Below, piece after piece: positions 1-64,000 of a DNA stretch of 64,000 bases; the stretch's first letter is position 1; each line of letters starts with the position of its first letter. Source of the stretch: an uncultured Pelagibacteraceae bacterium (GTDB lineage: Bacteria; Pseudomonadota; Alphaproteobacteria; Pelagibacterales; Pelagibacteraceae); assembly GCA_902539235.1 (NCBI GenBank), contig CACBIC010000004.1:3153-67152 (forward strand), in the 5' to 3' direction. The translations under genes and the position numbers were made by a program. The notes beneath the pieces are model-generated. The model was not told the origin of the DNA. It worked only from the letters and a program-made list of their open reading frames with translations, and did not search any database.

Positions 1-2
1 TT

Positions 3-476
3 CAAGTTTGGGCTGCAAAAGTAAAAGTAGATATAATTAAGTCAGAAATAAATAGTGACCCGGCTTCTGTTGCTTTTAAAACTGCTGAATTTGCAAAAAA
101 AAATGAAATTGATGTCGCTTTGATAGATACAGCAGGGAGACTGCAAAATAAAAAAAATCTAATGGAGGAATACAAAAAAATTATAAATGTCTTGAAAAAA
201 ATTGATGAGTCTTTTCCAAACGAAGTAATTCTAGTTCTTGATGCAACTACTGGTCAAAATGCACTTAGTCAAGTCGAAGAGTTTAGCAAAATACATAATC
301 TTACAGGTCTTATAATTACAAAACTTGATAGCACTGCAAAAGGCGGAGTAGTTTTAGCTATTTGTAAAAAATATGATTTACCTATAGTTGCAATTGGAAT
401 GGGTGAAAAAGAAGATGACTTACAACCGTTCAATGCTGAATATTTTTCAAAAGCTCTTTTAGGTATTGAAACCTAA
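3..476 (+). CDS. ftsY: Signal recognition particle receptor FtsY, 5' end outside window
   Basis: Frame is open from position 3. SRP GTPase motifs DPASVAF, IDTAGRLQ, DATTGQN, TKLDSTAKGG, GEKEDDLQPF. Confidence 0.96.
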   Translation, partial: QVWAAKVKVDIIKSEINSDPASVAFKTAEFAKKNEIDVALIDTAGRLQNKKNLMEEYKKIINVLKKIDESFPNEVILVLDATTGQNALSQVEEFSKIHNLTGLIITKLDSTAKGGVVLAICKKYDLPIVAIGMGEKEDDLQPFNAEYFSKALLGIET

Positions 477-1262
477 AAAATTTCTCAAAGCATTCATTAG
501 TTGATCATTAAATTCCATCATATGATCGTCGTTATCTGAAAAGTAACTGAATTTTGGGTTATTCGCCTTCTCAAATAATTCTACACCCATTTTAAAAGGA
601 ACAACATCATCTTTCTTTCCATGCATAATCAAAATAGGAATATTTAAATTTTTAATCTTTTTTAAAGAGTCGTACCTATCTTTAATCAATAAATCGATAG
701 GTAAATAAGGATAGTAAATTTTTGCTGCATCAGCGATTGAAGTAAAAGGTGACTCTAAAACAATGCCAGCAAAAGAATTGTCTTGACCTAACTCTGTAGC
801 AACACCAGTGCCTAATGACTCCCCATATAAAATTATATTTTTATTTTCAATTCCAGCATTATTAAGCCAATCAACTGATTTTCTGGCATCATTATACAAA
901 TTTTTCTCTGATGGTTTGCCTAGATTGCCGCTAAACCCTCTCCATGAAATAATAAGAATATTTACATCTAATTTATATAACTCATTAAGCTTATGCACCC
1001 TATTTGTGAGATCGCCTGCGTTACCATGGAAATATAAAATTGTTTTATATTTTTTTAAGTCTTTTTCCAAAAACCATGATTTAAGTTTTATATCTTTATC
1101 AACCTCAATAAAAACTTCTTTATATTCAAATTGAATTTCATCTCCAGTGTAGTTATTTTCGCTTGGATGATAAAGTAATTTTCTTTGATACAAATAAGTA
1201 AAAACTACAATTACAATATAAGCTAATATAATTGATGATAAAGCTAAATAAAGATACTTCAT
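459..1262 (-). CDS. Membrane-anchored alpha/beta hydrolase (ABHD13/Bem46-like)
   Basis: N-terminal TM helix, FHGNAG, nucleophile GESLG, HGKKDDVVP and a C-terminal His. Confidence 0.85.
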   Translation of the reverse strand: MKYLYLALSSIILAYIVIVVFTYLYQRKLLYHPSENNYTGDEIQFEYKEVFIEVDKDIKLKSWFLEKDLKKYKTILYFHGNAGDLTNRVHKLNELYKLDVNILIISWRGFSGNLGKPSEKNLYNDARKSVDWLNNAGIENKNIILYGESLGTGVATELGQDNSFAGIVLESPFTSIADAAKIYYPYLPIDLLIKDRYDSLKKIKNLNIPILIMHGKKDDVVPFKMGVELFEKANNPKFSYFSDNDDHMMEFNDQLMNALRNFLGFNT

Positions 1263-2161
1263 ACTTTTTTTCTAGCGAAATAAACTCCAGTAAAAACCAG
1301 TAAGCCACCTAAATAATGAAAACTTAGGAGAGGTTCTTCAAAAATTATTATTCCAAAGATAGATCCATAAACTGCGAATAAATATAAAGTAAACCCAGCA
1401 AAGGATGCGCCTACATATTTTTGTAACCGTGTATATAAGGAGAAAGCAATAATACTAGGTGAAATAGCAGCAAAAACAATCCAGAACAAAAATGTCTGAT
1501 TATAATTTGTCTTAGCAAAATAAATATTTTCCAAAATAAAGAATGGGAAAAGCGACATAAATCCAAACATTGCGATTAAAGTAAATCGAGCCATTAAACT
1601 AAATTTTGATTTCCAATTTAATAAATAAATTGAGTAAAGAGCCCAACCTAAAGCTGCTCCCAAAACCCATAAGTCACCTATTGTAAAATTTAGGTTTATT
1701 AAAAAATCTAAATTACCCTTAGATATAATTGTAAAAACACCTGCGATACAAATAAATAAGCCTAATATTCTAAAAAAATTAATTTTTTCTTTAAAGAATA
1801 AAATTGATAAAAAAATTATTATTACTGGTGAAGATGTATAGATTATACCAATATTTGCCATTGTTGTTGTCATGCCTGCAAGATTTGGAAAAGCCCCACA
1901 TATACCGCAACCCATTGAGCCTAAGAAAAAAAGCTTAAAAAACTCTTTATTAAAGTCTTTTTTATTTTTTAAGATTTCGTTAAAAAAAAATGGAAATAAT
2001 ATAATGAATACAGTAAACCATCGCCAAAATGCAAGAGAAATAGGAGGTACTGACTCAACGCCACCTCTTGCTACAATAGTGTTTGTAGCCATAAAAATTG
2101 GCTGGATTAACAAAAGTAAATAAGGAGCGTAAGGATTATTTTTTGTCAATGAAGGCTTCAT
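1259..2161 (-). CDS. DMT/EamA family permease
   Basis: 300 aa with about 10 hydrophobic helices. PPISLAFWRW and GDLWVL...WALYS are typical of EamA. Confidence 0.88.
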   Translation of the reverse strand: MKPSLTKNNPYAPYLLLLIQPIFMATNTIVARGGVESVPPISLAFWRWFTVFIILFPFFFNEILKNKKDFNKEFFKLFFLGSMGCGICGAFPNLAGMTTTMANIGIIYTSSPVIIIFLSILFFKEKINFFRILGLFICIAGVFTIISKGNLDFLINLNFTIGDLWVLGAALGWALYSIYLLNWKSKFSLMARFTLIAMFGFMSLFPFFILENIYFAKTNYNQTFLFWIVFAAISPSIIAFSLYTRLQKYVGASFAGFTLYLFAVYGSIFGIIIFEEPLLSFHYLGGLLVFTGVYFARKKV

Positions 2162-2312
2162 AGAACATCATTACAATTACCAAACCCATTAAAATATAAA
2201 CAGGAAGCACATCAAAAAATCCTATCATCATTGATCTAGTTAATGTTGTGGCTAAACCAATTAAAAAAAGGGTACAGAGACCAACGCCAATTATTATTGT
2301 AATTTTATCCTT
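2136..2312 (-). CDS. Small two-TM membrane protein, unknown function
   Basis: The ATG at 2312 (MKDKITII) overlaps the amidase end, and the ORF end overlaps the DMT start. Two hydrophobic segments. Confidence 0.65.
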   Translation of the reverse strand, partial: KDKITIIIGVGLCTLFLIGLATTLTRSMMIGFFDVLPVYILMGLVIVMMFYEAFIDKK

Positions 2313-3639
2313 CATCTCTACAATTTTTCTCAAGCCAGTTAGCTGTACCTAAAAATCTTAAATCATCAAGTTTATCACCAACTAACTGAACACCTAATGG
2401 TAAGTCATTTTCACCTGTAAGTAAAGGTAATGAAATTGTGGGCAAACCAAGATAAGTCCAGATTTTTTGGAAGTCCGCACTTCCAGTAGATTTTAATCCT
2501 TTGTCAGCAACTCCGCTTGATGATGGAGTAATAATTCCGTGGTAATCTTCAAAAACTTCTTTATAGGACTCATAACTTTGTTTCATAAAATCTGAGGCAT
2601 CACCATATTCTTTTGCTGAATATTTTAATCCTCTAGAGATAGCTTCTCTCATTTCTTTTGAAAGTTTAGTTTTATCTTTTTTATAATAAACTTGAAAATT
2701 ATTTGCCATATCAACTTCATGAATGATTTGATGATACTTTGGTATATCGTCAAAGTATGACGGTGTATCAAAAACCTCTATGTTTTTTTTGAAGTTTTTA
2801 ATTAAAAATTCAAAAGCTTGTTGTGATTTTTTATTTATATTTTTCCAATTTTTCGTTTTATAAAAAATAAACTTTGGATCAAAAACTGGTCCTTTTTCAC
2901 ATTCATGAATCATGTTGTCAGCAGCGAAATAAATTGTTGAGGGGTCATGTAAATCTTTTCTAATTAGTGATTTAGCTAATAATGCAACATCTTTAACACT
3001 TTTACCAAATACGCCCATTGTATCTAGTTTATCCGAAACTTTTAAAACACCGTTTCTAGATATTAGTCCATAAGAGGGTTTATATCCAACTACACCACAA
3101 TATGATGCTGGCCTGATTACTGATCCTCCAGTTTGAGAACCCACAGATAAAGGTGCCATATGAGCTGCAACTGCTGCTGCAGATCCACTTGATGATCCCC
3201 CTGGTGTTCTTGAATAATCATGAGGATTTTTTGTTTTAGATGGATGTATATATGCAAGTTCACAAGTAACAGTTTTACCCATGATAATTGCCCCTGAATT
3301 TTTTAATAAGTTTACAATTTCCGAGTCTTGTGAATTGGACATTTTTTTTCTAAATACTGTCCCACATTCTGTTGGCATATCATACGTACCTATAATATCC
3401 TTAATTGCAACTGGCATTCCGTGCAATGCTCCTAGAGGTTTTCCAGATTTTCTATAAGTGTCAGCTTCTTCAGCTTTTTCTAATAAAAGTTTTTTGTCTA
3501 AAAATTGCCAAGCCTGAACGTCTTTTTCAAATTTTTTAATTCTATCTAAATAAGCTTTGCAAAGATCTAAAGAAGAAATTTCACCAGAATGAAGTTTTTG
3601 CGATAAATCGTAAGCACTTAAAGTTGTGACGTCTATCAT
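2305..3639 (-). CDS. Amidase-signature family amidase (malonamidase E2-like)
   Basis: VAIKD, TPGGSSSGSAAAV and GSQTGGSVIRPASYCG supply the Ser-cisSer-Lys triad. Confidence 0.92.
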   Translation of the reverse strand: MIDVTTLSAYDLSQKLHSGEISSLDLCKAYLDRIKKFEKDVQAWQFLDKKLLLEKAEEADTYRKSGKPLGALHGMPVAIKDIIGTYDMPTECGTVFRKKMSNSQDSEIVNLLKNSGAIIMGKTVTCELAYIHPSKTKNPHDYSRTPGGSSSGSAAAVAAHMAPLSVGSQTGGSVIRPASYCGVVGYKPSYGLISRNGVLKVSDKLDTMGVFGKSVKDVALLAKSLIRKDLHDPSTIYFAADNMIHECEKGPVFDPKFIFYKTKNWKNINKKSQQAFEFLIKNFKKNIEVFDTPSYFDDIPKYHQIIHEVDMANNFQVYYKKDKTKLSKEMREAISRGLKYSAKEYGDASDFMKQSYESYKEVFEDYHGIITPSSSGVADKGLKSTGSADFQKIWTYLGLPTISLPLLTGENDLPLGVQLVGDKLDDLRFLGTANWLEKNCRDEG

Positions 3640-3647
3640 TTAAATTG

Positions 3648-5009
3648 TTAATTAGCGAATAATGTATCTGGCAACCAAAGAGCTATTCCTGGAAATAGAT
3701 ACATTAAAAACATGGCAAATATAACAATACCTAGGAAGGGCATAATGCCTCTAAATATTTCCATTAACTCAACATTTTTAGATTGGACACCTTTTAAATA
3801 GTATGCGGACATTGCCATCGGCGGTGTTAAAAATGAAGTTTGTAAATTCAAAGCGATAAGCATTGCGAAAAAATAGGGATTTACCTCAAAGAAAGCTACT
3901 AAAGGTAAAAATATTGGAACAAATATAATTAAAATTTCCGTCCACTCTAGTGGCCAACCTAATAAGAAAATAATTATTTGTGTGATTACTAAGAATTGCC
4001 ATGGTTGTAAATTCATTGATTTAAAGAAATGCTCAAAAACTTCATGGCCACCTAAGTAAGAAAAAACAGATGCGAAAGTCCAAGAGCCAATGAATAACCA
4101 CATTATCATTGCAGTTGTCTTTGCTGTTAGAAACACAGACTCTTTAAAATTTTTCCATTTTAAAGTCTTGTAAAAATAAGAAAGCACTAATGCACCAAAG
4201 GCTCCTACTGCTGCAGCCTCTGCAGGTGTAGCAAGTCCTCCTAAAATAGTTCCTAATACTAATATTATTAATGAGAAAAGTGGTAAGAACGAAACCATAA
4301 CCTCTTTTAAAATTTCAGATCTTGGCGGAATATCCTCTTTTGGAGGTTTAGGCGCTATTGATGGATTAAAATAAGCAAGTGTAACTGCGTACATTATATA
4401 AAGACCAGCTAATAATAATCCTGGGAAAATTGCTGCTGCGAACAATCTTAGAGGTGAAAGCTGAGCAATAACTGAGTAAACAATTAACATGATACTTGGA
4501 GGGATCAAAATTCCTAAACATCCGCCAGAACAAATTACTCCTGAAGCAAATTTTTTATCATATCCTGCCCTTATCATTGCAGGCCATGCAAGTAATCCCA
4601 TTAGTGTAACAACAGCACCAATAATTCCTGTCGCTGTTGAAAATAAAGCGCAAGTTACAAGCGCGGCAACAGCCATAGAGGCTGGTAATCTATGAGATGC
4701 TAGTCTGATCGCAAAAAACAATCTAGAAACTATTCCGGCTCTCTCAACTAAGTAACCCATAAATAAAAAGAGTGGGACGGCGGTTAAAACAGTATTATCC
4801 ATCACTGTATAGGTGTTCTGGACAAATAATTGGAAAATCCTATTATCAAAAAGATGTTCCATTCTAGTGGGATCAAAATAAGCGTAGTAACCAAAACCAA
4901 CTCCCATTGCCATTAATGTAAATGCAATTGGAAAACCAAGTAGAACTGCAAATAGAAATATGCTCATCATTAGAATTGCGATTTCAGGATTGGTTAAACT
5001 AAATAACAT
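3648..5009 (-). CDS. dctM: TRAP transporter large permease
   Basis: GFPIAFTL, AVPLFLFMG, LGILIPPS, ATPAEAAAVGA, SFLTPPM. Confidence 0.95.
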   Translation of the reverse strand: MLFSLTNPEIAILMMSIFLFAVLLGFPIAFTLMAMGVGFGYYAYFDPTRMEHLFDNRIFQLFVQNTYTVMDNTVLTAVPLFLFMGYLVERAGIVSRLFFAIRLASHRLPASMAVAALVTCALFSTATGIIGAVVTLMGLLAWPAMIRAGYDKKFASGVICSGGCLGILIPPSIMLIVYSVIAQLSPLRLFAAAIFPGLLLAGLYIMYAVTLAYFNPSIAPKPPKEDIPPRSEILKEVMVSFLPLFSLIILVLGTILGGLATPAEAAAVGAFGALVLSYFYKTLKWKNFKESVFLTAKTTAMIMWLFIGSWTFASVFSYLGGHEVFEHFFKSMNLQPWQFLVITQIIIFLLGWPLEWTEILIIFVPIFLPLVAFFEVNPYFFAMLIALNLQTSFLTPPMAMSAYYLKGVQSKNVELMEIFRGIMPFLGIVIFAMFLMYLFPGIALWLPDTLFAN

Positions 5010-5583
5010 CTTTTTGATCCTCTTCTTGTGAAGTTCTCATTAACATTTTTTCTGTTTCCTCTGCCACAACCATTCTTGCAGGCCAGTGACCGGTTTGAAT
5101 ACAAATAATTGCTCTACAAACTTCGCTAATACCTTGAATAATTAATAAAATTCCAGCAGCTGGTATCAAAGATTTAGCCATATAAATTTGGATTTGTGCT
5201 GGACTGTTCCAGCTTGTTTCTTTTATCTTCCATGCAAGCGAAGCATATTCATAACCGTAAAACGCAAGCGCGAGTACACCTGGGAAGAAAAATATAAAAT
5301 ATAAAACTAAATCGATATAACCTTGTGTTCTTGGTTTAAAAAGTCTGTAAATTACGTCACCTCTAACGTGAGCTTCTGTAGATAAAGTGTATGCGCCTGC
5401 CATCATAAAAATTGCGCCATACATTTGTAAACTAAAATCGAAATTCCACAAAGTAGGAGCATTGAAAGCATATGCCATAACGACTTCATAACAGGTTCCT
5501 CCCATTAAGATTACGATGCACCAAGAAAATGCCTTTCCTACGGAAGTACTTAAAGTATCTGCAAAATGAATAAATCCTCTCAT
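4999..5583 (-). CDS. dctQ: TRAP transporter small permease
   Basis: Four TM helices, GAYTL...HVRGD motif, located between dctP and dctM. Confidence 0.92.
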   Translation of the reverse strand: MRGFIHFADTLSTSVGKAFSWCIVILMGGTCYEVVMAYAFNAPTLWNFDFSLQMYGAIFMMAGAYTLSTEAHVRGDVIYRLFKPRTQGYIDLVLYFIFFFPGVLALAFYGYEYASLAWKIKETSWNSPAQIQIYMAKSLIPAAGILLIIQGISEVCRAIICIQTGHWPARMVVAEETEKMLMRTSQEEDQKDVI

Positions 5584-5621
5584 GGAATTTTAAACTATTC
5601 TAATTTTTTTGTAATTTCCAT

Positions 5622-5652
5622 AAAAAAAGGGGGCGCAAATACGCCCCCTTTT
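5622..5652 (-). terminator. Intrinsic terminator/stabilising hairpin after dctP
   Basis: The minus strand reads AAAAGGGGGCG-TATTTG-CGCCCCC followed by T7. Confidence 0.85.
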
Positions 5653-5667
5653 ATGTTTAAAATATAA

Positions 5668-6816
5668 TTAAATTTTAACTTTTGCTATTGAACCGAACTC
5701 ATTCTCGTAAGCCAACTTGTAATTAGGTTGGTTCATGAGTAAGTATTTCATAACTCTCTTCGCATAAGCCTTTTGTGAGTCTACAATCTTTTTAAAGAAT
5801 GGATCTTTCTTATTGAAATCACCGATTACTTTATCCCAACCTTTTAATTGTTGAGCTAAGATCGCATCTGACGTTTGATACACGTTTACTTTATGCTGGT
5901 TCATCAATTTAGATAAGTCAGCTGAGTATCTTACTAATGCTTTAAAGTAGTTATCACTGTTCGCAGCATAAGCAGCATTTTTTAGGATAGCCTGATGTTT
6001 AGGCGATAATCCATTAAATGTCTTCTTATTTACTGGGATTTCAAACATCTCTTGTGATTGGTGGAAGCTTCCTAAGTGATAATGCTTAGAAACGTCTTGC
6101 ATACCAAACTGAGAGTCAGATGTTGGGTTGTTAAACTCAGCAGCTTCAATCAAACCTGTTTTCATTGCGGGCTGAATTTCACCACCTGGTAATTGTCTTA
6201 CAACCATTCCCATTGCTGTTAATACGTTAGTAGCTAATCCTACTGTTCTGTACTTCATACCTTTTACATCAGATACTTTTGTTACGTTCTTTTTGAACCA
6301 TCCAAAAGGCTGTGCAGGCATTGGCATATGGAAGAAACCAATATAATCGAAACCAACTTTTGCAAGTGTTTCATCATAAAGTTTTCTACCTCCACCATAC
6401 TCTATCCATCCCATAATTTCTTGAGATGACATTCCGTATGACGGACCAGTACCGAATAGAGAAGCTGCTGGATTTTTTCCATACCAATAAGCTGTTACCC
6501 AGTGTCCCATATCAAGCACACCTGAACTTACCGCTTGTCCAATTTCCGAAGTCTTAACTACAGCTCCAACTGGCTGAAGATCAATCTTTAATTCACCTCC
6601 AGACATGTCGCCTACCATTTTTGCGTAGTCGCCAGCCATTTCAAAGAAAATGTTAGCGCCTGACGGCCAAGCCGCTTGCATCTTTAAAGTTTGCGGAGCA
6701 CCAAATGCAATGTTAGGCATTGCAACTGTTGCTGCTGCTGCAGCACCCGTAGCTGCTGCTGCTTTAAAGAACTTACGTCTTGATGGAGTTTTTACTCCTT
6801 TTTTTATTTTTGACAT
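5668..6816 (-). CDS. dctP: TRAP solute-binding protein, TakP-like (2-oxo/hydroxy-acid type), Tat-exported
   Basis: Twin-arginine signal SRRKFFK. YWYGKNPA, GWFKK, MKYRTVG, LPGGEI, AAEFNNP. GGAGG SD. Confidence 0.93.
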   Translation of the reverse strand: MSKIKKGVKTPSRRKFFKAAAATGAAAAATVAMPNIAFGAPQTLKMQAAWPSGANIFFEMAGDYAKMVGDMSGGELKIDLQPVGAVVKTSEIGQAVSSGVLDMGHWVTAYWYGKNPAASLFGTGPSYGMSSQEIMGWIEYGGGRKLYDETLAKVGFDYIGFFHMPMPAQPFGWFKKNVTKVSDVKGMKYRTVGLATNVLTAMGMVVRQLPGGEIQPAMKTGLIEAAEFNNPTSDSQFGMQDVSKHYHLGSFHQSQEMFEIPVNKKTFNGLSPKHQAILKNAAYAANSDNYFKALVRYSADLSKLMNQHKVNVYQTSDAILAQQLKGWDKVIGDFNKKDPFFKKIVDSQKAYAKRVMKYLLMNQPNYKLAYENEFGSIAKVKI

Positions 6817-6820
6817 ATGT

Positions 6821-6844
6821 CCTCCGTTAGTTAATTAACGGAAA
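6821..6844 (-). promoter_or_regulatory. Hairpin sequestering the dctP Shine-Dalgarno
   Basis: Minus-strand RNA UUUCCGUUA-AUUAAC-UAACGGAGG forms a 9-bp stem (two G-U pairs) that covers GGAGG. Confidence 0.55.
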
Positions 6845-6928
6845 GATTTAAGCACAATCTCAAATCAGAGTCTCGATTTATTTTAAAATAATTTTAAAGT
6901 AAAATAATAGATTCAATCTATAGGTGTG

Positions 6929-7885
6929 CTAATTAACTTGATCTTGTGGTTTCTTTCCAGAGAAGAAGTCTTCTAAATTTTTCGTAGCTCTAAACGCCAT
7001 GTCCCACCTAGTTCTTTTTGTTGCGCTTCCTAAATGTGGAAGTAAGAAAATATTTTTTAATTTTAAATACTCTGGATGAATTTTTGGCTCACCATTGTAA
7101 ACATCTAAACCGTAAGCAAATACTTTTCCGCTTTTCAATGCTTCGATCATAGCATCATCGTCAACTATATCTCCTCTTGCTGCGTTACCTACAACAGTAT
7201 TTTCTTCTAGATAGCTAAGCGTTTCTTTATTCACAAGTTTTGTTGTTTCTGGAGTTGCAGGACAATTAATTGATAAAAATTCACTTTGTTTAAAAAGGCT
7301 TTTTAAATCTTTATGATAAATTGCACCATCTTCCAATTCTGGTGAAAGTTTATATCTATTATGATAATGAATTTCCATATTAAAAGCCTTAGCTCTTTTA
7401 GCAACTGCCCTCCCTATTCTACCCATTCCTAATATTCCTAGTTTTTTATTAGACATTTGTTTTCCTAACAAGAAATCCCATGACCATTTCCAATTTTGGG
7501 TTTCCGCTGCTAGACGTCCCTCATAAGCTTTTCTAGAAGCACCTAGTAAAAGTAAAATCTGAATATCTGCTGTAGCATCTGTAAGTACGTCGGGTGTATT
7601 AGTTACAATAATTTCTTTTTCTTTTGCAGCTTTTATATCTATATTTCCAAAACCAACTGCGCCATTAGCAATAATTTTTATGGAACTCGAAAGTTTAGAG
7701 ATGGTATCAGCGCTGATAGGATCAGATACAGAACTTAATATCCCGTCAAAATTTTTAGAGCCATCTATTATTTCTTGAGGTTTATAAATCTTATCATCTT
7801 TATTTAAAGTAACTTCAAATAATTCTTTAAGTTTTTCCTCATTTTCTTTGAGAAGTCTTCTTGTAACGAAAATCTTTTTTTTCAT
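6929..7885 (-). CDS. D-2-hydroxyacid dehydrogenase (glyoxylate/hydroxypyruvate reductase)
   Basis: NTPDVLTDATAD, GILGMGRIG, NAARGDIVD, LDVYNGEP, LPHLGSAT. Confidence 0.92.
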   Translation of the reverse strand: MKKKIFVTRRLLKENEEKLKELFEVTLNKDDKIYKPQEIIDGSKNFDGILSSVSDPISADTISKLSSSIKIIANGAVGFGNIDIKAAKEKEIIVTNTPDVLTDATADIQILLLLGASRKAYEGRLAAETQNWKWSWDFLLGKQMSNKKLGILGMGRIGRAVAKRAKAFNMEIHYHNRYKLSPELEDGAIYHKDLKSLFKQSEFLSINCPATPETTKLVNKETLSYLEENTVVGNAARGDIVDDDAMIEALKSGKVFAYGLDVYNGEPKIHPEYLKLKNIFLLPHLGSATKRTRWDMAFRATKNLEDFFSGKKPQDQVN

Positions 7886-7886
7886 T

Positions 7887-9185
7887 TTAAAAATTATTTA
7901 GTTTATACGGCTTGGGTCCTCCGGTAAACCAATCAAGTAACTCTACGGTATGGATAATTGGTATTCGAGTACCGGCTGAAATTTGTGTCATACAACCAAT
8001 ATTACCTGTTGAAATAAAATCAGGTGAAATTTTTTCTATATTATTTACCTTATTCTTTAAAAGTGATTTTGCCATCTTTTGATGTAAAATATTGTAAGTA
8101 CCCGCGGAGCCACAACACAAATGTCCTTCTGGGATATCTAGTACTTCGTTACCAGTTTTTGAAATTAAATCTTTTGGTTGATCGTGAACTTTTTGTCCAT
8201 GTTGCATCGAACATGCTGAATGATACGCTATTCTATATTTTTTTTCTGAGTTTAAATTTATGTTTAATTTTAAATTTTCGTCGAGGTATTCGGTAATATC
8301 TCTAGTTAATTCTGAAATTTTTTTTGCTTTCTTTTTCAGATCTTTATCATTTTTAAAAATATGACCATAGTCTTTTAATGTTGTCCCGCATCCAGATGTA
8401 TTACTTATTATCGCATCCAATCCATTTTTAAGATACTCTTCGTGCCAGCTCTCAATATTATTTTTAAATGACTCGTGCGCTAGTTTTTGTTTTCCCAAAT
8501 GATGATTTAAAGAACCACAACAATTAATATCAGGCATTACTACGACTTCAACATTGTGTCTATTTAAAAGTCTTATAGTGGCCTCATTTATTTCAGGAGA
8601 AATAACTCTTTGCACACATCCAGTTAATAAAGCCACTCTTGAAACCTTCTTGCCTTTATTAACCTCGTAAACTTTTTGATCTTTTAATTTTTTTCCTGGG
8701 ATTTTATCTGGCATTAAATTTAATGCGTTTCTAATAAATTTTGGAAATAAAAAACTAAATGGTTTAATTAGTTTAGATGATAAAGCCATTAACAAAAACA
8801 TTTTTGGTCTCGGTAGTACAAAAGAAAGTATATTTCTAAATACTCTATCTAAAAAAGGCCTTTGGTAAGTTTCCTCAACATAATTCCTACCATGGTCAAT
8901 TAAATGCATATAGTTCACTCCTGAAGGGCAAGTCGTCATACATGAGTAACAGGATAAACAGCTATCAATGTGTTTTGCTATTTCTTTTGTGGCTGGTTTT
9001 TTATTCTCTAACATATCTTTGATAAGATATATTCTTCCTCTTGGTCCTTCTAACTCCTCTCCATTTACTTGATAAGTAGGGCAAGTAGCATTACACATTC
9101 CGCAGTGAACGCATTTCCTTATAATTGTTTCACTCGTTTTATTATCTTTGTCTTGAAGTTGTTTATCTGTAAATGATGTTTGCAT
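7887..9185 (-). CDS. glcF: Glycolate oxidase iron-sulfur subunit
   Basis: MQTSF start, CVHCGMCNATCP, CLSCYSCMTTCP, two CCG domains (CCGSL, CCGSAGTYN). Confidence 0.95.
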   Translation of the reverse strand: MQTSFTDKQLQDKDNKTSETIIRKCVHCGMCNATCPTYQVNGEELEGPRGRIYLIKDMLENKKPATKEIAKHIDSCLSCYSCMTTCPSGVNYMHLIDHGRNYVEETYQRPFLDRVFRNILSFVLPRPKMFLLMALSSKLIKPFSFLFPKFIRNALNLMPDKIPGKKLKDQKVYEVNKGKKVSRVALLTGCVQRVISPEINEATIRLLNRHNVEVVVMPDINCCGSLNHHLGKQKLAHESFKNNIESWHEEYLKNGLDAIISNTSGCGTTLKDYGHIFKNDKDLKKKAKKISELTRDITEYLDENLKLNINLNSEKKYRIAYHSACSMQHGQKVHDQPKDLISKTGNEVLDIPEGHLCCGSAGTYNILHQKMAKSLLKNKVNNIEKISPDFISTGNIGCMTQISAGTRIPIIHTVELLDWFTGGPKPYKLNNF

Positions 9186-10445
9186 TTAAATTCCTGTGTA
9201 CATTTTCCCTGGATTAAAAATTCTTTTAGGGTCAAAACTCCTTTTAATTTTTTCACTTATTTTATACTTAATTGGATCTATTGTAAAAATATCAGCAGAA
9301 GCTTTTAGATCCTCTTCAACTTTAATTAAAGTAATATATCCTTGATGTTTTTTTACCGTATCCTTGATTTCACTAAGAATTTTTGTGTTTAATTGATCAA
9401 ATGAGGCCCAGATTAGACCACCTCCCCAATCAATAAAATATTTAATCTCAAAATTTTTAAGTTTTTGGATAACCTGTAAGGTTTCGCTCATTGGCAAAAC
9501 TATTCTTAATAAATTACTTTTTAAACTTTTAAAAACCTCTAAATTTTTTGTCCTACTCCAAAAAATATTACTTTGCTCACTATCTAAAATAGAAAGCTCT
9601 TGATCCAAAAGACCTAATTCTTTAGATAATCTGTTTGCTCTTTGATGCACAGAATTTGTTGGACCTTCAATTCTTATAGCAGTTAAGCCCCCATCGTGTG
9701 TAAGATCATTCAGAACAAAATCTTTTCCAAAATAGTCTGGATAAAAAACTCCACCGGATGGATCTGTAGAAGATGACAATGCTTTTCCAAGAAAGTCTAG
9801 TGCTTTTTTAAGATGAGGATTCTTTATAATTAAAGTTTTACTTGTTTCTGGTTTTGGTAAAACTTTTATTGAAAGCTCAGTTAATATCGTGAGTGTTCCA
9901 AAAGATCCTGATACTAATTTACTTAAATCATAACCGGTAACATTCTTAACTACTGTTCCCCCTGATTTAATAGTTTCACCTTTTCCGTTAATCCCTTGAA
10001 ATCCAAGTATGTGATCTCGAACACTTCCAACTTTAAATCTTCGTGATCCGGCAAAATTACATGAAACGACTCCACCAATCGAACCGCTGTTACTTTGCCC
10101 AGAAAATAAGTAACCAAAATCATTCGGTTCAAAAGCTAATTGCTGATTATTTTTGTCTAGCTCCCCTATTATTTCTTTCAAAGGTGTACCAGCTTTAACT
10201 TTGATATAGAGCTCTTCAGGTTTGTAATCAATTATACCTTTGTAATCAGAGAGATCTAAAGTTTTTTCAGATTGAAAATTTCTTCCAATTTTATTTTTTG
10301 ATTTTAATCCATTGATTTCTAGAGGTATATTTTTCCTATAACAAGTTTTAACTATCTCAACTATTTCCTCTCTTGAAGTAGGTTTAAAAATATTTTGATT
10401 AAAATCTAGGGATGTCTGGGAATTTTGTTTTTCCTCCATGGACAT
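9186..10445 (-). CDS. glcE: Glycolate oxidase FAD-binding subunit
   Basis: YKPEELY, GSVRDHILG, SGGTVVKNVTGYDLSKL, FDPKRIFNPG. Start placed at ATG 10445, which has GGGAG upstream; 10439 is an alternative. Confidence 0.92.
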   Translation of the reverse strand: MSMEEKQNSQTSLDFNQNIFKPTSREEIVEIVKTCYRKNIPLEINGLKSKNKIGRNFQSEKTLDLSDYKGIIDYKPEELYIKVKAGTPLKEIIGELDKNNQQLAFEPNDFGYLFSGQSNSGSIGGVVSCNFAGSRRFKVGSVRDHILGFQGINGKGETIKSGGTVVKNVTGYDLSKLVSGSFGTLTILTELSIKVLPKPETSKTLIIKNPHLKKALDFLGKALSSSTDPSGGVFYPDYFGKDFVLNDLTHDGGLTAIRIEGPTNSVHQRANRLSKELGLLDQELSILDSEQSNIFWSRTKNLEVFKSLKSNLLRIVLPMSETLQVIQKLKNFEIKYFIDWGGGLIWASFDQLNTKILSEIKDTVKKHQGYITLIKVEEDLKASADIFTIDPIKYKISEKIKRSFDPKRIFNPGKMYTGI

Positions 10446-11895
10446 GAACTCTCCCTTCCTCAGCACATTTTCTAAGTATTGGATAAACTTTGCCTGGATT
10501 TAATAATGAGTTTGGATCTAAAGCAACTTTAATTGTTAATTGTTGTTGTATATCTTTATCATTGAATGCTTCACACATTAATTCTCTTTTCTCTATACCA
10601 ACTCCGTGTTCACCAGTTAGAGCCCCGCCGACTTTTACACAATACTTTAAAATATCAGCTCCAAACTCCTCACATTTCCTTAAAGACTCTTTGTCATTTG
10701 CATCAAACATAATTAGAGGATGGAGGTTTCCATCTCCTGCATGAAATGCATTGGCAACTGGCAAATTATATTTTTTAGAAAGTCTTGAAATTTCGTTTAA
10801 AACCTCAGCAAGTTTTCCTCTAGGTATTGAACCATCCATACACATATAATCAGGCGCTAAAACTCCACAAGCCGGAAAAGCTGCTTTCCTACCGGCCCAA
10901 AATTTTAATCTCTCTTCATTTGTTTTACTGATTTTTAAACTTGATGAATTATTTTTTTCAGCAATTTCTTTTGTCTTTTGAATGTAAGCTTCAACTTCAT
11001 GTTCTGTTCCATCAAATTCTACAATCATCATCGCCTCTGCATCAGTTGGGTAACCTGCTTTAGAATAATCATTAGTTGCTTTCGTCAGAGCTTTATCCAT
11101 TATTTCCATCCCAGCCGGTATACATCCCTCTGCAATTATTTCAGCAACACAGTTTCCTGCATCTTCAATTGATGGAAACCCAACTAAAGCGGCTTTAACA
11201 ACCTCAGGCGACTTTAAAATTTTTACAGTAACCTCTGTGATAACTCCAAGTAAACCCTCTGAACCTGTCATCAAGCCTAAGAAATCATATCCCTCCGCGT
11301 CCATAGCTTTACCACCAAATTTAGTGACAGTTCCATCCATTAAAACTACTTGAATACCCAAGAGATTATTTGTAGTTGCACCGTATTTAAGAGAATGAAC
11401 TCCGCCAGAATTTTCAGCTACGTTTCCGCCTATGGAACATGCTATTTGACTTGATGGATCCGGAGCATAATAAAAACCTTTGTCTTGAACAGCATGAGTG
11501 ATTGCTAGATTTGTTACACAAGGTTGCGTAACCACACATCTATTTTCATAATCAATCTCAATTATTTTATTAAATTTTCCCATTGCCATTAGAACACAAT
11601 CTTCTAAAGGCATCGAACCACCAGATAAACCTGTACCTGCTCCTCTTGGGACTACTTTAACTTTGTTCTCATTACAATATTTTAAAATTTGACTAACTTC
11701 CTCAACTGTCTCAGGCATAACTACTAAAAGAGGCATTTGTCTATAAGCCGTCAAGCCGTCAGTTTCGAAAGGTCTTAGTTCATCAGGATTCGAAAGAACA
11801 TTTTTAGAATTGATAATTCCACGAAGATCAGATGCAATTTTATCTTTTTTAGACATAATTGCGTTATCAACTTTTGGCATTTGTAAACTGCTCAT
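10399..11895 (-). CDS. glcD: Glycolate oxidase subunit GlcD
   Basis: PRGAGTGLSGG, YAPDPSSQIACSIGGN, FHAGDGNLHP, GEHGVG. ATG at 11895 follows AGGA. Confidence 0.95.
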   Translation of the reverse strand: MSSLQMPKVDNAIMSKKDKIASDLRGIINSKNVLSNPDELRPFETDGLTAYRQMPLLVVMPETVEEVSQILKYCNENKVKVVPRGAGTGLSGGSMPLEDCVLMAMGKFNKIIEIDYENRCVVTQPCVTNLAITHAVQDKGFYYAPDPSSQIACSIGGNVAENSGGVHSLKYGATTNNLLGIQVVLMDGTVTKFGGKAMDAEGYDFLGLMTGSEGLLGVITEVTVKILKSPEVVKAALVGFPSIEDAGNCVAEIIAEGCIPAGMEIMDKALTKATNDYSKAGYPTDAEAMMIVEFDGTEHEVEAYIQKTKEIAEKNNSSSLKISKTNEERLKFWAGRKAAFPACGVLAPDYMCMDGSIPRGKLAEVLNEISRLSKKYNLPVANAFHAGDGNLHPLIMFDANDKESLRKCEEFGADILKYCVKVGGALTGEHGVGIEKRELMCEAFNDKDIQQQLTIKVALDPNSLLNPGKVYPILRKCAEEGRVHVHGGKTKFPDIPRF

Positions 11896-11903
11896 AATCA
11901 ATC

Positions 11904-13067
11904 CTACTTAAGCATTTTTGATATTTTATCTAGTGCTTTTTGAATGTTATCCCTTGATGCGGCGAAGCTAAAACGTACATAATCTACTGATGTTTTGCCA
12001 AATGCTGTTCCTGGAACAATTGCCACACCTGCTTCGTGCATACATTTCTTTGAAAATTCACTTCCACTCATACCTGTTCCCTTTACATTTGGAAAAGCGT
12101 AAAACGCTCCACCAGGCATACTGCATTCAACACCAGGTAAATCATTTAAACCTTTGTGAATTAATTTTCTTCTTTGATCAAACTTTTCCATCATATGATG
12201 TATAGAGTCGTCGGGTCCATCTAATGCTGCTATTCCAGCAAATTGTGAAGGCGCATTTACACAAGAAAAACTATTTATAGCTAATTTAGTTACATGAGGA
12301 ATTAAATTTTCTGGCCACACGCTCCAGCCCATTCTCCAGCCAGTCATGGAGTAAGCTTTGCTCCATCCATCTAAAACTATCAACCTGTCTTGTAAATCTG
12401 GGTAATTGAAAAAAGTCGGCATCTCTTTTCCATCGAAAATTTGTCTGCTATAAATTTCATCACTAAGAATTGTAACGTGTGGATGTCTCTTTAAACCTTC
12501 AGCAAGAAAATCAATTGCAGGTTTTTCAACAAAACTTCCTGTTGGATTATTGGGATTAATCAGTATCACAAGACGAGTTTTGTCTGTTATCAAAGATAAA
12601 ATTTTTTCAGGATCAAATTTTAAATCTTTTTCTTTTGTTAAATCATATGGAACTGCTTTGGCACCAGTATAATTAATCATAGACTCATAAATTGGAAAAC
12701 CAGGTGTTGGATGAACTATTTCTGCACCAGGCTCGCCGATCATTTGAATGGCAAAGTACATTGTAGGTTTTCCACCAGGCATAATCATAATCCGCTCGGG
12801 ACTAACTTCTTTTTTATATAAACTTTTTATTTTTCTTGAAACTGCTTGCCGGCATTCAGCAATCCCGTTAGCTAAAACATATCCATGATGTCCGTCATCA
12901 ATAGCTTTTTTTGCTGCATCCATAATATGTTTAGGTGTCATAAAATCTGGCTGACCTAAACCTAAGTGAATCATTTCTTTGCCCTGAGCTTCAAGCTTCT
13001 TAGCTTCGGCTAAGACACTAAAAGCAGTTTCTGTTCCAAGTCTCTCTAAATTTTTTGCTAATTTCAT
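11904..13067 (-). CDS. PLP-dependent aminotransferase class I/II
   Basis: LGLGQPDF, NPNNPTG, SDEIY, PLP-lysine motif SKAYSMTGWRMG. Confidence 0.93.
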   Translation of the reverse strand: MKLAKNLERLGTETAFSVLAEAKKLEAQGKEMIHLGLGQPDFMTPKHIMDAAKKAIDDGHHGYVLANGIAECRQAVSRKIKSLYKKEVSPERIMIMPGGKPTMYFAIQMIGEPGAEIVHPTPGFPIYESMINYTGAKAVPYDLTKEKDLKFDPEKILSLITDKTRLVILINPNNPTGSFVEKPAIDFLAEGLKRHPHVTILSDEIYSRQIFDGKEMPTFFNYPDLQDRLIVLDGWSKAYSMTGWRMGWSVWPENLIPHVTKLAINSFSCVNAPSQFAGIAALDGPDDSIHHMMEKFDQRRKLIHKGLNDLPGVECSMPGGAFYAFPNVKGTGMSGSEFSKKCMHEAGVAIVPGTAFGKTSVDYVRFSFAASRDNIQKALDKISKMLK

Positions 13068-13116
13068 ATTCTAAACCTAGTATTTATTTACGCTTTTGAA
13101 AACCAGTTTTTTTGCA

Positions 13117-14265
13117 TCACCTATATACAATTTTTGTTTTATTTAGCTCTTTTATGCTTTTACATCCCAATAAAATCATGTCTCTTCTGATCTCGTCCCT
13201 CATTCTCTTTAAAATTTGCTCAACTCCTTTTTGGCCACCAGCCCCTAATGCAAATAAAAAACCTTTTCCGAAACTACAAGCTGTTGCTCCTAAAGATAGT
13301 GCTTTCAGAACGTGAGTGCCTCTTCTTACCCCTCCATCTAAAATGATTTCTATTTTACCCCCAACTGCATCAGCTATTGCGGGCAACTGATCAAAAGGCG
13401 ATCTAGACCCATCAAGTTGTCTTCCTCCATGATTTGAAAGCATTATTGCCGAAGCTCCAATTTCAACCGCTCTCTTTGCGTCTTCTACTGACATTACTCC
13501 TTTTAACGCAAAAGGTCCTCCCCATCTCTTTACAACATACTCAGCATCTTTCCAGCTCATTGCCGGATCGTATTGTTCGTTGATGTATTCCATTACCCCT
13601 TTTGCAATGCTTGAACCTTTTTTAGTCCAGTGAGAAACGTTTGCGAGTTGAAATTTTTCATGTGTTAAATAATTAAATGCCCATTTAGGATGCGATGCAA
13701 AACTCATCAAACTTTTTAAAGTAAGCTTTGGCGGCGTAGTAAATCCCCATCTATGGTCTCTCTCTCGATTACCTGCAACCACAGTATCGACAGTTAAACA
13801 CATCGCTTTAAATCCAGAACTTTTACACCTATCAATTAGGTTGTCTGTTAGACCTTGGTCTTTATGAATGTAAAGCTGAAAAAGTTTTGGACCCCCTGAA
13901 ATGTTAGCTACTTCCTCAATTGAAGAAGTTGCCATAGTGGACATGCTGTAAAATGTTCCGAATTTTTCAGCGGCTCTTGCAGAAGCTTTATCTCCATCAT
14001 GATGATAAAGTCTTTGCATAGCTGTTGGTGATAAAAAAAGCGGCATATCAATTTTTTGACCAAAAACATTTGTTGAAAGGTCCGGTTCACCAACGCTTGT
14101 AAGAATATTAGGGACTAGATCACATTTTAAAAAAGACTCAGTATTTCTTCTAAGTGTTGTTTCATCGTCAGCACCGCCATCTATGTAATGAAATATTGGT
14201 CCTGGTAAATTTTTTTTTGCTAATTTTCTAAAATCATCAAAGTTATAACAATCGTTTAAATTCAT
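13117..14265 (-). CDS. lldD: FMN-dependent alpha-hydroxy-acid dehydrogenase/oxidase (L-lactate dehydrogenase-like)
   Basis: YIDGGADDE, LFQLY, LTVD, SNHGGRQLD, DGGVRRG. Confidence 0.88.
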   Translation of the reverse strand: MNLNDCYNFDDFRKLAKKNLPGPIFHYIDGGADDETTLRRNTESFLKCDLVPNILTSVGEPDLSTNVFGQKIDMPLFLSPTAMQRLYHHDGDKASARAAEKFGTFYSMSTMATSSIEEVANISGGPKLFQLYIHKDQGLTDNLIDRCKSSGFKAMCLTVDTVVAGNRERDHRWGFTTPPKLTLKSLMSFASHPKWAFNYLTHEKFQLANVSHWTKKGSSIAKGVMEYINEQYDPAMSWKDAEYVVKRWGGPFALKGVMSVEDAKRAVEIGASAIMLSNHGGRQLDGSRSPFDQLPAIADAVGGKIEIILDGGVRRGTHVLKALSLGATACSFGKGFLFALGAGGQKGVEQILKRMRDEIRRDMILLGCKSIKELNKTKIVYR

Positions 14266-14270
14266 TGTTA

Positions 14271-14774
14271 TTAGAAGTTTTTAGAAAATGTAATTTGTTG
14301 ATTATCTGTCCCAGGATTAGTATTACCCCAATCATTATTCGATAAATGGCTATAACTGTAACTTAGTTTCGAATTTTCAAAAATATCTAGGCCAACTTTA
14401 ATTTCACTTTTGAACTCAAGAACGCTTCCTAAATCTTTGCCGTCTCCTTTTTCATAATACCCAGGTGAAAAACTAGGTAAGATTTTTAATGGTCCAATTC
14501 CGTATTGACCTTCTACACCAGTGTATAAATAAATAGAGCTGTTTCCAGTTATGAAAGCTCCAGAGATGGGTTTAAATTTTCCTAGAAAGGTATCTCTAAA
14601 CAAATTAGGATTTTTATGTTCTATGCCAAACAATGTAGTTTGATCATCGCCTTCCTCATCTATGACATCAAAAGTTCCTGTATAAAAAGATAAGTCGGAA
14701 CTACCTTCATCAGCGTGTGTTGATGAAACTAAAAATAGTAAAGAAAATAAAAATGCTAATAAACGAAATTTCAT
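14271..14774 (-). CDS. PagL-like outer-membrane beta-barrel (lipid A 3-O-deacylase / acyloxyacyl hydrolase family)
   Basis: Signal peptide from ATG 14774. KDLGSVLEFKS and HLSN...NPG motifs, C-terminal Phe. Confidence 0.75.
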   Translation of the reverse strand: MKFRLLAFLFSLLFLVSSTHADEGSSDLSFYTGTFDVIDEEGDDQTTLFGIEHKNPNLFRDTFLGKFKPISGAFITGNSSIYLYTGVEGQYGIGPLKILPSFSPGYYEKGDGKDLGSVLEFKSEIKVGLDIFENSKLSYSYSHLSNNDWGNTNPGTDNQQITFSKNF

Positions 14775-14818
14775 TAGGAAAAAATACAACTAAATATCTA
14801 AGATGTACAGTTTGGATT

Positions 14819-15187
14819 TTAAGTTTTTTTTGACTGTTTTCGTATTAAAAAAACAATAATTAGGCCTCCAAAGACCAATACTAAATAAGGAAGACTCCAC
14901 AGTAAAAAATTACCAGCGTTTAGCTTAGGATTATATAAGATCCAGTCTCCATATTTTTCTGAGAGAAAATCATAAATTTCATCTTCTGATTTGCCATTCT
15001 TAATCAAGTCTTTAACAACCATTTTAAGCGTTATAGCAAAATCAGAATTTGAGTCAGCTATTGATTGACCTTGGCAAACTAAACATCTTAGATTTTTATG
15101 TATTTTACTTTCATCAATTGGCTCATTTGAACCAAGATTTAAATTAAAGCTTATAAAAAAAATGGTCAGAAAAATTTTTATCTTCAT
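14819..15187 (-). CDS. ccmH: Cytochrome c biogenesis protein CcmH (short form)
   Basis: LRCLVCQGQSIADSNS, YGDWILYNP. Confidence 0.93.
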   Translation of the reverse strand: MKIKIFLTIFFISFNLNLGSNEPIDESKIHKNLRCLVCQGQSIADSNSDFAITLKMVVKDLIKNGKSEDEIYDFLSEKYGDWILYNPKLNAGNFLLWSLPYLVLVFGGLIIVFLIRKQSKKT

Positions 15188-15705
15188 AAATTATTTATTA
15201 TTTCTTTTATATTATTTAGGTCTTGTTTTGTAAGAGGTCCGACAAATTTTTTTATTATCGTTAATTTATTATCTATTAAAATGCTTTCAGGGATACCATA
15301 TATTCCAAAATTGACTGACTGTTTCCCATTGCTGTCTCTGGTTAAAAAATCATAAGGATCACCCAAATCTTGTAAAAATTTTAAAGCATTAATTTTTTTA
15401 TCTTTAAAATTTACTCCTAATATTTTTATATTATTTTCTTTTGATAATTCCATTAACTGTGGATGTTCTATTCTACATGGAGCACACCAAGATGCCCAAA
15501 AGTTGATTAAAGTAAAACTATTCTTTTTAAAATCATCGTTTGTAAAAATACTATCATCTTCAAAACTTACTAATTCTATTTCACCTAATTTATTTCCAAC
15601 TAAAGATTCTGTATTATAATTTAAACTTTTGTTTAACGATAAAAAAAATATTCCAAGAATAAAAATTAGAAGAAATATTATTGTAATTTTAATTATTTTT
15701 TGCAT
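15184..15705 (-). CDS. ccmG: Thiol:disulfide interchange protein CcmG/DsbE
   Basis: NFWASWCAPCR, GIYGIPES. Confidence 0.92.
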   Translation of the reverse strand: MQKIIKITIIFLLIFILGIFFLSLNKSLNYNTESLVGNKLGEIELVSFEDDSIFTNDDFKKNSFTLINFWASWCAPCRIEHPQLMELSKENNIKILGVNFKDKKINALKFLQDLGDPYDFLTRDSNGKQSVNFGIYGIPESILIDNKLTIIKKFVGPLTKQDLNNIKEIINNL

Positions 15706-17563
15706 TTCTTATGAAGCTTAAAAATCCACCAAATGATAGCATGACAACTGAAATCCAGATCCAAATCATAAGTGGTTTTTCTTGAAATTTGATATTGTAA
15801 TATTCTGAACGATCTATGTTGCTCATTGTTAAGTAATAATCTCTAAAAAAATTTGTTTTAATTGAAGCTTCGTAAGTTAAAGTTTGAGGATTATCATAAA
15901 TTCTAATCTCTGGATTTAAGGTCCTTTTTTTGTTTGTAGATAAGTCACTTATTTGAATTTTGCCTATAACAGCTTTATAATTGTCATACTGTTGTAATTT
16001 TAAATCTTTAAGTTCAAAATTAAAATTGTCAATTTTTTTTGTTTCACCTAATTTTAAATTAAAATCTTTTTCGATTGAAAAATTATGATTTAAACCTATA
16101 AAAAAAATCAAAAAACCAAAGGAAAAATGGGAAATGATTCTCGCAAAATTAATCTTTGGTTTTTTAAATGCATCCGAGATAGTTGAAATAATCAAAAATA
16201 CTGATGATATAATGATTAAATTTGAAATTAGACTATAACTTTTAAAAAAATAAGTAATAATAAAATTTACAGCTATTGCCCCAACAATTATTTTTAATAA
16301 ATCTTTGAAATTTAAAAATTCATTTTTTATCCATCTTACTTTTGGGCCGATAGCCATAAAAAATAAAAAGATAATTACAACAGGTATTATCACCGAATTA
16401 TAAAAAGGAGGACCGACTGAAATTTTATTGTTTGAAATTGCGTCAGTAATAATTGGATATAAAGTACCTAATAAAACAGTAATTAAGTAAAACATCATAA
16501 ACCAGTTATTTATCAAGATAAATGTTTCTTTGCTATTGGAGTTGATTTGATCATTTGTTGGTTTGTATTTAGTAAACAAAATATAAACCGATGCAAATAT
16601 CATTAAGCTTAAAAATGATAAAATATAAATTCCTCTAGAGGGATCATTGGCAAATGTATGAACAGAATTAAGTATTCCGGATCTCACTAAGAAGGTTCCT
16701 GTTACACTTAAAGTAAATGTTAACAAACAAAGTATAATCGACCAAAAATAAAGTATATTTCTTTTTTCTAAAACTAATAATGAATGCAATAATGCAGTCA
16801 TAGCAAACCAGGGAAGTAAAGATGCATTTTCAACAGGATCCCAAAACCAAAATCCACCCCAACCTAACTCGTAATAAGCCCAAATAGATCCAACTAGTAT
16901 TCCAAGTGTTTGAAAAGACCAAGAAATGATTACCCAACTTTTAATTGATTGTGCAAAAAATTTACCAGAATAATTTGTAATTACAGAAGCCATAGCTGCA
17001 GAAAAATATATAGAAGATCCAACAAAACCAACATAAAGTAATGGAGGGTGAATAGCTAAAGCTGGATCTTGTAAAATAGGATTTAATCCAAGCCCTTCTT
17101 TGGGAATAGGGCTTATAGAGCTAAAAGGATTTGAATTAAATAAAATAAAAAATAAAAAACCTAAAATTAAAATATTTTGAATTATTAAAGTATTTATTCT
17201 GTAATTTTTTGGATGATTTTTATTTGTAATAAGAAATAAAAATGAAAAAATTGTCAAAATAATTACCCAAAGCAATAAACTACCCTCATGATTTCCCCAA
17301 GTGCCAGAAATTTTATAGAAAATTGGTTTTAGTGTATGCGAGTTTTGGTAAACATTTATTAAAGAAAAATCAGATACCATAAAAGCTCCAACTAATGTGA
17401 AAAAACAAATTAAAATAGTTGTGCTTTGCAGCAAACTAATTTTATAAATACTTTTGAATATCACATCGTTGGTTTTTTTTAGACAAGCAAACGATTGGTA
17501 GATAATAAAAGATGTAAATAAAATACTTAAAATTAATAAAAAATTTCCTGTATTACTCAGCAT
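15689..17563 (-). CDS. ccmF: Heme lyase CcmF
   Basis: WGNHEGSLLLW, HPPLLY, WGGFWFWDPVENAS, SVHTFA. Confidence 0.97.
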   Translation of the reverse strand: MLSNTGNFLLILSILFTSFIIYQSFACLKKTNDVIFKSIYKISLLQSTTILICFFTLVGAFMVSDFSLINVYQNSHTLKPIFYKISGTWGNHEGSLLLWVIILTIFSFLFLITNKNHPKNYRINTLIIQNILILGFLFFILFNSNPFSSISPIPKEGLGLNPILQDPALAIHPPLLYVGFVGSSIYFSAAMASVITNYSGKFFAQSIKSWVIISWSFQTLGILVGSIWAYYELGWGGFWFWDPVENASLLPWFAMTALLHSLLVLEKRNILYFWSIILCLLTFTLSVTGTFLVRSGILNSVHTFANDPSRGIYILSFLSLMIFASVYILFTKYKPTNDQINSNSKETFILINNWFMMFYLITVLLGTLYPIITDAISNNKISVGPPFYNSVIIPVVIIFLFFMAIGPKVRWIKNEFLNFKDLLKIIVGAIAVNFIITYFFKSYSLISNLIIISSVFLIISTISDAFKKPKINFARIISHFSFGFLIFFIGLNHNFSIEKDFNLKLGETKKIDNFNFELKDLKLQQYDNYKAVIGKIQISDLSTNKKRTLNPEIRIYDNPQTLTYEASIKTNFFRDYYLTMSNIDRSEYYNIKFQEKPLMIWIWISVVMLSFGGFLSFIRNAKNN

Positions 17564-17981
17564 TTTCTCTCATTATATTTTTTAACTCTGGGGGCATATA
17601 ATTTTCGTCATGTTTAGCAAGAATTCTATCCGCAATAAAAAATTTTTTATCTTGTAATTTCCCCTCTGCTACAACTCCTTTTCCTTCAGCAAACAAGTTT
17701 GGTATTGTACCTTTAAAACTTACTTCTACTTCATTTTTAAAATCAGTAATTATAAATCTAATTTCCTGATCCTTAATATTGAGAGTATTTTTTTTTACCA
17801 TTCCACCAACTCTCATTTTTTTATTATAATTAATATCTTGGCTAATTTTTATATCTGTAGGTGAATTAAAGTATAATATATTTTTGTTAAGAGCATTTAA
17901 AATCAAAAAAACTCCAATTACAGATAATAATAAAAATATTGATAAAAGAGAGGCTCTTTTTTTTACTTTTTTAGGAAGCAT
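17553..17981 (-). CDS. ccmE: Heme chaperone CcmE
   Basis: RVGGMV, PNLFAEGKGVV, heme-binding LAKHDENYMP. Confidence 0.96.
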   Translation of the reverse strand: MLPKKVKKRASLLSIFLLLSVIGVFLILNALNKNILYFNSPTDIKISQDINYNKKMRVGGMVKKNTLNIKDQEIRFIITDFKNEVEVSFKGTIPNLFAEGKGVVAEGKLQDKKFFIADRILAKHDENYMPPELKNIMRENAE

Positions 17982-17989
17982 TAAATGCT

Positions 17990-18223
17990 TTAGATAGTTT
18001 TATTATAAGAAGATAAGATTTTTGATGCAATTTTGGAATTTTCGAGAACTATTTTTTTCTGCTCAACTGAAAGTTCGCTAATTTCTTTAGCGAATTCCTC
18101 TTCATACTTTTTTAAAGTTTTACGAGTTTTATAATAAAAAATCCCACAAACTAAAAAAGTTAAAATAAAAGATGACCACACAAAAATTCCGTAACCGTTC
18201 ATTAAAATTAAATCATTAATCAT
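17990..18223 (-). CDS. ccmD: Heme exporter protein CcmD
   Basis: MNGYGIFVWSSF, a single TM helix with a charged tail, located between ccmC and ccmE. Confidence 0.85.
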   Translation of the reverse strand: MINDLILMNGYGIFVWSSFILTFLVCGIFYYKTRKTLKKYEEEFAKEISELSVEQKKIVLENSKIASKILSSYNKTI

Positions 18224-18927
18224 AATCTTTTTAAGTTTTTTTTCTTGATTCTAATGATTTCTGTCTTGTATTTCATCAGAAAAATTAACGCACAATACAT
18301 TATTAATACAAAAAACATAAGTAATAGTGGCATTAACATTGAAGAATGTATGCTGCTTGATCCTGTTATTTTTATGCTTGCAGGTTGATGAAGAGTACTC
18401 CACCATTCAACAGAGTATTTTATGATTGGTATATTAATTAAACCAAATGCAGCAACAATACTTGAAATTTTATTAGCTCTGTCTTCATCTGATACTAATT
18501 TATGGATAAAAATAAAAGCTAGATAGAAAAGTGCCAATATAAGCATAGAAGAAATTCTTGCATCCCAAGCCCAAAAAGTTCCCCAAGTAGGCCTTCCCCA
18601 AATAGATCCAGTAACTATTGCAATACAAGTAAACATCAAACCAATAGGTGCAATACTTTTAGTAATTAATGTGAGGTGTTTAATTTTAAAAATAAAATTA
18701 AAAATTGATAAAAGCGCTATACATGAAAAAGAAGCTAAACTTATCCAAGCGGCGGGTACATGTACATACATGATTCTAACACTGTCTCCTTGCAAATAAT
18801 CTGGTGGCGAAAAAACTAGCGCAAATGACAAACCGGCTATTAGTAATGCGAAAAAGATAGAATTAATAAAATTCGTTAATTTTTCTATCCAAGTAAAAAT
18901 GTTGCTATTGTAAAAAAAATTAAACAT
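18220..18927 (-). CDS. ccmC: Heme exporter protein CcmC
   Basis: YVHVPAAW, WWD motif WGRPTWGTFWAWDAR, WWSTLHQ. Confidence 0.96.
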   Translation of the reverse strand: MFNFFYNSNIFTWIEKLTNFINSIFFALLIAGLSFALVFSPPDYLQGDSVRIMYVHVPAAWISLASFSCIALLSIFNFIFKIKHLTLITKSIAPIGLMFTCIAIVTGSIWGRPTWGTFWAWDARISSMLILALFYLAFIFIHKLVSDEDRANKISSIVAAFGLINIPIIKYSVEWWSTLHQPASIKITGSSSIHSSMLMPLLLMFFVLIMYCALIFLMKYKTEIIRIKKKNLKRL

Positions 18928-18973
18928 CTGCCTTAACTACTATAATATTTTTTTTTTGTGAAGTTCTATTATA

Positions 18974-19027
18974 AGCCCAACTGAGAATGGGAGGGAGTAA
19001 TATAAGAAGTTTATTCCCAATTGGGCT
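18974..19027 (-). ncRNA. Candidate structured RNA: 15-bp stem with anti-SD loop (CUCCCUCCC)
   Basis: Minus-strand RNA AGCCCAAUUGGGAAU-[AAACUUCUUAUAUUACUCCCUCCC]-AUUCUCAGUUGGGCU. All 15 stem positions pair, two as G-U. Confidence 0.55.
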
Positions 19028-19101
19028 AAAACATCAAAAATATAGCTGATCTCTATGTCACAGATTTGAATAAATGGTGTTTTATTTTAGGCGATAGCTA
19101 A

Positions 19102-19425
19102 TTAATTTGAAATTTTGAAGTAACTTGAGCCTTTTTTTCCCGAAAAAATTTCTTCTATTAGTGGATGTTTAACAGGTTCTTTGGATTTATCTAATAATAA
19201 ATTCTGCTCAGAAACATAAGCCTCGTATGTAACGTCATTACTTTCAGCTAGTAGATGATAAAAGGGTTGGTCTTTTCTTGGTCGAACTTCTTTAGGAATT
19301 GATTGGTACCATTCCTCTGAATTATTAAATTCAAAGTCCACATCGTATATAACGCCTCTAAAATCAAAATGGCGATGCTTAACAACTTCACCGATTGAAA
19401 ATTTTGCATTATTACTTGTTGCCAT
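19102..19425 (-). CDS. hspQ: Heat shock protein HspQ (YccV-like)
   Basis: AKFSIGEVVKH, FRGVIYDVD, RPRKDQPFYHLL, YVSEQNL. Confidence 0.93.
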   Translation of the reverse strand: MATSNNAKFSIGEVVKHRHFDFRGVIYDVDFEFNNSEEWYQSIPKEVRPRKDQPFYHLLAESNDVTYEAYVSEQNLLLDKSKEPVKHPLIEEIFSGKKGSSYFKISN

Positions 19426-19432
19426 ACCTCAT

Positions 19433-19460
19433 AGTTAGTAATTTTTTTATTAAAATCAAT
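19433..19460 (-). promoter_or_regulatory. RpoH-like promoter for hspQ
   Basis: ATTGAT-N15-ACTAACT, ending 7 nt before the ATG. Confidence 0.4.
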
Positions 19461-19504
19461 ATCTAATTTGTTTAAAATAAATAATATGTTACCCTTTATA
19501 TATT

Positions 19505-20050
19505 GTGAATAAGTCATTTTTGAAATTTATTACTGACTTTGGACCTTTATTAATTTTTTTCACAATGTACTACAAAAGTGGGAATAATCTTATAGTAGCT
19601 ATACCTCCATTAATCATAGCAACGGTTATAGCGGTTGCTATAGTGTATTTTATTGAAAAAAAAATTCCCTATGTTCCTTTAATAGGTGGTGTGGTCATAA
19701 CACTTTTTGGGGGTCTTACTTTGTATTTTAATAATCCAATATTTATTTACATGAAACCAACAATAGTGAATGTAATCTTTGCTGGCATATTAATAATAAG
19801 TAAATTATTTTTTCAAAAAAACTTTCTTAAATTATTTTTACAAGCTGCATTCCAATTAAATGAGATTGGTTGGGATAAATTAAATTTTAGATGGGCTTAT
19901 TTTTTTTTATTTTTAGCTGTTTTGAATGAGATAGTTTGGAGAACACAACCGGAAACAACTTGGGTAAATTTTAAAGTGTGGGGGATTTTACCAATTACTT
20001 TTATATTCACAGTTTTTCAAGTGCCATTAATTAATAAGTATAAAATATGA
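19505..20050 (+). CDS. ispZ: Intracellular septation protein A (YciB)
   Basis: DFGPLLIFF, FGGLTL, MKPTI, NEIVWR, WVNFKVWG. Confidence 0.93.
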   Translation: MNKSFLKFITDFGPLLIFFTMYYKSGNNLIVAIPPLIIATVIAVAIVYFIEKKIPYVPLIGGVVITLFGGLTLYFNNPIFIYMKPTIVNVIFAGILIISKLFFQKNFLKLFLQAAFQLNEIGWDKLNFRWAYFFLFLAVLNEIVWRTQPETTWVNFKVWGILPITFIFTVFQVPLINKYKI

Positions 20051-20394
20051 AAAAAATTAGATTAATTATTAATAACGATATTAAAAAAAGTGAAAAAGAG
20101 AGATTTTTTATCAAGAAAGAGCTTCAATGTATTTTAAATCTTTATGCGAAAATGGTTTCAAATGGATCATGGAAAGATTATTCTTTTTCAACTGGAACAA
20201 AAGAAGTTTCATTTGATGTCTATCAAAGAGCATCTGATAAACCCGTGTTAAGAATTACAAAAAACTTAAAGCCAAATTATTTTAATGAAAAATATTTAAT
20301 TAAAGATAAAGACGGGAAAGTGATTAAAAAGTCAGAAAATTTAAATCTTCTAATAAATAAAACTAGCTGGAATAAATTAAAAATTATAAAATAA
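20047..20394 (+). CDS. DUF2794 family protein
   Basis: ELQCILNLYAKMVSNGSWKDYS matches the alphaproteobacterial DUF2794 pattern. Confidence 0.75.
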   Translation: MKKIRLIINNDIKKSEKERFFIKKELQCILNLYAKMVSNGSWKDYSFSTGTKEVSFDVYQRASDKPVLRITKNLKPNYFNEKYLIKDKDGKVIKKSENLNLLINKTSWNKLKIIK

Positions 20395-21147
20395 TTATCT
20401 TCTTTGACCGAAAAGTCTCAGAAGCATGATGAAAAGATTTATGAAATCAAGGTAAAGTGTTAAAGCGCCCATAACAGCTTTCTTGCCCATCAGCTCACCG
20501 CTATCGCTTACCAAATACATATTTTTGATTTTTTGTGTATCATAAGCTGTTAAACCTACAAACACTAGAACACCTATAATTGAAATAACAAAATACATCA
20601 TTGAAGACTTCATAAAAATATTTACTAATGATGCAATTATTATTCCGAATAAGCCCATCATTAAAAATGAACCTAGTTTAGTTAAATCTTTTTTAGTTGT
20701 ATAACCGTAAATACTCATTGCTCCAAAAGTACCTGCAGTTATAAAGAAAACTCTTGTTATACTTGCACCTGTGTAAATTAAAAAAATAGATGAAAGCGAG
20801 GCGCCCATTAAAGCTGCGAAAACCCAAAAAGTTGTTTGTGCTTTAGCTGCTGACATTTTAGCTATTCCAAAACTCATATAAAAAACTACAGCTAGAGGAG
20901 CTAGCATTATCACCCATTTTAAACCTGAAGCATAAATTGTATTACCAAAATTAGTTAATCCAATTATTTGGCCTTCAGCTGAAGTAACTACTGCCATTTT
21001 AAAAAACATCAATGCAACGAAGCCAGTTAGTAATACACCGGAAGCCATGTAATTGTAGACCTTAAGCATATATGATCTGAGGCCCTGATCTATAATAGCT
21101 TCAGATGCTGAAGAACGAACTGTTGATTTTTGTTTATTAATTTCCAT
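20395..21147 (-). CDS. Bax inhibitor-1/YccA family membrane protein
   Basis: IDQGLRSYMLKVYNYM, YGYTTKKDL, AYDTQKIK, LYLDFINLF. ATG 21147 preferred over the longer ORF start. Confidence 0.93.
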   Translation of the reverse strand: MEINKQKSTVRSSASEAIIDQGLRSYMLKVYNYMASGVLLTGFVALMFFKMAVVTSAEGQIIGLTNFGNTIYASGLKWVIMLAPLAVVFYMSFGIAKMSAAKAQTTFWVFAALMGASLSSIFLIYTGASITRVFFITAGTFGAMSIYGYTTKKDLTKLGSFLMMGLFGIIIASLVNIFMKSSMMYFVISIIGVLVFVGLTAYDTQKIKNMYLVSDSGELMGKKAVMGALTLYLDFINLFIMLLRLFGQRR

Positions 21148-21155
21148 ACCTAAAT

Positions 21156-21183
21156 ATATAAGTTTTTTTAAGTACTTTTCAAT
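21156..21183 (-). promoter_or_regulatory. RpoH-like promoter for yccA
   Basis: ATTGAA-N15-CTTATAT, ending 8 nt before ATG 21147. Confidence 0.5.
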
Positions 21184-21227
21184 AGGCAAAAATTGACCTA
21201 AAAAACTGTTATAATTATTACAATTTT

Positions 21228-22265
21228 ATGAAATTCAAAAAATTAGGCACAACAGATTTAGATGTAAGTTTAATTTGTCTTGGAACGATGACATGGGGCA
21301 CACAAAATACTGAGAAAGATGCTTTTGAACAAATGGATTACTCCTTAAGTGAAGGAGTTAACTTTTTTGATACAGCAGAGCTTTACTCGGTGCCGCCTAA
21401 CTCGGACTCTTATGGCAAAACCGAAGTTATGATTGGAAATTGGTTTGAAAAAAGAAAAAACAGAGAAAAAATAATTTTAGCTTCAAAAGTTGCAGGTCCA
21501 GGATGTAATTGGATTAGAGGTGGGGGAAATAATTTTGATGAAAAAACAATTGGAAAAGCAATCGATGGGAGTTTAAAAAGATTAAAAACAGATTATATAG
21601 ATTTATACCAATTACATTGGCCCGAAAGATCAACCAATTACTTTGGAACAAGAGAATATACAGTCGATAGTGATGAGGGTACATGGAATAGCTTTGAAAG
21701 TGTTCTTGAAGCATTGGGTAAATTTATAAAGAGCGGTAAAATCAGATATATTGGTATGTCTAATGAAACACCTTATGGTCTTTCAAAATACATTGAATTA
21801 TCTAAAAGTAAAAAATTACCTAGGATGATGTCAGTACAAAACCCTTACAATTTAGTTAATAGAACTTATGAAATCGGAATGTCTGAAATTTCAATAAGAG
21901 AAAGATGTGGACTTCTAGTTTATTACCCTCTTGCTACAGGTGCGCTATCTGGAAAATATAGAAATGGTCAAATGCCAAAAAATTCTAGGCAAGCTTTGTT
22001 CAAAGGTTGGGAAAGACATCTTAATCCTTTAGCTATGAAAGCGTACGAGGAATATTATAAATTAGCTAAAGAAAATGACATGACAATGGCTCAGTTAGCA
22101 CAGGCTTTTGTAAACACCAGACCTTTTGTTACGAGTAATATAATCGGGGCAACAACAATGGAGCAATTAAAGGAAAATATAGATAGTGTAAATATTGAAC
22201 TGTCTGATGAAATTTTAAATAAGATTGATGTTATCCATAATAATAACCCAAATCCATCTCCTTAA
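21228..22265 (+). CDS. tas: NADP(H)-dependent aldo/keto reductase (Tas-like)
   Basis: ICLGTMTWG, DTAELY, SLKRLKTDYIDLYQLHWPER, SNET. Confidence 0.88.
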   Translation: MKFKKLGTTDLDVSLICLGTMTWGTQNTEKDAFEQMDYSLSEGVNFFDTAELYSVPPNSDSYGKTEVMIGNWFEKRKNREKIILASKVAGPGCNWIRGGGNNFDEKTIGKAIDGSLKRLKTDYIDLYQLHWPERSTNYFGTREYTVDSDEGTWNSFESVLEALGKFIKSGKIRYIGMSNETPYGLSKYIELSKSKKLPRMMSVQNPYNLVNRTYEIGMSEISIRERCGLLVYYPLATGALSGKYRNGQMPKNSRQALFKGWERHLNPLAMKAYEEYYKLAKENDMTMAQLAQAFVNTRPFVTSNIIGATTMEQLKENIDSVNIELSDEILNKIDVIHNNNPNPSP

Positions 22266-22308
22266 TACAAAGCATTGAAATAGATAATTTTTAGTATAAA
22301 AATAAAAT

Positions 22309-22809
22309 ATGTCAGTTAAAAAAATTTTTATAATACTAATCCTATGTTTATTTTCTGTTAACACTTTTGCTGTTACGCCAAGATCAACTGGAAAATATAA
22401 AAACTGGGAAAGCTTTATAGCAGAAACTGATAAGGGGAAAATTTGCTTTGCTCAAACTGTTCCGACGAAAAGAGCACCAGCTGCCGTAAAAAGAAATAAA
22501 TCAAAGTTATTTGTAACTTTCAGGCCTTCTGAAGAAATCAAAGATGAAGTGAGTTTAACAAGTGGCCATGATTATAAAACATCAAGTGTAACTGCTAGCT
22601 CTGGGAAAAGAAGATATTCTTTTTTTTCACAAAAAGATTTTGCTTGGTTGTTAGATGATCAGGAAGAGAAAAAATTCATTCAATTAATGAAAAGAGCAAC
22701 TGATATAATTGTAAAAGCAAGAACCACAAAAGGAGCTGAGACCACTGATCACTATTCTATGATGGGATTCACAAAAGCATATAACACGGCAAAAAAAGCT
22801 TGCAGCTAA
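22309..22809 (+). CDS. Invasion-associated locus B (IalB)-like periplasmic protein
   Basis: Signal peptide, W...GKICFA, TTDHYSMMGFTKAY...C terminus. Confidence 0.75.
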   Translation: MSVKKIFIILILCLFSVNTFAVTPRSTGKYKNWESFIAETDKGKICFAQTVPTKRAPAAVKRNKSKLFVTFRPSEEIKDEVSLTSGHDYKTSSVTASSGKRRYSFFSQKDFAWLLDDQEEKKFIQLMKRATDIIVKARTTKGAETTDHYSMMGFTKAYNTAKKACS

Positions 22810-23994
22810 ATGAAAAAAATTGTTTTAGCCTACTCAGGCGGTTTGGATACATCTATAATTTTAAGATGGTTACAAGAAAATTATAATGCTGAAGTAATTG
22901 CTTACACCTCTGATATTGGACAAGTTTTAGATAAAAAAAAAATTATTCAGAATGCTAAAAGACTAGGTGTTAAAAAAATAATTATTGAAAATCTTAAAGA
23001 TATCTTTGTGAAAGATTATGTTTTTCCAATGATAAGAGCTCATGCAGTTTATGAGGGAGTGTATTTATTAGGCACATCTATTGCCAGGCCGTTAATTGCA
23101 AAAAGACAAGTTGAAATTGCAAAAAAATTTAAGGCTTTTGCAGTTTCGCACGGCGCAACTGGAAAAGGCAATGATCAAGTAAGATTTGAGCTTGGTTACT
23201 CATATTTTGGTAAAAATAAGATTAAAACGATAGCGCCTTGGAGAGAATGGAAATTACAATCAAGAGCAGATTTAATTAGATATGCAAAAAAAAACAATAT
23301 ACCAATTCCTAAAGATAAAAAAGGTGCTCCGCCATTTTCTGTAGACGACAATATTTTTCATACCTCAACAGAGGGAAAAGTTTTAGAGGACCCAAAAAAT
23401 TCAGCTCCTGAATTTATTTATCAAAGAACAGTTTCACCACAAAAAGCTCCAAACAAACCTACAAAAGTAAAAATTACTTTTAAAAACAGTGATCCAATCG
23501 CAGTAAATGGAAAAAAATTAAGTCCTGAAAAGCTTTTAAGTAAATTAAATATTCTGGCTGGAAGAAATGGAATAGGTAGAGTTGATCTAGTTGAAAATAG
23601 ATTTATTGGAATAAAATCCAGAGGTGTTTACGAAACTCCAGGTGGTACTGTGTTATATACTGCACATAGAGCTATAGAATCTGTAACTCTTGATAAAGAA
23701 ACCGCTCATAATAAAGAGAGAATAATGCCAGAATATGCTGAGCTAGTATATAACGGCTATTGGTTTTCAAAAAAAAGACTTAAATTACAAAAATTAATTG
23801 ATAAAAAAAGAAACAAAGTATCTGGTGATATTGTTTTAAGTTTATGCAAGGGGAACGTAACTATTTTATCAAGAAGGACAAAAAATAAAGCTTATTCAAT
23901 GAAAAAAGTTTCTTTTGAGGAGAATAAAACCTTTAATAAAAGAAAAGTTGAAAATTTCATAAAATTTCACTCTAAACAGTTAAATAAAGCATAA
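22810..23994 (+). CDS. argG: Argininosuccinate synthase
   Basis: LAYSGGLDTS, LGTSIARP, HGATGKGNDQVRFE, KSRGVYETPG. Confidence 0.97.
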   Translation: MKKIVLAYSGGLDTSIILRWLQENYNAEVIAYTSDIGQVLDKKKIIQNAKRLGVKKIIIENLKDIFVKDYVFPMIRAHAVYEGVYLLGTSIARPLIAKRQVEIAKKFKAFAVSHGATGKGNDQVRFELGYSYFGKNKIKTIAPWREWKLQSRADLIRYAKKNNIPIPKDKKGAPPFSVDDNIFHTSTEGKVLEDPKNSAPEFIYQRTVSPQKAPNKPTKVKITFKNSDPIAVNGKKLSPEKLLSKLNILAGRNGIGRVDLVENRFIGIKSRGVYETPGGTVLYTAHRAIESVTLDKETAHNKERIMPEYAELVYNGYWFSKKRLKLQKLIDKKRNKVSGDIVLSLCKGNVTILSRRTKNKAYSMKKVSFEENKTFNKRKVENFIKFHSKQLNKA

Positions 23995-24016
23995 ATATTT
24001 GATAGATTATTAAATA

Positions 24017-24403
24017 ATGAACAGTTCGATTCGAAATATTCAGTTAGTTGCTGTTATAGTTGTTCTTGTATCAACTATTATTGCTTTCTTTTTAGAAATG
24101 AAAGAAATGTACGATAACAAAGATATCACATTAGCAGATTTGCTTTTAATGTTCATTTATATCGAAGTAATTGGTTTAGTGAGATCTTATTGGGAAACTC
24201 AATCCGTTAGAATAACATATCCTTTAATCATAGCTATTACAGCGCTAGCTCGGTTCATAATATTACAAGATAAAGAGAGTGACCCTGCAAACTTGATTTA
24301 TATTTCTTTAGCTATTTTAATAGTTGCGATTGCTACAGTTATTATAAGATTTAGAAATAGTAGGTACTTAAAAATTGAAAAGTCTAGGTCAAGCGAGCTT
24401 TAA
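24017..24403 (+). CDS. psiE: Phosphate-starvation-inducible PsiE family membrane protein
   Basis: LADLLLMFIYIEVIG and PLIIAITALAR, four TM helices. Confidence 0.8.
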   Translation: MNSSIRNIQLVAVIVVLVSTIIAFFLEMKEMYDNKDITLADLLLMFIYIEVIGLVRSYWETQSVRITYPLIIAITALARFIILQDKESDPANLIYISLAILIVAIATVIIRFRNSRYLKIEKSRSSEL

Positions 24404-25226
24404 AACACGTTAAAGTATTCTTTAATAAACATGCAATTGTCATCGGTCCTACTCCTCCAGGAACAGGAGTTATTGCTTTAACATTATCTTTTAATTCATC
24501 AAAATTAACATCTCCTACTATTTTTTCTCCTACTTTATTTATGCCAACATCTATAACAATCGCATTTTTTTTTACCCAATCTTTTTTGATTAAATTTGGA
24601 ACTCCGACAGCTGCTACTAAAATATCTGCTTTAAGGCACTCATTTTGTAAATCATTTGTTTTTGAATGAACAATAGTTACGGTGCAATTTTCCTTTAATA
24701 ATAATTGAGCCATCGGTTTACCGTTTAAATTAGATCTTCCTATTATAACAGCATGTTTGCCAGCTAAATTTGACTCTGTATTTTTAATCAATAAAAGACA
24801 TCCTAAAGGGGTGCAAGGAACGATTGAGTCATAACCTGATGAAAGATTACCAACATTTATTGGATTAAAACCGTCTACGTCTTTAGATGGATTAATTGCA
24901 TTAATAATTTTCTCCTTACTTATCTGGCTGGGCAAAGGAAGCTGAACTAAGATACCAGAAATTTTATCGTTTTTATTCAATTCTTCAATTTTTTCTAAAA
25001 TATCTTTTTCACTCACGTTTTTTGGATATTTAATTATTTCAGAGTTAATGCCAACTTCTCTAGCACTTTTTTCTTTATTTTTTACGTATATTAAACTAGG
25101 CGCATAATCTCCAATCAAGATAACTGTAAGACTAGGTGTTTTACCGCTTTTTTTCTTTAAATCTGAAATTTCTTTTTTAATTTCATTTTTAATAATCTCT
25201 GCTTGTTTTTTTCCATCAATAATCAT
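24384..25226 (-). CDS. folD: Methylenetetrahydrofolate dehydrogenase/cyclohydrolase
   Basis: YVKNK, GILVQLPLP, KDVDG, PCTP, TPVPGGVGPMT. Confidence 0.97.
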   Translation of the reverse strand: MIIDGKKQAEIIKNEIKKEISDLKKKSGKTPSLTVILIGDYAPSLIYVKNKEKSAREVGINSEIIKYPKNVSEKDILEKIEELNKNDKISGILVQLPLPSQISKEKIINAINPSKDVDGFNPINVGNLSSGYDSIVPCTPLGCLLLIKNTESNLAGKHAVIIGRSNLNGKPMAQLLLKENCTVTIVHSKTNDLQNECLKADILVAAVGVPNLIKKDWVKKNAIVIDVGINKVGEKIVGDVNFDELKDNVKAITPVPGGVGPMTIACLLKNTLTCFKARLT

Positions 25227-25519
25227 CTTAAAAATAATCCTGGCGCAAACATTTCAAAAACTAAATTCCTAAAAAACATCAATCCTAAGATCAGTATCAC
25301 TGGAGAGATATCTATAGACCCTAAGTTGGGTAAAAATCTTCTGATAAAATTTAAAGGTGGAGCTGTAAGTTTGTAAGAGACATCTAAAACAGAATATACA
25401 AACCTATTACTTGTATTTAAAACATTGAAAGCAACCAGCCAACTAAATATTACGTGAATAATTAATATCCAAATGTAAAGGCTAACTATATTGTCGAATA
25501 GAATTAACATCGACTTCAT
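25223..25519 (-). CDS. YggT family membrane protein
   Basis: SWLVAFNVLN, IRRFLPNLGSIDISP. Confidence 0.9.
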   Translation of the reverse strand: MKSMLILFDNIVSLYIWILIIHVIFSWLVAFNVLNTSNRFVYSVLDVSYKLTAPPLNFIRRFLPNLGSIDISPVILILGLMFFRNLVFEMFAPGLFLR

Positions 25520-26610
25520 TAATTTTTCTCCACATAAACTGATGTACTTGGAAAAGCAAAAGACGCATTATTTTTTTCTACTATATTTTTTATTTCAAGG
25601 GCTAAAAGATCTTTTACCTTCATCCACTCTAAGTATTTTGTGGTTTTAGTAAAACATATTAGTTTAATATCTATTGAACTTGCAGCAAATTGATCAATTT
25701 TAACTGATAGCATTGTATTTTCTGATTTTGAAAATAATTCGCTATTTTTTATATAATTTTCTATCTGTTGTTTGATATCAATTAATTGTTTGCTTGTTGT
25801 TCTATACTCTAAACCTATAATCCAATTAATCCTTCTATTGGTAATTAAAGAATTATTTATTACTGCTTTTTCTGCAAACTGAAAATTTGGGATTGTTGCA
25901 AGAGATTTGTCAAATCTTCTAACAACTGTAGATCTAAAACCTATTGACTCAACTGTGCCTTCAATAACATCTTCAACAAATATCCAATCTCCAACTTTAA
26001 ATCTTTTCTCGACTAAAACTAATATACCTGAAATTAAATTTTTAAATAAATCTTGCGCTCCGAGTGCAACAGCAACACCAAATAATCCTAGTCCTGCTAT
26101 AATTGGTCCAATTTTAATTCCCCAAAGTTCTAAAACAGCCGCTAGTCCAAGAATTATTATTAAGACCTTCAGAGCTTTGATAATCCAATTAACTAAATCC
26201 CTTGAGAGTAAATCACTGACTGATTTTACAACAGTTGAAAAGGGTCCAATAATTTGGTGAAAGGTCCAGAATATAAGAATTGTAATTAAAGAACGATTGA
26301 TAGTTTCTAAAAAGTCTGCAGCTTGAGTTTCAATAGTTAGATAGCTAGTGGCTACAAAAAAACCTAATACAATCGGAAAAAACTTTGCTGGCCCTTCCAT
26401 GGACTTTACAAGAGTATTATCAAAGTTATTTGACGTTTTTGATACGTAATTCTCCAATCTTTTAATTACGAATTTTGAAAATATTCCTCTTAAAAAAAGA
26501 AAAAATAAAAAAATTGTTAAAGCAATAATAATTTCGGAAATATTTACTCCTGAAATACCTTTATTCCAAACATCTAAAAATAATATCTTAAAATTTTGCA
26601 ATACTTCCAT
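25519..26610 (-). CDS. Small-conductance mechanosensitive channel (MscS family)
   Basis: AGLGLFGVAVALGAQD, FKVGDWI, GTVESIGFRST, FAFPS. Confidence 0.93.
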   Translation of the reverse strand: MEVLQNFKILFLDVWNKGISGVNISEIIIALTIFLFFLFLRGIFSKFVIKRLENYVSKTSNNFDNTLVKSMEGPAKFFPIVLGFFVATSYLTIETQAADFLETINRSLITILIFWTFHQIIGPFSTVVKSVSDLLSRDLVNWIIKALKVLIIILGLAAVLELWGIKIGPIIAGLGLFGVAVALGAQDLFKNLISGILVLVEKRFKVGDWIFVEDVIEGTVESIGFRSTVVRRFDKSLATIPNFQFAEKAVINNSLITNRRINWIIGLEYRTTSKQLIDIKQQIENYIKNSELFSKSENTMLSVKIDQFAASSIDIKLICFTKTTKYLEWMKVKDLLALEIKNIVEKNNASFAFPSTSVYVEKN

Positions 26611-27309
26611 CTAATTACCAATTTTTATAAGTTCATCTCCAGCTTCGAAGGTTTCTAAATTTTTCCATCCAGCTTCTTTGAAAACATTTATAACTTTTTC
26701 ACTTATACACATAACTTTTGAGCCTGTCATCAGTCCATTGAGTGAGTACTTTTTTGCTAAATCAATAAAGCTTTCTGCACTCCTTTTTGAGTAAACAAAA
26801 ATTATGTCAGGAGGATGATCGTTGATTAAATTATTAGTTTGTTCATTTAATTCTTTAATTTTTTCTGAATTATAATTGATAATTTTATCTATTTGAAAAC
26901 CTTCCTTTTGTAGCTCTAAATCCAAGTCGGAGGTAATATTATCTCCACATATATACGCCAAGACTTTTTTTTTATCTAAGTCGCCTGAATTAACAATAAT
27001 ATTTTTTAAGGCATTTATCGTTCCTCCAGCTGAAATAGTATTATTATAACCTTGTTGTCTTACAATCTTTTCTGTAATTGCTCCAACGCAGAAACAAAGT
27101 TTATTTCTATCTGGTTTTAATAGTTTTAGACTCCTTATTGCATTAGCACTTGTAAATATAAATGCATTGTATTTTTCGGAGTCAATAGGATCAAGTTCTG
27201 CTTTAGATATCTTTAAAGTAGGCACATGAATAATTTTATGACCTAAAGAAAGTAATTTACCCATTAAATCTTCAGAATCAATTAAGGGTCTTGTTATTAT
27301 AATATTCAT
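26611..27309 (-). CDS. hemD: Uroporphyrinogen-III synthase
   Basis: IIITRP, FTSANA, CVGAIT, YSKRSA. Directly downstream of hemC. Confidence 0.9.
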   Translation of the reverse strand: MNIIITRPLIDSEDLMGKLLSLGHKIIHVPTLKISKAELDPIDSEKYNAFIFTSANAIRSLKLLKPDRNKLCFCVGAITEKIVRQQGYNNTISAGGTINALKNIIVNSGDLDKKKVLAYICGDNITSDLDLELQKEGFQIDKIINYNSEKIKELNEQTNNLINDHPPDIIFVYSKRSAESFIDLAKKYSLNGLMTGSKVMCISEKVINVFKEAGWKNLETFEAGDELIKIGN

Positions 27310-28223
27310 TTTTTTTTAAATTTTTCTCCGGCTAGATTTAATAATTTTTCACCAACACTTTTTCCTATAAAAGAAGCGTCAACCTCTCTGCCTGTGAGCT
27401 CATATTCAAAACTCTCTTGACCGCTATCTGAAAAAAGCTGAGCTTTAAGTTTTAAATTATGGTTTTCAATTTTAGCTAACCCACCTATCGCAGTATCGCA
27501 ATCACCGCCAATGGTTTGAAGCATATTCCTTTCTGCTTTTGCGCAAAGACTTGTTTCTACATCATTAATTTTTTTTAAAAATTTTTCAATTTTGTCACCT
27601 TTCCTGCACTGAACCGCGATTATTCCTTGACCTACAGCAGGCAAAATTTCTTCAATGTCAAAAGCGAATCCAATTTCATCATTTAAATTTAATGTTTTCA
27701 CACCTGCTGCTGCTAGAATAACTCCATCAAGATTGTTTTCATTAATTTTATTTATTCTTGTATCTATATTTCCGCGTATATTTATTATTTTAATTTTATT
27801 ATTTATTTTTTTTAATTGAAGCTCTCTTCTCCTTGAGCTAGAGCCAATTTTGACTCCATCTTTTAAATCTGTAACACTTTTAATTTTTTTACTAATGATG
27901 ACGTCCCTAGTATCATTTCTCTTTACATATGCACCAATTAAAAGCTTGTTGTTCTCAATTGACTCCATATCTTTGAGTGAATGGACTGCAATGTCTATTT
28001 CATTGGCCAGCAAACTTTCCTCGATTTCTTTACAAAATAAATTTTTTCCACCTATCTCAGCAATTTTATCATTTTGATTTCTATCACCTGAAGTTTTTAT
28101 TGCCTTAAATTCTATATTATTCTTTATTAATTCTTTATTTTTTTGAATTAAAAGATCTTTAACTTTAGCCACATATGCCAAGGACAGTTTACTGCTTCGG
28201 GCTCCAATTGTAATTTTAGTCAT
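27306..28223 (-). CDS. hemC: Hydroxymethylbilane synthase
   Basis: IGARSSKLS, AVHSLKD, GSSSRRR, IRGNIDTR, GGDC. Confidence 0.96.
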   Translation of the reverse strand: MTKITIGARSSKLSLAYVAKVKDLLIQKNKELIKNNIEFKAIKTSGDRNQNDKIAEIGGKNLFCKEIEESLLANEIDIAVHSLKDMESIENNKLLIGAYVKRNDTRDVIISKKIKSVTDLKDGVKIGSSSRRRELQLKKINNKIKIINIRGNIDTRINKINENNLDGVILAAAGVKTLNLNDEIGFAFDIEEILPAVGQGIIAVQCRKGDKIEKFLKKINDVETSLCAKAERNMLQTIGGDCDTAIGGLAKIENHNLKLKAQLFSDSGQESFEYELTGREVDASFIGKSVGEKLLNLAGEKFKKK

Positions 28224-28278
28224 TAATTGATTATATATTTGATAAAACTAATTTATACTATTTTAAACTAAAAAAGAG

Positions 28279-29358
28279 ATGACAAAAAAGATTACATTTT
28301 TAGGAATAGAAACCAGCTGTGATGAAACTGCGGCTGCTGTTATAAAAGAAAATTCTAGAGGTACAGCTGATATTCTGTCAAATATTGTTTCCAGTCAAAT
28401 CTCCGAACACAAAAAGTTTGGTGGAGTTGTTCCTGAGTTAGCTGCGAGAGCTCATTTAGAAAATATAGACTATATTGTTAAAAAAGCTTTAGAAAAAAGC
28501 AAAATTAACTTAAGTCAAATAGATGGTGTTGCAGCAACTGCTGGACCAGGTTTAACCGTTTGTTTAACAATTGGTCTAAACATTGGTAAATCAATAGCTG
28601 CGTTTTCTGAAAAACCTTTTGTTGGCGTTAATCATCTTGAAGGTCACGCATTAAGTCCAGGATTAGAGACACCTATAGACTTTCCATATCTTCTCCTATT
28701 AATTTCAGGAGGTCACACGCAATATCTGATTGTTAAAGATGTTGGTAAATATGAGCAACTAGGAACTACAATTGACGATGCCTTGGGTGAAGCATTTGAC
28801 AAAACATCTAAAATGTTAAACTTAGGTTACCCAGGGGGACCTTGTGTTGAAAAATTTTCTAAATTAGGAAACAAAAATTTCTTTAAGCTTCCTGAGCCTA
28901 TTATTAATAAAGCTGGATGTAATTTGTCTTTCGCAGGACTTAAAACAGCAGTTCTTAGAGAGTCTAAAAAGATAAATGATAATGAAAAAATGAAGTACAA
29001 TCTTGCTGCTTCATTCCAAAATACAATTAATAAAATACTTTATAAAAAAACAAAAATTGCTTTAGAAATGTTCAAGAAAAAAGTTCAAGTAAAAGAAGTT
29101 AAATTAATAGTTGCTGGAGGTGTTGCAGCAAATAAATCTATAAGGGATAATTTAAATAATTTATCCAAAGAAATGAACTTTAAAGTGATTTATCCGAATA
29201 CTGAGTTCTGTGGAGATAATGCTGCGATGATTGCTTGGGCGGGAATAAAAAGATTTAAAAAAGACTTATTTGATGATCTTGATATTTCTGTAAAGTCTAG
29301 ATGGCCTCTAGATGAAACTGCTCCTTTTATGAAGGGCCCGGGGTTAAGACTAGGCTAA
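28279..29358 (+). CDS. tsaD: tRNA N6-adenosine threonylcarbamoyltransferase
   Basis: GIETSCDET, GGVVPELAARAH, NHLEGH, DDALGEAFDK, DNAAMIA. Confidence 0.97.
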   Translation: MTKKITFLGIETSCDETAAAVIKENSRGTADILSNIVSSQISEHKKFGGVVPELAARAHLENIDYIVKKALEKSKINLSQIDGVAATAGPGLTVCLTIGLNIGKSIAAFSEKPFVGVNHLEGHALSPGLETPIDFPYLLLLISGGHTQYLIVKDVGKYEQLGTTIDDALGEAFDKTSKMLNLGYPGGPCVEKFSKLGNKNFFKLPEPIINKAGCNLSFAGLKTAVLRESKKINDNEKMKYNLAASFQNTINKILYKKTKIALEMFKKKVQVKEVKLIVAGGVAANKSIRDNLNNLSKEMNFKVIYPNTEFCGDNAAMIAWAGIKRFKKDLFDDLDISVKSRWPLDETAPFMKGPGLRLG

Positions 29359-29369
29359 TTCAATAATTA

Positions 29370-30377
29370 ATGAATATACAAATCAAAACTGTTTTAAAAA
29401 ATATAGTATTAGTTTTTTTTTCACTGTGCTTTGCAATTTTTTTCATAGAGGTAATATTGAGAATAACTGGCTCCACTCCAAAAAAATATTTAGATATCTC
29501 AAAAAACGAGCCAGTCACAAATGAAAAAAATGAAACTTTGGGTTGGTCACCAATAATAGGAATTCATAATTTTAAACCATGGGCTGAAAATGGAAAGAAC
29601 ACTGTGTTAACTTTTAATAATGATACAAGTCGATTTATAAGTGACCAGAAAGAAAATCTAGAAAAAATAGTTTTTGTTGGTGGTTCAATTACAAATGGCT
29701 GGGCTGTTAGTGACAATGAAACTTTTCCCTACCTATTGCAAAAAAAGTACAAAAATTTTAAAGTTTACAACTTTGCTGTAGGGGGATACGGAGGCTACCA
29801 ATCTTTACTTAATCTTGAAAAAATATATAAAAAAAAAGAAAATATAAAATTTGTAATTTATGGTTTTATTCCGCATCATGAAGTAAGAAATGTTGCAGCA
29901 GGCTCCTGGTTATATCTTTTAAATTACGTATCTAAAAGAGGGGTTGTTAATTTACCTTATGCTTCATTAGACAAAAACGGAAAGCTTGTTCATCACGCTC
30001 CAGATAAATTAATTAAAATGCCACTCAGTGAAAAATTAGCTATCTCAGCAAAAATCGAAAAAAAAATTATGAAATTAAAGTCTTTTAAGAGAGAAAAAAG
30101 ACAGACTGAAATTTCTTTAGCAATTATAAATGAAATGAATGTTCTTTCAAAAGAAAACAATAGTAAATTTATTTTACTAATTTTAAAAGATTTTGGTGAT
30201 AGAAGAAAGAAAGCCTATAATGAATTTTTAAAAAAAAACGATATACATAACATTAATTGTTTTTTATCTTCTGATAAAAAATATCAAGTGCCAGGCGAAG
30301 GACATCCAAATGAGATTTCACATCAGCTTATTAGTGAATGTGTTTTTAAAAAATTAAAAAATCAAAATTTAATGTAA
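29370..30377 (+). CDS. Membrane-anchored SGNH/GDSL hydrolase-like protein
   Basis: N-terminal TM helix. Block I FVGGSITNG, block II NFAVGGYG, block V GEGHPN. Confidence 0.75.
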   Translation: MNIQIKTVLKNIVLVFFSLCFAIFFIEVILRITGSTPKKYLDISKNEPVTNEKNETLGWSPIIGIHNFKPWAENGKNTVLTFNNDTSRFISDQKENLEKIVFVGGSITNGWAVSDNETFPYLLQKKYKNFKVYNFAVGGYGGYQSLLNLEKIYKKKENIKFVIYGFIPHHEVRNVAAGSWLYLLNYVSKRGVVNLPYASLDKNGKLVHHAPDKLIKMPLSEKLAISAKIEKKIMKLKSFKREKRQTEISLAIINEMNVLSKENNSKFILLILKDFGDRRKKAYNEFLKKNDIHNINCFLSSDKKYQVPGEGHPNEISHQLISECVFKKLKNQNLM

Positions 30378-30381
30378 TCTT

Positions 30382-30795
30382 ATGAATTATTGGCTTTTAA
30401 AATCTGAACCTTACGTTTGGTCTATAGATGATCAAATAAAGGCTGGTGATAAAGGGATTGCTTGGGATGGTGTTAGAAATTACCAAGCTGCCAATAACTT
30501 AAAAAAAATGAAAGAAGGAGATCTGTGTTTTTTTTACCATTCTAATTTAGGAAAAGAAATTGTAGGCACAGTTAAAGTTACAAAAGCTGCTTTTCTAGAT
30601 AAAACCGACAAAAAAAAGAGATTTGTGGCTGTTCAGGTTAGGTTTGAAAAAAAATTAAAAGTGCCAATTTCTTTGGAAAAAATTAAAAAAAACAAGACAA
30701 TTTCTCATTTACCGTTAATCAAACAAAGCAGATTGTCTGTAATGCCTATAGATTTTAAAAGCTGGAAAATTATTTGTAAGATGGGTAAAATATAG
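30382..30795 (+). CDS. EVE domain protein
   Basis: YWLLKSEP, WDGVRNYQA, FFYHS, SRLSVMP. Confidence 0.93.
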   Translation: MNYWLLKSEPYVWSIDDQIKAGDKGIAWDGVRNYQAANNLKKMKEGDLCFFYHSNLGKEIVGTVKVTKAAFLDKTDKKKRFVAVQVRFEKKLKVPISLEKIKKNKTISHLPLIKQSRLSVMPIDFKSWKIICKMGKI

Positions 30796-30813
30796 AAAAA
30801 TTTAGAGGTATTT

Positions 30814-32940
30814 GTGGCTAAAAAGAAAAAAAGAAAAAAGAAAAAGTCAAAAATTAAAAGAAAAACTAGAAAGAGATTAAAAAAAACTAAAATTTCTAGA
30901 AAAAAAACTAGAAAAACAAAAAAATCTAGAAGAAAAAAGAAATCTAGAAAAAAAATAAGAAAAATAAATTTTAAAGCACCTACTTACTCAAAAGATAGTG
31001 ATGGAAATCCAATTATTAAAGTATCTGATAGTTGGGCAAACCACGCTTACGTTAATGAATCAAAATATAAAAAGAAATACAAGCTCTCTATTAAGGAAAA
31101 TGATAAATTTTGGTCTAAAGAAGGTAAAAGAATTACTTGGATCAAGAAATACACAAAAATTAAAGATGTAAAATACAGCAAAGATGAGGTTAAAATAAAA
31201 TGGTTTTATGATGGAACGTTAAATGCATCAGCTAACTGTATTGATAGACATCTTAAAAAGAATCCGAGTAAAACAGCAATCATTTGGGTTGGAGACGATC
31301 CTGCAGATACAAAAAAGATATCTTATAAAGAACTACACCAAAATGTTTGTAAGGCTGCTAATGGATTGAAAAGTTTAGGTATTCAAAAAGGTGACAGAGT
31401 AACAATTTATCTTACTATGATACCAGAATTAGCCTACATAATGTTGGCCTGTGCAAGAATAGGTGCAGTACACTCAATCATTTTTGGTGGATTTTCGCCC
31501 GACTCGATTGCAACGAGAATTACAGATTGTGAATCTGAATACTTAATTACTGCAGACGAAGGAGTTAGAGGAGGAAAAATTATCCCATTAAAAAAAATTG
31601 CAGACGAAGCTTTAGATCAATGTCCAAGTGTTAAAAAATGTGTAGTCGTTGAAAGAACTGGAAATCAAGTAAATTGGAATAATGAAAGAGATGTTTCTTA
31701 TAAGGAATTAATTTCTTCAGTGCCTGCAAAATGTGAACCTGAAGAAATGAACGCAGAGGACCCGCTATTTATACTTTACACTTCGGGATCTACCGGAAAA
31801 CCAAAAGGTGTTCTTCATACCACTGGTGGCTACATGGTCTACGCATCTATGACTCATCAATATATTTTTGATTATAAAACAAATGATATTTATTGGTGTA
31901 CTGCAGATATTGGCTGGGTAACAGGGCACAGCTATATTATATATGGACCCCTTTCTAATGGTGCCACAACTATAATGTTTGAAGGGATACCAAATTATCC
32001 AGATAGTTCTAGATGGTGGCAAATAGTTGATAAGTACAAAGTAAATATTTTTTATACTGCTCCAACGGCGATCAGAGCTTTGATGAGAGAGGGAGATAAG
32101 CCGGTAAAAAAAACTAGCAGAAAATCTTTAAAATTATTAGGAACAGTTGGAGAGCCTATAAATCCAGAAGCTTGGATGTGGTATTACAAGACTGTAGGAG
32201 AATCAAGATGTCCAATAGTTGATACCTGGTGGCAGACAGAAACGGGAGGAATTTTGATTGCACCTCAACCTGGAGCAATAGATTTAAAACCTGGATCAGC
32301 TACGAAGCCTTTTTACGGAATAAAACCTGTTTTGGTCGATAAAGACGGTAAAGTAATAAAAGGAGAAGGTAAAGGAAGATTGTGCATGGCTTCTTCATGG
32401 CCAGGTCAAATGAGAACGGTGTATGGAGATCACCAAAGATTTATAGACACTTATTTTTCTCAGTTTGATGGAAAATACTTTACTGGGGATGGCTGCCGAA
32501 GAGATAAAGATGGTTATTATTGGATTACAGGTAGAGTTGACGATGTTATTATTGTTTCTGGACACAATCTTGGAACGGCTGAAATAGAAAGTGCATTCGT
32601 TGCACATCCAAAAGTTGCTGAAGCTGCTGTAGTGGGATTCCCTCACAGCATTAAAGGGAATGGATTATATTGTTATGTAACTTTAAATGCTGGTGAAAAT
32701 CCGACAGGAGATTTGGAAAGAGACCTTAAACTTTGGGTGAGAAAACAAATTGGTCCAATAGCAACTCCAGATGTAATTCAATTTGCTCCAGGATTGCCAA
32801 AAACTAGATCTGGAAAAATTATGAGAAGAATATTAAGAAAAATTGCTGCTAATGAACCTGATAATTTAGGCGACACTACCACTTTAGCAGATCCTAGTGT
32901 TGTAACATCACTTGTAGAAAATAGACAAAATAAGGGCTAA
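30814..32940 (+). CDS. acs: Acetyl-CoA synthetase with N-terminal Lys/Arg-rich extension
   Basis: [21 protein letters not shown], acetylation motif PKTRSGK. GTG start preceded by AGAGGT. Confidence 0.96.
30820..30963 (+). repeat. Low-complexity A-rich imperfect repeats encoding the K/R tail
   Basis: Five A-flanked CTAGA units (ACTAGA/TCTAGA) within poly-A tracts. Confidence 0.7.
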
Positions 32941-33578
32941 TTAAATTTTAAGTTTTTCGTTAATTTTTTAAACTCATCTTTCATTAAGCCCCACTTTAAG
33001 TGGATAGAGTTTAAAACAATCTTTTTATCTAGTGATTTTAATTCGTCAGCGATAGGTGACCAATAGTATAAAGCTTGACCACTTTCTTTAAACGGTTCGT
33101 TTAAGTGATAATTCGAAAAATTTACTTTGTCTAATCTTTCTAAAAAATGTTTTTTACCTCTATCAAAAATTTCATCACTTAAACCATTGTTTTTTTCATT
33201 TTCTAAAATATTTAAAAAGATTTCCTTGCAATCATTATCTTTTAAGTTTTTTTCTGAGATAAGATAAGAGAAAATGTAAAAAGCGCAATCAGCTAATGCA
33301 ACCACATAGATATTCCATTTTGCAAGATTGATTGACTTTAAAAACCTTTCATCCTCCATCATGGCAATATATTTTACTCCAATTCTAGTTTTTAAATAAC
33401 CGTAGAGAGTTGTTTGAGTAACATGAGCAGATCTCTCTTGAATAAAATTTTCTAGATCCTTTTTTGATTTTATGCTTTTAAATAAACCAGAAATTTTCCA
33501 AATCGGAATTACATATTCCCAAACGCTAATTAGAGTGGTTCTAAGAGTGTTTCGCAGTTTATTTAGATTCAATTTCAC
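32937..33578 (-). CDS. Hypothetical protein
   Basis: 213-aa ORF filling the gap convergent with acs. Contains [26 protein letters not shown] start uncertain. Confidence 0.75.
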
Positions 33579-33632
33579 GTTGTATTTAAAAAACCCTTTA
33601 TTTACTTGTCTTATAGCATTTCAATTTGGTTT

Positions 33633-33729
33633 TGGGGTCCTTTTTTCTCTTTTAATTCAACTCATAATCAGTATGCTCCCCAGCAATAAGAGTACTTTTT
33701 ACGTAAAAAGTTAAAAATAAATAGGGGGA
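33633..33729 (+). promoter_or_regulatory. Structured leader/operator region ahead of DUF4212-symporter
   Basis: TGGGG (33633-37), CTCCCCA (33676-82), 18-bp palindrome ACTTTTTACGTAAAAAGT (33694-711), SD AGGGGGA (33723-29). Confidence 0.45.
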
Positions 33730-33732
33730 AAT

Positions 33733-33990
33733 ATGTCAAATAAAGACGCATATTGGAATAAGACCAAAAACCATATGATAGTAACATTGGTTCTTTGGGC
33801 TTTCTTCTCATTAGTGATCTTCATGTTTGGTTCAGAACTGAACACGATGTCTTTTCTTGGCTATCCATTAGCATATTACATGACTGCGCAAGGTTCACTT
33901 CTTGCCTTTGTGATAATTTTGTTTTGGACTGCAAATAAACAAGAAAAAATCGACGAAGAACATGGTTTCTCAGAAAGAGAGGATGACTAA
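33733..33990 (+). CDS. DUF4212 small membrane partner of Na+:solute symporter
   Basis: YWNKT, GYPLAYYMTAQGS, IDEEHG. Stop overlaps the symporter start (TAATG). Confidence 0.88.
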   Translation: MSNKDAYWNKTKNHMIVTLVLWAFFSLVIFMFGSELNTMSFLGYPLAYYMTAQGSLLAFVIILFWTANKQEKIDEEHGFSEREDD

Positions 33991-35846
33991 TGTTTAAAGG
34001 AGATTTTATACAAAACCTTCCTAAAATATATGGTACCTACACTGGTGGCTTTATAGTGTTCATCATTTTGATGGCATTAGCAGAGCAAGCAGGTGTGTCA
34101 GCTAAAAACATCGGAGTGATGTTCGTGGCTTTCACGGTATTGATTTATGCCTTAATCGGTTATTTATCAAGAACCATTCAAGTAGATGCCTACTATGTTG
34201 CAGGAAGACAAGTGCCAACCGTGTTTAACGGAATGGCAACAGCAGCTGACTGGATGTCAGGTGCATCATTCGTAGCTTTAGCGGGTGGAGTTTACTTTGG
34301 TGGCTATACTTATATGGCCTTCTTAGTAGGTTGGACAGGTGGATACGTACTTGTTGCAACTCTAATGGCTCCGTACCTAAGAAAGTTTGGATGTTACACA
34401 GTTCCTGATTTTATCGGAACACGATACGGTGGTAATGCGGTGAGAGCTGCATCAGTATTCGTGCTTTTCATAGCATCATTTACTTACGTAACAGCACAAA
34501 TTAATGCTACGGGAACAATTGCTTCTAGAGCTCTTGGAATTCCGTTCGAAGCGGGTGTATGGGTAGGATTAATAAGTATCCTTATCTGTTCAATGCTTGG
34601 TGGAATGAGAGCCGTAACTTGGACACAGGTTGCTCAGTACATTGTATTAATCATCGCATACTTAATACCAGTATTCTGGATTAGTTCTAACGTAGGTGGA
34701 GGAATTTTCCCTCACTTAATGTTAGGTGATGAAGTTGCAAGACTTGGCGAACTTGAACAACAATTTGGACTAGTTAAAAACAGCGCCGCAGATATGAAAG
34801 CAGCTGGGGTACCAGGAGGATTGAAATATATCTCTGGAACTCACTCTGGAGTACCTGAAGGTGGAATGGCTGTCTGGAAATACTTATCGTTAGCGATTTG
34901 TATGATGGTGGGAACTGCATCGTTACCTCATATCTTAATGAGATACTTTACAACTCCTACAGTAAGAGCAGCAAGAAAATCAGTAGCTTGGTCGCTATTC
35001 TTTATTTTCTTACTTTACTCTTCAGCGCCTATGTTAGCGACATTGTCTAAATTAGCATTGATGGATCCAAATCTACCAACTGGAATTATCGGAAAATCTA
35101 TTTCTGAAGTTCAGTCGATAGAGTGGGTACAAAGATGGTCTGAAGTTAAACAAGTATTTATCGCAGACTTTAATGGTGACGGAATACTTCAGTTGAACGA
35201 ATGGTTCATGAGAGGTGACGTTGTAGTATTAGCTACTCCAGAAGTAGCGGGTCTACCGTTCGTAATCTCAGGACTAGTGTTTGCTGGTGGTATGGCTGCT
35301 GCCATGTCAACTGCCGATGGATTGGTTCTTGCGATCTCAAATGCGTTATCACACGACATTTACTACAAGATCATAAATCCAAAAGCGGAAACTGCTAAAA
35401 GACTATTAGTTGCTCGTACACTTCTAGTAATAATCGGAGCTGCTGGTGCTTACATAGCCTCTTTCAGGCTAACAAGTATCTTAGGTTCGGTTGCTTGGGC
35501 ATTCGACTTTGCAATGTCAGGTTTATTCTTCCCACTTGTACTTGGTGTATGGTGGAAGAGAGCTACTAGAGAAGGTGCAATCGCTGGTATATTGGCGGGA
35601 ATTATTTCAGGAACAGTTTACTTAACGTGGGTGTTCCCTAAATTCTCAGTTCCAATATGGGGCGGTGTAAATACTCCTTTCTTAGGTATTGACCACCTAA
35701 GATTTGGTTTAATTGGAGCACCAATTTGTTTAGTTGTAATGGTGGTAGTCAGTTTAATGACTAAAGAACCAAGTCCAGCTACACAAAAATTAGTAGACGA
35801 TACAAGAATACCGACAGGTAAGGCTATTCTTGGTAAGCAACACTAA
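33990..35846 (+). CDS. Sodium:solute symporter, ActP-like (VC_2705 subfamily)
   Basis: YYVAGR, NGMATAADWMSGAS, APYLRKFG, GTASLPHILMRYFT, AAAMSTADG. Confidence 0.93.
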   Translation: MFKGDFIQNLPKIYGTYTGGFIVFIILMALAEQAGVSAKNIGVMFVAFTVLIYALIGYLSRTIQVDAYYVAGRQVPTVFNGMATAADWMSGASFVALAGGVYFGGYTYMAFLVGWTGGYVLVATLMAPYLRKFGCYTVPDFIGTRYGGNAVRAASVFVLFIASFTYVTAQINATGTIASRALGIPFEAGVWVGLISILICSMLGGMRAVTWTQVAQYIVLIIAYLIPVFWISSNVGGGIFPHLMLGDEVARLGELEQQFGLVKNSAADMKAAGVPGGLKYISGTHSGVPEGGMAVWKYLSLAICMMVGTASLPHILMRYFTTPTVRAARKSVAWSLFFIFLLYSSAPMLATLSKLALMDPNLPTGIIGKSISEVQSIEWVQRWSEVKQVFIADFNGDGILQLNEWFMRGDVVVLATPEVAGLPFVISGLVFAGGMAAAMSTADGLVLAISNALSHDIYYKIINPKAETAKRLLVARTLLVIIGAAGAYIASFRLTSILGSVAWAFDFAMSGLFFPLVLGVWWKRATREGAIAGILAGIISGTVYLTWVFPKFSVPIWGGVNTPFLGIDHLRFGLIGAPICLVVMVVVSLMTKEPSPATQKLVDDTRIPTGKAILGKQH

Positions 35847-35865
35847 TTAACAATTATTTAAAATT

Positions 35866-35897
35866 AAAAGGGGCGATTTATTCGCCCCTTTTTTTTT
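35866..35897 (+). terminator. Intrinsic terminator after the symporter
   Basis: AAAAGGGGCGA-TTTAT-TCGCCCC followed by T9. Confidence 0.92.
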
Positions 35898-35922
35898 ACC
35901 TAAATCATGATATTTTAAAAAT

Positions 35923-36258
35923 ATGATACCTACTTGGGCGATCGTTTTAGATTATATATTGGGAACAATAATGTGGACTTTAATTGGTCGAGCATTTATG
36001 AATATTTTTCAAAGGGAAGACTCTCAGTTTTTCTTCATGAGAGTATTTGTAAAATATACTAATCCTATAATTAATTTGTTCAAATTTATCACGCCTAGTT
36101 TCTTATTTGGTCCTTTTATAGCTTTGTATGTTGCTTGGTTTTTCTATCTATTTAGATTTTATGCTATGCCTTATATTTTAGGTTATGACGTCTGGGGAAT
36201 GCTTGCATTTCCATTAGAAAGTGATTTTTCAAGACAATTATATCAACTGTTTAATTAA
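35923..36258 (+). CDS. Small membrane protein, YggT-like pattern
   Basis: 111 aa, hydrophobic. IMWTLIGR...FVKYTNPI...ITP resembles the YggT pattern. Confidence 0.7.
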   Translation: MIPTWAIVLDYILGTIMWTLIGRAFMNIFQREDSQFFFMRVFVKYTNPIINLFKFITPSFLFGPFIALYVAWFFYLFRFYAMPYILGYDVWGMLAFPLESDFSRQLYQLFN

Positions 36259-36267
36259 GCTTATTTT

Positions 36268-36295
36268 TTGACAAAGTTTTGGATTAAAATATAAG
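36268..36295 (+). promoter_or_regulatory. Sigma70-like promoter for rpe, probably leaderless
   Basis: TTGACA-N16-TATAAG, ending 6 nt before ATG 36302. Confidence 0.5.
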
Positions 36296-36301
36296 TAAAG
36301 A

Positions 36302-36964
36302 ATGAGTAGTTCGATTAAAATTTCACCATCTATTCTATCAGCTGATTTCAGTAAATTGGGTAGTGAGGTTATTTCTTTAGAAAAAGCTGGTGCAGACTAT
36401 ATACACATAGATGTAATGGATGGACATTTTGTTCCAAATTTGACTATAGGACCTGAAGTTATAAGAAAGCTTCGTCCTCTAACAAAGAAAACATTTGATG
36501 TTCATCTAATGATTTCACCGGTAGATAATTTTATTAAAGACTTTGCTGATGCAGGATCAGACATTATTACTTTTCATCCTGAAGCTACTCAAGATGTTTC
36601 GAAAACAATAGATTTAATTAAGAATGAGAAAAAAAAGGTTGGAATTTCGCTTAAACCAAAATCGAAAATAGACCTGATAGAAAATTATTTAAGCGAGATA
36701 GACTTAGTACTTATTATGAGTGTTGAGCCAGGATTTGGTGGGCAAAAATTTATGCCTGAGGTTTTAAGTAAAACTAAAATATTAAAAAAAATAATTAAAG
36801 AAAAAAATTTAAATGTAGATATAGAAATCGATGGTGGAATTAATTTTGAAAATTGTACTCTAGCTAAAGAAGCTGGTGCAAACATTCTTGTTTCTGGTTC
36901 AACTATATTTAAAGAAAACCAAGGTAACCTAAAAAAAAATATAGAAATTTTAAGAAAAAATTAG
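36302..36964 (+). CDS. rpe: Ribulose-phosphate 3-epimerase
   Basis: SPSILSADF, HIDVMDGHFVPN, MSVEPGFGGQ, IDGGI. Confidence 0.97.
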   Translation: MSSSIKISPSILSADFSKLGSEVISLEKAGADYIHIDVMDGHFVPNLTIGPEVIRKLRPLTKKTFDVHLMISPVDNFIKDFADAGSDIITFHPEATQDVSKTIDLIKNEKKKVGISLKPKSKIDLIENYLSEIDLVLIMSVEPGFGGQKFMPEVLSKTKILKKIIKEKNLNVDIEIDGGINFENCTLAKEAGANILVSGSTIFKENQGNLKKNIEILRKN

Positions 36965-36967
36965 TAG

Positions 36968-38614
36968 ATGTTTGGCTTAAAAGGTGCCTATTTTTATTTA
37001 ATTGCTCTTCAAATAACTATTCTAAAATTTTTTAAAAAAATATATTTTACTTCAGACTATTACAATAAATCTTTACAATCTAAAGTTCCAGTTCAAGTAT
37101 ATTTTAACCCTAACCCGTTTTTACTATCGATCATATCTCCCTACAAAAAAAAATTATTTAAAGTAGAAGAGATAGATCCAAATAATTTTTGGTTGAAAGA
37201 AGAAGAAAACGCTCAGTTAAATGAACGTCATAACTTCTTATGGTTAAACTTAATTAATAGAAAAACAGATGGAAAGAATATTCAAAAAATAATTTATTTA
37301 TGGATGCTAAGAAACACAAACTTCAAGAAAAAAATTTGGGATAGTAAAACGTTAAGTTCCAGAGTCACAAGTTGGATTTTAAATATAGATATTATTATCA
37401 ATAATGGAACATTTGATTTTAAAAAAAATTTTTTTAATAGTATAATATCTCAATGTAATCATCTAAAAAAAAATATTCGATTTGAAAAAGATCCACTTGT
37501 TAAGGTACAAATTCTAACTGCTTTAATTTTATCCGGTTTAGCTTTCAAAGAGTACGAAGAAAATTTTAATATCGCTATTAATGAATTGGATAAGTTTGTA
37601 AGTTCCTATTTTGATGAAGATGGTTTCCCATTATCAAGAAATCCAAATGATTTAGTTTTTTTAACCAGGTATTTTTTATTATGTAACGAGTCTATTAAAG
37701 ATGCCCAGAAATATATTCCAGAATTTTTAGAAAAAACTATTGAGCGAAATTTATCCTGTATAAAACTAATAAAAACACCGGATGAAAAAGTTCCGCTTTT
37801 TAATGGTGGGTCTGAAATTGATCTATCTAGTTTTGAAAAATATCTTAATGAAACTAATAATAAGAAAAAAAATAAAAAAAATACTTTAGGTGGGTTGTTT
37901 TATGCTAAGTCGAAGTCTCAATTAATCTTTTTGGATATAGATGGTCCTCCAAGAAAAAATTTTTCAAAAAATTATCAGTCTGGACCTTTATCTTTTGAAT
38001 ACTTTATAGATGGAACAAAAATAATTACTAATTGTGGATTTGGAAACCATTTATCTTCAAAGGCTGTTTTAATAAGTAGATTAACAGCTAGTCAGTCAAC
38101 TTTAACTATTAATGATACTTCTATTACTAAATTTGAGAGAAATAAACTTGTTAATAGAATTTTTGGAAACTCGATAAAAAATACTTTTAAAACAAGCGAA
38201 CTTAAACTTACAGATGATAAAAATTTAATTGGTTGCTCAATATCACACAATGGTTATGAAAAAAATTTCGGTTGTTTGCATAAAAGGGAAATTTATATTG
38301 ATAAAGAAAACAATAAACTTAAAGGAGTTGATCATATAACTAAAAAGAGTGATGGGATACCTGTTAGATACGTATTTCGTTTCCATTTAAATCCTAATTT
38401 AACTGCGGTCAAAACAATGAGTGGTAACAGTGCATTAATACAAATATCTAAGAATAAATCACTTATTTTCACTATAGAAAATGAAGACATTGAAATTGAA
38501 AAAAGTATATTTTTGGGAGGTAAAAAAATATTAGATAACTCTTGTATAACAATCGCTGGTAATTTAGTTAATAAAAATAAATCTTTTAATTGGGAAATAA
38601 AAAAAAAAATTTAA
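36968..38614 (+). CDS. Heparinase II/III-like domain protein
   Basis: DGFPLSRNP, PLFNGG, GPLSFEY, ITNCG, HNGY, FRFHLNP. Sits beside purH as in other Alphaproteobacteria. Confidence 0.78.
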   Translation: MFGLKGAYFYLIALQITILKFFKKIYFTSDYYNKSLQSKVPVQVYFNPNPFLLSIISPYKKKLFKVEEIDPNNFWLKEEENAQLNERHNFLWLNLINRKTDGKNIQKIIYLWMLRNTNFKKKIWDSKTLSSRVTSWILNIDIIINNGTFDFKKNFFNSIISQCNHLKKNIRFEKDPLVKVQILTALILSGLAFKEYEENFNIAINELDKFVSSYFDEDGFPLSRNPNDLVFLTRYFLLCNESIKDAQKYIPEFLEKTIERNLSCIKLIKTPDEKVPLFNGGSEIDLSSFEKYLNETNNKKKNKKNTLGGLFYAKSKSQLIFLDIDGPPRKNFSKNYQSGPLSFEYFIDGTKIITNCGFGNHLSSKAVLISRLTASQSTLTINDTSITKFERNKLVNRIFGNSIKNTFKTSELKLTDDKNLIGCSISHNGYEKNFGCLHKREIYIDKENNKLKGVDHITKKSDGIPVRYVFRFHLNPNLTAVKTMSGNSALIQISKNKSLIFTIENEDIEIEKSIFLGGKKILDNSCITIAGNLVNKNKSFNWEIKKKI

Positions 38615-38615
38615 A

Positions 38616-40166
38616 ATGAATCAAAAAATTAAAAACGCTCTTATATCTTTATCAGATAAGGAAAATTTAATTTCAATTTTAAAAATTTTAAAGAAGTATA
38701 AGGTTAAAATTATAAGTTCAGGTGGAACTTATAAATCAATAAAAAAATTAGGTTATGATTGCACCGAATTGTCTAAATATACTGGATTCAAAGAAATGCT
38801 TGACGGAAGAGTAAAAACACTTCATCCGAAAATACATGCTGGTATCTTGCATGATAGACAAAACAAAATTCATAAAAATGAGATGAATATAAAAAAATTT
38901 CCCCCTATAGATTTAATTATTGTTAACTTTTATCCGTTTCAAAAAGTTGTAATGAGCACTTCTAATCCAAAAGAAATAGTAGATAATATAGACATCGGAG
39001 GCCCTACTATGGTGCGCGCAGCTGCAAAAAATTATAAAAATGTAGCGATAATTACAAATAAAAATGATTATTCTGAATTAGTGAAAGAACTAGAAAAATA
39101 TAAAGGCAAAACAAGTCTCAAATTCAGGGAGATTATGTCTTCCAAAGCCTTTGGTCTTACTGCTTATTACGATGCTATGATTGCAAACTGGTTAAACAAA
39201 AAACTAAGTATCGAGTTTCCTGAAAGAAAAACTATATTTGGTAGAAAATTAAAAAAGCTTAGATATGGTGAAAACCCTCATCAAGAAAGCTCAATTTATA
39301 TTAATGACTATGAGGACCAAAAGCTCGGCTTTATACAATTAGCTGGAAAGGAATTAAGCTACAATAATTACAATGATATGTTTGCTTCCTTAGAAATTTT
39401 GGACTCTTTAGGCAAAGAGACTGGGACTGTAATTATAAAACATGCTAATCCATGCGGAGTTTCGAAGAACAAAAATCCAATCGAGTCATTTAGAAATGCT
39501 TTTGCCTGCGATCCTTTAAGTGCCTTTGGAGGCGTGGTTGCATGTAATTTTAAAATTAATGAAAAAATGGCAGCCGAAATAAACAAAAATTTTTTAGAGG
39601 TAATATTAGCTAAAGGTTTTGAAAAAAATTCTCTAAATATTTTAAAAAGAAAGAAAAATTTGAGAATTATAGATATATCTGAATATAAATCTAAAAATTT
39701 AACAAGTATTAAATATTTTGAAGGTGCATTTTTAGTACAAAATAAAGATAAAACTATTTTAGATAGGAAAAAGCTTAAATGCGTAACAAAATTAAAGCCG
39801 AGTAAAAAAGAATTAAACGAAATTGAATTTACTTTTAATGTAAGCAAATACGTTAAGTCTAATGCAATAGTTCTATGCAATAACTTTTCAACTATAGGAA
39901 TAGGTGCGGGACAACCAAGTAGATTTGATAGCTGTAGAATCGCAATACAAAAAGCTAAAAAATTTCAACCTCAAAAGATGAAAAATTCAATAGCTGCATC
40001 AGATGCTTTTTTTCCATTTACAGATGGAGTAGAAGCTTTAATTAAAGCTGGTGTTAAAATAATTATTCAGCCTGGAGGGTCAATTAGAGATCAAGAAGTC
40101 ATAAACTGTGCTAATAAAGGAAAAGTAAAAATGCTATTTACTGATATTAGACATTTTAATCATTGA
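38616..40166 (+). CDS. purH: AICAR transformylase/IMP cyclohydrolase
   Basis: GRVKTLHP, IDIGGPTMVRAAAKN, LRYGENPHQ, KHANPCG, ASDAFFPF. Confidence 0.97.
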   Translation: MNQKIKNALISLSDKENLISILKILKKYKVKIISSGGTYKSIKKLGYDCTELSKYTGFKEMLDGRVKTLHPKIHAGILHDRQNKIHKNEMNIKKFPPIDLIIVNFYPFQKVVMSTSNPKEIVDNIDIGGPTMVRAAAKNYKNVAIITNKNDYSELVKELEKYKGKTSLKFREIMSSKAFGLTAYYDAMIANWLNKKLSIEFPERKTIFGRKLKKLRYGENPHQESSIYINDYEDQKLGFIQLAGKELSYNNYNDMFASLEILDSLGKETGTVIIKHANPCGVSKNKNPIESFRNAFACDPLSAFGGVVACNFKINEKMAAEINKNFLEVILAKGFEKNSLNILKRKKNLRIIDISEYKSKNLTSIKYFEGAFLVQNKDKTILDRKKLKCVTKLKPSKKELNEIEFTFNVSKYVKSNAIVLCNNFSTIGIGAGQPSRFDSCRIAIQKAKKFQPQKMKNSIAASDAFFPFTDGVEALIKAGVKIIIQPGGSIRDQEVINCANKGKVKMLFTDIRHFNH

Positions 40167-40502
40167 TTAAATTTTATCTATCTTTGCTGCTAAAATAAAA
40201 TCGCTTTCTGCTAAGCCTTTTATAGCATGGGTAAAAATTTTTACTTTACAATAACCCCACCCAAAAGAAATATCAGGATGATGATTTTCTTTCTCAGCTA
40301 TATCCCCGATTTTATTTACAAAACTCTGACTTTCCATAAAATTTTTAAATGTAAACTCTTTTATTAAATAAAAACTTTTATCTTGATTGCTTTTAACGTC
40401 CCAACCATCAATTTTTTTTAAATACTTGTGAATCTCACTTTGATCGAAGGCAGGTATATTGCCCTCACAAGGAATACATTTTTTACTTGCTAAATCAGTC
40501 AT
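40167..40502 (-). CDS. phhB: Pterin-4-alpha-carbinolamine dehydratase
   Basis: CIPCEG, ENHHPDI, THAIKGLAESDFILAAKID. Confidence 0.92.
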   Translation of the reverse strand: MTDLASKKCIPCEGNIPAFDQSEIHKYLKKIDGWDVKSNQDKSFYLIKEFTFKNFMESQSFVNKIGDIAEKENHHPDISFGWGYCKVKIFTHAIKGLAESDFILAAKIDKI

Positions 40503-40509
40503 TTTAGTT

Positions 40510-40584
40510 TGGAGCGGGCAAAGGGACTTGAACCCTCGACCTTCTCGTTGGCAACGAGACGCTCTACCACTGAGCTATGCCCGC
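40510..40584 (-). tRNA. tRNA-Gly (GCC)
   Basis: 75-nt cloverleaf GCGGGCA...TGCCCGC-T-CCA. Anticodon arm TCTCG-TTGCCAA-CGAGA, T-loop GGTTCAAGTCC, encoded CCA. Confidence 0.97.
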
Positions 40585-40596
40585 AACATTTATATA

Positions 40597-40626
40597 ATTA
40601 TAGTATACAGTCTCTAGAATGGTCAA
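40597..40626 (-). promoter_or_regulatory. Sigma70 promoter for tRNA-Gly/phhB
   Basis: TTGACC-N18-TATAAT just upstream of the tRNA. Confidence 0.6.
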
Positions 40627-40678
40627 CCTAAATAAAATGTCGCTATGAGTTCTAAGAAATTTTCATTATAATAATTAT

Positions 40679-41296
40679 ATGAAAAATTTTCCAAGTTTAA
40701 TTCCCGTTTTTCCTCTTAGTGGAGTTATTTTTTTTCCTAAAACAAATCTTCCATTAAATATATTTGAAAAAAGATATCTAGACCTCATAAACGATACTTA
40801 TAACAATGATAAACTCATGGGCATGGTTCAATCGAAGAAAAATCATACCGAAGTTTATAAAATTGGATGTTTAGGTAAAATAAGCGATTATCAGAAGAGT
40901 AAGGATGGAAGGATTTTAATTAATCTTACAGGTGTTACCAGATTTAAAATTCTAGAAGAAGTGGAAAATAAAAAATTGTATAGAGAATTTAAAGTGGATT
41001 ATAAAAACTTTGAATTGGATTTAAAAAATTTTTCAAAAGCTCAAGATATGACGAGTTTATTGGAACAATCAAAGATCTTTTTTAAAAGGAATGGACTTTT
41101 ATTAAATTGGAAAGAATTCGAAAAACTTGATGATGCACAGAAAATTAATACTCTATCAATGATCTCACCAATAACTAATGAGGAAAAACAAAAACTTTTA
41201 GAAGCACTTACAATTGAGGATAAGATTAAGACTCTTGAAAGTATTATAAGTTTCTATCTTCATGACATTAATTTTAATAATCAAACTGTTCAGTAA
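40679..41296 (+). CDS. Stand-alone Lon N-terminal (substrate-binding) domain protein
   Basis: IPVFPLSG...LPLNIFEKRY, IGCLGKI, EEKQKLLEA. No ATPase or protease domain. Confidence 0.9.
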   Translation: MKNFPSLIPVFPLSGVIFFPKTNLPLNIFEKRYLDLINDTYNNDKLMGMVQSKKNHTEVYKIGCLGKISDYQKSKDGRILINLTGVTRFKILEEVENKKLYREFKVDYKNFELDLKNFSKAQDMTSLLEQSKIFFKRNGLLLNWKEFEKLDDAQKINTLSMISPITNEEKQKLLEALTIEDKIKTLESIISFYLHDINFNNQTVQ

Positions 41297-41300
41297 ATAT

Positions 41301-42575
41301 TTAATTCGCAGATTTATTCATTGAGTCAAAGAAATCAGAATTATTTTTTGTATTTTTTAATTTCGAAATTAAGAATTCTATCCCGTCCATGGTTCCCATT
41401 GGACTTATAATTCTTCTTAACACATTCATTTTCGATAATTCATCTTTTTCAAAAAGAAGCTCTTCCCTTCTTGTGCCTGATCTAGTGATATCGAGAGCTG
41501 GGTAAATTCTCTTGTCAGCAACTTTCCTGTCAAGAATAAGCTCTGAATTACCTGTTCCTTTAAATTCTTCAAAAATTACCTCATCCATTCTGCTTCCAGT
41601 ATCAATTAGTGCGGTCGAGATAATTGTAAGAGATCCACCCTCTTCTACGTTCCTAGCAGCACCAAAAAATCTTTTAGGTCTTTGTAGTGCATTTGCATCA
41701 ACACCTCCGGTTAATACTTTACCTGAACTTGGTATCACTGCATTGTAGGCTCTCCCCAGTCTTGTAATAGAATCCAACAGGATCACAACGTCTTTTTTAT
41801 GTTCTACAAGTCTCTTTGCTTTCTCTATTACCATTTCAGCAACAGCAACGTGCCTCGAAGCTGGCTCATCAAAAGTTGAAGCAACTACTTCACCTTTTAC
41901 TGATCTTTGCATATCTGTGACCTCTTCCGGTCTTTCATCAATCAATAACACCATTAGATAACACTCGGGGTGGTTAGCTGTAATTGATTGTGCAATATTT
42001 TGTAGGATAATTGTCTTACCTGCCCTTGGTGGGGAGACTATAAGAGATCTCTGACCTTTTCCAATTGGACTAACTAGATCAATGAGTCGAGCTGTGTTGT
42101 CCGGTTTTTTTTCAACTTTTGTTATCTCGACTTCTAGTTTTATTCTCTCATTTGGATATAAAGGTGTTAAGTTATCAAAAGCAATTTTATTTCTGCCTTT
42201 ATCAGGATTATCAAAATTAATTTTGTTAACTTTTAAAAGGGCAAAATACCTTTCAGCATCTTTTGGTCCTCTGATTTCCCCTTCTACAGAGTCCCCTGTT
42301 CTCAAGCCAAATTTTCTAATTTGACTTGGACTTACATAAATATCGTCTGGGCCAGGAAGGTAATTTGACTCAATAGCTCTAAGAAAGCCAAATCCATCTT
42401 GTAAAACTTCTAATACTCCAGTTGCTGTAATTTGCTCATTTTTTTCAGCTAATTTTTTTAAAATTGCAAAAAGAATCTCTTGCTTCCGAAGAGTGCTGGG
42501 ATTCTCAATACCGAGTTTTTCGGCTTCACTAATTAGTTCCGCAGGGTTTTTTTGCTTTAGTTCTTGTAAATTCAT
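41301..42575 (-). CDS. rho: Transcription termination factor Rho
   Basis: [41 protein letters not shown]. Confidence 0.98.
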
Positions 42576-42641
42576 GTGATTATTTTTTTTAGGAAAGACT
42601 ATAAAAATATATGACTTTTTTAGAAAAATTCAACCCTAAAT

Positions 42642-43073
42642 TTATATAGGCTTAAATATTGCAACAAATATTACCACTATAAGTATAATTGTTGGAATTT
42701 CGTTATATATTCTAAAAAATTTTGAAGATTTTGGACTATTATCCATAGCAAAATCATTCAAGTATTTGCCTAAAGTAAAATGATAGTAGGTTAATAGAGA
42801 AACTGCTACAAGCTTTATCTGCATCCATAATTCTGAAAAAGCAGAAAAACCAATATAATGTATTAATAAAGTACCAAACAACCAGGACAGGAGCATCGCT
42901 GGCATCATGATATAATTATAAAGTTTTCTTTCCATTGTTTTGAAAATGTCTTTTTGAGACTCGTGAGTAGCTTCTGCATGATAAACAAAAATTCTTGGCA
43001 GATATAAAAGACCTGCCATCCAAGAAATTACTGAGATTAAGTGGAGTGATTTAAAAAGAAGATATAGATTCAT
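42642..43073 (-). CDS. hemJ: Protoporphyrinogen oxidase HemJ
   Basis: KSLHLISVISWMAGLLYLPRIFVYH, MERKL, NEIPT. Confidence 0.95.
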   Translation of the reverse strand: MNLYLLFKSLHLISVISWMAGLLYLPRIFVYHAEATHESQKDIFKTMERKLYNYIMMPAMLLSWLFGTLLIHYIGFSAFSELWMQIKLVAVSLLTYYHFTLGKYLNDFAMDNSPKSSKFFRIYNEIPTIILIVVIFVAIFKPI

Positions 43074-43074
43074 C

Positions 43075-44067
43075 TTATAGATATTTATTCACTAATTTTT
43101 CAAAAAGATTAATATGATCATCGCTATCGTTTAAACATGGTATTAAATCAAACTTTTCTCCACCTTTCTCCAAAAAACTTTCTCTTCCTTGAATATTTAT
43201 TTCTTCCAAAGTTTCAACACAGTCGGAAGCAAAACCCGGACATATTACTAGTATTTTCTTTACACCCTTACTAGGTAAACTTTCTAACGTTTTGTCAGTA
43301 TAAGGTGTCAACCATTCTTGTGGTCCGAATCTTGATTGAAAGGTAGTTTGAATCTCAATCTTTTCAAACTTTTCTTTCATAAGCCTGGTAGTTTTCTGAC
43401 AATAACAGTGATAAGGATCACCTTTATCAAAATAGGATTTTGGAATACCGTGATAAGATGAAATTATTAAATCTGGTTTCCAATTAATTTCCTTAAGTTT
43501 TTTTTCAATGCTTTTAATTAGTGAGTCAATATAAAAGGGGTCACTTTCATAATGAGAAATAATTTGCAAGCTTGGTTGCCATCTCATTTGCATTAATGAT
43601 CTATAAACTTCATCACAGACAGTTGCTGTAGTAGCTGCAGCATATTGTGGATATAATGGAAGTATGATTATATTTTCGCACCCGTTTTCTTTAAGTTTGT
43701 TTAGTTTATATTTTATACTTGGGTTTCCATATCTCATTGCAAAATCTACAATTATTTTATCGTTTCCTATTTTAGTATTTAACTTCTTTGCTTGCTGTTT
43801 TGTAAAATAAAGCAAAGGGGACTCGTTCGTTTCTTTTCTCCAAATTTTTTTATAAGCATGTGCCGTTTTAGATGGCCTGAAAGTAAGGATAAATAAGTTT
43901 AAAATTACCTTCCAAATTATTGGGTTTACTTCTATAACTCTTCTATCTGATAAAAATTCATTTAAATATTTTCTTATGTCCCACCAGTTTGTTGAGTCTG
44001 GTGTTCCTAGATTTATAATTAAAACTCCAGTTTTTCCAAACTTCACTTCCGGATGATCTGCATTCAT
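43075..44067 (-). CDS. hemH: Ferrochelatase
   Basis: NLGTPD, MRYGNPS, PLYPQY, SYHGIP, DCVETLEE. Confidence 0.97.
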   Translation of the reverse strand: MNADHPEVKFGKTGVLIINLGTPDSTNWWDIRKYLNEFLSDRRVIEVNPIIWKVILNLFILTFRPSKTAHAYKKIWRKETNESPLLYFTKQQAKKLNTKIGNDKIIVDFAMRYGNPSIKYKLNKLKENGCENIIILPLYPQYAAATTATVCDEVYRSLMQMRWQPSLQIISHYESDPFYIDSLIKSIEKKLKEINWKPDLIISSYHGIPKSYFDKGDPYHCYCQKTTRLMKEKFEKIEIQTTFQSRFGPQEWLTPYTDKTLESLPSKGVKKILVICPGFASDCVETLEEINIQGRESFLEKGGEKFDLIPCLNDSDDHINLFEKLVNKYL

Positions 44068-45074
44068 TAAAAGTCCCTATAAAATTTAATTAATTTCTTC
44101 ACTCTATCAGGATCTGTTTCAGGAAGTAAGCCATGTCCTAAATTAAAAACATAAGGGGTATCTTTAAAGTTCTGAATATATTTAGTCGCTTCTTTAAACA
44201 TTTCTTCTTCCGTTTTTAAAAGAGCTTCAGGGTGTAAACCACCTTGAATAACAACATTTTTTAAGTTTTCCTTAGCCCACACTGGCTCTACTTCGTAATC
44301 TATGTTTATTCCATCTGGTTGAACAATATTATTAAATTCTAGATATTTTTTTTGGAGTCCTTTAGGAAAGCAAATGTTAGGTATTTTCTCCTTTCTACAA
44401 AATTCGACTATTTTTTTATTAGGTGTAAAACAATATTCATTGATTTTTTTTTCCGGTACAAAGCCAGCCCAGGAGTCGAAAATCTGAACTACGTTTGCTC
44501 CTGCGTCTATTTGGTTTTTAATATGTAAACAGAGAAATTTAGTTAAATTATCTAAAATAGTACTGATCTCTATATCGCTGCTATCTAATTTAGATGTATC
44601 TATTTTATTTTTCCCTTTCCTAAGATCGAGCATGTAAACTAACAGTGTCCATGGAGCTCCGACGAAGGAGATTAAGGATTTTTCTCGGTCCAATTTTTTT
44701 CTTGTTATTTCGATTGCTTTGTATACAGGTTTTAATGTTTCGTAAAAATTATCATCACTTATTTTTAAAAATTTATTCATATTTATCTTTGAAAGTTCTG
44801 GTCCTAAATTTTTAATAAAGGAAACTTCTTGACCTAAAGCATATGGCACCAATAAAATGTCAGAAAAAATTATGGCTGAGTCTAAATTAAATCTATTAAT
44901 TGGTTGAAGAGTTATTTCTGAACTTAGTTTACTGTTAAAACACAATTCTATAAAATTTTTGTTATTTTGTCTAATTTCTTGAAACTCTGGAAGATATCTG
45001 CCTGCTTGTCTCATAAACCAAACAGACTTACAAGAAATCTTTTTTTTTAATATATTCTCAAGATTATTAATCAT
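44067..45074 (-). CDS. hemE: Uroporphyrinogen decarboxylase
   Basis: WFMRQAGRYLPE, IIFSDIL, GAPWTL, QIFDSW, FNLGHG. Confidence 0.96.
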   Translation of the reverse strand: MINNLENILKKKISCKSVWFMRQAGRYLPEFQEIRQNNKNFIELCFNSKLSSEITLQPINRFNLDSAIIFSDILLVPYALGQEVSFIKNLGPELSKINMNKFLKISDDNFYETLKPVYKAIEITRKKLDREKSLISFVGAPWTLLVYMLDLRKGKNKIDTSKLDSSDIEISTILDNLTKFLCLHIKNQIDAGANVVQIFDSWAGFVPEKKINEYCFTPNKKIVEFCRKEKIPNICFPKGLQKKYLEFNNIVQPDGINIDYEVEPVWAKENLKNVVIQGGLHPEALLKTEEEMFKEATKYIQNFKDTPYVFNLGHGLLPETDPDRVKKLIKFYRDF

Positions 45075-45341
45075 AATTAATAGTTTTTTAGATTTGATTA
45101 TAGTAATAGGACCTGTTTATTCATAACATAACTTTTTATACATAACTTATACATAGTTATTTTAATTAATTTTCAAAAAAAACCATAAATTGCAGTCTTT
45201 TTTTTTCTTGTAAACATCATGAAAACAACATTATTAACATCTAATAAAATGTTTAAATAATGTTAATTAATGTTAATTTTTTCTATTAAATTTTAAATTA
45301 AGTGCAAAAAGAATAATTATTATTTATTTATTAACATATAT
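45075..45341. other. Candidate chromosomal replication origin (oriC)
   Basis: Longest intergenic gap in the window and extremely AT-rich. Lies between divergent hemE and the DUF299 gene, the known oriC position in Caulobacter and related Alphaproteobacteria. Contains one-mismatch DnaA-box-like 9-mers. Confidence 0.72.
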
Positions 45342-46160
45342 ATGAACGAAAAATACAATGTATATCTTGTGTCAGACTCTACAGGTGAAACTCTAGATAG
45401 AATTTTTTTATCATTAAAATCTCAATTTGCGAATTTTGATTATGAGAAAAAGGAATTTGCCTTTATTAGAACCGAGCAACAAATAGATAAGATAATAAAA
45501 GAATGCATAAAACTTGAAAATAGCTTAATTTTGTACACTATAGTTGAAACTAAGCTAGCAAAATATATATCTAACCAAAGCGAAAAAAATAACGTTCCTT
45601 GTTTTGGTATTTTAGGCAATCTTATTTTAAGTTTTTCGAAATTGCTTAATCAAAAAGCAATACATAAACCAAGCGCACAACATGTCCTTGATGACGATTA
45701 TTATAAGAGGATAGAGGCCATCCAATATACAATGTCTCACGATGACGGAAAAAAAGTCGATGATCTGAGTAGTGCCGATGTAATTTTATTAGGAGTGAGC
45801 AGAACTAGTAAAACACCCACTTCCATCTATCTAGCTAACAGAGGATACAAAACAATTAATATACCGTTAATTTTAGATCAAAAAGTTCCTGAAGAGCTAA
45901 TGTCTAATTCTAAAGCTTGTGTCGTAGGTCTTGTTGCAGACCCAGAGAGGTTGTCTGATATTAGAAGAAATAGAGTAGCTATAATGAAAGATCACAAAAT
46001 AAAAGAGTACACTGATCTTGATTTTATAAAAAAAGAGGTGAATGAATCTAAGATTCTTTTTAAAAAAAATAATTGGCCTATGATTGATGTTACAAGAAGG
46101 TCAGTAGAAGAAACAGCTGCCTCAATTTTAAAAATAATTGAAATTAAGAAAAATAAATGA
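45342..46160 (+). CDS. ppsR: Pyruvate,water/phosphate dikinase regulatory kinase-pyrophosphorylase (DUF299)
   Basis: VSDSTGET, RIEAIQYTMSHDDG, GVSRTSKTPTSIYLA. Confidence 0.92.
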   Translation: MNEKYNVYLVSDSTGETLDRIFLSLKSQFANFDYEKKEFAFIRTEQQIDKIIKECIKLENSLILYTIVETKLAKYISNQSEKNNVPCFGILGNLILSFSKLLNQKAIHKPSAQHVLDDDYYKRIEAIQYTMSHDDGKKVDDLSSADVILLGVSRTSKTPTSIYLANRGYKTINIPLILDQKVPEELMSNSKACVVGLVADPERLSDIRRNRVAIMKDHKIKEYTDLDFIKKEVNESKILFKKNNWPMIDVTRRSVEETAASILKIIEIKKNK

Positions 46161-46747
46161 GAATAATATTGGCTTCTAAAAGCGGTGTAAGAAAAAAAAT
46201 TTTAAATGATTTTAAAATTGATTGCCAAGTAATCGACTCGCAAGTCGATGAAGATGAAGTGAAGCAGTCTCTTTTAGCCGAGGGCGCAGATCCTTTAATA
46301 ATATCAAAAAATCTTGCAGAATTAAAATCTATAAAAGTAAGCAGTAAAAATCCTGATAGACTTGTAATCGGAGCTGACAGTGTTATTTCATTACAAGAGC
46401 AATTAATAAATAAACCGCGCTCAAGAGACGAAGCCTTTTCAATTCTTAAGAAATTAAATAATTCTGTTCATTATTTAATAAGTTCAGTATGTATTTCCAA
46501 AAATGGAGCTATGATTTGGAATCATTCAGATTCTTCCGAACTAAAAATGAAAAATCTGACAGAAAAACAACTTAAAAATTATTTAGGAAAAATTGAGACA
46601 AATACGTTGCTTGCTTATGGAGTTTACCAAATTGAAGCAGAGGGAATGAGTTTATTTGAGTATATCAAGGGAGATCATAATTCAATAATGGGTTTACCTA
46701 TAAAAAGTATTATAAATTACATTAAACAATTTAAAAATTATGACTAA
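46157..46747 (+). CDS. maf: Maf family nucleotide pyrophosphatase
   Basis: IILASKSGVR, LAELKS, IGADSVI, SIMGLP. Confidence 0.9.
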   Translation: MRIILASKSGVRKKILNDFKIDCQVIDSQVDEDEVKQSLLAEGADPLIISKNLAELKSIKVSSKNPDRLVIGADSVISLQEQLINKPRSRDEAFSILKKLNNSVHYLISSVCISKNGAMIWNHSDSSELKMKNLTEKQLKNYLGKIETNTLLAYGVYQIEAEGMSLFEYIKGDHNSIMGLPIKSIINYIKQFKNYD

Positions 46748-47561
46748 AAAATTCGGTATAATTGGTAACCCTATAAAACACTCATTGTCGCCAATTTTAC
46801 ATAATTATTGGCTTAAGAAATATAATATTGATGCCGAATATTCAATTATTGATATTAAAGACAACCAGTTAGCTGAAATAATTAATAAGATAAAAAACAA
46901 ATCACTTAGTGGAATAAATATTACTTTACCATATAAACAGAAAATAGTTCCGCACGTTGATGTGCTTGTCAATGACGCAGAAAAAACTAGTTCTGTTAAT
47001 ACAGTTTATTTAGACGATCAAAATATAATTATTGGTGAGAATACCGATGTTTTTGGGCTTCAAGCTGCATATTTAAAAGAAGTAGACAATGCTCAAAATA
47101 AAAAAGCACTTGTAATTGGAGCAGGCGGCGTTTCACCCTCAGTTATACTTTCATTACAAAAATCTGGTGTAACTAATATTTCTATAACTAACAGAACACC
47201 AGAAAAGTGCATTTTTTTAAAAAAAAAATTCAAGAAATTAAATATAATTGAATGGAAAATGTTAAAAACAGGAATTAAAAATTTTGATATTATAGTAAAT
47301 GCTACTAGCTTAGGATTAAAAAATGGAGAAGATTTTGATTTTGATTTTGAGACAAATAAATCAAATTTAATTTATATAGATACAATCTATAATCCCCTAG
47401 AAACCAAAACGTTAAAATATTTAAAAAATCAAAACAAGAAAGTTTTCAATGGTTTAGAAATGTTCATTTATCAAGGTCAAAAAGCTTTTTATCTTTGGAA
47501 TAAAATAAATCCAGAAATTGATCAAAAGCTTTTAGAATTATTATTATCAAAGCTAAAATGA
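46740..47561 (+). CDS. aroE: Shikimate dehydrogenase
   Basis: HSLSPILH, NITLPYK, NTD, GAGG, NATSLG. Confidence 0.95.
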   Translation: MTKKFGIIGNPIKHSLSPILHNYWLKKYNIDAEYSIIDIKDNQLAEIINKIKNKSLSGINITLPYKQKIVPHVDVLVNDAEKTSSVNTVYLDDQNIIIGENTDVFGLQAAYLKEVDNAQNKKALVIGAGGVSPSVILSLQKSGVTNISITNRTPEKCIFLKKKFKKLNIIEWKMLKTGIKNFDIIVNATSLGLKNGEDFDFDFETNKSNLIYIDTIYNPLETKTLKYLKNQNKKVFNGLEMFIYQGQKAFYLWNKINPEIDQKLLELLLSKLK

Positions 47562-48124
47562 AAAAAATAGGAATTACGGGTTCATTAGCCTCCGGGAAAA
47601 CAACTGCAAGTAAACTATTATCATTGGGCAAAGGACCGTTATTTAGCGCCGATCGAGTTGTAAAAGAACTATACTCAAAAAGTTATTTCAATAAGATTAT
47701 TAGAAAAAAATTTAACATTAGGACCACTAAGAATATTAAAAAAATATTAAAAAATAAAATTTTAAAAGACAGGTCTAATATAAAAAAACTTGAGCGTTTA
47801 ATCCATCCTTTGGTGAGAAAAGAGATGGTGAAATTTTTAAAGAAATATAAAAAGAAAAAATTAATTTTTTTAGAGATACCTCTTTTGATAGAGAGTAAAC
47901 TAATGAAAAATTTTGATGTAATCTTCTACATAAAGTCAAAAAAAAGCCTTAGGCTTAAAAGATTTATTTTAAAAGGTGGAAACAAAGAACTGTTTAACGT
48001 TTTCAACAACAAACAACTTAGAGATGAAAAAAAAATAAAATTCTGTGATCATATAGTTACAAATGAAAAAAGTATTACAGTTTTAAAAAAAAGTTTGTTA
48101 AAAATATTAAAAAAATATGAATGA
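47558..48124 (+). CDS. coaE: Dephospho-CoA kinase
   Basis: GITGSLASGKTT, LERLIHPLVR, EIPLLIE. Conserved aroE-coaE-dnaQ order. Confidence 0.9.
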   Translation: MKKIGITGSLASGKTTASKLLSLGKGPLFSADRVVKELYSKSYFNKIIRKKFNIRTTKNIKKILKNKILKDRSNIKKLERLIHPLVRKEMVKFLKKYKKKKLIFLEIPLLIESKLMKNFDVIFYIKSKKSLRLKRFILKGGNKELFNVFNNKQLRDEKKIKFCDHIVTNEKSITVLKKSLLKILKKYE

Positions 48125-48776
48125 AATATTTCTAGATACTGAAACGACCGGATTATCATTCAAAGAAGGCCATAAAATTGTTGAAATAGCATGTGTTGAG
48201 ACCAGAGATCTTGTCGCCACCGGAAAAGTTTTTCATAAATTTGTCAATCCAAAAAGAAGCGTTCCTGAGGAAGCATTTAAAGTGCATGGTTTTTCTTCTG
48301 AATTTCTTAGTGACAAAGAAACTTTTGATAAAGTAGCTGATGAATTTATTCAATTTGTTAAAGGAAAAAAAATAATCATACATAATGCAGCTTTTGACCT
48401 TAGTTTTTTAAATGGTGAACTAAGAGCGATTAAAAAAGAACTTATAGATAAAAATTTAGTAATAGACTCTCTTTTAATAGCTAGAAATAAATTTCCTGGG
48501 ACATCTAATTCTTTGGACTCCTTGTGCAAAAAATTTAATATAGATCTTTCTAAAAGAACTAAGCACAATGCGTTGCTTGATTGTGAACTATTAAGAGAAG
48601 TTTATATAAATCTTTTAGACGTTAAAGAGCCAAAGTTGAATTTGTCTAATGTAAAAGATGATAGTAATGTTTTAAAAGAAAAAAATTATAATAAAAAAGT
48701 TTTAGTCATTTCAGAGTCAGAAATTAATTTACATAAAGAATTTATTAAAAAAGAGTTAAAAAAAAATTATTACTGA
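48117..48776 (+). CDS. dnaQ: DNA polymerase III epsilon subunit
   Basis: DTETTG, HNAAFD, HNALLD. Confidence 0.96.
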   Translation: MNEIFLDTETTGLSFKEGHKIVEIACVETRDLVATGKVFHKFVNPKRSVPEEAFKVHGFSSEFLSDKETFDKVADEFIQFVKGKKIIIHNAAFDLSFLNGELRAIKKELIDKNLVIDSLLIARNKFPGTSNSLDSLCKKFNIDLSKRTKHNALLDCELLREVYINLLDVKEPKLNLSNVKDDSNVLKEKNYNKKVLVISESEINLHKEFIKKELKKNYY

Positions 48777-49189
48777 CTTTTTTTCAAATCATAAAGCTTT
48801 TTAAAATCAATCTTTTCATTAATCTTAATATCTTTAAATCCTGAACTTTCAAATAAGCCTACAAATATTTTTCTTATTTCTCCATAAATTTGCGAAGGAA
48901 CATCTATAAGAACAATTTTCTCAATTTCTGTCTTCTCAAATTTCTGACTATCCATCTCTATAATTGTTGCTAGCACTATTTTGGTATTAATTTTATCATT
49001 GTTTTCTTTTGTCGGTTTCAAATTAAGAGATGTAAGTACTTCGATAATATTGTGTTTGATCTGGTTGCTTTTTATATCAATATTTATTTTATAACTTGAA
49101 ATATCTTTTGATAGAGAAAAAAAAACTTTCGGATTAGGAATTTGAAAATCTAAATCTTTTATGTATTTGCCTATTATTTTATAACTCAT
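48770..49189 (-). CDS. secB: Protein-export chaperone SecB (divergent)
   Basis: YIKDLDFQIPN, IDVPSQIY...R, IDFKKLY. Conserved position between dnaQ and fxsA. Confidence 0.75.
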   Translation of the reverse strand: MSYKIIGKYIKDLDFQIPNPKVFFSLSKDISSYKINIDIKSNQIKHNIIEVLTSLNLKPTKENNDKINTKIVLATIIEMDSQKFEKTEIEKIVLIDVPSQIYGEIRKIFVGLFESSGFKDIKINEKIDFKKLYDLKKSQ

Positions 49190-49598
49190 CTTTATCTTTA
49201 TCTATTATTTCGCCATCAATGATTTTTCTTTCTTCACTTTTTTTATTCATCTTTTTATTCTTCAATGCCAGTTTGAACAAAATATTTCTGCTGAGAGGTA
49301 TTAATAATAAAAAACCAATAGTATCAGTTAAAAAACCAGGTATAATTAAAAGTAATGCAGCTACAGCTATCGAAGCGCCTGAAATAATTTCATAAATTGG
49401 AGCCTTATTTTGATATAGGCTTGTCACTCCAGATTTAAGAGTTTGTATCCCTTGTAATCTTGCATAATAAATACCAATTATTGCTGTTAGAAATATAAGT
49501 GTGATTGTGTTTAATGCACCAATTTTTCCTCCAATTTTGATCAAAAGGAATATTTCTATGGCTGGTATACCCAAGATAATTAGGAAAAATGTGTTCAT
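49179..49598 (-). CDS. fxsA: FxsA family membrane protein
   Basis: PAIEIFLLIKIG, LLLIIPGFLTDTIG, IIDGE. Confidence 0.92.
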   Translation of the reverse strand: MNTFFLIILGIPAIEIFLLIKIGGKIGALNTITLIFLTAIIGIYYARLQGIQTLKSGVTSLYQNKAPIYEIISGASIAVAALLLIIPGFLTDTIGFLLLIPLSRNILFKLALKNKKMNKKSEERKIIDGEIIDKDKDEL

Positions 49599-49642
49599 TT
49601 GTCAGATACAAAATTATATTATTCATGTATATTTATCAAACT

Positions 49643-50245
49643 ATGAGTAATAGTTTTGGCTATTTAGATATAATTTTGTTGGGTATGATCGCAGGATTTA
49701 TTATCTTGCGACTGAGAAGTATCCTTGGAAGAAAAACTGGACACGAGTCAAAAGTATACCCTAACTTTGCTGAAAAAAAATTCAGCATACCAAAGAATGA
49801 AGCTGAGCCATCAAAACAAAATTTGGAAGTTTTAGAAGGAAAAGATAAAAAAGAATTCTTAAGAGGAGCAGAAATAGCATATGAGAGTGTACTGACCTCT
49901 TTTGCTACTGGTGATTTAATTAAACTCAAAGCTCTTCTTTCGCCAAATATGTTTTCCAACTTTTCAGATGCCATTAAAGCAAGAAATAAAGAGAATATAA
50001 AATCTGAATTCACTTTTATTGGTGTAAAAGAGTCTTCCGTTGAAAGATATGAAAAAATCAAGGATAACTTATTTGCCACTGTGAAATTTGTAGCAGAAGT
50101 GATCTCTGTAAAAAGGGATAAAGAAAATAAGATTATTGAGGGAAATCCCGATAAAATAAAGTTTGTTACTGATAGTTGGAAATTTACTAAAAATATTAAT
50201 AATAAAAGTCCTAATTGGTATTTATCCGAAATCATTAGTCAGTGA
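49643..50245 (+). CDS. Tim44/TimA family protein
   Basis: LRLRSILGRKTGHE, FLRGAEIAYE, DSWKF, PNWYL. ATG 49643 preferred. Confidence 0.9.
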   Translation: MSNSFGYLDIILLGMIAGFIILRLRSILGRKTGHESKVYPNFAEKKFSIPKNEAEPSKQNLEVLEGKDKKEFLRGAEIAYESVLTSFATGDLIKLKALLSPNMFSNFSDAIKARNKENIKSEFTFIGVKESSVERYEKIKDNLFATVKFVAEVISVKRDKENKIIEGNPDKIKFVTDSWKFTKNINNKSPNWYLSEIISQ

Positions 50246-50673
50246 CCAAATACAAAGATCTTTCTCCAGAAGATAAAAAAAATTGGGAAGATTATATCAA
50301 AAATCCCTCAGATGTGTTCGACAAAGATAAAACTAATTCTAGAAATACTGAAAAAAAAAGTCGATTTAGATTTGACTTACATGGTTTCACACTTGATCAA
50401 GCTAATAAAAAAGTAAAAGAAATTATTCTCTCGTGTATTGAAAAAAAATATAAAGAAATATTATTTATTACTGGAAAAGGAAAACATTCCACAAATGACA
50501 AAGATATTTATACTTCGAAGGACTTTGGAAGATTAAAATATTCAGTTCCTGAATTCATTAATTCTGATCAAGAATTGAGTTCACTGATTGTTTCAATAAA
50601 AGATGCAAAAATTAAGGATGGCGGTGAGGGAGCAATAATAATTAAGTTAAAAAATTTACAGTATAAATTTTGA
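50242..50673 (+). CDS. Smr/MutS2 C-terminal domain protein
   Basis: DLHGFTL, ITGKG, DGGEGA. Confidence 0.92.
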
Positions 50674-52032
50674 AAGGTCTGTGTCTTTCACTAAGTTACC
50701 CAAGTTATCTTGAACAAACTTCTTATCGACAGTAATAGTTTCTCCAGCTTTATCAGTAGCATTAAAACTTATATCGTCTAAAACTTTCTCAATTATAGTA
50801 TGAAGTCTTCTAGCACCAATATTTTCGACTGAAGAATTTACTTCTGCAGAAATTTTTGCAAGCATATCAATTCCGTCTTCAGAAAATTTAAGATTTACAT
50901 CTTCAGTCTTTAATAAAGCTTTGTATTGTTTGATTAAACTGTTATCTGGCTCTTTCAAGATTCTCTTAAAATCATCTTCATTAAGAGCATTAAGCTCTAC
51001 TCTTATAGGAAGTCTTCCTTGTAACTCTGGTAAAAGATCAGACGGTTTTGCTAATTGAAAGGCTCCTGAAGCGATAAAAAGAATATGATCAGTTTTTATC
51101 GGACCGTGTTTAGTACTCACAGTTGTGCCTTCAATCAAAGGCAATAAATCTCTTTGAACTCCTTCTCTTGAAACGTCTCCACCGACTCTATCGCTTCTTG
51201 CAGAGACTTTATCTATTTCGTCTAAAAACACAATTCCATTTTCTTCTGTTGCTTTCTTTGCCTCTTTAATAATTTTATCTTCTTCAATCATTTTATCTGA
51301 CTCTTGGGCAACTAAAATTCCGTGAGACTCTTTAACAGTCATCTTTTTTTTCTTACCTTTTTTTCCGCCCATTGACTTACCTAAGATGTCTCCCAAATTA
51401 ACCATACCGACATTTCCCCCAGGCATCCCAGGTATCTCAAAACTTTGTAAACCAGAAGAAGTATCTTGTACCTCGATCTCTATTTCATTGTTATCTAAGT
51501 CGCCATTTCTCAATCTTTTTCTAAAACTTTCTCTTGTAGCAACACTCGCTTTATTACCGACTAAGGCATCTAAAACCTTTTCTTCTGCCTTTAATTCAGC
51601 TTTAGCTTTAACTTCTTTTCTTTTTCTCTCTCTTTCCATCGCTATAGCAATCTCAATCAAATCTCTAACGATTTGCTCAACATCTCTACCTACGTATCCT
51701 ACTTCTGTAAATCTTGTCGCTTCAACTTTTATAAAAGGTGCTTCAGCCAATCTTGAGAGTCTTCTTGATATTTCAGTTTTACCTACTCCTGTTGGACCAA
51801 TCATAAGTATATTTTTCGGTAACACTTCGTCTCTCATTTCATCAGTGAGTGCCTGTCTTCTCCACCTATTTCTTAATGCAACAGCAACAGCTTTTTTGGC
51901 CTCCTTTTGACCGATTACATATCTATCTAGCTCTGAAACTATTTCTCTCGGGGAAAGAGCGCTGACCTTTGAGCTGTCAGTTTTAGATCCTTTAACAAGT
52001 TTTAAATTCGTTTCTTTTTTTGATTTTGACAT
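50656..52032 (-). CDS. hslU: ATP-dependent protease ATPase subunit
   Basis: [37 protein letters not shown]. Confidence 0.98.
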
Positions 52033-52572
52033 TTAAATTTTTTCCATTGTTATGTTATTGTTCGTAAATACACAAATATCCGATGCAACCTTCAAGGCTT
52101 TTTTTGCTATCTCTTCAGCTTTCATGTCAGTTTCGATTAAAACTTTAGCAGCTGCAAGAGCATAGTTTCCTCCAGATCCTATTCCAATAATCCCATCTTC
52201 TGGTTCTAAAACATCACCAGTTCCAGAGATTATAAAGCTATGATTTTTATCTGCTACTGCCATTAACGCTTCTAATCTTCTTAAAAATTTATCGCTTCTC
52301 CAATCTTTAGCTAATTCAACAGCTGCTCTTTGTAAGTTACCCGCATGCTTTTCTAATTTTGCCTCAAGCCTCTCAAATAAAGTTAATGCATCCGCAGTTG
52401 AGCCAGCAAAGCCTGCAATTACACCCCTGCTCTCAATTTTTCTAACTTTCTTGGCCTTGCTTTTTAAAACTGTATTACCAAGACTTACTTGGCCATCACC
52501 TGCCACAATGGTTTCCCCGCCTTTTCTGAGAAGGACAATTGTAGTGCCATGCCATTTTTCAGCTGTATTCAT
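52033..52572 (-). CDS. hslV: ATP-dependent protease peptidase subunit
   Basis: [29 protein letters not shown]. Confidence 0.98.
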
Positions 52573-52578
52573 GAAGTT

Positions 52579-52608
52579 ATATGTGGAGATTAATTTGTAA
52601 TCTTCAAT
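52579..52608 (-). promoter_or_regulatory. RpoH (sigma32)-like promoter for hslVU
   Basis: ATTGAA-N16-CCACATAT, ending 6 nt before the ATG. Confidence 0.6.
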
Positions 52609-52668
52609 AGTGATTTATTGATAAATTGACCAATTAAATATATATCAAAGGTGAATCAGGCATAGTTT

Positions 52669-53259
52669 ATGAGCAGAAAAGCAAAAATAACTAGAAAAAC
52701 AAAAGAGACCAGTATTTCTGTCGCGGTCAATCTAGACGGAAAAGGAAAGTATAAAATTAAAACTGGAATAGGTTTCTTAGATCATATGTTGGAGCAATTA
52801 TCAAAACACTCTCTAATAGACTTAGAAGTGAAAGCAAAAGGCGACACACATATAGATTTACACCACACTACCGAGGATACAGGTATAGCTATTGGTGAGG
52901 CTATTAAAAAAGCAGCAGGTAATAGAAAAGGAATTACAAGATACGCCTCAACAATGATTCCTATGGATGAAACTTTAAGCAGAGTTTCTATAGATGTATC
53001 AAATAGACCTTATTTAATTTGGAAAGTTAATTTACCTGTAGAAAAATTAGGTGAGATGGATACAGAATTATTTAAAGAGTGGTTCCAAGCTTTTTCACAG
53101 TCAGCTGGAGTTACTTTACACATAGAAAATATATATGGTGAAAATAGCCACCACAAGATTGAGTCGTGTTATAAAGGTTTAGCTAGATCATTAAAAGATG
53201 CTTTAGCGATTGATAAAAGAATTAAGAATTCAATACCTTCGACAAAAGGCTCTATTTAA
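52669..53259 (+). CDS. hisB: Imidazoleglycerol-phosphate dehydratase
   Basis: [30 protein letters not shown]. Confidence 0.97.
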
Positions 53260-53264
53260 AATTG

Positions 53265-53891
53265 ATGAACGTCACAATTGTTGACTACCAATCGGGCAAT
53301 ATTAGCTCTGTCATAAATTCTTTCACAGAGGTAGCTAAAGGTAAAGTTAATCTAGAGGTAACTTCAGACATCAAGAAAATCAAGTATAGTGACAAAATTG
53401 TTTTACCAGGGCAAGGTTCATTTAAAAGCTGTGTTGACTCTCTTAATCAAATTAAGGGATTAGTTGATACTCTTAAAGAATTTACAATAATAAATAAGAA
53501 ACCTTTATTAGGCATTTGTGTAGGCTTACAAATGTTCGCTGATGTAGGTTATGAAGAAGCAGAAACTAAAGGACTAGGTTGGATACCTGGAAAAGTCTCA
53601 AGAATCGACAATCAAAAAGGAAAATTTAAACTCCCACATATTGGTTGGAATGAAATTGACATTCAAAAAGAGAGCAAATTATTTAAAGACATTAAAAATA
53701 AATCTCACATGTACTTTGTACATAGCTATGAGTTTATACCCATGGATAAATCAGTTATTTCAGCTACAACAGATTATTCATCAAAGATTGTTTGCGCAGT
53801 TGAGAAAGAAAATTTGTTTGGAACACAATTTCATCCTGAGAAAAGTGATAAAATTGGATTAAAAATAATTGAAAATTTTATGAAAATTTAA
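53265..53891 (+). CDS. hisH: IGP synthase glutamine amidotransferase subunit
   Basis: LPGQG, GICVGLQ, PHIGWN, YFVHSY, QFHPEKS. Confidence 0.97.
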   Translation: MNVTIVDYQSGNISSVINSFTEVAKGKVNLEVTSDIKKIKYSDKIVLPGQGSFKSCVDSLNQIKGLVDTLKEFTIINKKPLLGICVGLQMFADVGYEEAETKGLGWIPGKVSRIDNQKGKFKLPHIGWNEIDIQKESKLFKDIKNKSHMYFVHSYEFIPMDKSVISATTDYSSKIVCAVEKENLFGTQFHPEKSDKIGLKIIENFMKI

Positions 53892-53892
53892 A

Positions 53893-54084
53893 ATGTTTGA
53901 AAAAATAATTACAGATTTTTTTATGTTTTGTGTTTACATTCTTCAGGTAATTGGAGGTGCGCCTGGCGAATATGGATTTGGATATTACTTAGCAAACATA
54001 ATTATATTTGTTATTTTACAACCAGCACTTATCTTATTATTTTTTATTCTTTGGAGGAAAGAAAAGAAAAAAAATCAAAAATGA
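53893..54084 (+). CDS. Small membrane protein inside the his operon
   Basis: 63 aa. Starts 1 nt after the hisH stop and overlaps hisA by ATGA. Hydrophobic helices with a basic tail. Confidence 0.7.
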   Translation: MFEKIITDFFMFCVYILQVIGGAPGEYGFGYYLANIIIFVILQPALILLFFILWRKEKKKNQK

Positions 54085-54806
54085 AAATATTTCCAGCTAT
54101 AGATATTAAAGATAAAAAATGCGTAAGATTAATAAAAGGAGACTTTGAAAACAAAACTGAATATGAAATTTCACCCATTGATCAAGCTGGTAAATATAAA
54201 GACCATGGCTTTAAAAATTTACATATTGTTGATTTGGATGGTGCATTAACTGGAAAGACGGTAAATTTAGATATTATAAAAGAAATAGTAAGTAAATACG
54301 ATTTGAAGATTGAAATAGGCGGTGGTGTTAGATCTCTCGATAGCATTAAGCAATATATTGATACAGGCGTTGAAAAGGTAATTTTAGGGAGCGGTGCGAT
54401 TAAAAATAAAGAATTTTTAAAAGAGGCCTGTGAAAAATTTAAAGGTCAAATTGCTTTAGGGCTAGATGCAAAGGATGGAAATCTTTCTGTGTCAGGCTGG
54501 AAAGAAAATCTTAATATTAAAACCACAGATTTTCTTAAAGAAGTAAGTAACTATGGAGTAAGTCGAATTATTTACACAGATATTAATAGAGATGGAATGA
54601 AAACTAGCCCTAACTTAGACGAGACTATAAAAATTGCTGAGCTCTCTAATTGCCCTGTTGTAATTTCAGGAGGTGTTTCTTCAATAAGCGATGTTAAGAA
54701 AGCTAAAGAGTTAAATAATAAAAAAATTGAAGGAATTATTGTTGGTAAAGCAATTTATGATGGTGATATTCAACTTGATGAGTTAGCAAAGGAGATAAAT
54801 GCTTAA
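54081..54806 (+). CDS. hisA: ProFAR isomerase
   Basis: [28 protein letters not shown]. True start is ATG 54081. Confidence 0.96.
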
Positions 54807-55557
54807 AAATAGAATTATACCTTGCCTTGATGTTAAAGATGGAAGAGTCGTTAAAGGTATTAACTTTGTTAAATTAAAAGATGCTGGAGATCCAGTAGAA
54901 CAAGCTAAAATTTATAGTGACAGTGGCGCTGACGAGATTTGTTTTCTTGATATTACCGCTTCAAATGAAAATAGAGAAACGATTATTGATATTGTTAGAA
55001 AAACTGCAAAAGAATGTTTTGTTCCTTTAACTGTTGGAGGCGGAGTTAGAACTATTCAAAATATTACTGATTTATTGTTAGCCGGTGCAGATAAAGTTTC
55101 TATTAACACCGCCGCTGTGAAAAATGTCGACTTCGTTAAGGAAGCTTCAAAAAAATTTGGATCTCAATGTATTGTAGTTGCGATCGATGCAAAAAAAGCT
55201 TCAGATAATAAATGGGAAGTATTTACACACGGTGGAAGAAATAAAACTGGTATAGATGCAGTAGAGTTTGCTAAAAAAGTAGAAGAAAATGGAGCCGGAG
55301 AAATTTTATTAACGTCAATGGATAAAGATGGAACTAAATCCGGTTACGATGTTGATTTGTTAAAAACAATTACAAATAACACCAATATTCCTGTAATAGC
55401 TTCCGGTGGAGTTGGAACTCTAGATCACTTATATGATGGCATAGTTAAAGGTGGAGCAAGTGCAGTTTTAGCGGCTTCTATTTTTCATTATGGCGAATAT
55501 AAAATCAAAGATGCTAAAGAATATTTGAATTCTAAAAATGTATCGGTAAGGTTATAA
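54799..55557 (+). CDS. hisF: IGP synthase cyclase subunit
   Basis: [38 protein letters not shown]. Confidence 0.98.
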
Positions 55558-55558
55558 A

Positions 55559-55831
55559 ATGTTCGAAAACTTAGAAGAATTAATTAAAACAATCAGAGAG
55601 AGAAAAAATTCTTCTCCAGATAAGTCTTATACTAATAAACTTTTGAACGATAAAAATCTAAGTGTTTCAAAAGTAAAAGAGGAAATAGGCGAATTAATAG
55701 AATCTGTGGAAAAAAATTCAAATAAGATACACGAAGCTGCTGATGTAGTTTATCATTTGATGGTTTATTTAGAGGCTAACAACATAAAAATTGAAGATGT
55801 GATGAGCGAACTTAAGAAAAGACAGAAATGA
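55559..55831 (+). CDS. hisE: Phosphoribosyl-ATP pyrophosphatase
   Basis: SYTNKL, KVKEEIGE, EAADVVYHL. Confidence 0.93.
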   Translation: MFENLEELIKTIRERKNSSPDKSYTNKLLNDKNLSVSKVKEEIGELIESVEKNSNKIHEAADVVYHLMVYLEANNIKIEDVMSELKKRQK

Positions 55832-56184
55832 GTTACGACAAAAATAATATATTTGCTAAAATTCTAAGGGGAGAAATTCCATGTAAAAAAGTTTATGAAA
55901 ATGATCATGTTTTAGCTTTTCATGATATTAATCCTCAAAAAAAAGTTCATATTTTAGTTATTCCTAAAGGCGAATACGTAGATCTTAATGATTTCAACAA
56001 CAAAGCTTCAGATAAAGAGATTGTAGAGTTTAACAAAGCAGTGACGCATGTCGCAAACTTAGTAGGCGCAAAAGACAAAGGTTACAGGGTTTTGACTAAT
56101 ATTGGCAGTGATGGTGGTCAGGAAGTCCCTCATTTACACTTTCATTTATTTGCAGGTGAAAAGATCGGAAAGATGGTTAGCTGA
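55828..56184 (+). CDS. HIT family nucleotide-binding protein
   Basis: NIFAKILRGEIP, FHDINP, GQEVPHLHFH. Confidence 0.95.
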   Translation: MSYDKNNIFAKILRGEIPCKKVYENDHVLAFHDINPQKKVHILVIPKGEYVDLNDFNNKASDKEIVEFNKAVTHVANLVGAKDKGYRVLTNIGSDGGQEVPHLHFHLFAGEKIGKMVS

Positions 56185-56690
56185 TGGTTTCAAGAGTTAA
56201 AAGATATTTTTTAGAAATTAGAGATTTTTCAAAAACAGTTGATTTAAATCTTCCAGAAAATTTCCAAATTATCTTAGATGATAAAGATAATTTTCATTTA
56301 AACAGATTTTTTTACAAACAAATAGGCGTAGATCATTACTGGAGAGATAGATTACTTTGGTCTGATAGCGAATGGGTAAAATATGTCACAAATAAAAATT
56401 TAGAAACACATGTTTTAAAAAAAGGTGAAGATTTAGTAGGATATTATGAACAGGAATATCATCCTGGATCAAATGAAGTTGAGCTTATCAATTTAGGGAT
56501 TCTAAAAGAATTCAGAGGTTTGAAGCTTGGCTCAACGCTTGTAAATCATGCTATTGCAAGTGCATCAAGAAAAAATCCCAGAAGAATGTGGGTTCATACT
56601 TGTAGTTTAGACCATAAACACGCATTACAAAATTACAAATCTAAAGGCTTTGAAATTTTCAAAGAAGAAGAAATTGATTTTGTAGCTTAG
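56184..56690 (+). CDS. GNAT family N-acetyltransferase
   Basis: EFRGLKLG (acetyl-CoA motif), WVHTCSLDH, NYKSKGF. Confidence 0.88.
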   Translation: MVSRVKRYFLEIRDFSKTVDLNLPENFQIILDDKDNFHLNRFFYKQIGVDHYWRDRLLWSDSEWVKYVTNKNLETHVLKKGEDLVGYYEQEYHPGSNEVELINLGILKEFRGLKLGSTLVNHAIASASRKNPRRMWVHTCSLDHKHALQNYKSKGFEIFKEEEIDFVA

Positions 56691-57244
56691 TTTATTTCAG
56701 GTACTTTAAAGGTACCTTTTTTAAAAACGTCATTTTTAGCAATAATCGTTAAGGAGAAATTTATATTATTGTTGTATTGATCTTTAATTTCCCATCCTTT
56801 CAAATTCAGATTTTTTTTATCAAAAAAAACTGTAATTTCGTTATCGCTAATATAAACAAGCTTAATAATTTCATCAGTTAACTCTAATTCCCCTGATCGC
56901 ACAATTTCTAAAAGTTTATCTTTATATAAAATATTTAAGAATGGAGATTTTGAAATAGGATAATGATAAGTTTTATTATACCTTTTCTGAGATATTGCTA
57001 ATCTTTTATTACTTATAACTAATTCTTTTTCCTTGTCGTCAAAATAATTACATTTTAATTTTCCAGGAAATTCTAAAAGACAGCTACCTTTTTCTGTTTT
57101 TTCATTAATTAACTGTTTAAATGTAAATTCTAAAGAGTTTAATTTATTTAATTGAGAAATTATTTGATCTTTTTCATTAGCTAATAAACTCGTTGTTAGT
57201 GATAAAAAAAACGAGATTAAGAATGTTTTTTTAAAGAACTTCAC
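56687..57244 (-). CDS. lolA: Outer-membrane lipoprotein carrier LolA family
   Basis: GTG 57244 gives a clean signal peptide. FTFKQ, PGKLKCNY, YPISKSPF. Downstream of ftsK. Confidence 0.82.
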   Translation of the reverse strand: MKFFKKTFLISFFLSLTTSLLANEKDQIISQLNKLNSLEFTFKQLINEKTEKGSCLLEFPGKLKCNYFDDKEKELVISNKRLAISQKRYNKTYHYPISKSPFLNILYKDKLLEIVRSGELELTDEIIKLVYISDNEITVFFDKKNLNLKGWEIKDQYNNNINFSLTIIAKNDVFKKGTFKVPEIN

Positions 57245-59312
57245 GTTTACCAACATGATTTGCCTTGCTAACAATACCTTTTTCTTCCATCATATCAATA
57301 ATTCTAGCAGCTCTATTGTATCCGATTTGTAATTTTCTCTGTAAAAAACTTGTAGAGGCTTTTCCTTCAGATTTTATGATTTCTACAGCCTGATTAAATA
57401 ATTCATCTTCATCTCCCTCACTTCCAAGAGTTAATGAGCTTTCAGTTGTTTCTTGAGAAGTAATTTCCTCCATATAATCTGGCTCTCCTTGTGCTCTTAA
57501 TGAATTTGTAATTTTCTCAATTTCTTCTTCAGAAACATATGGACCATGAATTCTAACTATTCTGTTTGCTGATGACATAAATAACATGTCTCCTTTTCCA
57601 AGTAATTGTTCAGCACCCTGCTCCCCTAAAATTGTTCTACTATCAATCTTGGAACTAACTTGAAAAGATATTCTTGTTGGGAAATTCGCTTTTATTGTAC
57701 CTGTTATAACATCGACACTTGGTCTCTGCGTAGCCATGATGATATGAATACCTGCAGCTCTTGCCATTTGTGATAATTTTTGAATATAGTTTTCAATTTC
57801 TTTTCCAGCTACAAGCATTAAGTCTGACATCTCATCAACCACTACAACGATGTAAGGCATTTTGAGTTTATGTTTAGCGTTATAGCCATCAATGTTTCTC
57901 ACTCCTACCTTGCTCATTAATTTATATCTGCTGTTCATTTCTTTGACTGTCCAAGATAAAGCTGATGTAGCTTTTTTAGCATCAGTAATAACTGGAGTTA
58001 ACAAATGAGGTATTCCTTCGTAAGTAGATAGTTCTAACATTTTTGGATCAATTAAAATAAATTTACAAAGATCCGGACTTAGTTTGTAAAGCAGTGAGAC
58101 GATTATAGTATTAATGCAAACAGATTTTCCTGAACCAGTGGTACCTGCAATTAAAAGATGAGGCATTGATGTTAAATCACCAACAATTGGCATTCCCGAA
58201 ATACTTTTACCTAATGCTATCGGAAGTCTTACATCTTTCTTTAAAAATTTATCATAAGAAATAATTTCTCTTAGTGATACACCCTCTCTTTGCTCGTTTG
58301 GAATTTCAATCCCAACCGTATTTTTTCCTGGAATGACTGAAACTCTTGTAGAAGTTGAACTAGTATTTCTTGCTAAATCCTCAGATAAATTAATAATTTT
58401 TGATACTTTCACACCAGGGGCTGGCTCGAATTCATAAAGGCTTACTACAGGACCATTATTAATTGTTTTAATTTTTCCGTCTATACCAAAGTCTAATAAT
58501 ATCTTTTCCATAAACTCTGCGTCAGGACGATTTTTATTTCCATCAGAACTAAGTTTAGATAAATTTTTTTCTAAATAATTTATATCTGGTAATTTATATT
58601 TAGTTTTCGTAGTAACTTTCTCTGTTTGAGAACTTGTGTCAGCATCAAATGAAAAAGATTGCTGTGGTTTTTCTAAAGTCTGTGGCTCATCTTCAATATT
58701 AATTTTACTAAAATCTGGTTCAATATTTTCAACAGGCTTTCTTCTAAAAAGTGAAATAATTACTGAGAATACTTTTTTATAATTTATATCGGCTGAAAAT
58801 GAAAAAAAAATTATAGTTAATAAAAGCAGTCCATAAATCGAGTATGGGCTATTTATCCATGGAGCCCAAGTATTGATAAAGTTATAGGTAATTTTTCCTA
58901 CAAAACCTGAATTGCCATTGTCGATTAGCCAAAAAGAATTATCGAAAGTTAAATAGATAAAAACTGTGCCAACAACCAAATAGGCTATAACTAAAAATAG
59001 TTTTAAAATTATTCTTCTTAATTCTTTCTTTATTATTAAATCTAATCCCCAAAATAAAAAATTAAGTAATAATAAAAAAGAAGCCAAACCAAAACTTTGT
59101 AATAAAAAATCTGCAACACTACTTCCATATATCCCAAAAAAATTTTGGATCTCGAAGCTCCTATCTCCATAAATAAATGAAGGATCTTCAGGAGAATATG
59201 TTGTAAAGGCTATTGCGAGTGCGACACTTGATAAAACCAAGATTAATCCTAGCAATTCAAAGGTTCGCTTTTTCAAAAAATTTGTTACACTATCTAAAAA
59301 GTTTGTATTCAT
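57231..59312 (-). CDS. ftsK: DNA translocase FtsK
   Basis: N-terminal TM domain, PHLLIAGTTGSGKS, ATQRPSVD, gamma domain LQRKLQIGYNRAAR. Confidence 0.98.
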   Translation of the reverse strand: MNTNFLDSVTNFLKKRTFELLGLILVLSSVALAIAFTTYSPEDPSFIYGDRSFEIQNFFGIYGSSVADFLLQSFGLASFLLLLNFLFWGLDLIIKKELRRIILKLFLVIAYLVVGTVFIYLTFDNSFWLIDNGNSGFVGKITYNFINTWAPWINSPYSIYGLLLLTIIFFSFSADINYKKVFSVIISLFRRKPVENIEPDFSKINIEDEPQTLEKPQQSFSFDADTSSQTEKVTTKTKYKLPDINYLEKNLSKLSSDGNKNRPDAEFMEKILLDFGIDGKIKTINNGPVVSLYEFEPAPGVKVSKIINLSEDLARNTSSTSTRVSVIPGKNTVGIEIPNEQREGVSLREIISYDKFLKKDVRLPIALGKSISGMPIVGDLTSMPHLLIAGTTGSGKSVCINTIIVSLLYKLSPDLCKFILIDPKMLELSTYEGIPHLLTPVITDAKKATSALSWTVKEMNSRYKLMSKVGVRNIDGYNAKHKLKMPYIVVVVDEMSDLMLVAGKEIENYIQKLSQMARAAGIHIIMATQRPSVDVITGTIKANFPTRISFQVSSKIDSRTILGEQGAEQLLGKGDMLFMSSANRIVRIHGPYVSEEEIEKITNSLRAQGEPDYMEEITSQETTESSLTLGSEGDEDELFNQAVEIIKSEGKASTSFLQRKLQIGYNRAARIIDMMEEKGIVSKANHVGKREVL

Positions 59313-59367
59313 TGCGAATCGATTACGTACTTTTTACCATTTTTATTAAAGTGTTAAAAATTTTTAT

Positions 59368-60477
59368 ATGATAAAACAGAGAATATGTATTGTCGGAGAC
59401 GGTCTTTCAGGCTTAATGACAGCTGTAATTTTATCTAAAGTATCGGGTGTAGAGGTAAATCTAATAGCTAAAAAAGGCATAAAATACGCTGATAAAAGGA
59501 CTACTGCTATTTCAGATACAAATTATAAGTTTATCAATCAAAATATTAAAAGTTTAGGAAAAAAGTTGTTCTGGCCCTCAAAGAATATTGAGCTTTTTTA
59601 CGAGACTTCTAAAGAAAATATAAATTTTTTAAATCTAAATGAAGCAAACTCTAATCTTATGTATGTTTTTGAAAATGATAGAATTAAAAAAATATTATTT
59701 AAAGAAATTTCAAAAAATAAGATTAAACTAATCAGAAAAGACTTAAAAAACTTAGGTGAATTGAAAAATTATGATTTGATTATCCTCTGTATAGGAGGAC
59801 AATCTAAAATTTACAATAATATAACAAAAATTAGATCTATCAAGAAAGATTATAAAGAAATAGCTATTACAGGATATGTTAAACACAATTTTAAGACACT
59901 CAACACAAGCCAATTTTTTTTAAAAGAGGGACCGTTAGCTATACTTCCTTTTTCAAAGAATTATTTCTCTTTTGTTTGGAGTGTAAAAAAATATTTTTTT
60001 GAAAATAATTCAAAAAAAATTACAGCTTTAGTTAAAAACAAATTAGCAGAGAACTTGGAGAATAAACAAGATATCACTATTAGTAATATTCAGTCGTATC
60101 CTGTTTCTCTAAGTTTAAGACGACAGTATCATCAAAAAAATATATTAATCCTTGGTGAGGGTTTGCACACCATTCATCCTGTAGCTGGTCAAGGTTTTAA
60201 TCTAGTTCTAAGGGATATAAAAAAACTAGAAGAAATTATTAAATATTATGTGCGTTTAGGCATTTCTATTAAAAATAGCAACGCGCTAAATGATTTTTAT
60301 AATAGCAGAAAACCCGAAAATACTATCATGAGTTTAGGTGTTGATGCTACACATAGTTTCTTTAAACAAAATAAATATTTGGATCCATTCAAAGAAATAA
60401 TTGTAAAAAATATTAAGAACAATGAGACTTTAAAAAAATTTAGTAAAATAATCTCTAATCGAGGTTTATCATTATAA
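59368..60477 (+). CDS. UbiH/UbiL-family FAD-dependent hydroxylase (divergent)
   Basis: GDGLSG, DKRTTAIS, GPLAILP, HTIHPVAGQGFNL. Confidence 0.82.
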   Translation: MIKQRICIVGDGLSGLMTAVILSKVSGVEVNLIAKKGIKYADKRTTAISDTNYKFINQNIKSLGKKLFWPSKNIELFYETSKENINFLNLNEANSNLMYVFENDRIKKILFKEISKNKIKLIRKDLKNLGELKNYDLIILCIGGQSKIYNNITKIRSIKKDYKEIAITGYVKHNFKTLNTSQFFLKEGPLAILPFSKNYFSFVWSVKKYFFENNSKKITALVKNKLAENLENKQDITISNIQSYPVSLSLRRQYHQKNILILGEGLHTIHPVAGQGFNLVLRDIKKLEEIIKYYVRLGISIKNSNALNDFYNSRKPENTIMSLGVDATHSFFKQNKYLDPFKEIIVKNIKNNETLKKFSKIISNRGLSL

Positions 60478-60481
60478 TTCA

Positions 60482-61810
60482 ATGAACATTTATGCTTTAT
60501 CTTCGGGTAGAGGACCCTCTGGAATAGCTATCGTTCGAATATCAGGCAGTGAAACACTTAAGATTTGCCAAAATTTAACTAATTCTAAAGATATAAAGTC
60601 GAACGAAGTCAATTTTTGTAAGTTCTATGACCCTAACAACGGCACAGTAATAGATCCGGAGGCTTTATTATTGTGGTTTCCTGGGCCAAATAGTTATACT
60701 GGTGAAGACTTAGCAGAATTACAGATTCATGGAAGTAATGCGGTAATAAACGCTCTATTGAGAGTCTTGTCAGAGCAAAAAAACTGCAGACTAGCTGAAC
60801 CAGGCGAGTTCACTAAAATTGCATTTCAAAATGATAAAATCGATTTGTTAAAAGCGGAAAGCATAGGAGATCTTATCCATTCCGAAACAGAACTACAAAG
60901 ACAGCAAGCAATAAAATTAGTTCAGGGAAACGCATCAAATTATTATAATGATCTGAGGGAAAAAATAATAAAATCTCTTGCCTTTATAGAAGCTAAAATT
61001 GATTTTGCAGAAGAAGATCTTCCAGAAAAAGTACTAAAAGATGCTCATAAATCAATTAAAGAAATTCATTCAGAAATTACAAAAATTATTGAAGATAACA
61101 AAGTTGGAGAGAAAATTAGAGATGGTTTCAGAGTTTCAATTACAGGAGAAGTTAATGCTGGAAAATCATCATTACTAAATCTACTTTCTAAAAGAGAGGT
61201 AGCTATTGTTTCAGATGAGGCTGGCACGACTAGAGATGTTATAGAAACCTATTTAAATTTGGATGGATACCCTGTAATCCTAGCTGATACTGCTGGTATA
61301 AGAGAAGCTAAAAATGAAGTTGAGAAAAAAGGTATTTCTTTAGCTTTAGGTAAATCAAAAGAAGCAGATTTAAATATAGTTGTCATTGATAATTCATCAA
61401 AAAAAATTAACAAAGAAATACTGAATATGATTAACCAAGATACTATAATTCTTCTGAATAAATCCGATGTTTCAGATAAACAAAATCATGAATTTGATGT
61501 TGATACTGTTTTAGCTTCAGTAAAAAATAATAAAAATATCGATAAGTTAATAAATATCATTAAAGCTAAGTTAAACAAAAAATTTACATCCAAAAATAGC
61601 GTTTTAATTACTAGAGAAAGGCACAGAGTAAAGCTTAATGATTGCTTAAAAGAAATTGAAAAGTTTCTTAAAAAGGATCAAAAAAAAGACCTCGAATTAG
61701 CAGCTGAAGATCTAAGAATGGCTGCACGACATCTTGGTAGTATCGTCGGTAAGGTAGATGTGGAAGAAATACTTGGATCTATATTCAAAGACTTCTGTAT
61801 CGGTAAATAA
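60482..61810 (+). CDS. mnmE: tRNA modification GTPase MnmE
   Basis: [33 protein letters not shown] terminus. Confidence 0.98.
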
Positions 61811-61851
61811 ATTCTTCTTGTATTCTTAATCTAGACGTTTACATTCACAGA

Positions 61852-63720
61852 ATGAAAAAACAAAGCTATGATGTAGTAGTTATAGGTGGGGGACATGCCG
61901 GATGTGAGGCAGCAGCAGCATCCGCTAGAATGGGCGTAAATACTGCTCTTTTCACACATAAAATAGAGACTATTGGTGAAATGTCCTGCAATCCAGCTAT
62001 TGGTGGACTTGGCAAAGGACATCTTGTTAGAGAAATCGATGCTTTAGATGGTGTGATGGGCGTTGTAGCTGATAAATCAGGTATTCAATTTAGATTATTA
62101 AATAGAAGTCGTGGTCCAGCAGTGCAAGGACCCAGGACTCAGTCAGATAGAGCACTTTATAAAGAACATATGCAAAAAATTTTGCTAAATTATCAAAACT
62201 TAGAAGTAATAGCAGATCCAGTAGTAAAATTCTTGTTTGAGAATAATAAGGTTATAGGATTTATTTGTCAGAGTGGCAAAGAAATAAGGACAAAAGAATT
62301 AATACTGACTACAGGAACCTTTTTAAATGGTTTGATACATATAGGCGAAACACAAATACCAGCAGGTCGTTTTGATGAAAAACCATCTACTGGTTTGAGC
62401 GAGCAATTGTCAAAATTCAAAATGCAAATTGGAAGATTAAAAACAGGAACACCTCCCAGACTAGATGGTGATACAATAAATTATGATGATTTGGAAATGC
62501 AGCCTGCAGACGACGATCATTACTATTTTTCTTTCTTAACGAATAAGATTGATAATAAGCAGATTAAATGCGGGATGACTTACACAAATAATGATGTTCA
62601 TAAAATCATAAGTGATAATATTTCTAGAAGCGCTATGTATTCTGGTAACATTAAAGGAGTAGGTCCAAGATACTGTCCATCAATAGAGGATAAGATCGTT
62701 AAATTTAAGGAAAAAGAAAAGCATCAGATTTTTTTAGAGCCCGAAGGACTAAAGGACAATACTATTTACCCAAATGGCATATCAACTTCTCTTCCAGAGG
62801 AGATACAGCTCAAAATACTGGCTAAAATCAAGGGTTTAGAGCATGTTCGGATGAAGAGGGCTGGATATGCAATTGAGTATGATTATGTGGACCCAAGAGA
62901 GCTAAGAGCTACCTTGGAAACTAAAAAAATTAATTCTTTATTTCTTGCCGGGCAAATTAATGGAACTACAGGGTATGAAGAAGCTGCGGCTCAAGGATTG
63001 ATAGCTGGGATTAATGCGGCTTTAAAAATCAAAAATCAAGAGGAGTTTGTTTTAGATCGATCAACTTCTTATATTGGCGTTATGATTGATGATCTCATTA
63101 CTAAAGGAGTTACAGAACCCTATAGAATGTTCACATCAAGAGCTGAATATAGATTAACTTTAAGAGCAGATAATGCAGATCAAAGACTAACTGATTTCGG
63201 AATTAATCTAAATATAGTGAAACCTGAGAGAAAGAAAATATTTAACGAAAAGAAAAAAAATATTTTTGCTCTCAATAAAATTTTAAAAAATAATTATTTA
63301 ACTCCCAATCAAGCTAAAAAATTTGAAATTAAAATTGCAATGGATGGAGTCAAAAGATCTTGTTTAGAGATTATGGGTCAGCGAAAAGTAAATATGGCAA
63401 AAATAAGGCAAGCATTTCCTGATATCCCTAGTTTTCCACGGTCCATAGAAAACCAAGTTGTAACAGATGCCCATTATATGGGTTACTTGGAAAGACAAGA
63501 CAGAGATATCGAGTCATTTAAAAAAGATGAGTCCGTTGTTATACCCGAGGGTATAAATTATGAAAAATTAAGCGGCCTATCTAACGAGATCAAGAGTAAA
63601 CTACTTCAAGTTAAGCCTAAAACATTAGGCCAAGCTATTCGTATAGATGGTGTAACGCCAGCAGCAATAATTATTCTTCTTTCACACATTAAAAAACTTA
63701 GATATAAAGCTACTGCTTAA
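61852..63720 (+). CDS. mnmG: tRNA uridine 5-carboxymethylaminomethyl modification enzyme
   Basis: [46 protein letters not shown]. Confidence 0.98.
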
Positions 63721-64000
63721 TGCAGCAGCTTGAAGTTATAAATATTCTTAAAAAGGATCTAAATTTTACTGATCAATCTATTGAAAAGCTCAAAGAATTT
63801 ACAAAACTGGTTTTAAAGGAAAATAAAAATCATAATTTGATCTCGAAAAGTACAGAAAATCATATTTGGTTAAGACACGTTCTGGATTCGGCACAATTGG
63901 TTAAATTCATCGACTTTAGCTGCAATTCATTAGCAGATCTCGGCAGTGGCGCTGGATTTCCAGGTCTTGTTGTTGAAATATTCAATAAAAATAAGGCTTT
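63720..64000 (+). CDS. rsmG: 16S rRNA m7G527 methyltransferase, 3' end outside window
   Basis: Manual translation from ATG 63720 (TAATG overlap with mnmG) gives MQQLEV...HNLIS...RHVLDSAQL...DLGSGAGFPG. Absent from the ORF track because it is truncated. Confidence 0.95.
   Translation, partial: MQQLEVINILKKDLNFTDQSIEKLKEFTKLVLKENKNHNLISKSTENHIWLRHVLDSAQLVKFIDFSCNSLADLGSGAGFPGLVVEIFNKNKA

Follow-up and report, generated by a model that had tools for sequence, protein, structure and literature searches.

A lysine-rich, very probably translated N-terminal tail on the acetyl-CoA synthetase of most Pelagibacteraceae (SAR11), and its possible role as an electrostatic tether

No bacterial lineage in the sea is more abundant than SAR11, which is also the textbook case of genome streamlining. 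The question raised by the present locus is why the acetyl-CoA synthetase (Acs) of such an organism should begin with fifty mostly basic residues, whether these are made as protein and what they could do for the cell. The window, that is, the whole stretch of 64,000 nucleotides that was analysed, carries an acs open reading frame with a GTG start at 30814-32940 of the forward strand. Residues 1-50 (30814..30963, forward strand) contain 26 lysines and 10 arginines with no aspartate or glutamate, giving a net charge of +36, and are predicted to be disordered; the others are 4 S, 4 T, 3 I, 1 V, 1 A and 1 L. This basic run, free of acidic residues and continuous in frame with an intact Acs, had been pointed out in an earlier sequence-only reading of the DNA, and the description was confirmed. 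The tail is followed by a linker (residues 51-66, 30964..31011, forward strand), which separates it from the region of homology to tail-less Acs, and the first acidic residue of the protein is D61. In the AF2 model, which was weak as a whole (mean pLDDT 56.7), residues 1-58 had a pLDDT of about 28-32 and were predicted without secondary structure. The first 55 codons include 22 AAA, 10 AGA and 5 AAG. An imperfect 18-nt tandem repeat, AAAAAAATCTAGAAAAAA, was recovered by TRF in 3.1 copies at 30900..30955 (forward strand) and encodes (S)RKK units, in agreement with the imperfect repeats noticed at first reading.

The possible start codons were examined for translation of the tail. The GTG at 30814..30816 (forward strand) is the sole ATG, GTG or TTG from the nearest upstream in-frame stop (30793) to codon 202, no start codon occurring between that stop and 30814, and a Shine-Dalgarno-like AGAGG (30804..30808, forward strand) lies 5 nt upstream of it. 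Codons 2-150 contain no in-frame ATG, GTG, TTG or CTG, only ATT, ATA and ATC; an alternative start between 30817 and codon 150 was rejected, as the ATT and ATA codons there also have no preceding Shine-Dalgarno-like sequence. The next methionine, M202, is within the AMP-binding domain. These results uphold what had been stated earlier, namely a GTG start with a good Shine-Dalgarno sequence, a next in-frame methionine deep in the catalytic domain, and a tail that is probably translated. The remaining two forward frames across the tail contain 3 and 9 stops, and 50 open codons would arise by chance at the base composition of the tail with p of about 0.014. Motifs of the AGGAG or GGGG type stand at the same position in relatives of the genus, Shine-Dalgarno-like motifs precede 52 of the 123 tail-bearing starts across the family, and a single in-frame ATG, GTG or TTG is found ahead of the core at 94 of 126 loci with a long tail. 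The frame is kept open because the start lies upstream, and an open frame alone is no proof that the peptide has a function. RNA-library contigs from two studies cover the tail, one of them (30860-31008) crossing the boundary between tail and linker; this cover is weak evidence, as such libraries can contain DNA, and the runs, being kept as contigs, are blind to transcript ends, level and strand, uncovered stretches being uninformative. A search of 29500-34000 against Rfam gave no match with an E of 1 or below, and promoter-like and terminator-like sites in 30200-33700 showed no excess over shuffles (16 vs 13.9 and 2 vs 1.6, respectively). Overall, the tail is real and must very probably be translated.

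Beyond the tail, the protein of the window is, as judged by profile matches and motifs, an otherwise ordinary and complete acetate-CoA ligase (AcsA). The core comprises residues 67-708 plus the stop (31012..32940, forward strand; Pfam, NF001208, TIGR02188) and contains the Pfam domains ACAS_N (residues 85-142, 31066-31239), AMP-binding (residues 144-528, 31243-32397) and AMP-binding_C (residues 590-668, 32581-32817), in this order and all on the forward strand. It scored 1065.9 bits against NF001208 (cut-off 657, residues 67-706) and 1013.7 bits against TIGR02188 (cut-off 724.95, residues 81-702), while its scores against propionate-CoA ligase models were under their cut-offs. Residues 323-332, which we take to be the adenylation motif (T/S)SG(S/T)TGxPKG, and a C-terminal motif (662-672, including K668), whose SGK presumably holds the catalytic lysine, were invariant in an alignment of 28 sequences. 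The NF001208 match begins at residue 67, and tail-less orthologs begin at the equivalent of residues 64-66 or so. Upstream, an EVE-domain gene of 137 aa (30382..30795, forward strand; Pfam EVE, E 3.2e-42) ends 18 nt before the acs start, and its sequence also precedes acs in tail-bearing and tail-less relatives. Residues of the upstream open frame, 'AGK..RWV', recur 5' of acs at loci of genera g1, g17 and g20 and are taken for the 3' terminus of the EVE gene, which runs in a different frame. A fusion of acs with the EVE gene was rejected, since the 20-26 open codons found before the start in some relatives are likewise interpreted as this 3' terminus, out of frame with acs and after a stop.

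The distribution of the tail was then analysed across SAR11. Among 157 usable Pelagibacteraceae loci, a long polybasic extension was found at 126, a short one at 12 and none at 18, with 1 ambiguous. Tails are present in genera g1, g5, g7, g9, g10, g11, g12, g13, g15 and g22, while genera g17 (0/4) and g20 (0/4) and the sister family f2 (0/10) are tail-less; all 17 full-length orthologs of the same genus that were read first carry a tail. Most Pelagibacteraceae are thus predicted to carry the tail on Acs. The alignment of SAR11 Acs N-termini that had been proposed with the first reading revealed tails that vary in length and conserve charge, 138 of the 157 loci being tailed. These counts across loci are not independent, because the tailed sequences share descent. 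At most loci the best tblastn segment omits the low-complexity tail, and the matches begin at about residue 50-67. In a class sample of 41 genomes, an Acs match was found in 27 other genomes; 26 of these matches start no earlier than query residue 49, and the lone exception was a read-through with two internal stops. The statement that canonical Acs lacks such a tail also held, as a K-rich N-terminal tail was absent from all 150 Acs cluster representatives. Frameshifts in orthologs were looked for and none occurred among the tails read, the stops flagged at loci L015 and L016 falling 5' of the start. A single clade of tail-bearing Acs cores was rejected (AU p 0.003), with a minimum of 2 changes, and more than one origin or loss of the tail is suggested by these core sequences. 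No published description of the SAR11 Acs tail was found in a literature search, and Acs is unmentioned in the main text of two Pelagibacter proteome papers. Trypsin would cut the tail into undetectably short pieces, so standard proteomes are silent on it and tryptic proteomics cannot see it; a SAR11 Acs expressed recombinantly from a trimmed start would be without it.

The composition of the tails indicated what is kept among relatives. The tail start is conserved as M/V-P/A-K-K/R-K-K-K-K among 133 unique tails, with P or A as residue 2 in 111 of them and K or R at residues 3-8 in most. Net charge of the tail in relatives had a median of +32 (range +12 to +60, compared with +36 in the window). 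In 122 unique tails with 5899 residues, K makes up 52.8%, R 12.8%, S 10.6%, A 2.9% and P 1.9%; the strict tail being bounded by K/R density, the K and R values are inflated, an effect that bears less on the scarcity of D and E and on the surplus of S. Acidic residues amount to 29 of 5899 (E 0.4%, 21 residues; D 0.1%, 8 residues), while the proteome of this genome has 11.2% K, 3.3% R, 5.8% E and 4.9% D. Sequence and length are not conserved, and length shifts partly through gain and loss of tandem repeats, with larger in-frame arrays such as (RRVKKSRKKT)x5 at locus L010 and (KKKKVSKKKKSVKKA)x5 at L081. The tails measure between about 12 and about 99 residues, and no threshold length is obvious, which is also compatible with weak constraint. 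Selection appears, from these comparisons, to act on charge density rather than on sequence, and the earlier suggestion that the tail is selected was borne out in this form, charge being kept with 29/5899 acidic residues while sequence is free to vary. Tail charge and core charge were negatively correlated (Spearman -0.65 for 123 proteins, phylogeny ignored), a hint in these sequences of compensation between tail and core, and total Acs charge still increases with tail length. The tetranucleotide CTAG occurs at 11 per kb in the tails vs 2 per kb; its enrichment was discarded as a signal, being explained by the codon pairs TCT-AGA and ACT-AGA, mostly in one genus and not universal.

These patterns bear on a nearly neutral origin, by which an upstream start was captured in an A-rich leader and the old start lost, so that only openness and harmlessness were required and AT-biased mutation with replication slippage set the make-up of the peptide. 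The genome has a GC content of 30%, tail length varies about 8-fold with sequence barely conserved, tandem repeats point to slippage, and most loci have no alternative start, so that loss of the tail requires a new start codon. However, under AT-biased drift one would expect similar amounts of A and T and abundant N, I, F, E and Y, whereas the coding strand of the tail is 60% A vs 17% T across deep divergence and N is 1.9% in tails vs 6.6% in the proteome. AGA (R) and GAA (E) are each one A>G step from AAA, and the observed R:E is 753:21, or 36:1; S is enriched though its codons are two steps from AAA. The A-runs are shorter than in synonymous shuffles, the AT-rich sister family has no tails, and the tail-bearing cores are not one clade, with probably two origins. 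Strong polybasic tails were found in just 2 of 2464 ORFs of this equally AT-rich genome. K and R also contain additional nitrogen in their side chains, and open-ocean proteomes are reported to be nitrogen-reduced (PMC3246230). Taken together, a trapped extension of this kind is regarded as doubtful.

The proteome scan for other K/R tails suggested with the first reading covered the 2464 ORFs with 40 aa or more in this 71%-complete genome and returned a K/R-rich window in Acs, in one orphan protein and weakly in RNase E/G. The three Acs paralogues of the same genome have no tail. The orphan, at G000:C3:33282, is a polybasic coiled-coil protein that could share a system with the tailed Acs. The proteome as a whole is basic (median net charge +10; among ORFs with 200 aa or more, 87% positive), and the Acs core, at +16, is average, standing at the 48th percentile. 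Core charge is +12 to +27 in one clade vs about -20 in the sister family; a charged core as a special adaptation of Acs was dropped as an idea, the whole proteome being equally basic.

The coding of the tail was compared with expectation for runs of A. The mean longest A-run in tails is 9.1, compared with 12.4 in K-codon shuffles and 13.5 under genome codon usage, and the longest run is below expectation in 109 of 122 tails. The share of AAG among K codons is 21% in tails vs 14% genome-wide. Robust ribosome sliding in E. coli has been described at A11, with none such at A9 or A10 (PMC4363877). The A-run is 10 or shorter in 107 of 122 tails and 11 or 12 in 15; the window contains no slippery poly(A) track of at least 11 consecutive A, its tail having a longest run of 8. 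The tail coding thus keeps, at the sequence level, A-runs mostly below ribosome-sliding length, and the earlier proposal that poly-A slippage tunes translation is disfavoured, the runs being shorter than in synonymous shuffles and mostly below the A11 described in that source (PMC4363877). A translational throttle, in which 5' Lys and Arg codons retard the first stage of elongation, by way of AAA codons and a cationic nascent peptide, and so set or condition Acs output with the peptide itself incidental, would fit the location of the tail at the very start of the ORF and the slowing of ribosomes by cationic nascent peptides reported in PMC9207662. Against it, the slippery configuration is avoided (A-runs of at most 10 in 107/122, AAG enriched), and from this avoidance slippage as such is selected against; a throttle would require no spacers of R, S and V and no near-absence of D and E over up to 99 residues, and a short motif would suffice where many tails are long. 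The throttle is accordingly rated distinctly unlikely.

The best explanation, held with about even confidence, is that the tail is a disordered, translated and charge-selected polycation that serves as a nonspecific tether of Acs to polyanions. The tail would hold Acs electrostatically on abundant cellular polyanions, ribosomal and messenger RNA being ranked first as partners and the nucleoid second. Such tethering would limit diffusion of Acs and fix its place in a very small cell, and the chemistry of the enzyme would be unchanged. The tethering to DNA, RNA or membrane and the formation of condensates that were suggested at first reading stand as hypotheses. Positively charged +25 GFP in E. 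coli is reported to bind ribosomes, with diffusion up to 100-fold slower, and salt screening to weaken such binding (PMC5726854); the latter counts against a tether, the marine cytoplasm being salty. The K-rich tails of PhaF are described as tethering it to the nucleoid (PMC7590123), and histone H1-like AlgP as helping the even spacing of polyphosphate granules (PMC9239181). An observation on the other side is that the proteome is already basic (median +10), with an average Acs core (+16).

The gene neighbourhood suggests a different anchor. A DUF4212 gene (85 aa) and a sodium:solute symporter gene (618 aa) lie at 33733..35846 on the forward strand, 0.8 kb 3' of acs (Pfam DUF4212, E 1.4e-23; SSF, E 2.5e-50), which we take to be the arrangement of the acetate permease in E. 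coli acs-yjcH-actP. The pair gives a probable context of acetate use, its functional label being based on domain content. Polybasic stretches are a known membrane-targeting device, and by binding anionic lipids of the inner membrane the polycation could hold Acs beside the permease, so that imported acetate would be trapped as acetyl-CoA on entry. Against this stand the lack of any hydrophobic or aromatic anchor in the 5899 tail residues (F 1.2%, W 0.0%, L 1.6%), the denser and more abundant polyanions RNA and DNA, and the reported movement of +25 GFP in E. coli to ribosomes (PMC5726854); the membrane tether is therefore unlikely.

Two further partners had been named for the tail. Binding of polyphosphate would be an analogy with AlgP of Pseudomonas (PMC9239181), and in five SAR11 genomes, four of them at least 99% complete, neither PPK1 (PF02503) nor PPK2 (PF03976) was found (0/5 each), while control genomes were positive for them in 7 and 8 of 14. 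Polyphosphate, put forward at first reading, is thus an extremely improbable partner. For acetylation, the lysines of the tail may act as an acetyl decoy or sink, or as a switch that loses charge and binding as acetyl-CoA rises. The 26 lysines adjoin an enzyme that makes acetyl-AMP and acetyl-CoA, K668, presumably the regulatory acetylation site of enteric Acs, is invariant in the 28-sequence alignment, and HDAC-like genes were found in 5/5 SAR11 genomes. However, such genes are also present in the tail-less genera g17 and g20 and do not track the tail, and a sirtuin was found in 0/5 SAR11 genomes. ATP-grasp_5 matches were weak (21-33 bits), the three above cut-off lying in open frames of about 390 aa that look, by sequence, like succinyl-CoA synthetase and not Pat. 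Arginine, a fifth of the tail charge, is not acetylatable. An acetylation-linked role is very unlikely on these grounds, and the acetyl sink with nucleoid compaction proposed earlier is unsupported, with no sirtuin in the five genomes and HDAC-like genes occurring irrespective of the tail.

Returning to the electrostatic tether, a more specific and rather improbable form is that SAR11 evolved, probably twice, a tail that docks Acs on the nucleoid or ribosomes, so that acetyl-CoA would be produced at its site of use, or the enzyme would segregate with the chromosome when the cell divides. Eukaryotic ACSS2 is chromatin-recruited. If true, docking would be its bacterial counterpart and an example of charge-coded spatial organisation among the smallest free-living cells. 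With its 20-100 residues, two-thirds of them Lys and Arg, the tail is expensive in both sequence and nitrogen, yet most of the family retain it on this one enzyme. This retention points to a real, undescribed benefit, in acetate assimilation or in the arrangement of enzymes in a very small, RNA-dense cell.

The tailed Acs was finally compared with known systems. Canonical AcsA (TIGR02188/NF001208) has in common with it the domain set, scores above cut-offs, the invariant adenylation and A10 motifs and an acetate-transporter-like neighbourhood, whereas the Acs of the window adds a 50-residue polycation and a 16-residue linker before the start of tail-less orthologs. The C-terminal domain of H1 and the protamines resemble the tail in being densely positive and low in complexity and in having S/T-basic dipeptides. 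Arg dominates the protamines, and H1 tails combine K with abundant A and P. The tail, in contrast, has no globular H1 domain, its K:R of about 4:1 is not protamine-like, and A and P are scarce in it; over the 5899 tail residues its composition is neither that of H1 nor that of protamines. No H1 or protamine Pfam match was obtained, residues 1-84 being unmatched and the three Acs domains the only hits. Of the first description as protamine/histone-H1-like, the charge therefore stands, while the family match and an R-rich or A/P-rich composition do not, the tail being K/S-rich. The tails of AlgP and PhaF are A/P/K repeats. Those of SAR11 are not of this type but rich in K, R, S and V (A 2.9%, P 1.9%), with repeats such as (S)RKK, RRVKKSRKKT and KKKKVSKKKKSVKKA. 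PhaF, AlgP and FtsK are alike with the SAR11 protein in having a low-complexity, positive, disordered tail on a folded functional module, PhaF being reported to interact with the nucleoid (PMC7590123, PMC3574117) and FtsK to begin with a long N-terminal extension that is intrinsically disordered and positively charged (PMC13277299). They act, however, on DNA, granules or the divisome, while the SAR11 carrier is a soluble enzyme of central metabolism. As in the poly(A) tracks with iterated AAA of Koutmou et al. 2015 (PMC4363877), Lys codons, most of them AAA, follow one another in long series where the ORF begins, but the SAR11 runs are broken by AAG, AGA and S, T or V codons. The closest likeness to +25 GFP (Schavemaker et al. 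2017, PMC5726854) is that of a highly positive cytoplasmic protein; its charge was engineered on a folded surface, whereas the SAR11 tail is natural and flexible, and a disordered positive protein may, according to that source, bind less. The basic proteomes of endosymbionts are termed a conundrum there (PMC5726854), and the SAR11 proteome, itself basic, resembles that case. The tail also bears on the way in which a cell with a basic proteome keeps its ribosomes from being clogged.

The acs reading frame (30814-32940, forward strand) encodes 708 residues, and residues 67-706 constitute a complete acetate-CoA ligase in Pfam. The scores against NF001208 (1065.9 bits) and TIGR02188 (1013.7 bits) of NCBIfam exceeded the respective cut-offs, and by these models the protein belongs to the AcsA family. 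The first 50 codons (30814-30963, forward strand) specify 26 Lys, 10 Arg, 4 Ser, 4 Thr, 3 Ile, 1 Val, 1 Ala and 1 Leu; the codon count revealed no Asp or Glu among them. The sequence-only reading had described a polybasic tail of about 50 residues in frame with an intact Acs, and every detail of this was borne out. The GTG start with a Shine-Dalgarno sequence and the remote next Met, which it had also reported, were found as well: an SD-like AGAGG (30804-30808, forward strand) lies five bases 5' of the GTG at 30814 (forward strand), the nearest in-frame stop upstream is at 30793, the next Met is M202, and no further in-frame ATG, GTG, TTG or CTG occurs within the first 150 codons. The other two forward frames across the tail stretch hold 3 and 9 stops, and the chance of 50 open codons in random sequence of the tail's base composition is p ~0.014. 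An 18-nt unit is repeated 3.1 times in this tail.

The source assembly is 0.81 Mb in size, 71% complete and of 30% G+C, and the named records closest to it come from Pelagibacteraceae single-cell genomes and MAGs and from Candidatus Pelagibacter isolates. An EVE-domain gene (Pfam) lies 18 nt upstream of acs. Downstream, a convergent 213-aa ORF (32937-33578, reverse strand), which ends in a 4-nt overlap with the acs stop, gave no Pfam or NCBIfam match, and beyond it lies a pair of DUF4212 and sodium:solute-symporter genes (Pfam), the arrangement of E. coli yjcH-actP. The Rfam search around acs gave no match, and promoter-like sites there showed no excess over chance.

The tail was found to be a trait of the family and not a peculiarity of this genome alone. 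In a first sample of 41 genomes, all 17 full-length orthologs of the window's genus first read had a polybasic N-terminal extension; two more loci ran off the contig end and one read later had a short tail. All 10 sister-family loci begin with MSENE(K/I)F. Of 201 genomes drawn from the family, 176 yielded an ortholog at E up to 1e-200; the unpublished genome G107 is counted only in these tallies and no claim depends on it. N-termini of 40 further loci picked across genera placed tails in genera g5, g7, g9, g10, g11 (a genus with numerous closed 1.2-1.5 Mb genomes), g12, g13, g15 and g22, and none in g17 (0/4) or g20 (0/4). With 80 named loci added, 172 were considered and 157 were usable, the remaining 15 being off contig or missed by the motif. 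The N-terminus extended at least about 23 residues beyond the tail-less form in 126 of the 157, a short polybasic stretch, e.g. MPKKKKVKKKVISKKPKE, was present in 12, 18 were tail-less and one (L117) was ambiguous. Locus L093 (G176:C7:5700-7200) holds a 984-aa frame running from an Acs C-terminal half through a short K-rich stretch into a second Acs N-terminus, suggestive of either an assembly artefact or tandem duplication.

No such tail was seen beyond the family, either in a class sample of 41 genomes or among the best 150 cluster representatives (50% identity clusters). The class sample gave an Acs match in 27 genomes from other groups, starting at query residue 49 or later in 26; the sole earlier match, from residue 28, holds two stops and is thus read-through of upstream sequence. 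A K-rich N-terminal window occurred in 0/150 representatives, and internal R-rich windows of another kind in four. The earlier statement that canonical Acs lacks such a tail is in accordance with these counts. The observation is genuine and robust, and reaches well beyond the window.

The conserved start is the sole in-frame ATG, GTG or TTG ahead of the core in 94/126 long-tail loci. RNA-library contigs from two studies cover the tail, one of 160 nt spanning 30860-31008 with one mismatch across the boundary of tail and linker (residues 51-66), and lend weak support to its being made; such libraries can hold DNA and the contigs show no transcript ends. Translation of the tail is considered very probable. 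AlphaFold2 (28-sequence alignment) gave residues 1-58 a pLDDT of ~28-32 and no secondary structure, in a model that is poor as a whole (mean pLDDT 56.7). Trypsin would cut the tail into fragments of one to four residues.

Tuning of translation by poly-Lys/poly-A slippage had also been proposed as the tail's purpose. The longest A-run averaged 9.1 (range 7 to 12) over 122 unique tails, against an expected 12.4 with their own Lys codons shuffled among Lys positions and 13.5 at genome usage; it fell below expectation in 109 tails and was 10 or fewer in 107, counts which come from related tails and hence are not independent. AAG makes up 21% of Lys codons in tails versus 14% genome-wide. An E. coli study describes robust ribosome sliding at A11 and little at A9 and A10 (PMC4363877). 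The A-runs being mostly under the sliding length, the codon pattern argues that accurate decoding of the tail is favoured; slippage as its purpose is disfavoured by the short runs together with the AAG enrichment.

The comparison of N-termini proposed in the sequence-only reading revealed tails of variable length with charge retained. Across 133 unique tails, the first residue is M in 78, V in 49 and L in 6, the second is P in 59 and A in 52, and K or R strongly predominates at residues 3-8. Beyond this conserved start both sequence and length vary freely. The polybasic parts are 21 to 99 residues long (median 47) and carry net charges between +12 and +60 (median +32). Many tails hold in-frame tandem arrays, such as (RRVKKSRKKT)x5 in L010, (KKKKVSKKKKSVKKA)x5 in L081 and (VTRKVKSKKK)x5 in L070. 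Over 5899 residues the composition is K 52.8%, R 12.8%, S 10.6%, V 5.1% and T 4.0%, the K and R percentages being partly circular because the tails were delimited by K/R density; for this genome's proteome the corresponding values are K 11.2, R 3.3, S 7.0, N 6.6, E 5.8 and D 4.9%. This circularity does not affect the scarcity of acidic residues (E 0.4%, 21 residues; D 0.1%, 8 residues) or the R:E ratio of 36:1, which is telling because a single A>G change turns AAA into either AGA or GAA. The tail coding strand is 60% A versus 17% T, a skew that would not survive AT-biased drift. The tail is probably under selection for charge. Tail charge is lower where core charge is higher (Spearman -0.65, n = 123, uncorrected for phylogeny), a hint that would be compatible with selection on overall charge. 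The density of CTAG is 11 per kb in tails versus 2 per kb in the genome owing to TCT-AGA and ACT-AGA (S/T-R) codon pairs, with 5 copies in the window's tail and 3 or more in 35/122 tails.

The polybasic tail is no proteome-wide habit. The suggested scan for other K/R-tailed proteins covered this genome's 2464 ORFs of 40 aa or longer at 14 or more K/R per 25-residue window, and three passed: Acs (19/25), an orphan 403-aa protein (18/25, also N-terminal) and RNase E/G (14/25, C-terminal). The proteome is basic overall (median net charge +10; positive in 87% of ORFs of 200 aa or longer), the window's Acs core at +16 stands at the 48th percentile, and the sister-family core is at about -20; what is special in Acs is the concentration of charge rather than its sign. 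The orphan (G000 C3:33282-34490, forward strand, outside the window; loci L210-L215) bears the only other strong K/R tail of this genome, of ~60 residues, followed by a coiled-coil-like middle part rich in E and K and then by a C-terminal domain; it gave no Pfam or NCBIfam match and was found in 18/24 window-genus and 0/16 sister-family genomes. The three Acs paralogues of this genome have no tail. One of them (26% identity to Acs) is directly adjoined by an HDAC-like gene (PF00850), the two occupying G000 C5:152-1957 (forward strand) and C5:2166-2927 (reverse strand) outside the window, an arrangement reminiscent of the Bacillus AcuC-AcsA pairing.

A maximum-likelihood tree of 37 Acs cores, tails left out, grouped the family in a single clade (100/100) that splits into two branches. 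The first (g7, g12, g11/g9/g22, g10, g5 and g1) is entirely tailed; in the second, tail-less g17 is followed by tail-less g20 as sister to the tailed g13+g15. At least two trait changes are required, and a tree uniting all tail-bearing cores was rejected by the AU test (delta lnL 42.2, p 0.003), a test run after the tree was seen. Two gains would be the most parsimonious reading, since the tail-less sister family and other Alphaproteobacteria lie outside; one gain with two losses, or 5'-end recombination between lineages, could also have produced the pattern. Locus L020 (G014:C9), in a genome binned in the window's genus, has an Acs of 70% identity to the window's that groups with g15 and bears a g15-type repeat tail, so transfer or bin contamination does occur.

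The polycation on Acs is conserved and appears to be selected for its charge. A flexible chain carrying +30 to +60 would bind the most abundant polyanion, which ranks RNA and ribosomes first, the nucleoid second and the anionic membrane third, the tail having no hydrophobic anchor for the latter. For +25 GFP in E. coli, binding to ribosomes and diffusion slowed by up to 100-fold are reported, an effect that weakens as ionic strength rises (PMC5726854). The full explanation, including a nucleic-acid tether of Acs, is given about an even chance. Polyphosphate, another partner proposed from the sequence, is unlikely, as PPK1 and PPK2 were found in 0/5 SAR11 genomes, of which four are 99% complete or better. 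The proposed acetyl sink, or any acetylation-linked role, lacks support: no sirtuin was found (0/5 genomes), the Pat-type search gave no convincing match, and HDAC-like genes are present whether or not a genome has the tail.

No description of the SAR11 Acs tail was found in the literature; the main text of two Pelagibacter proteome papers does not mention Acs, and their supplements may list the protein. The tail seems to be undescribed although the sequences have long been public. The label protamine/histone-H1-like does not hold as family membership, because no H1 or protamine model matches the tail and the composition differs. The closest in working would be the appended lysine-rich disordered tails of PhaF, AlgP and mycobacterial FtsK, from which the present case differs in that the carrier is a soluble metabolic enzyme.
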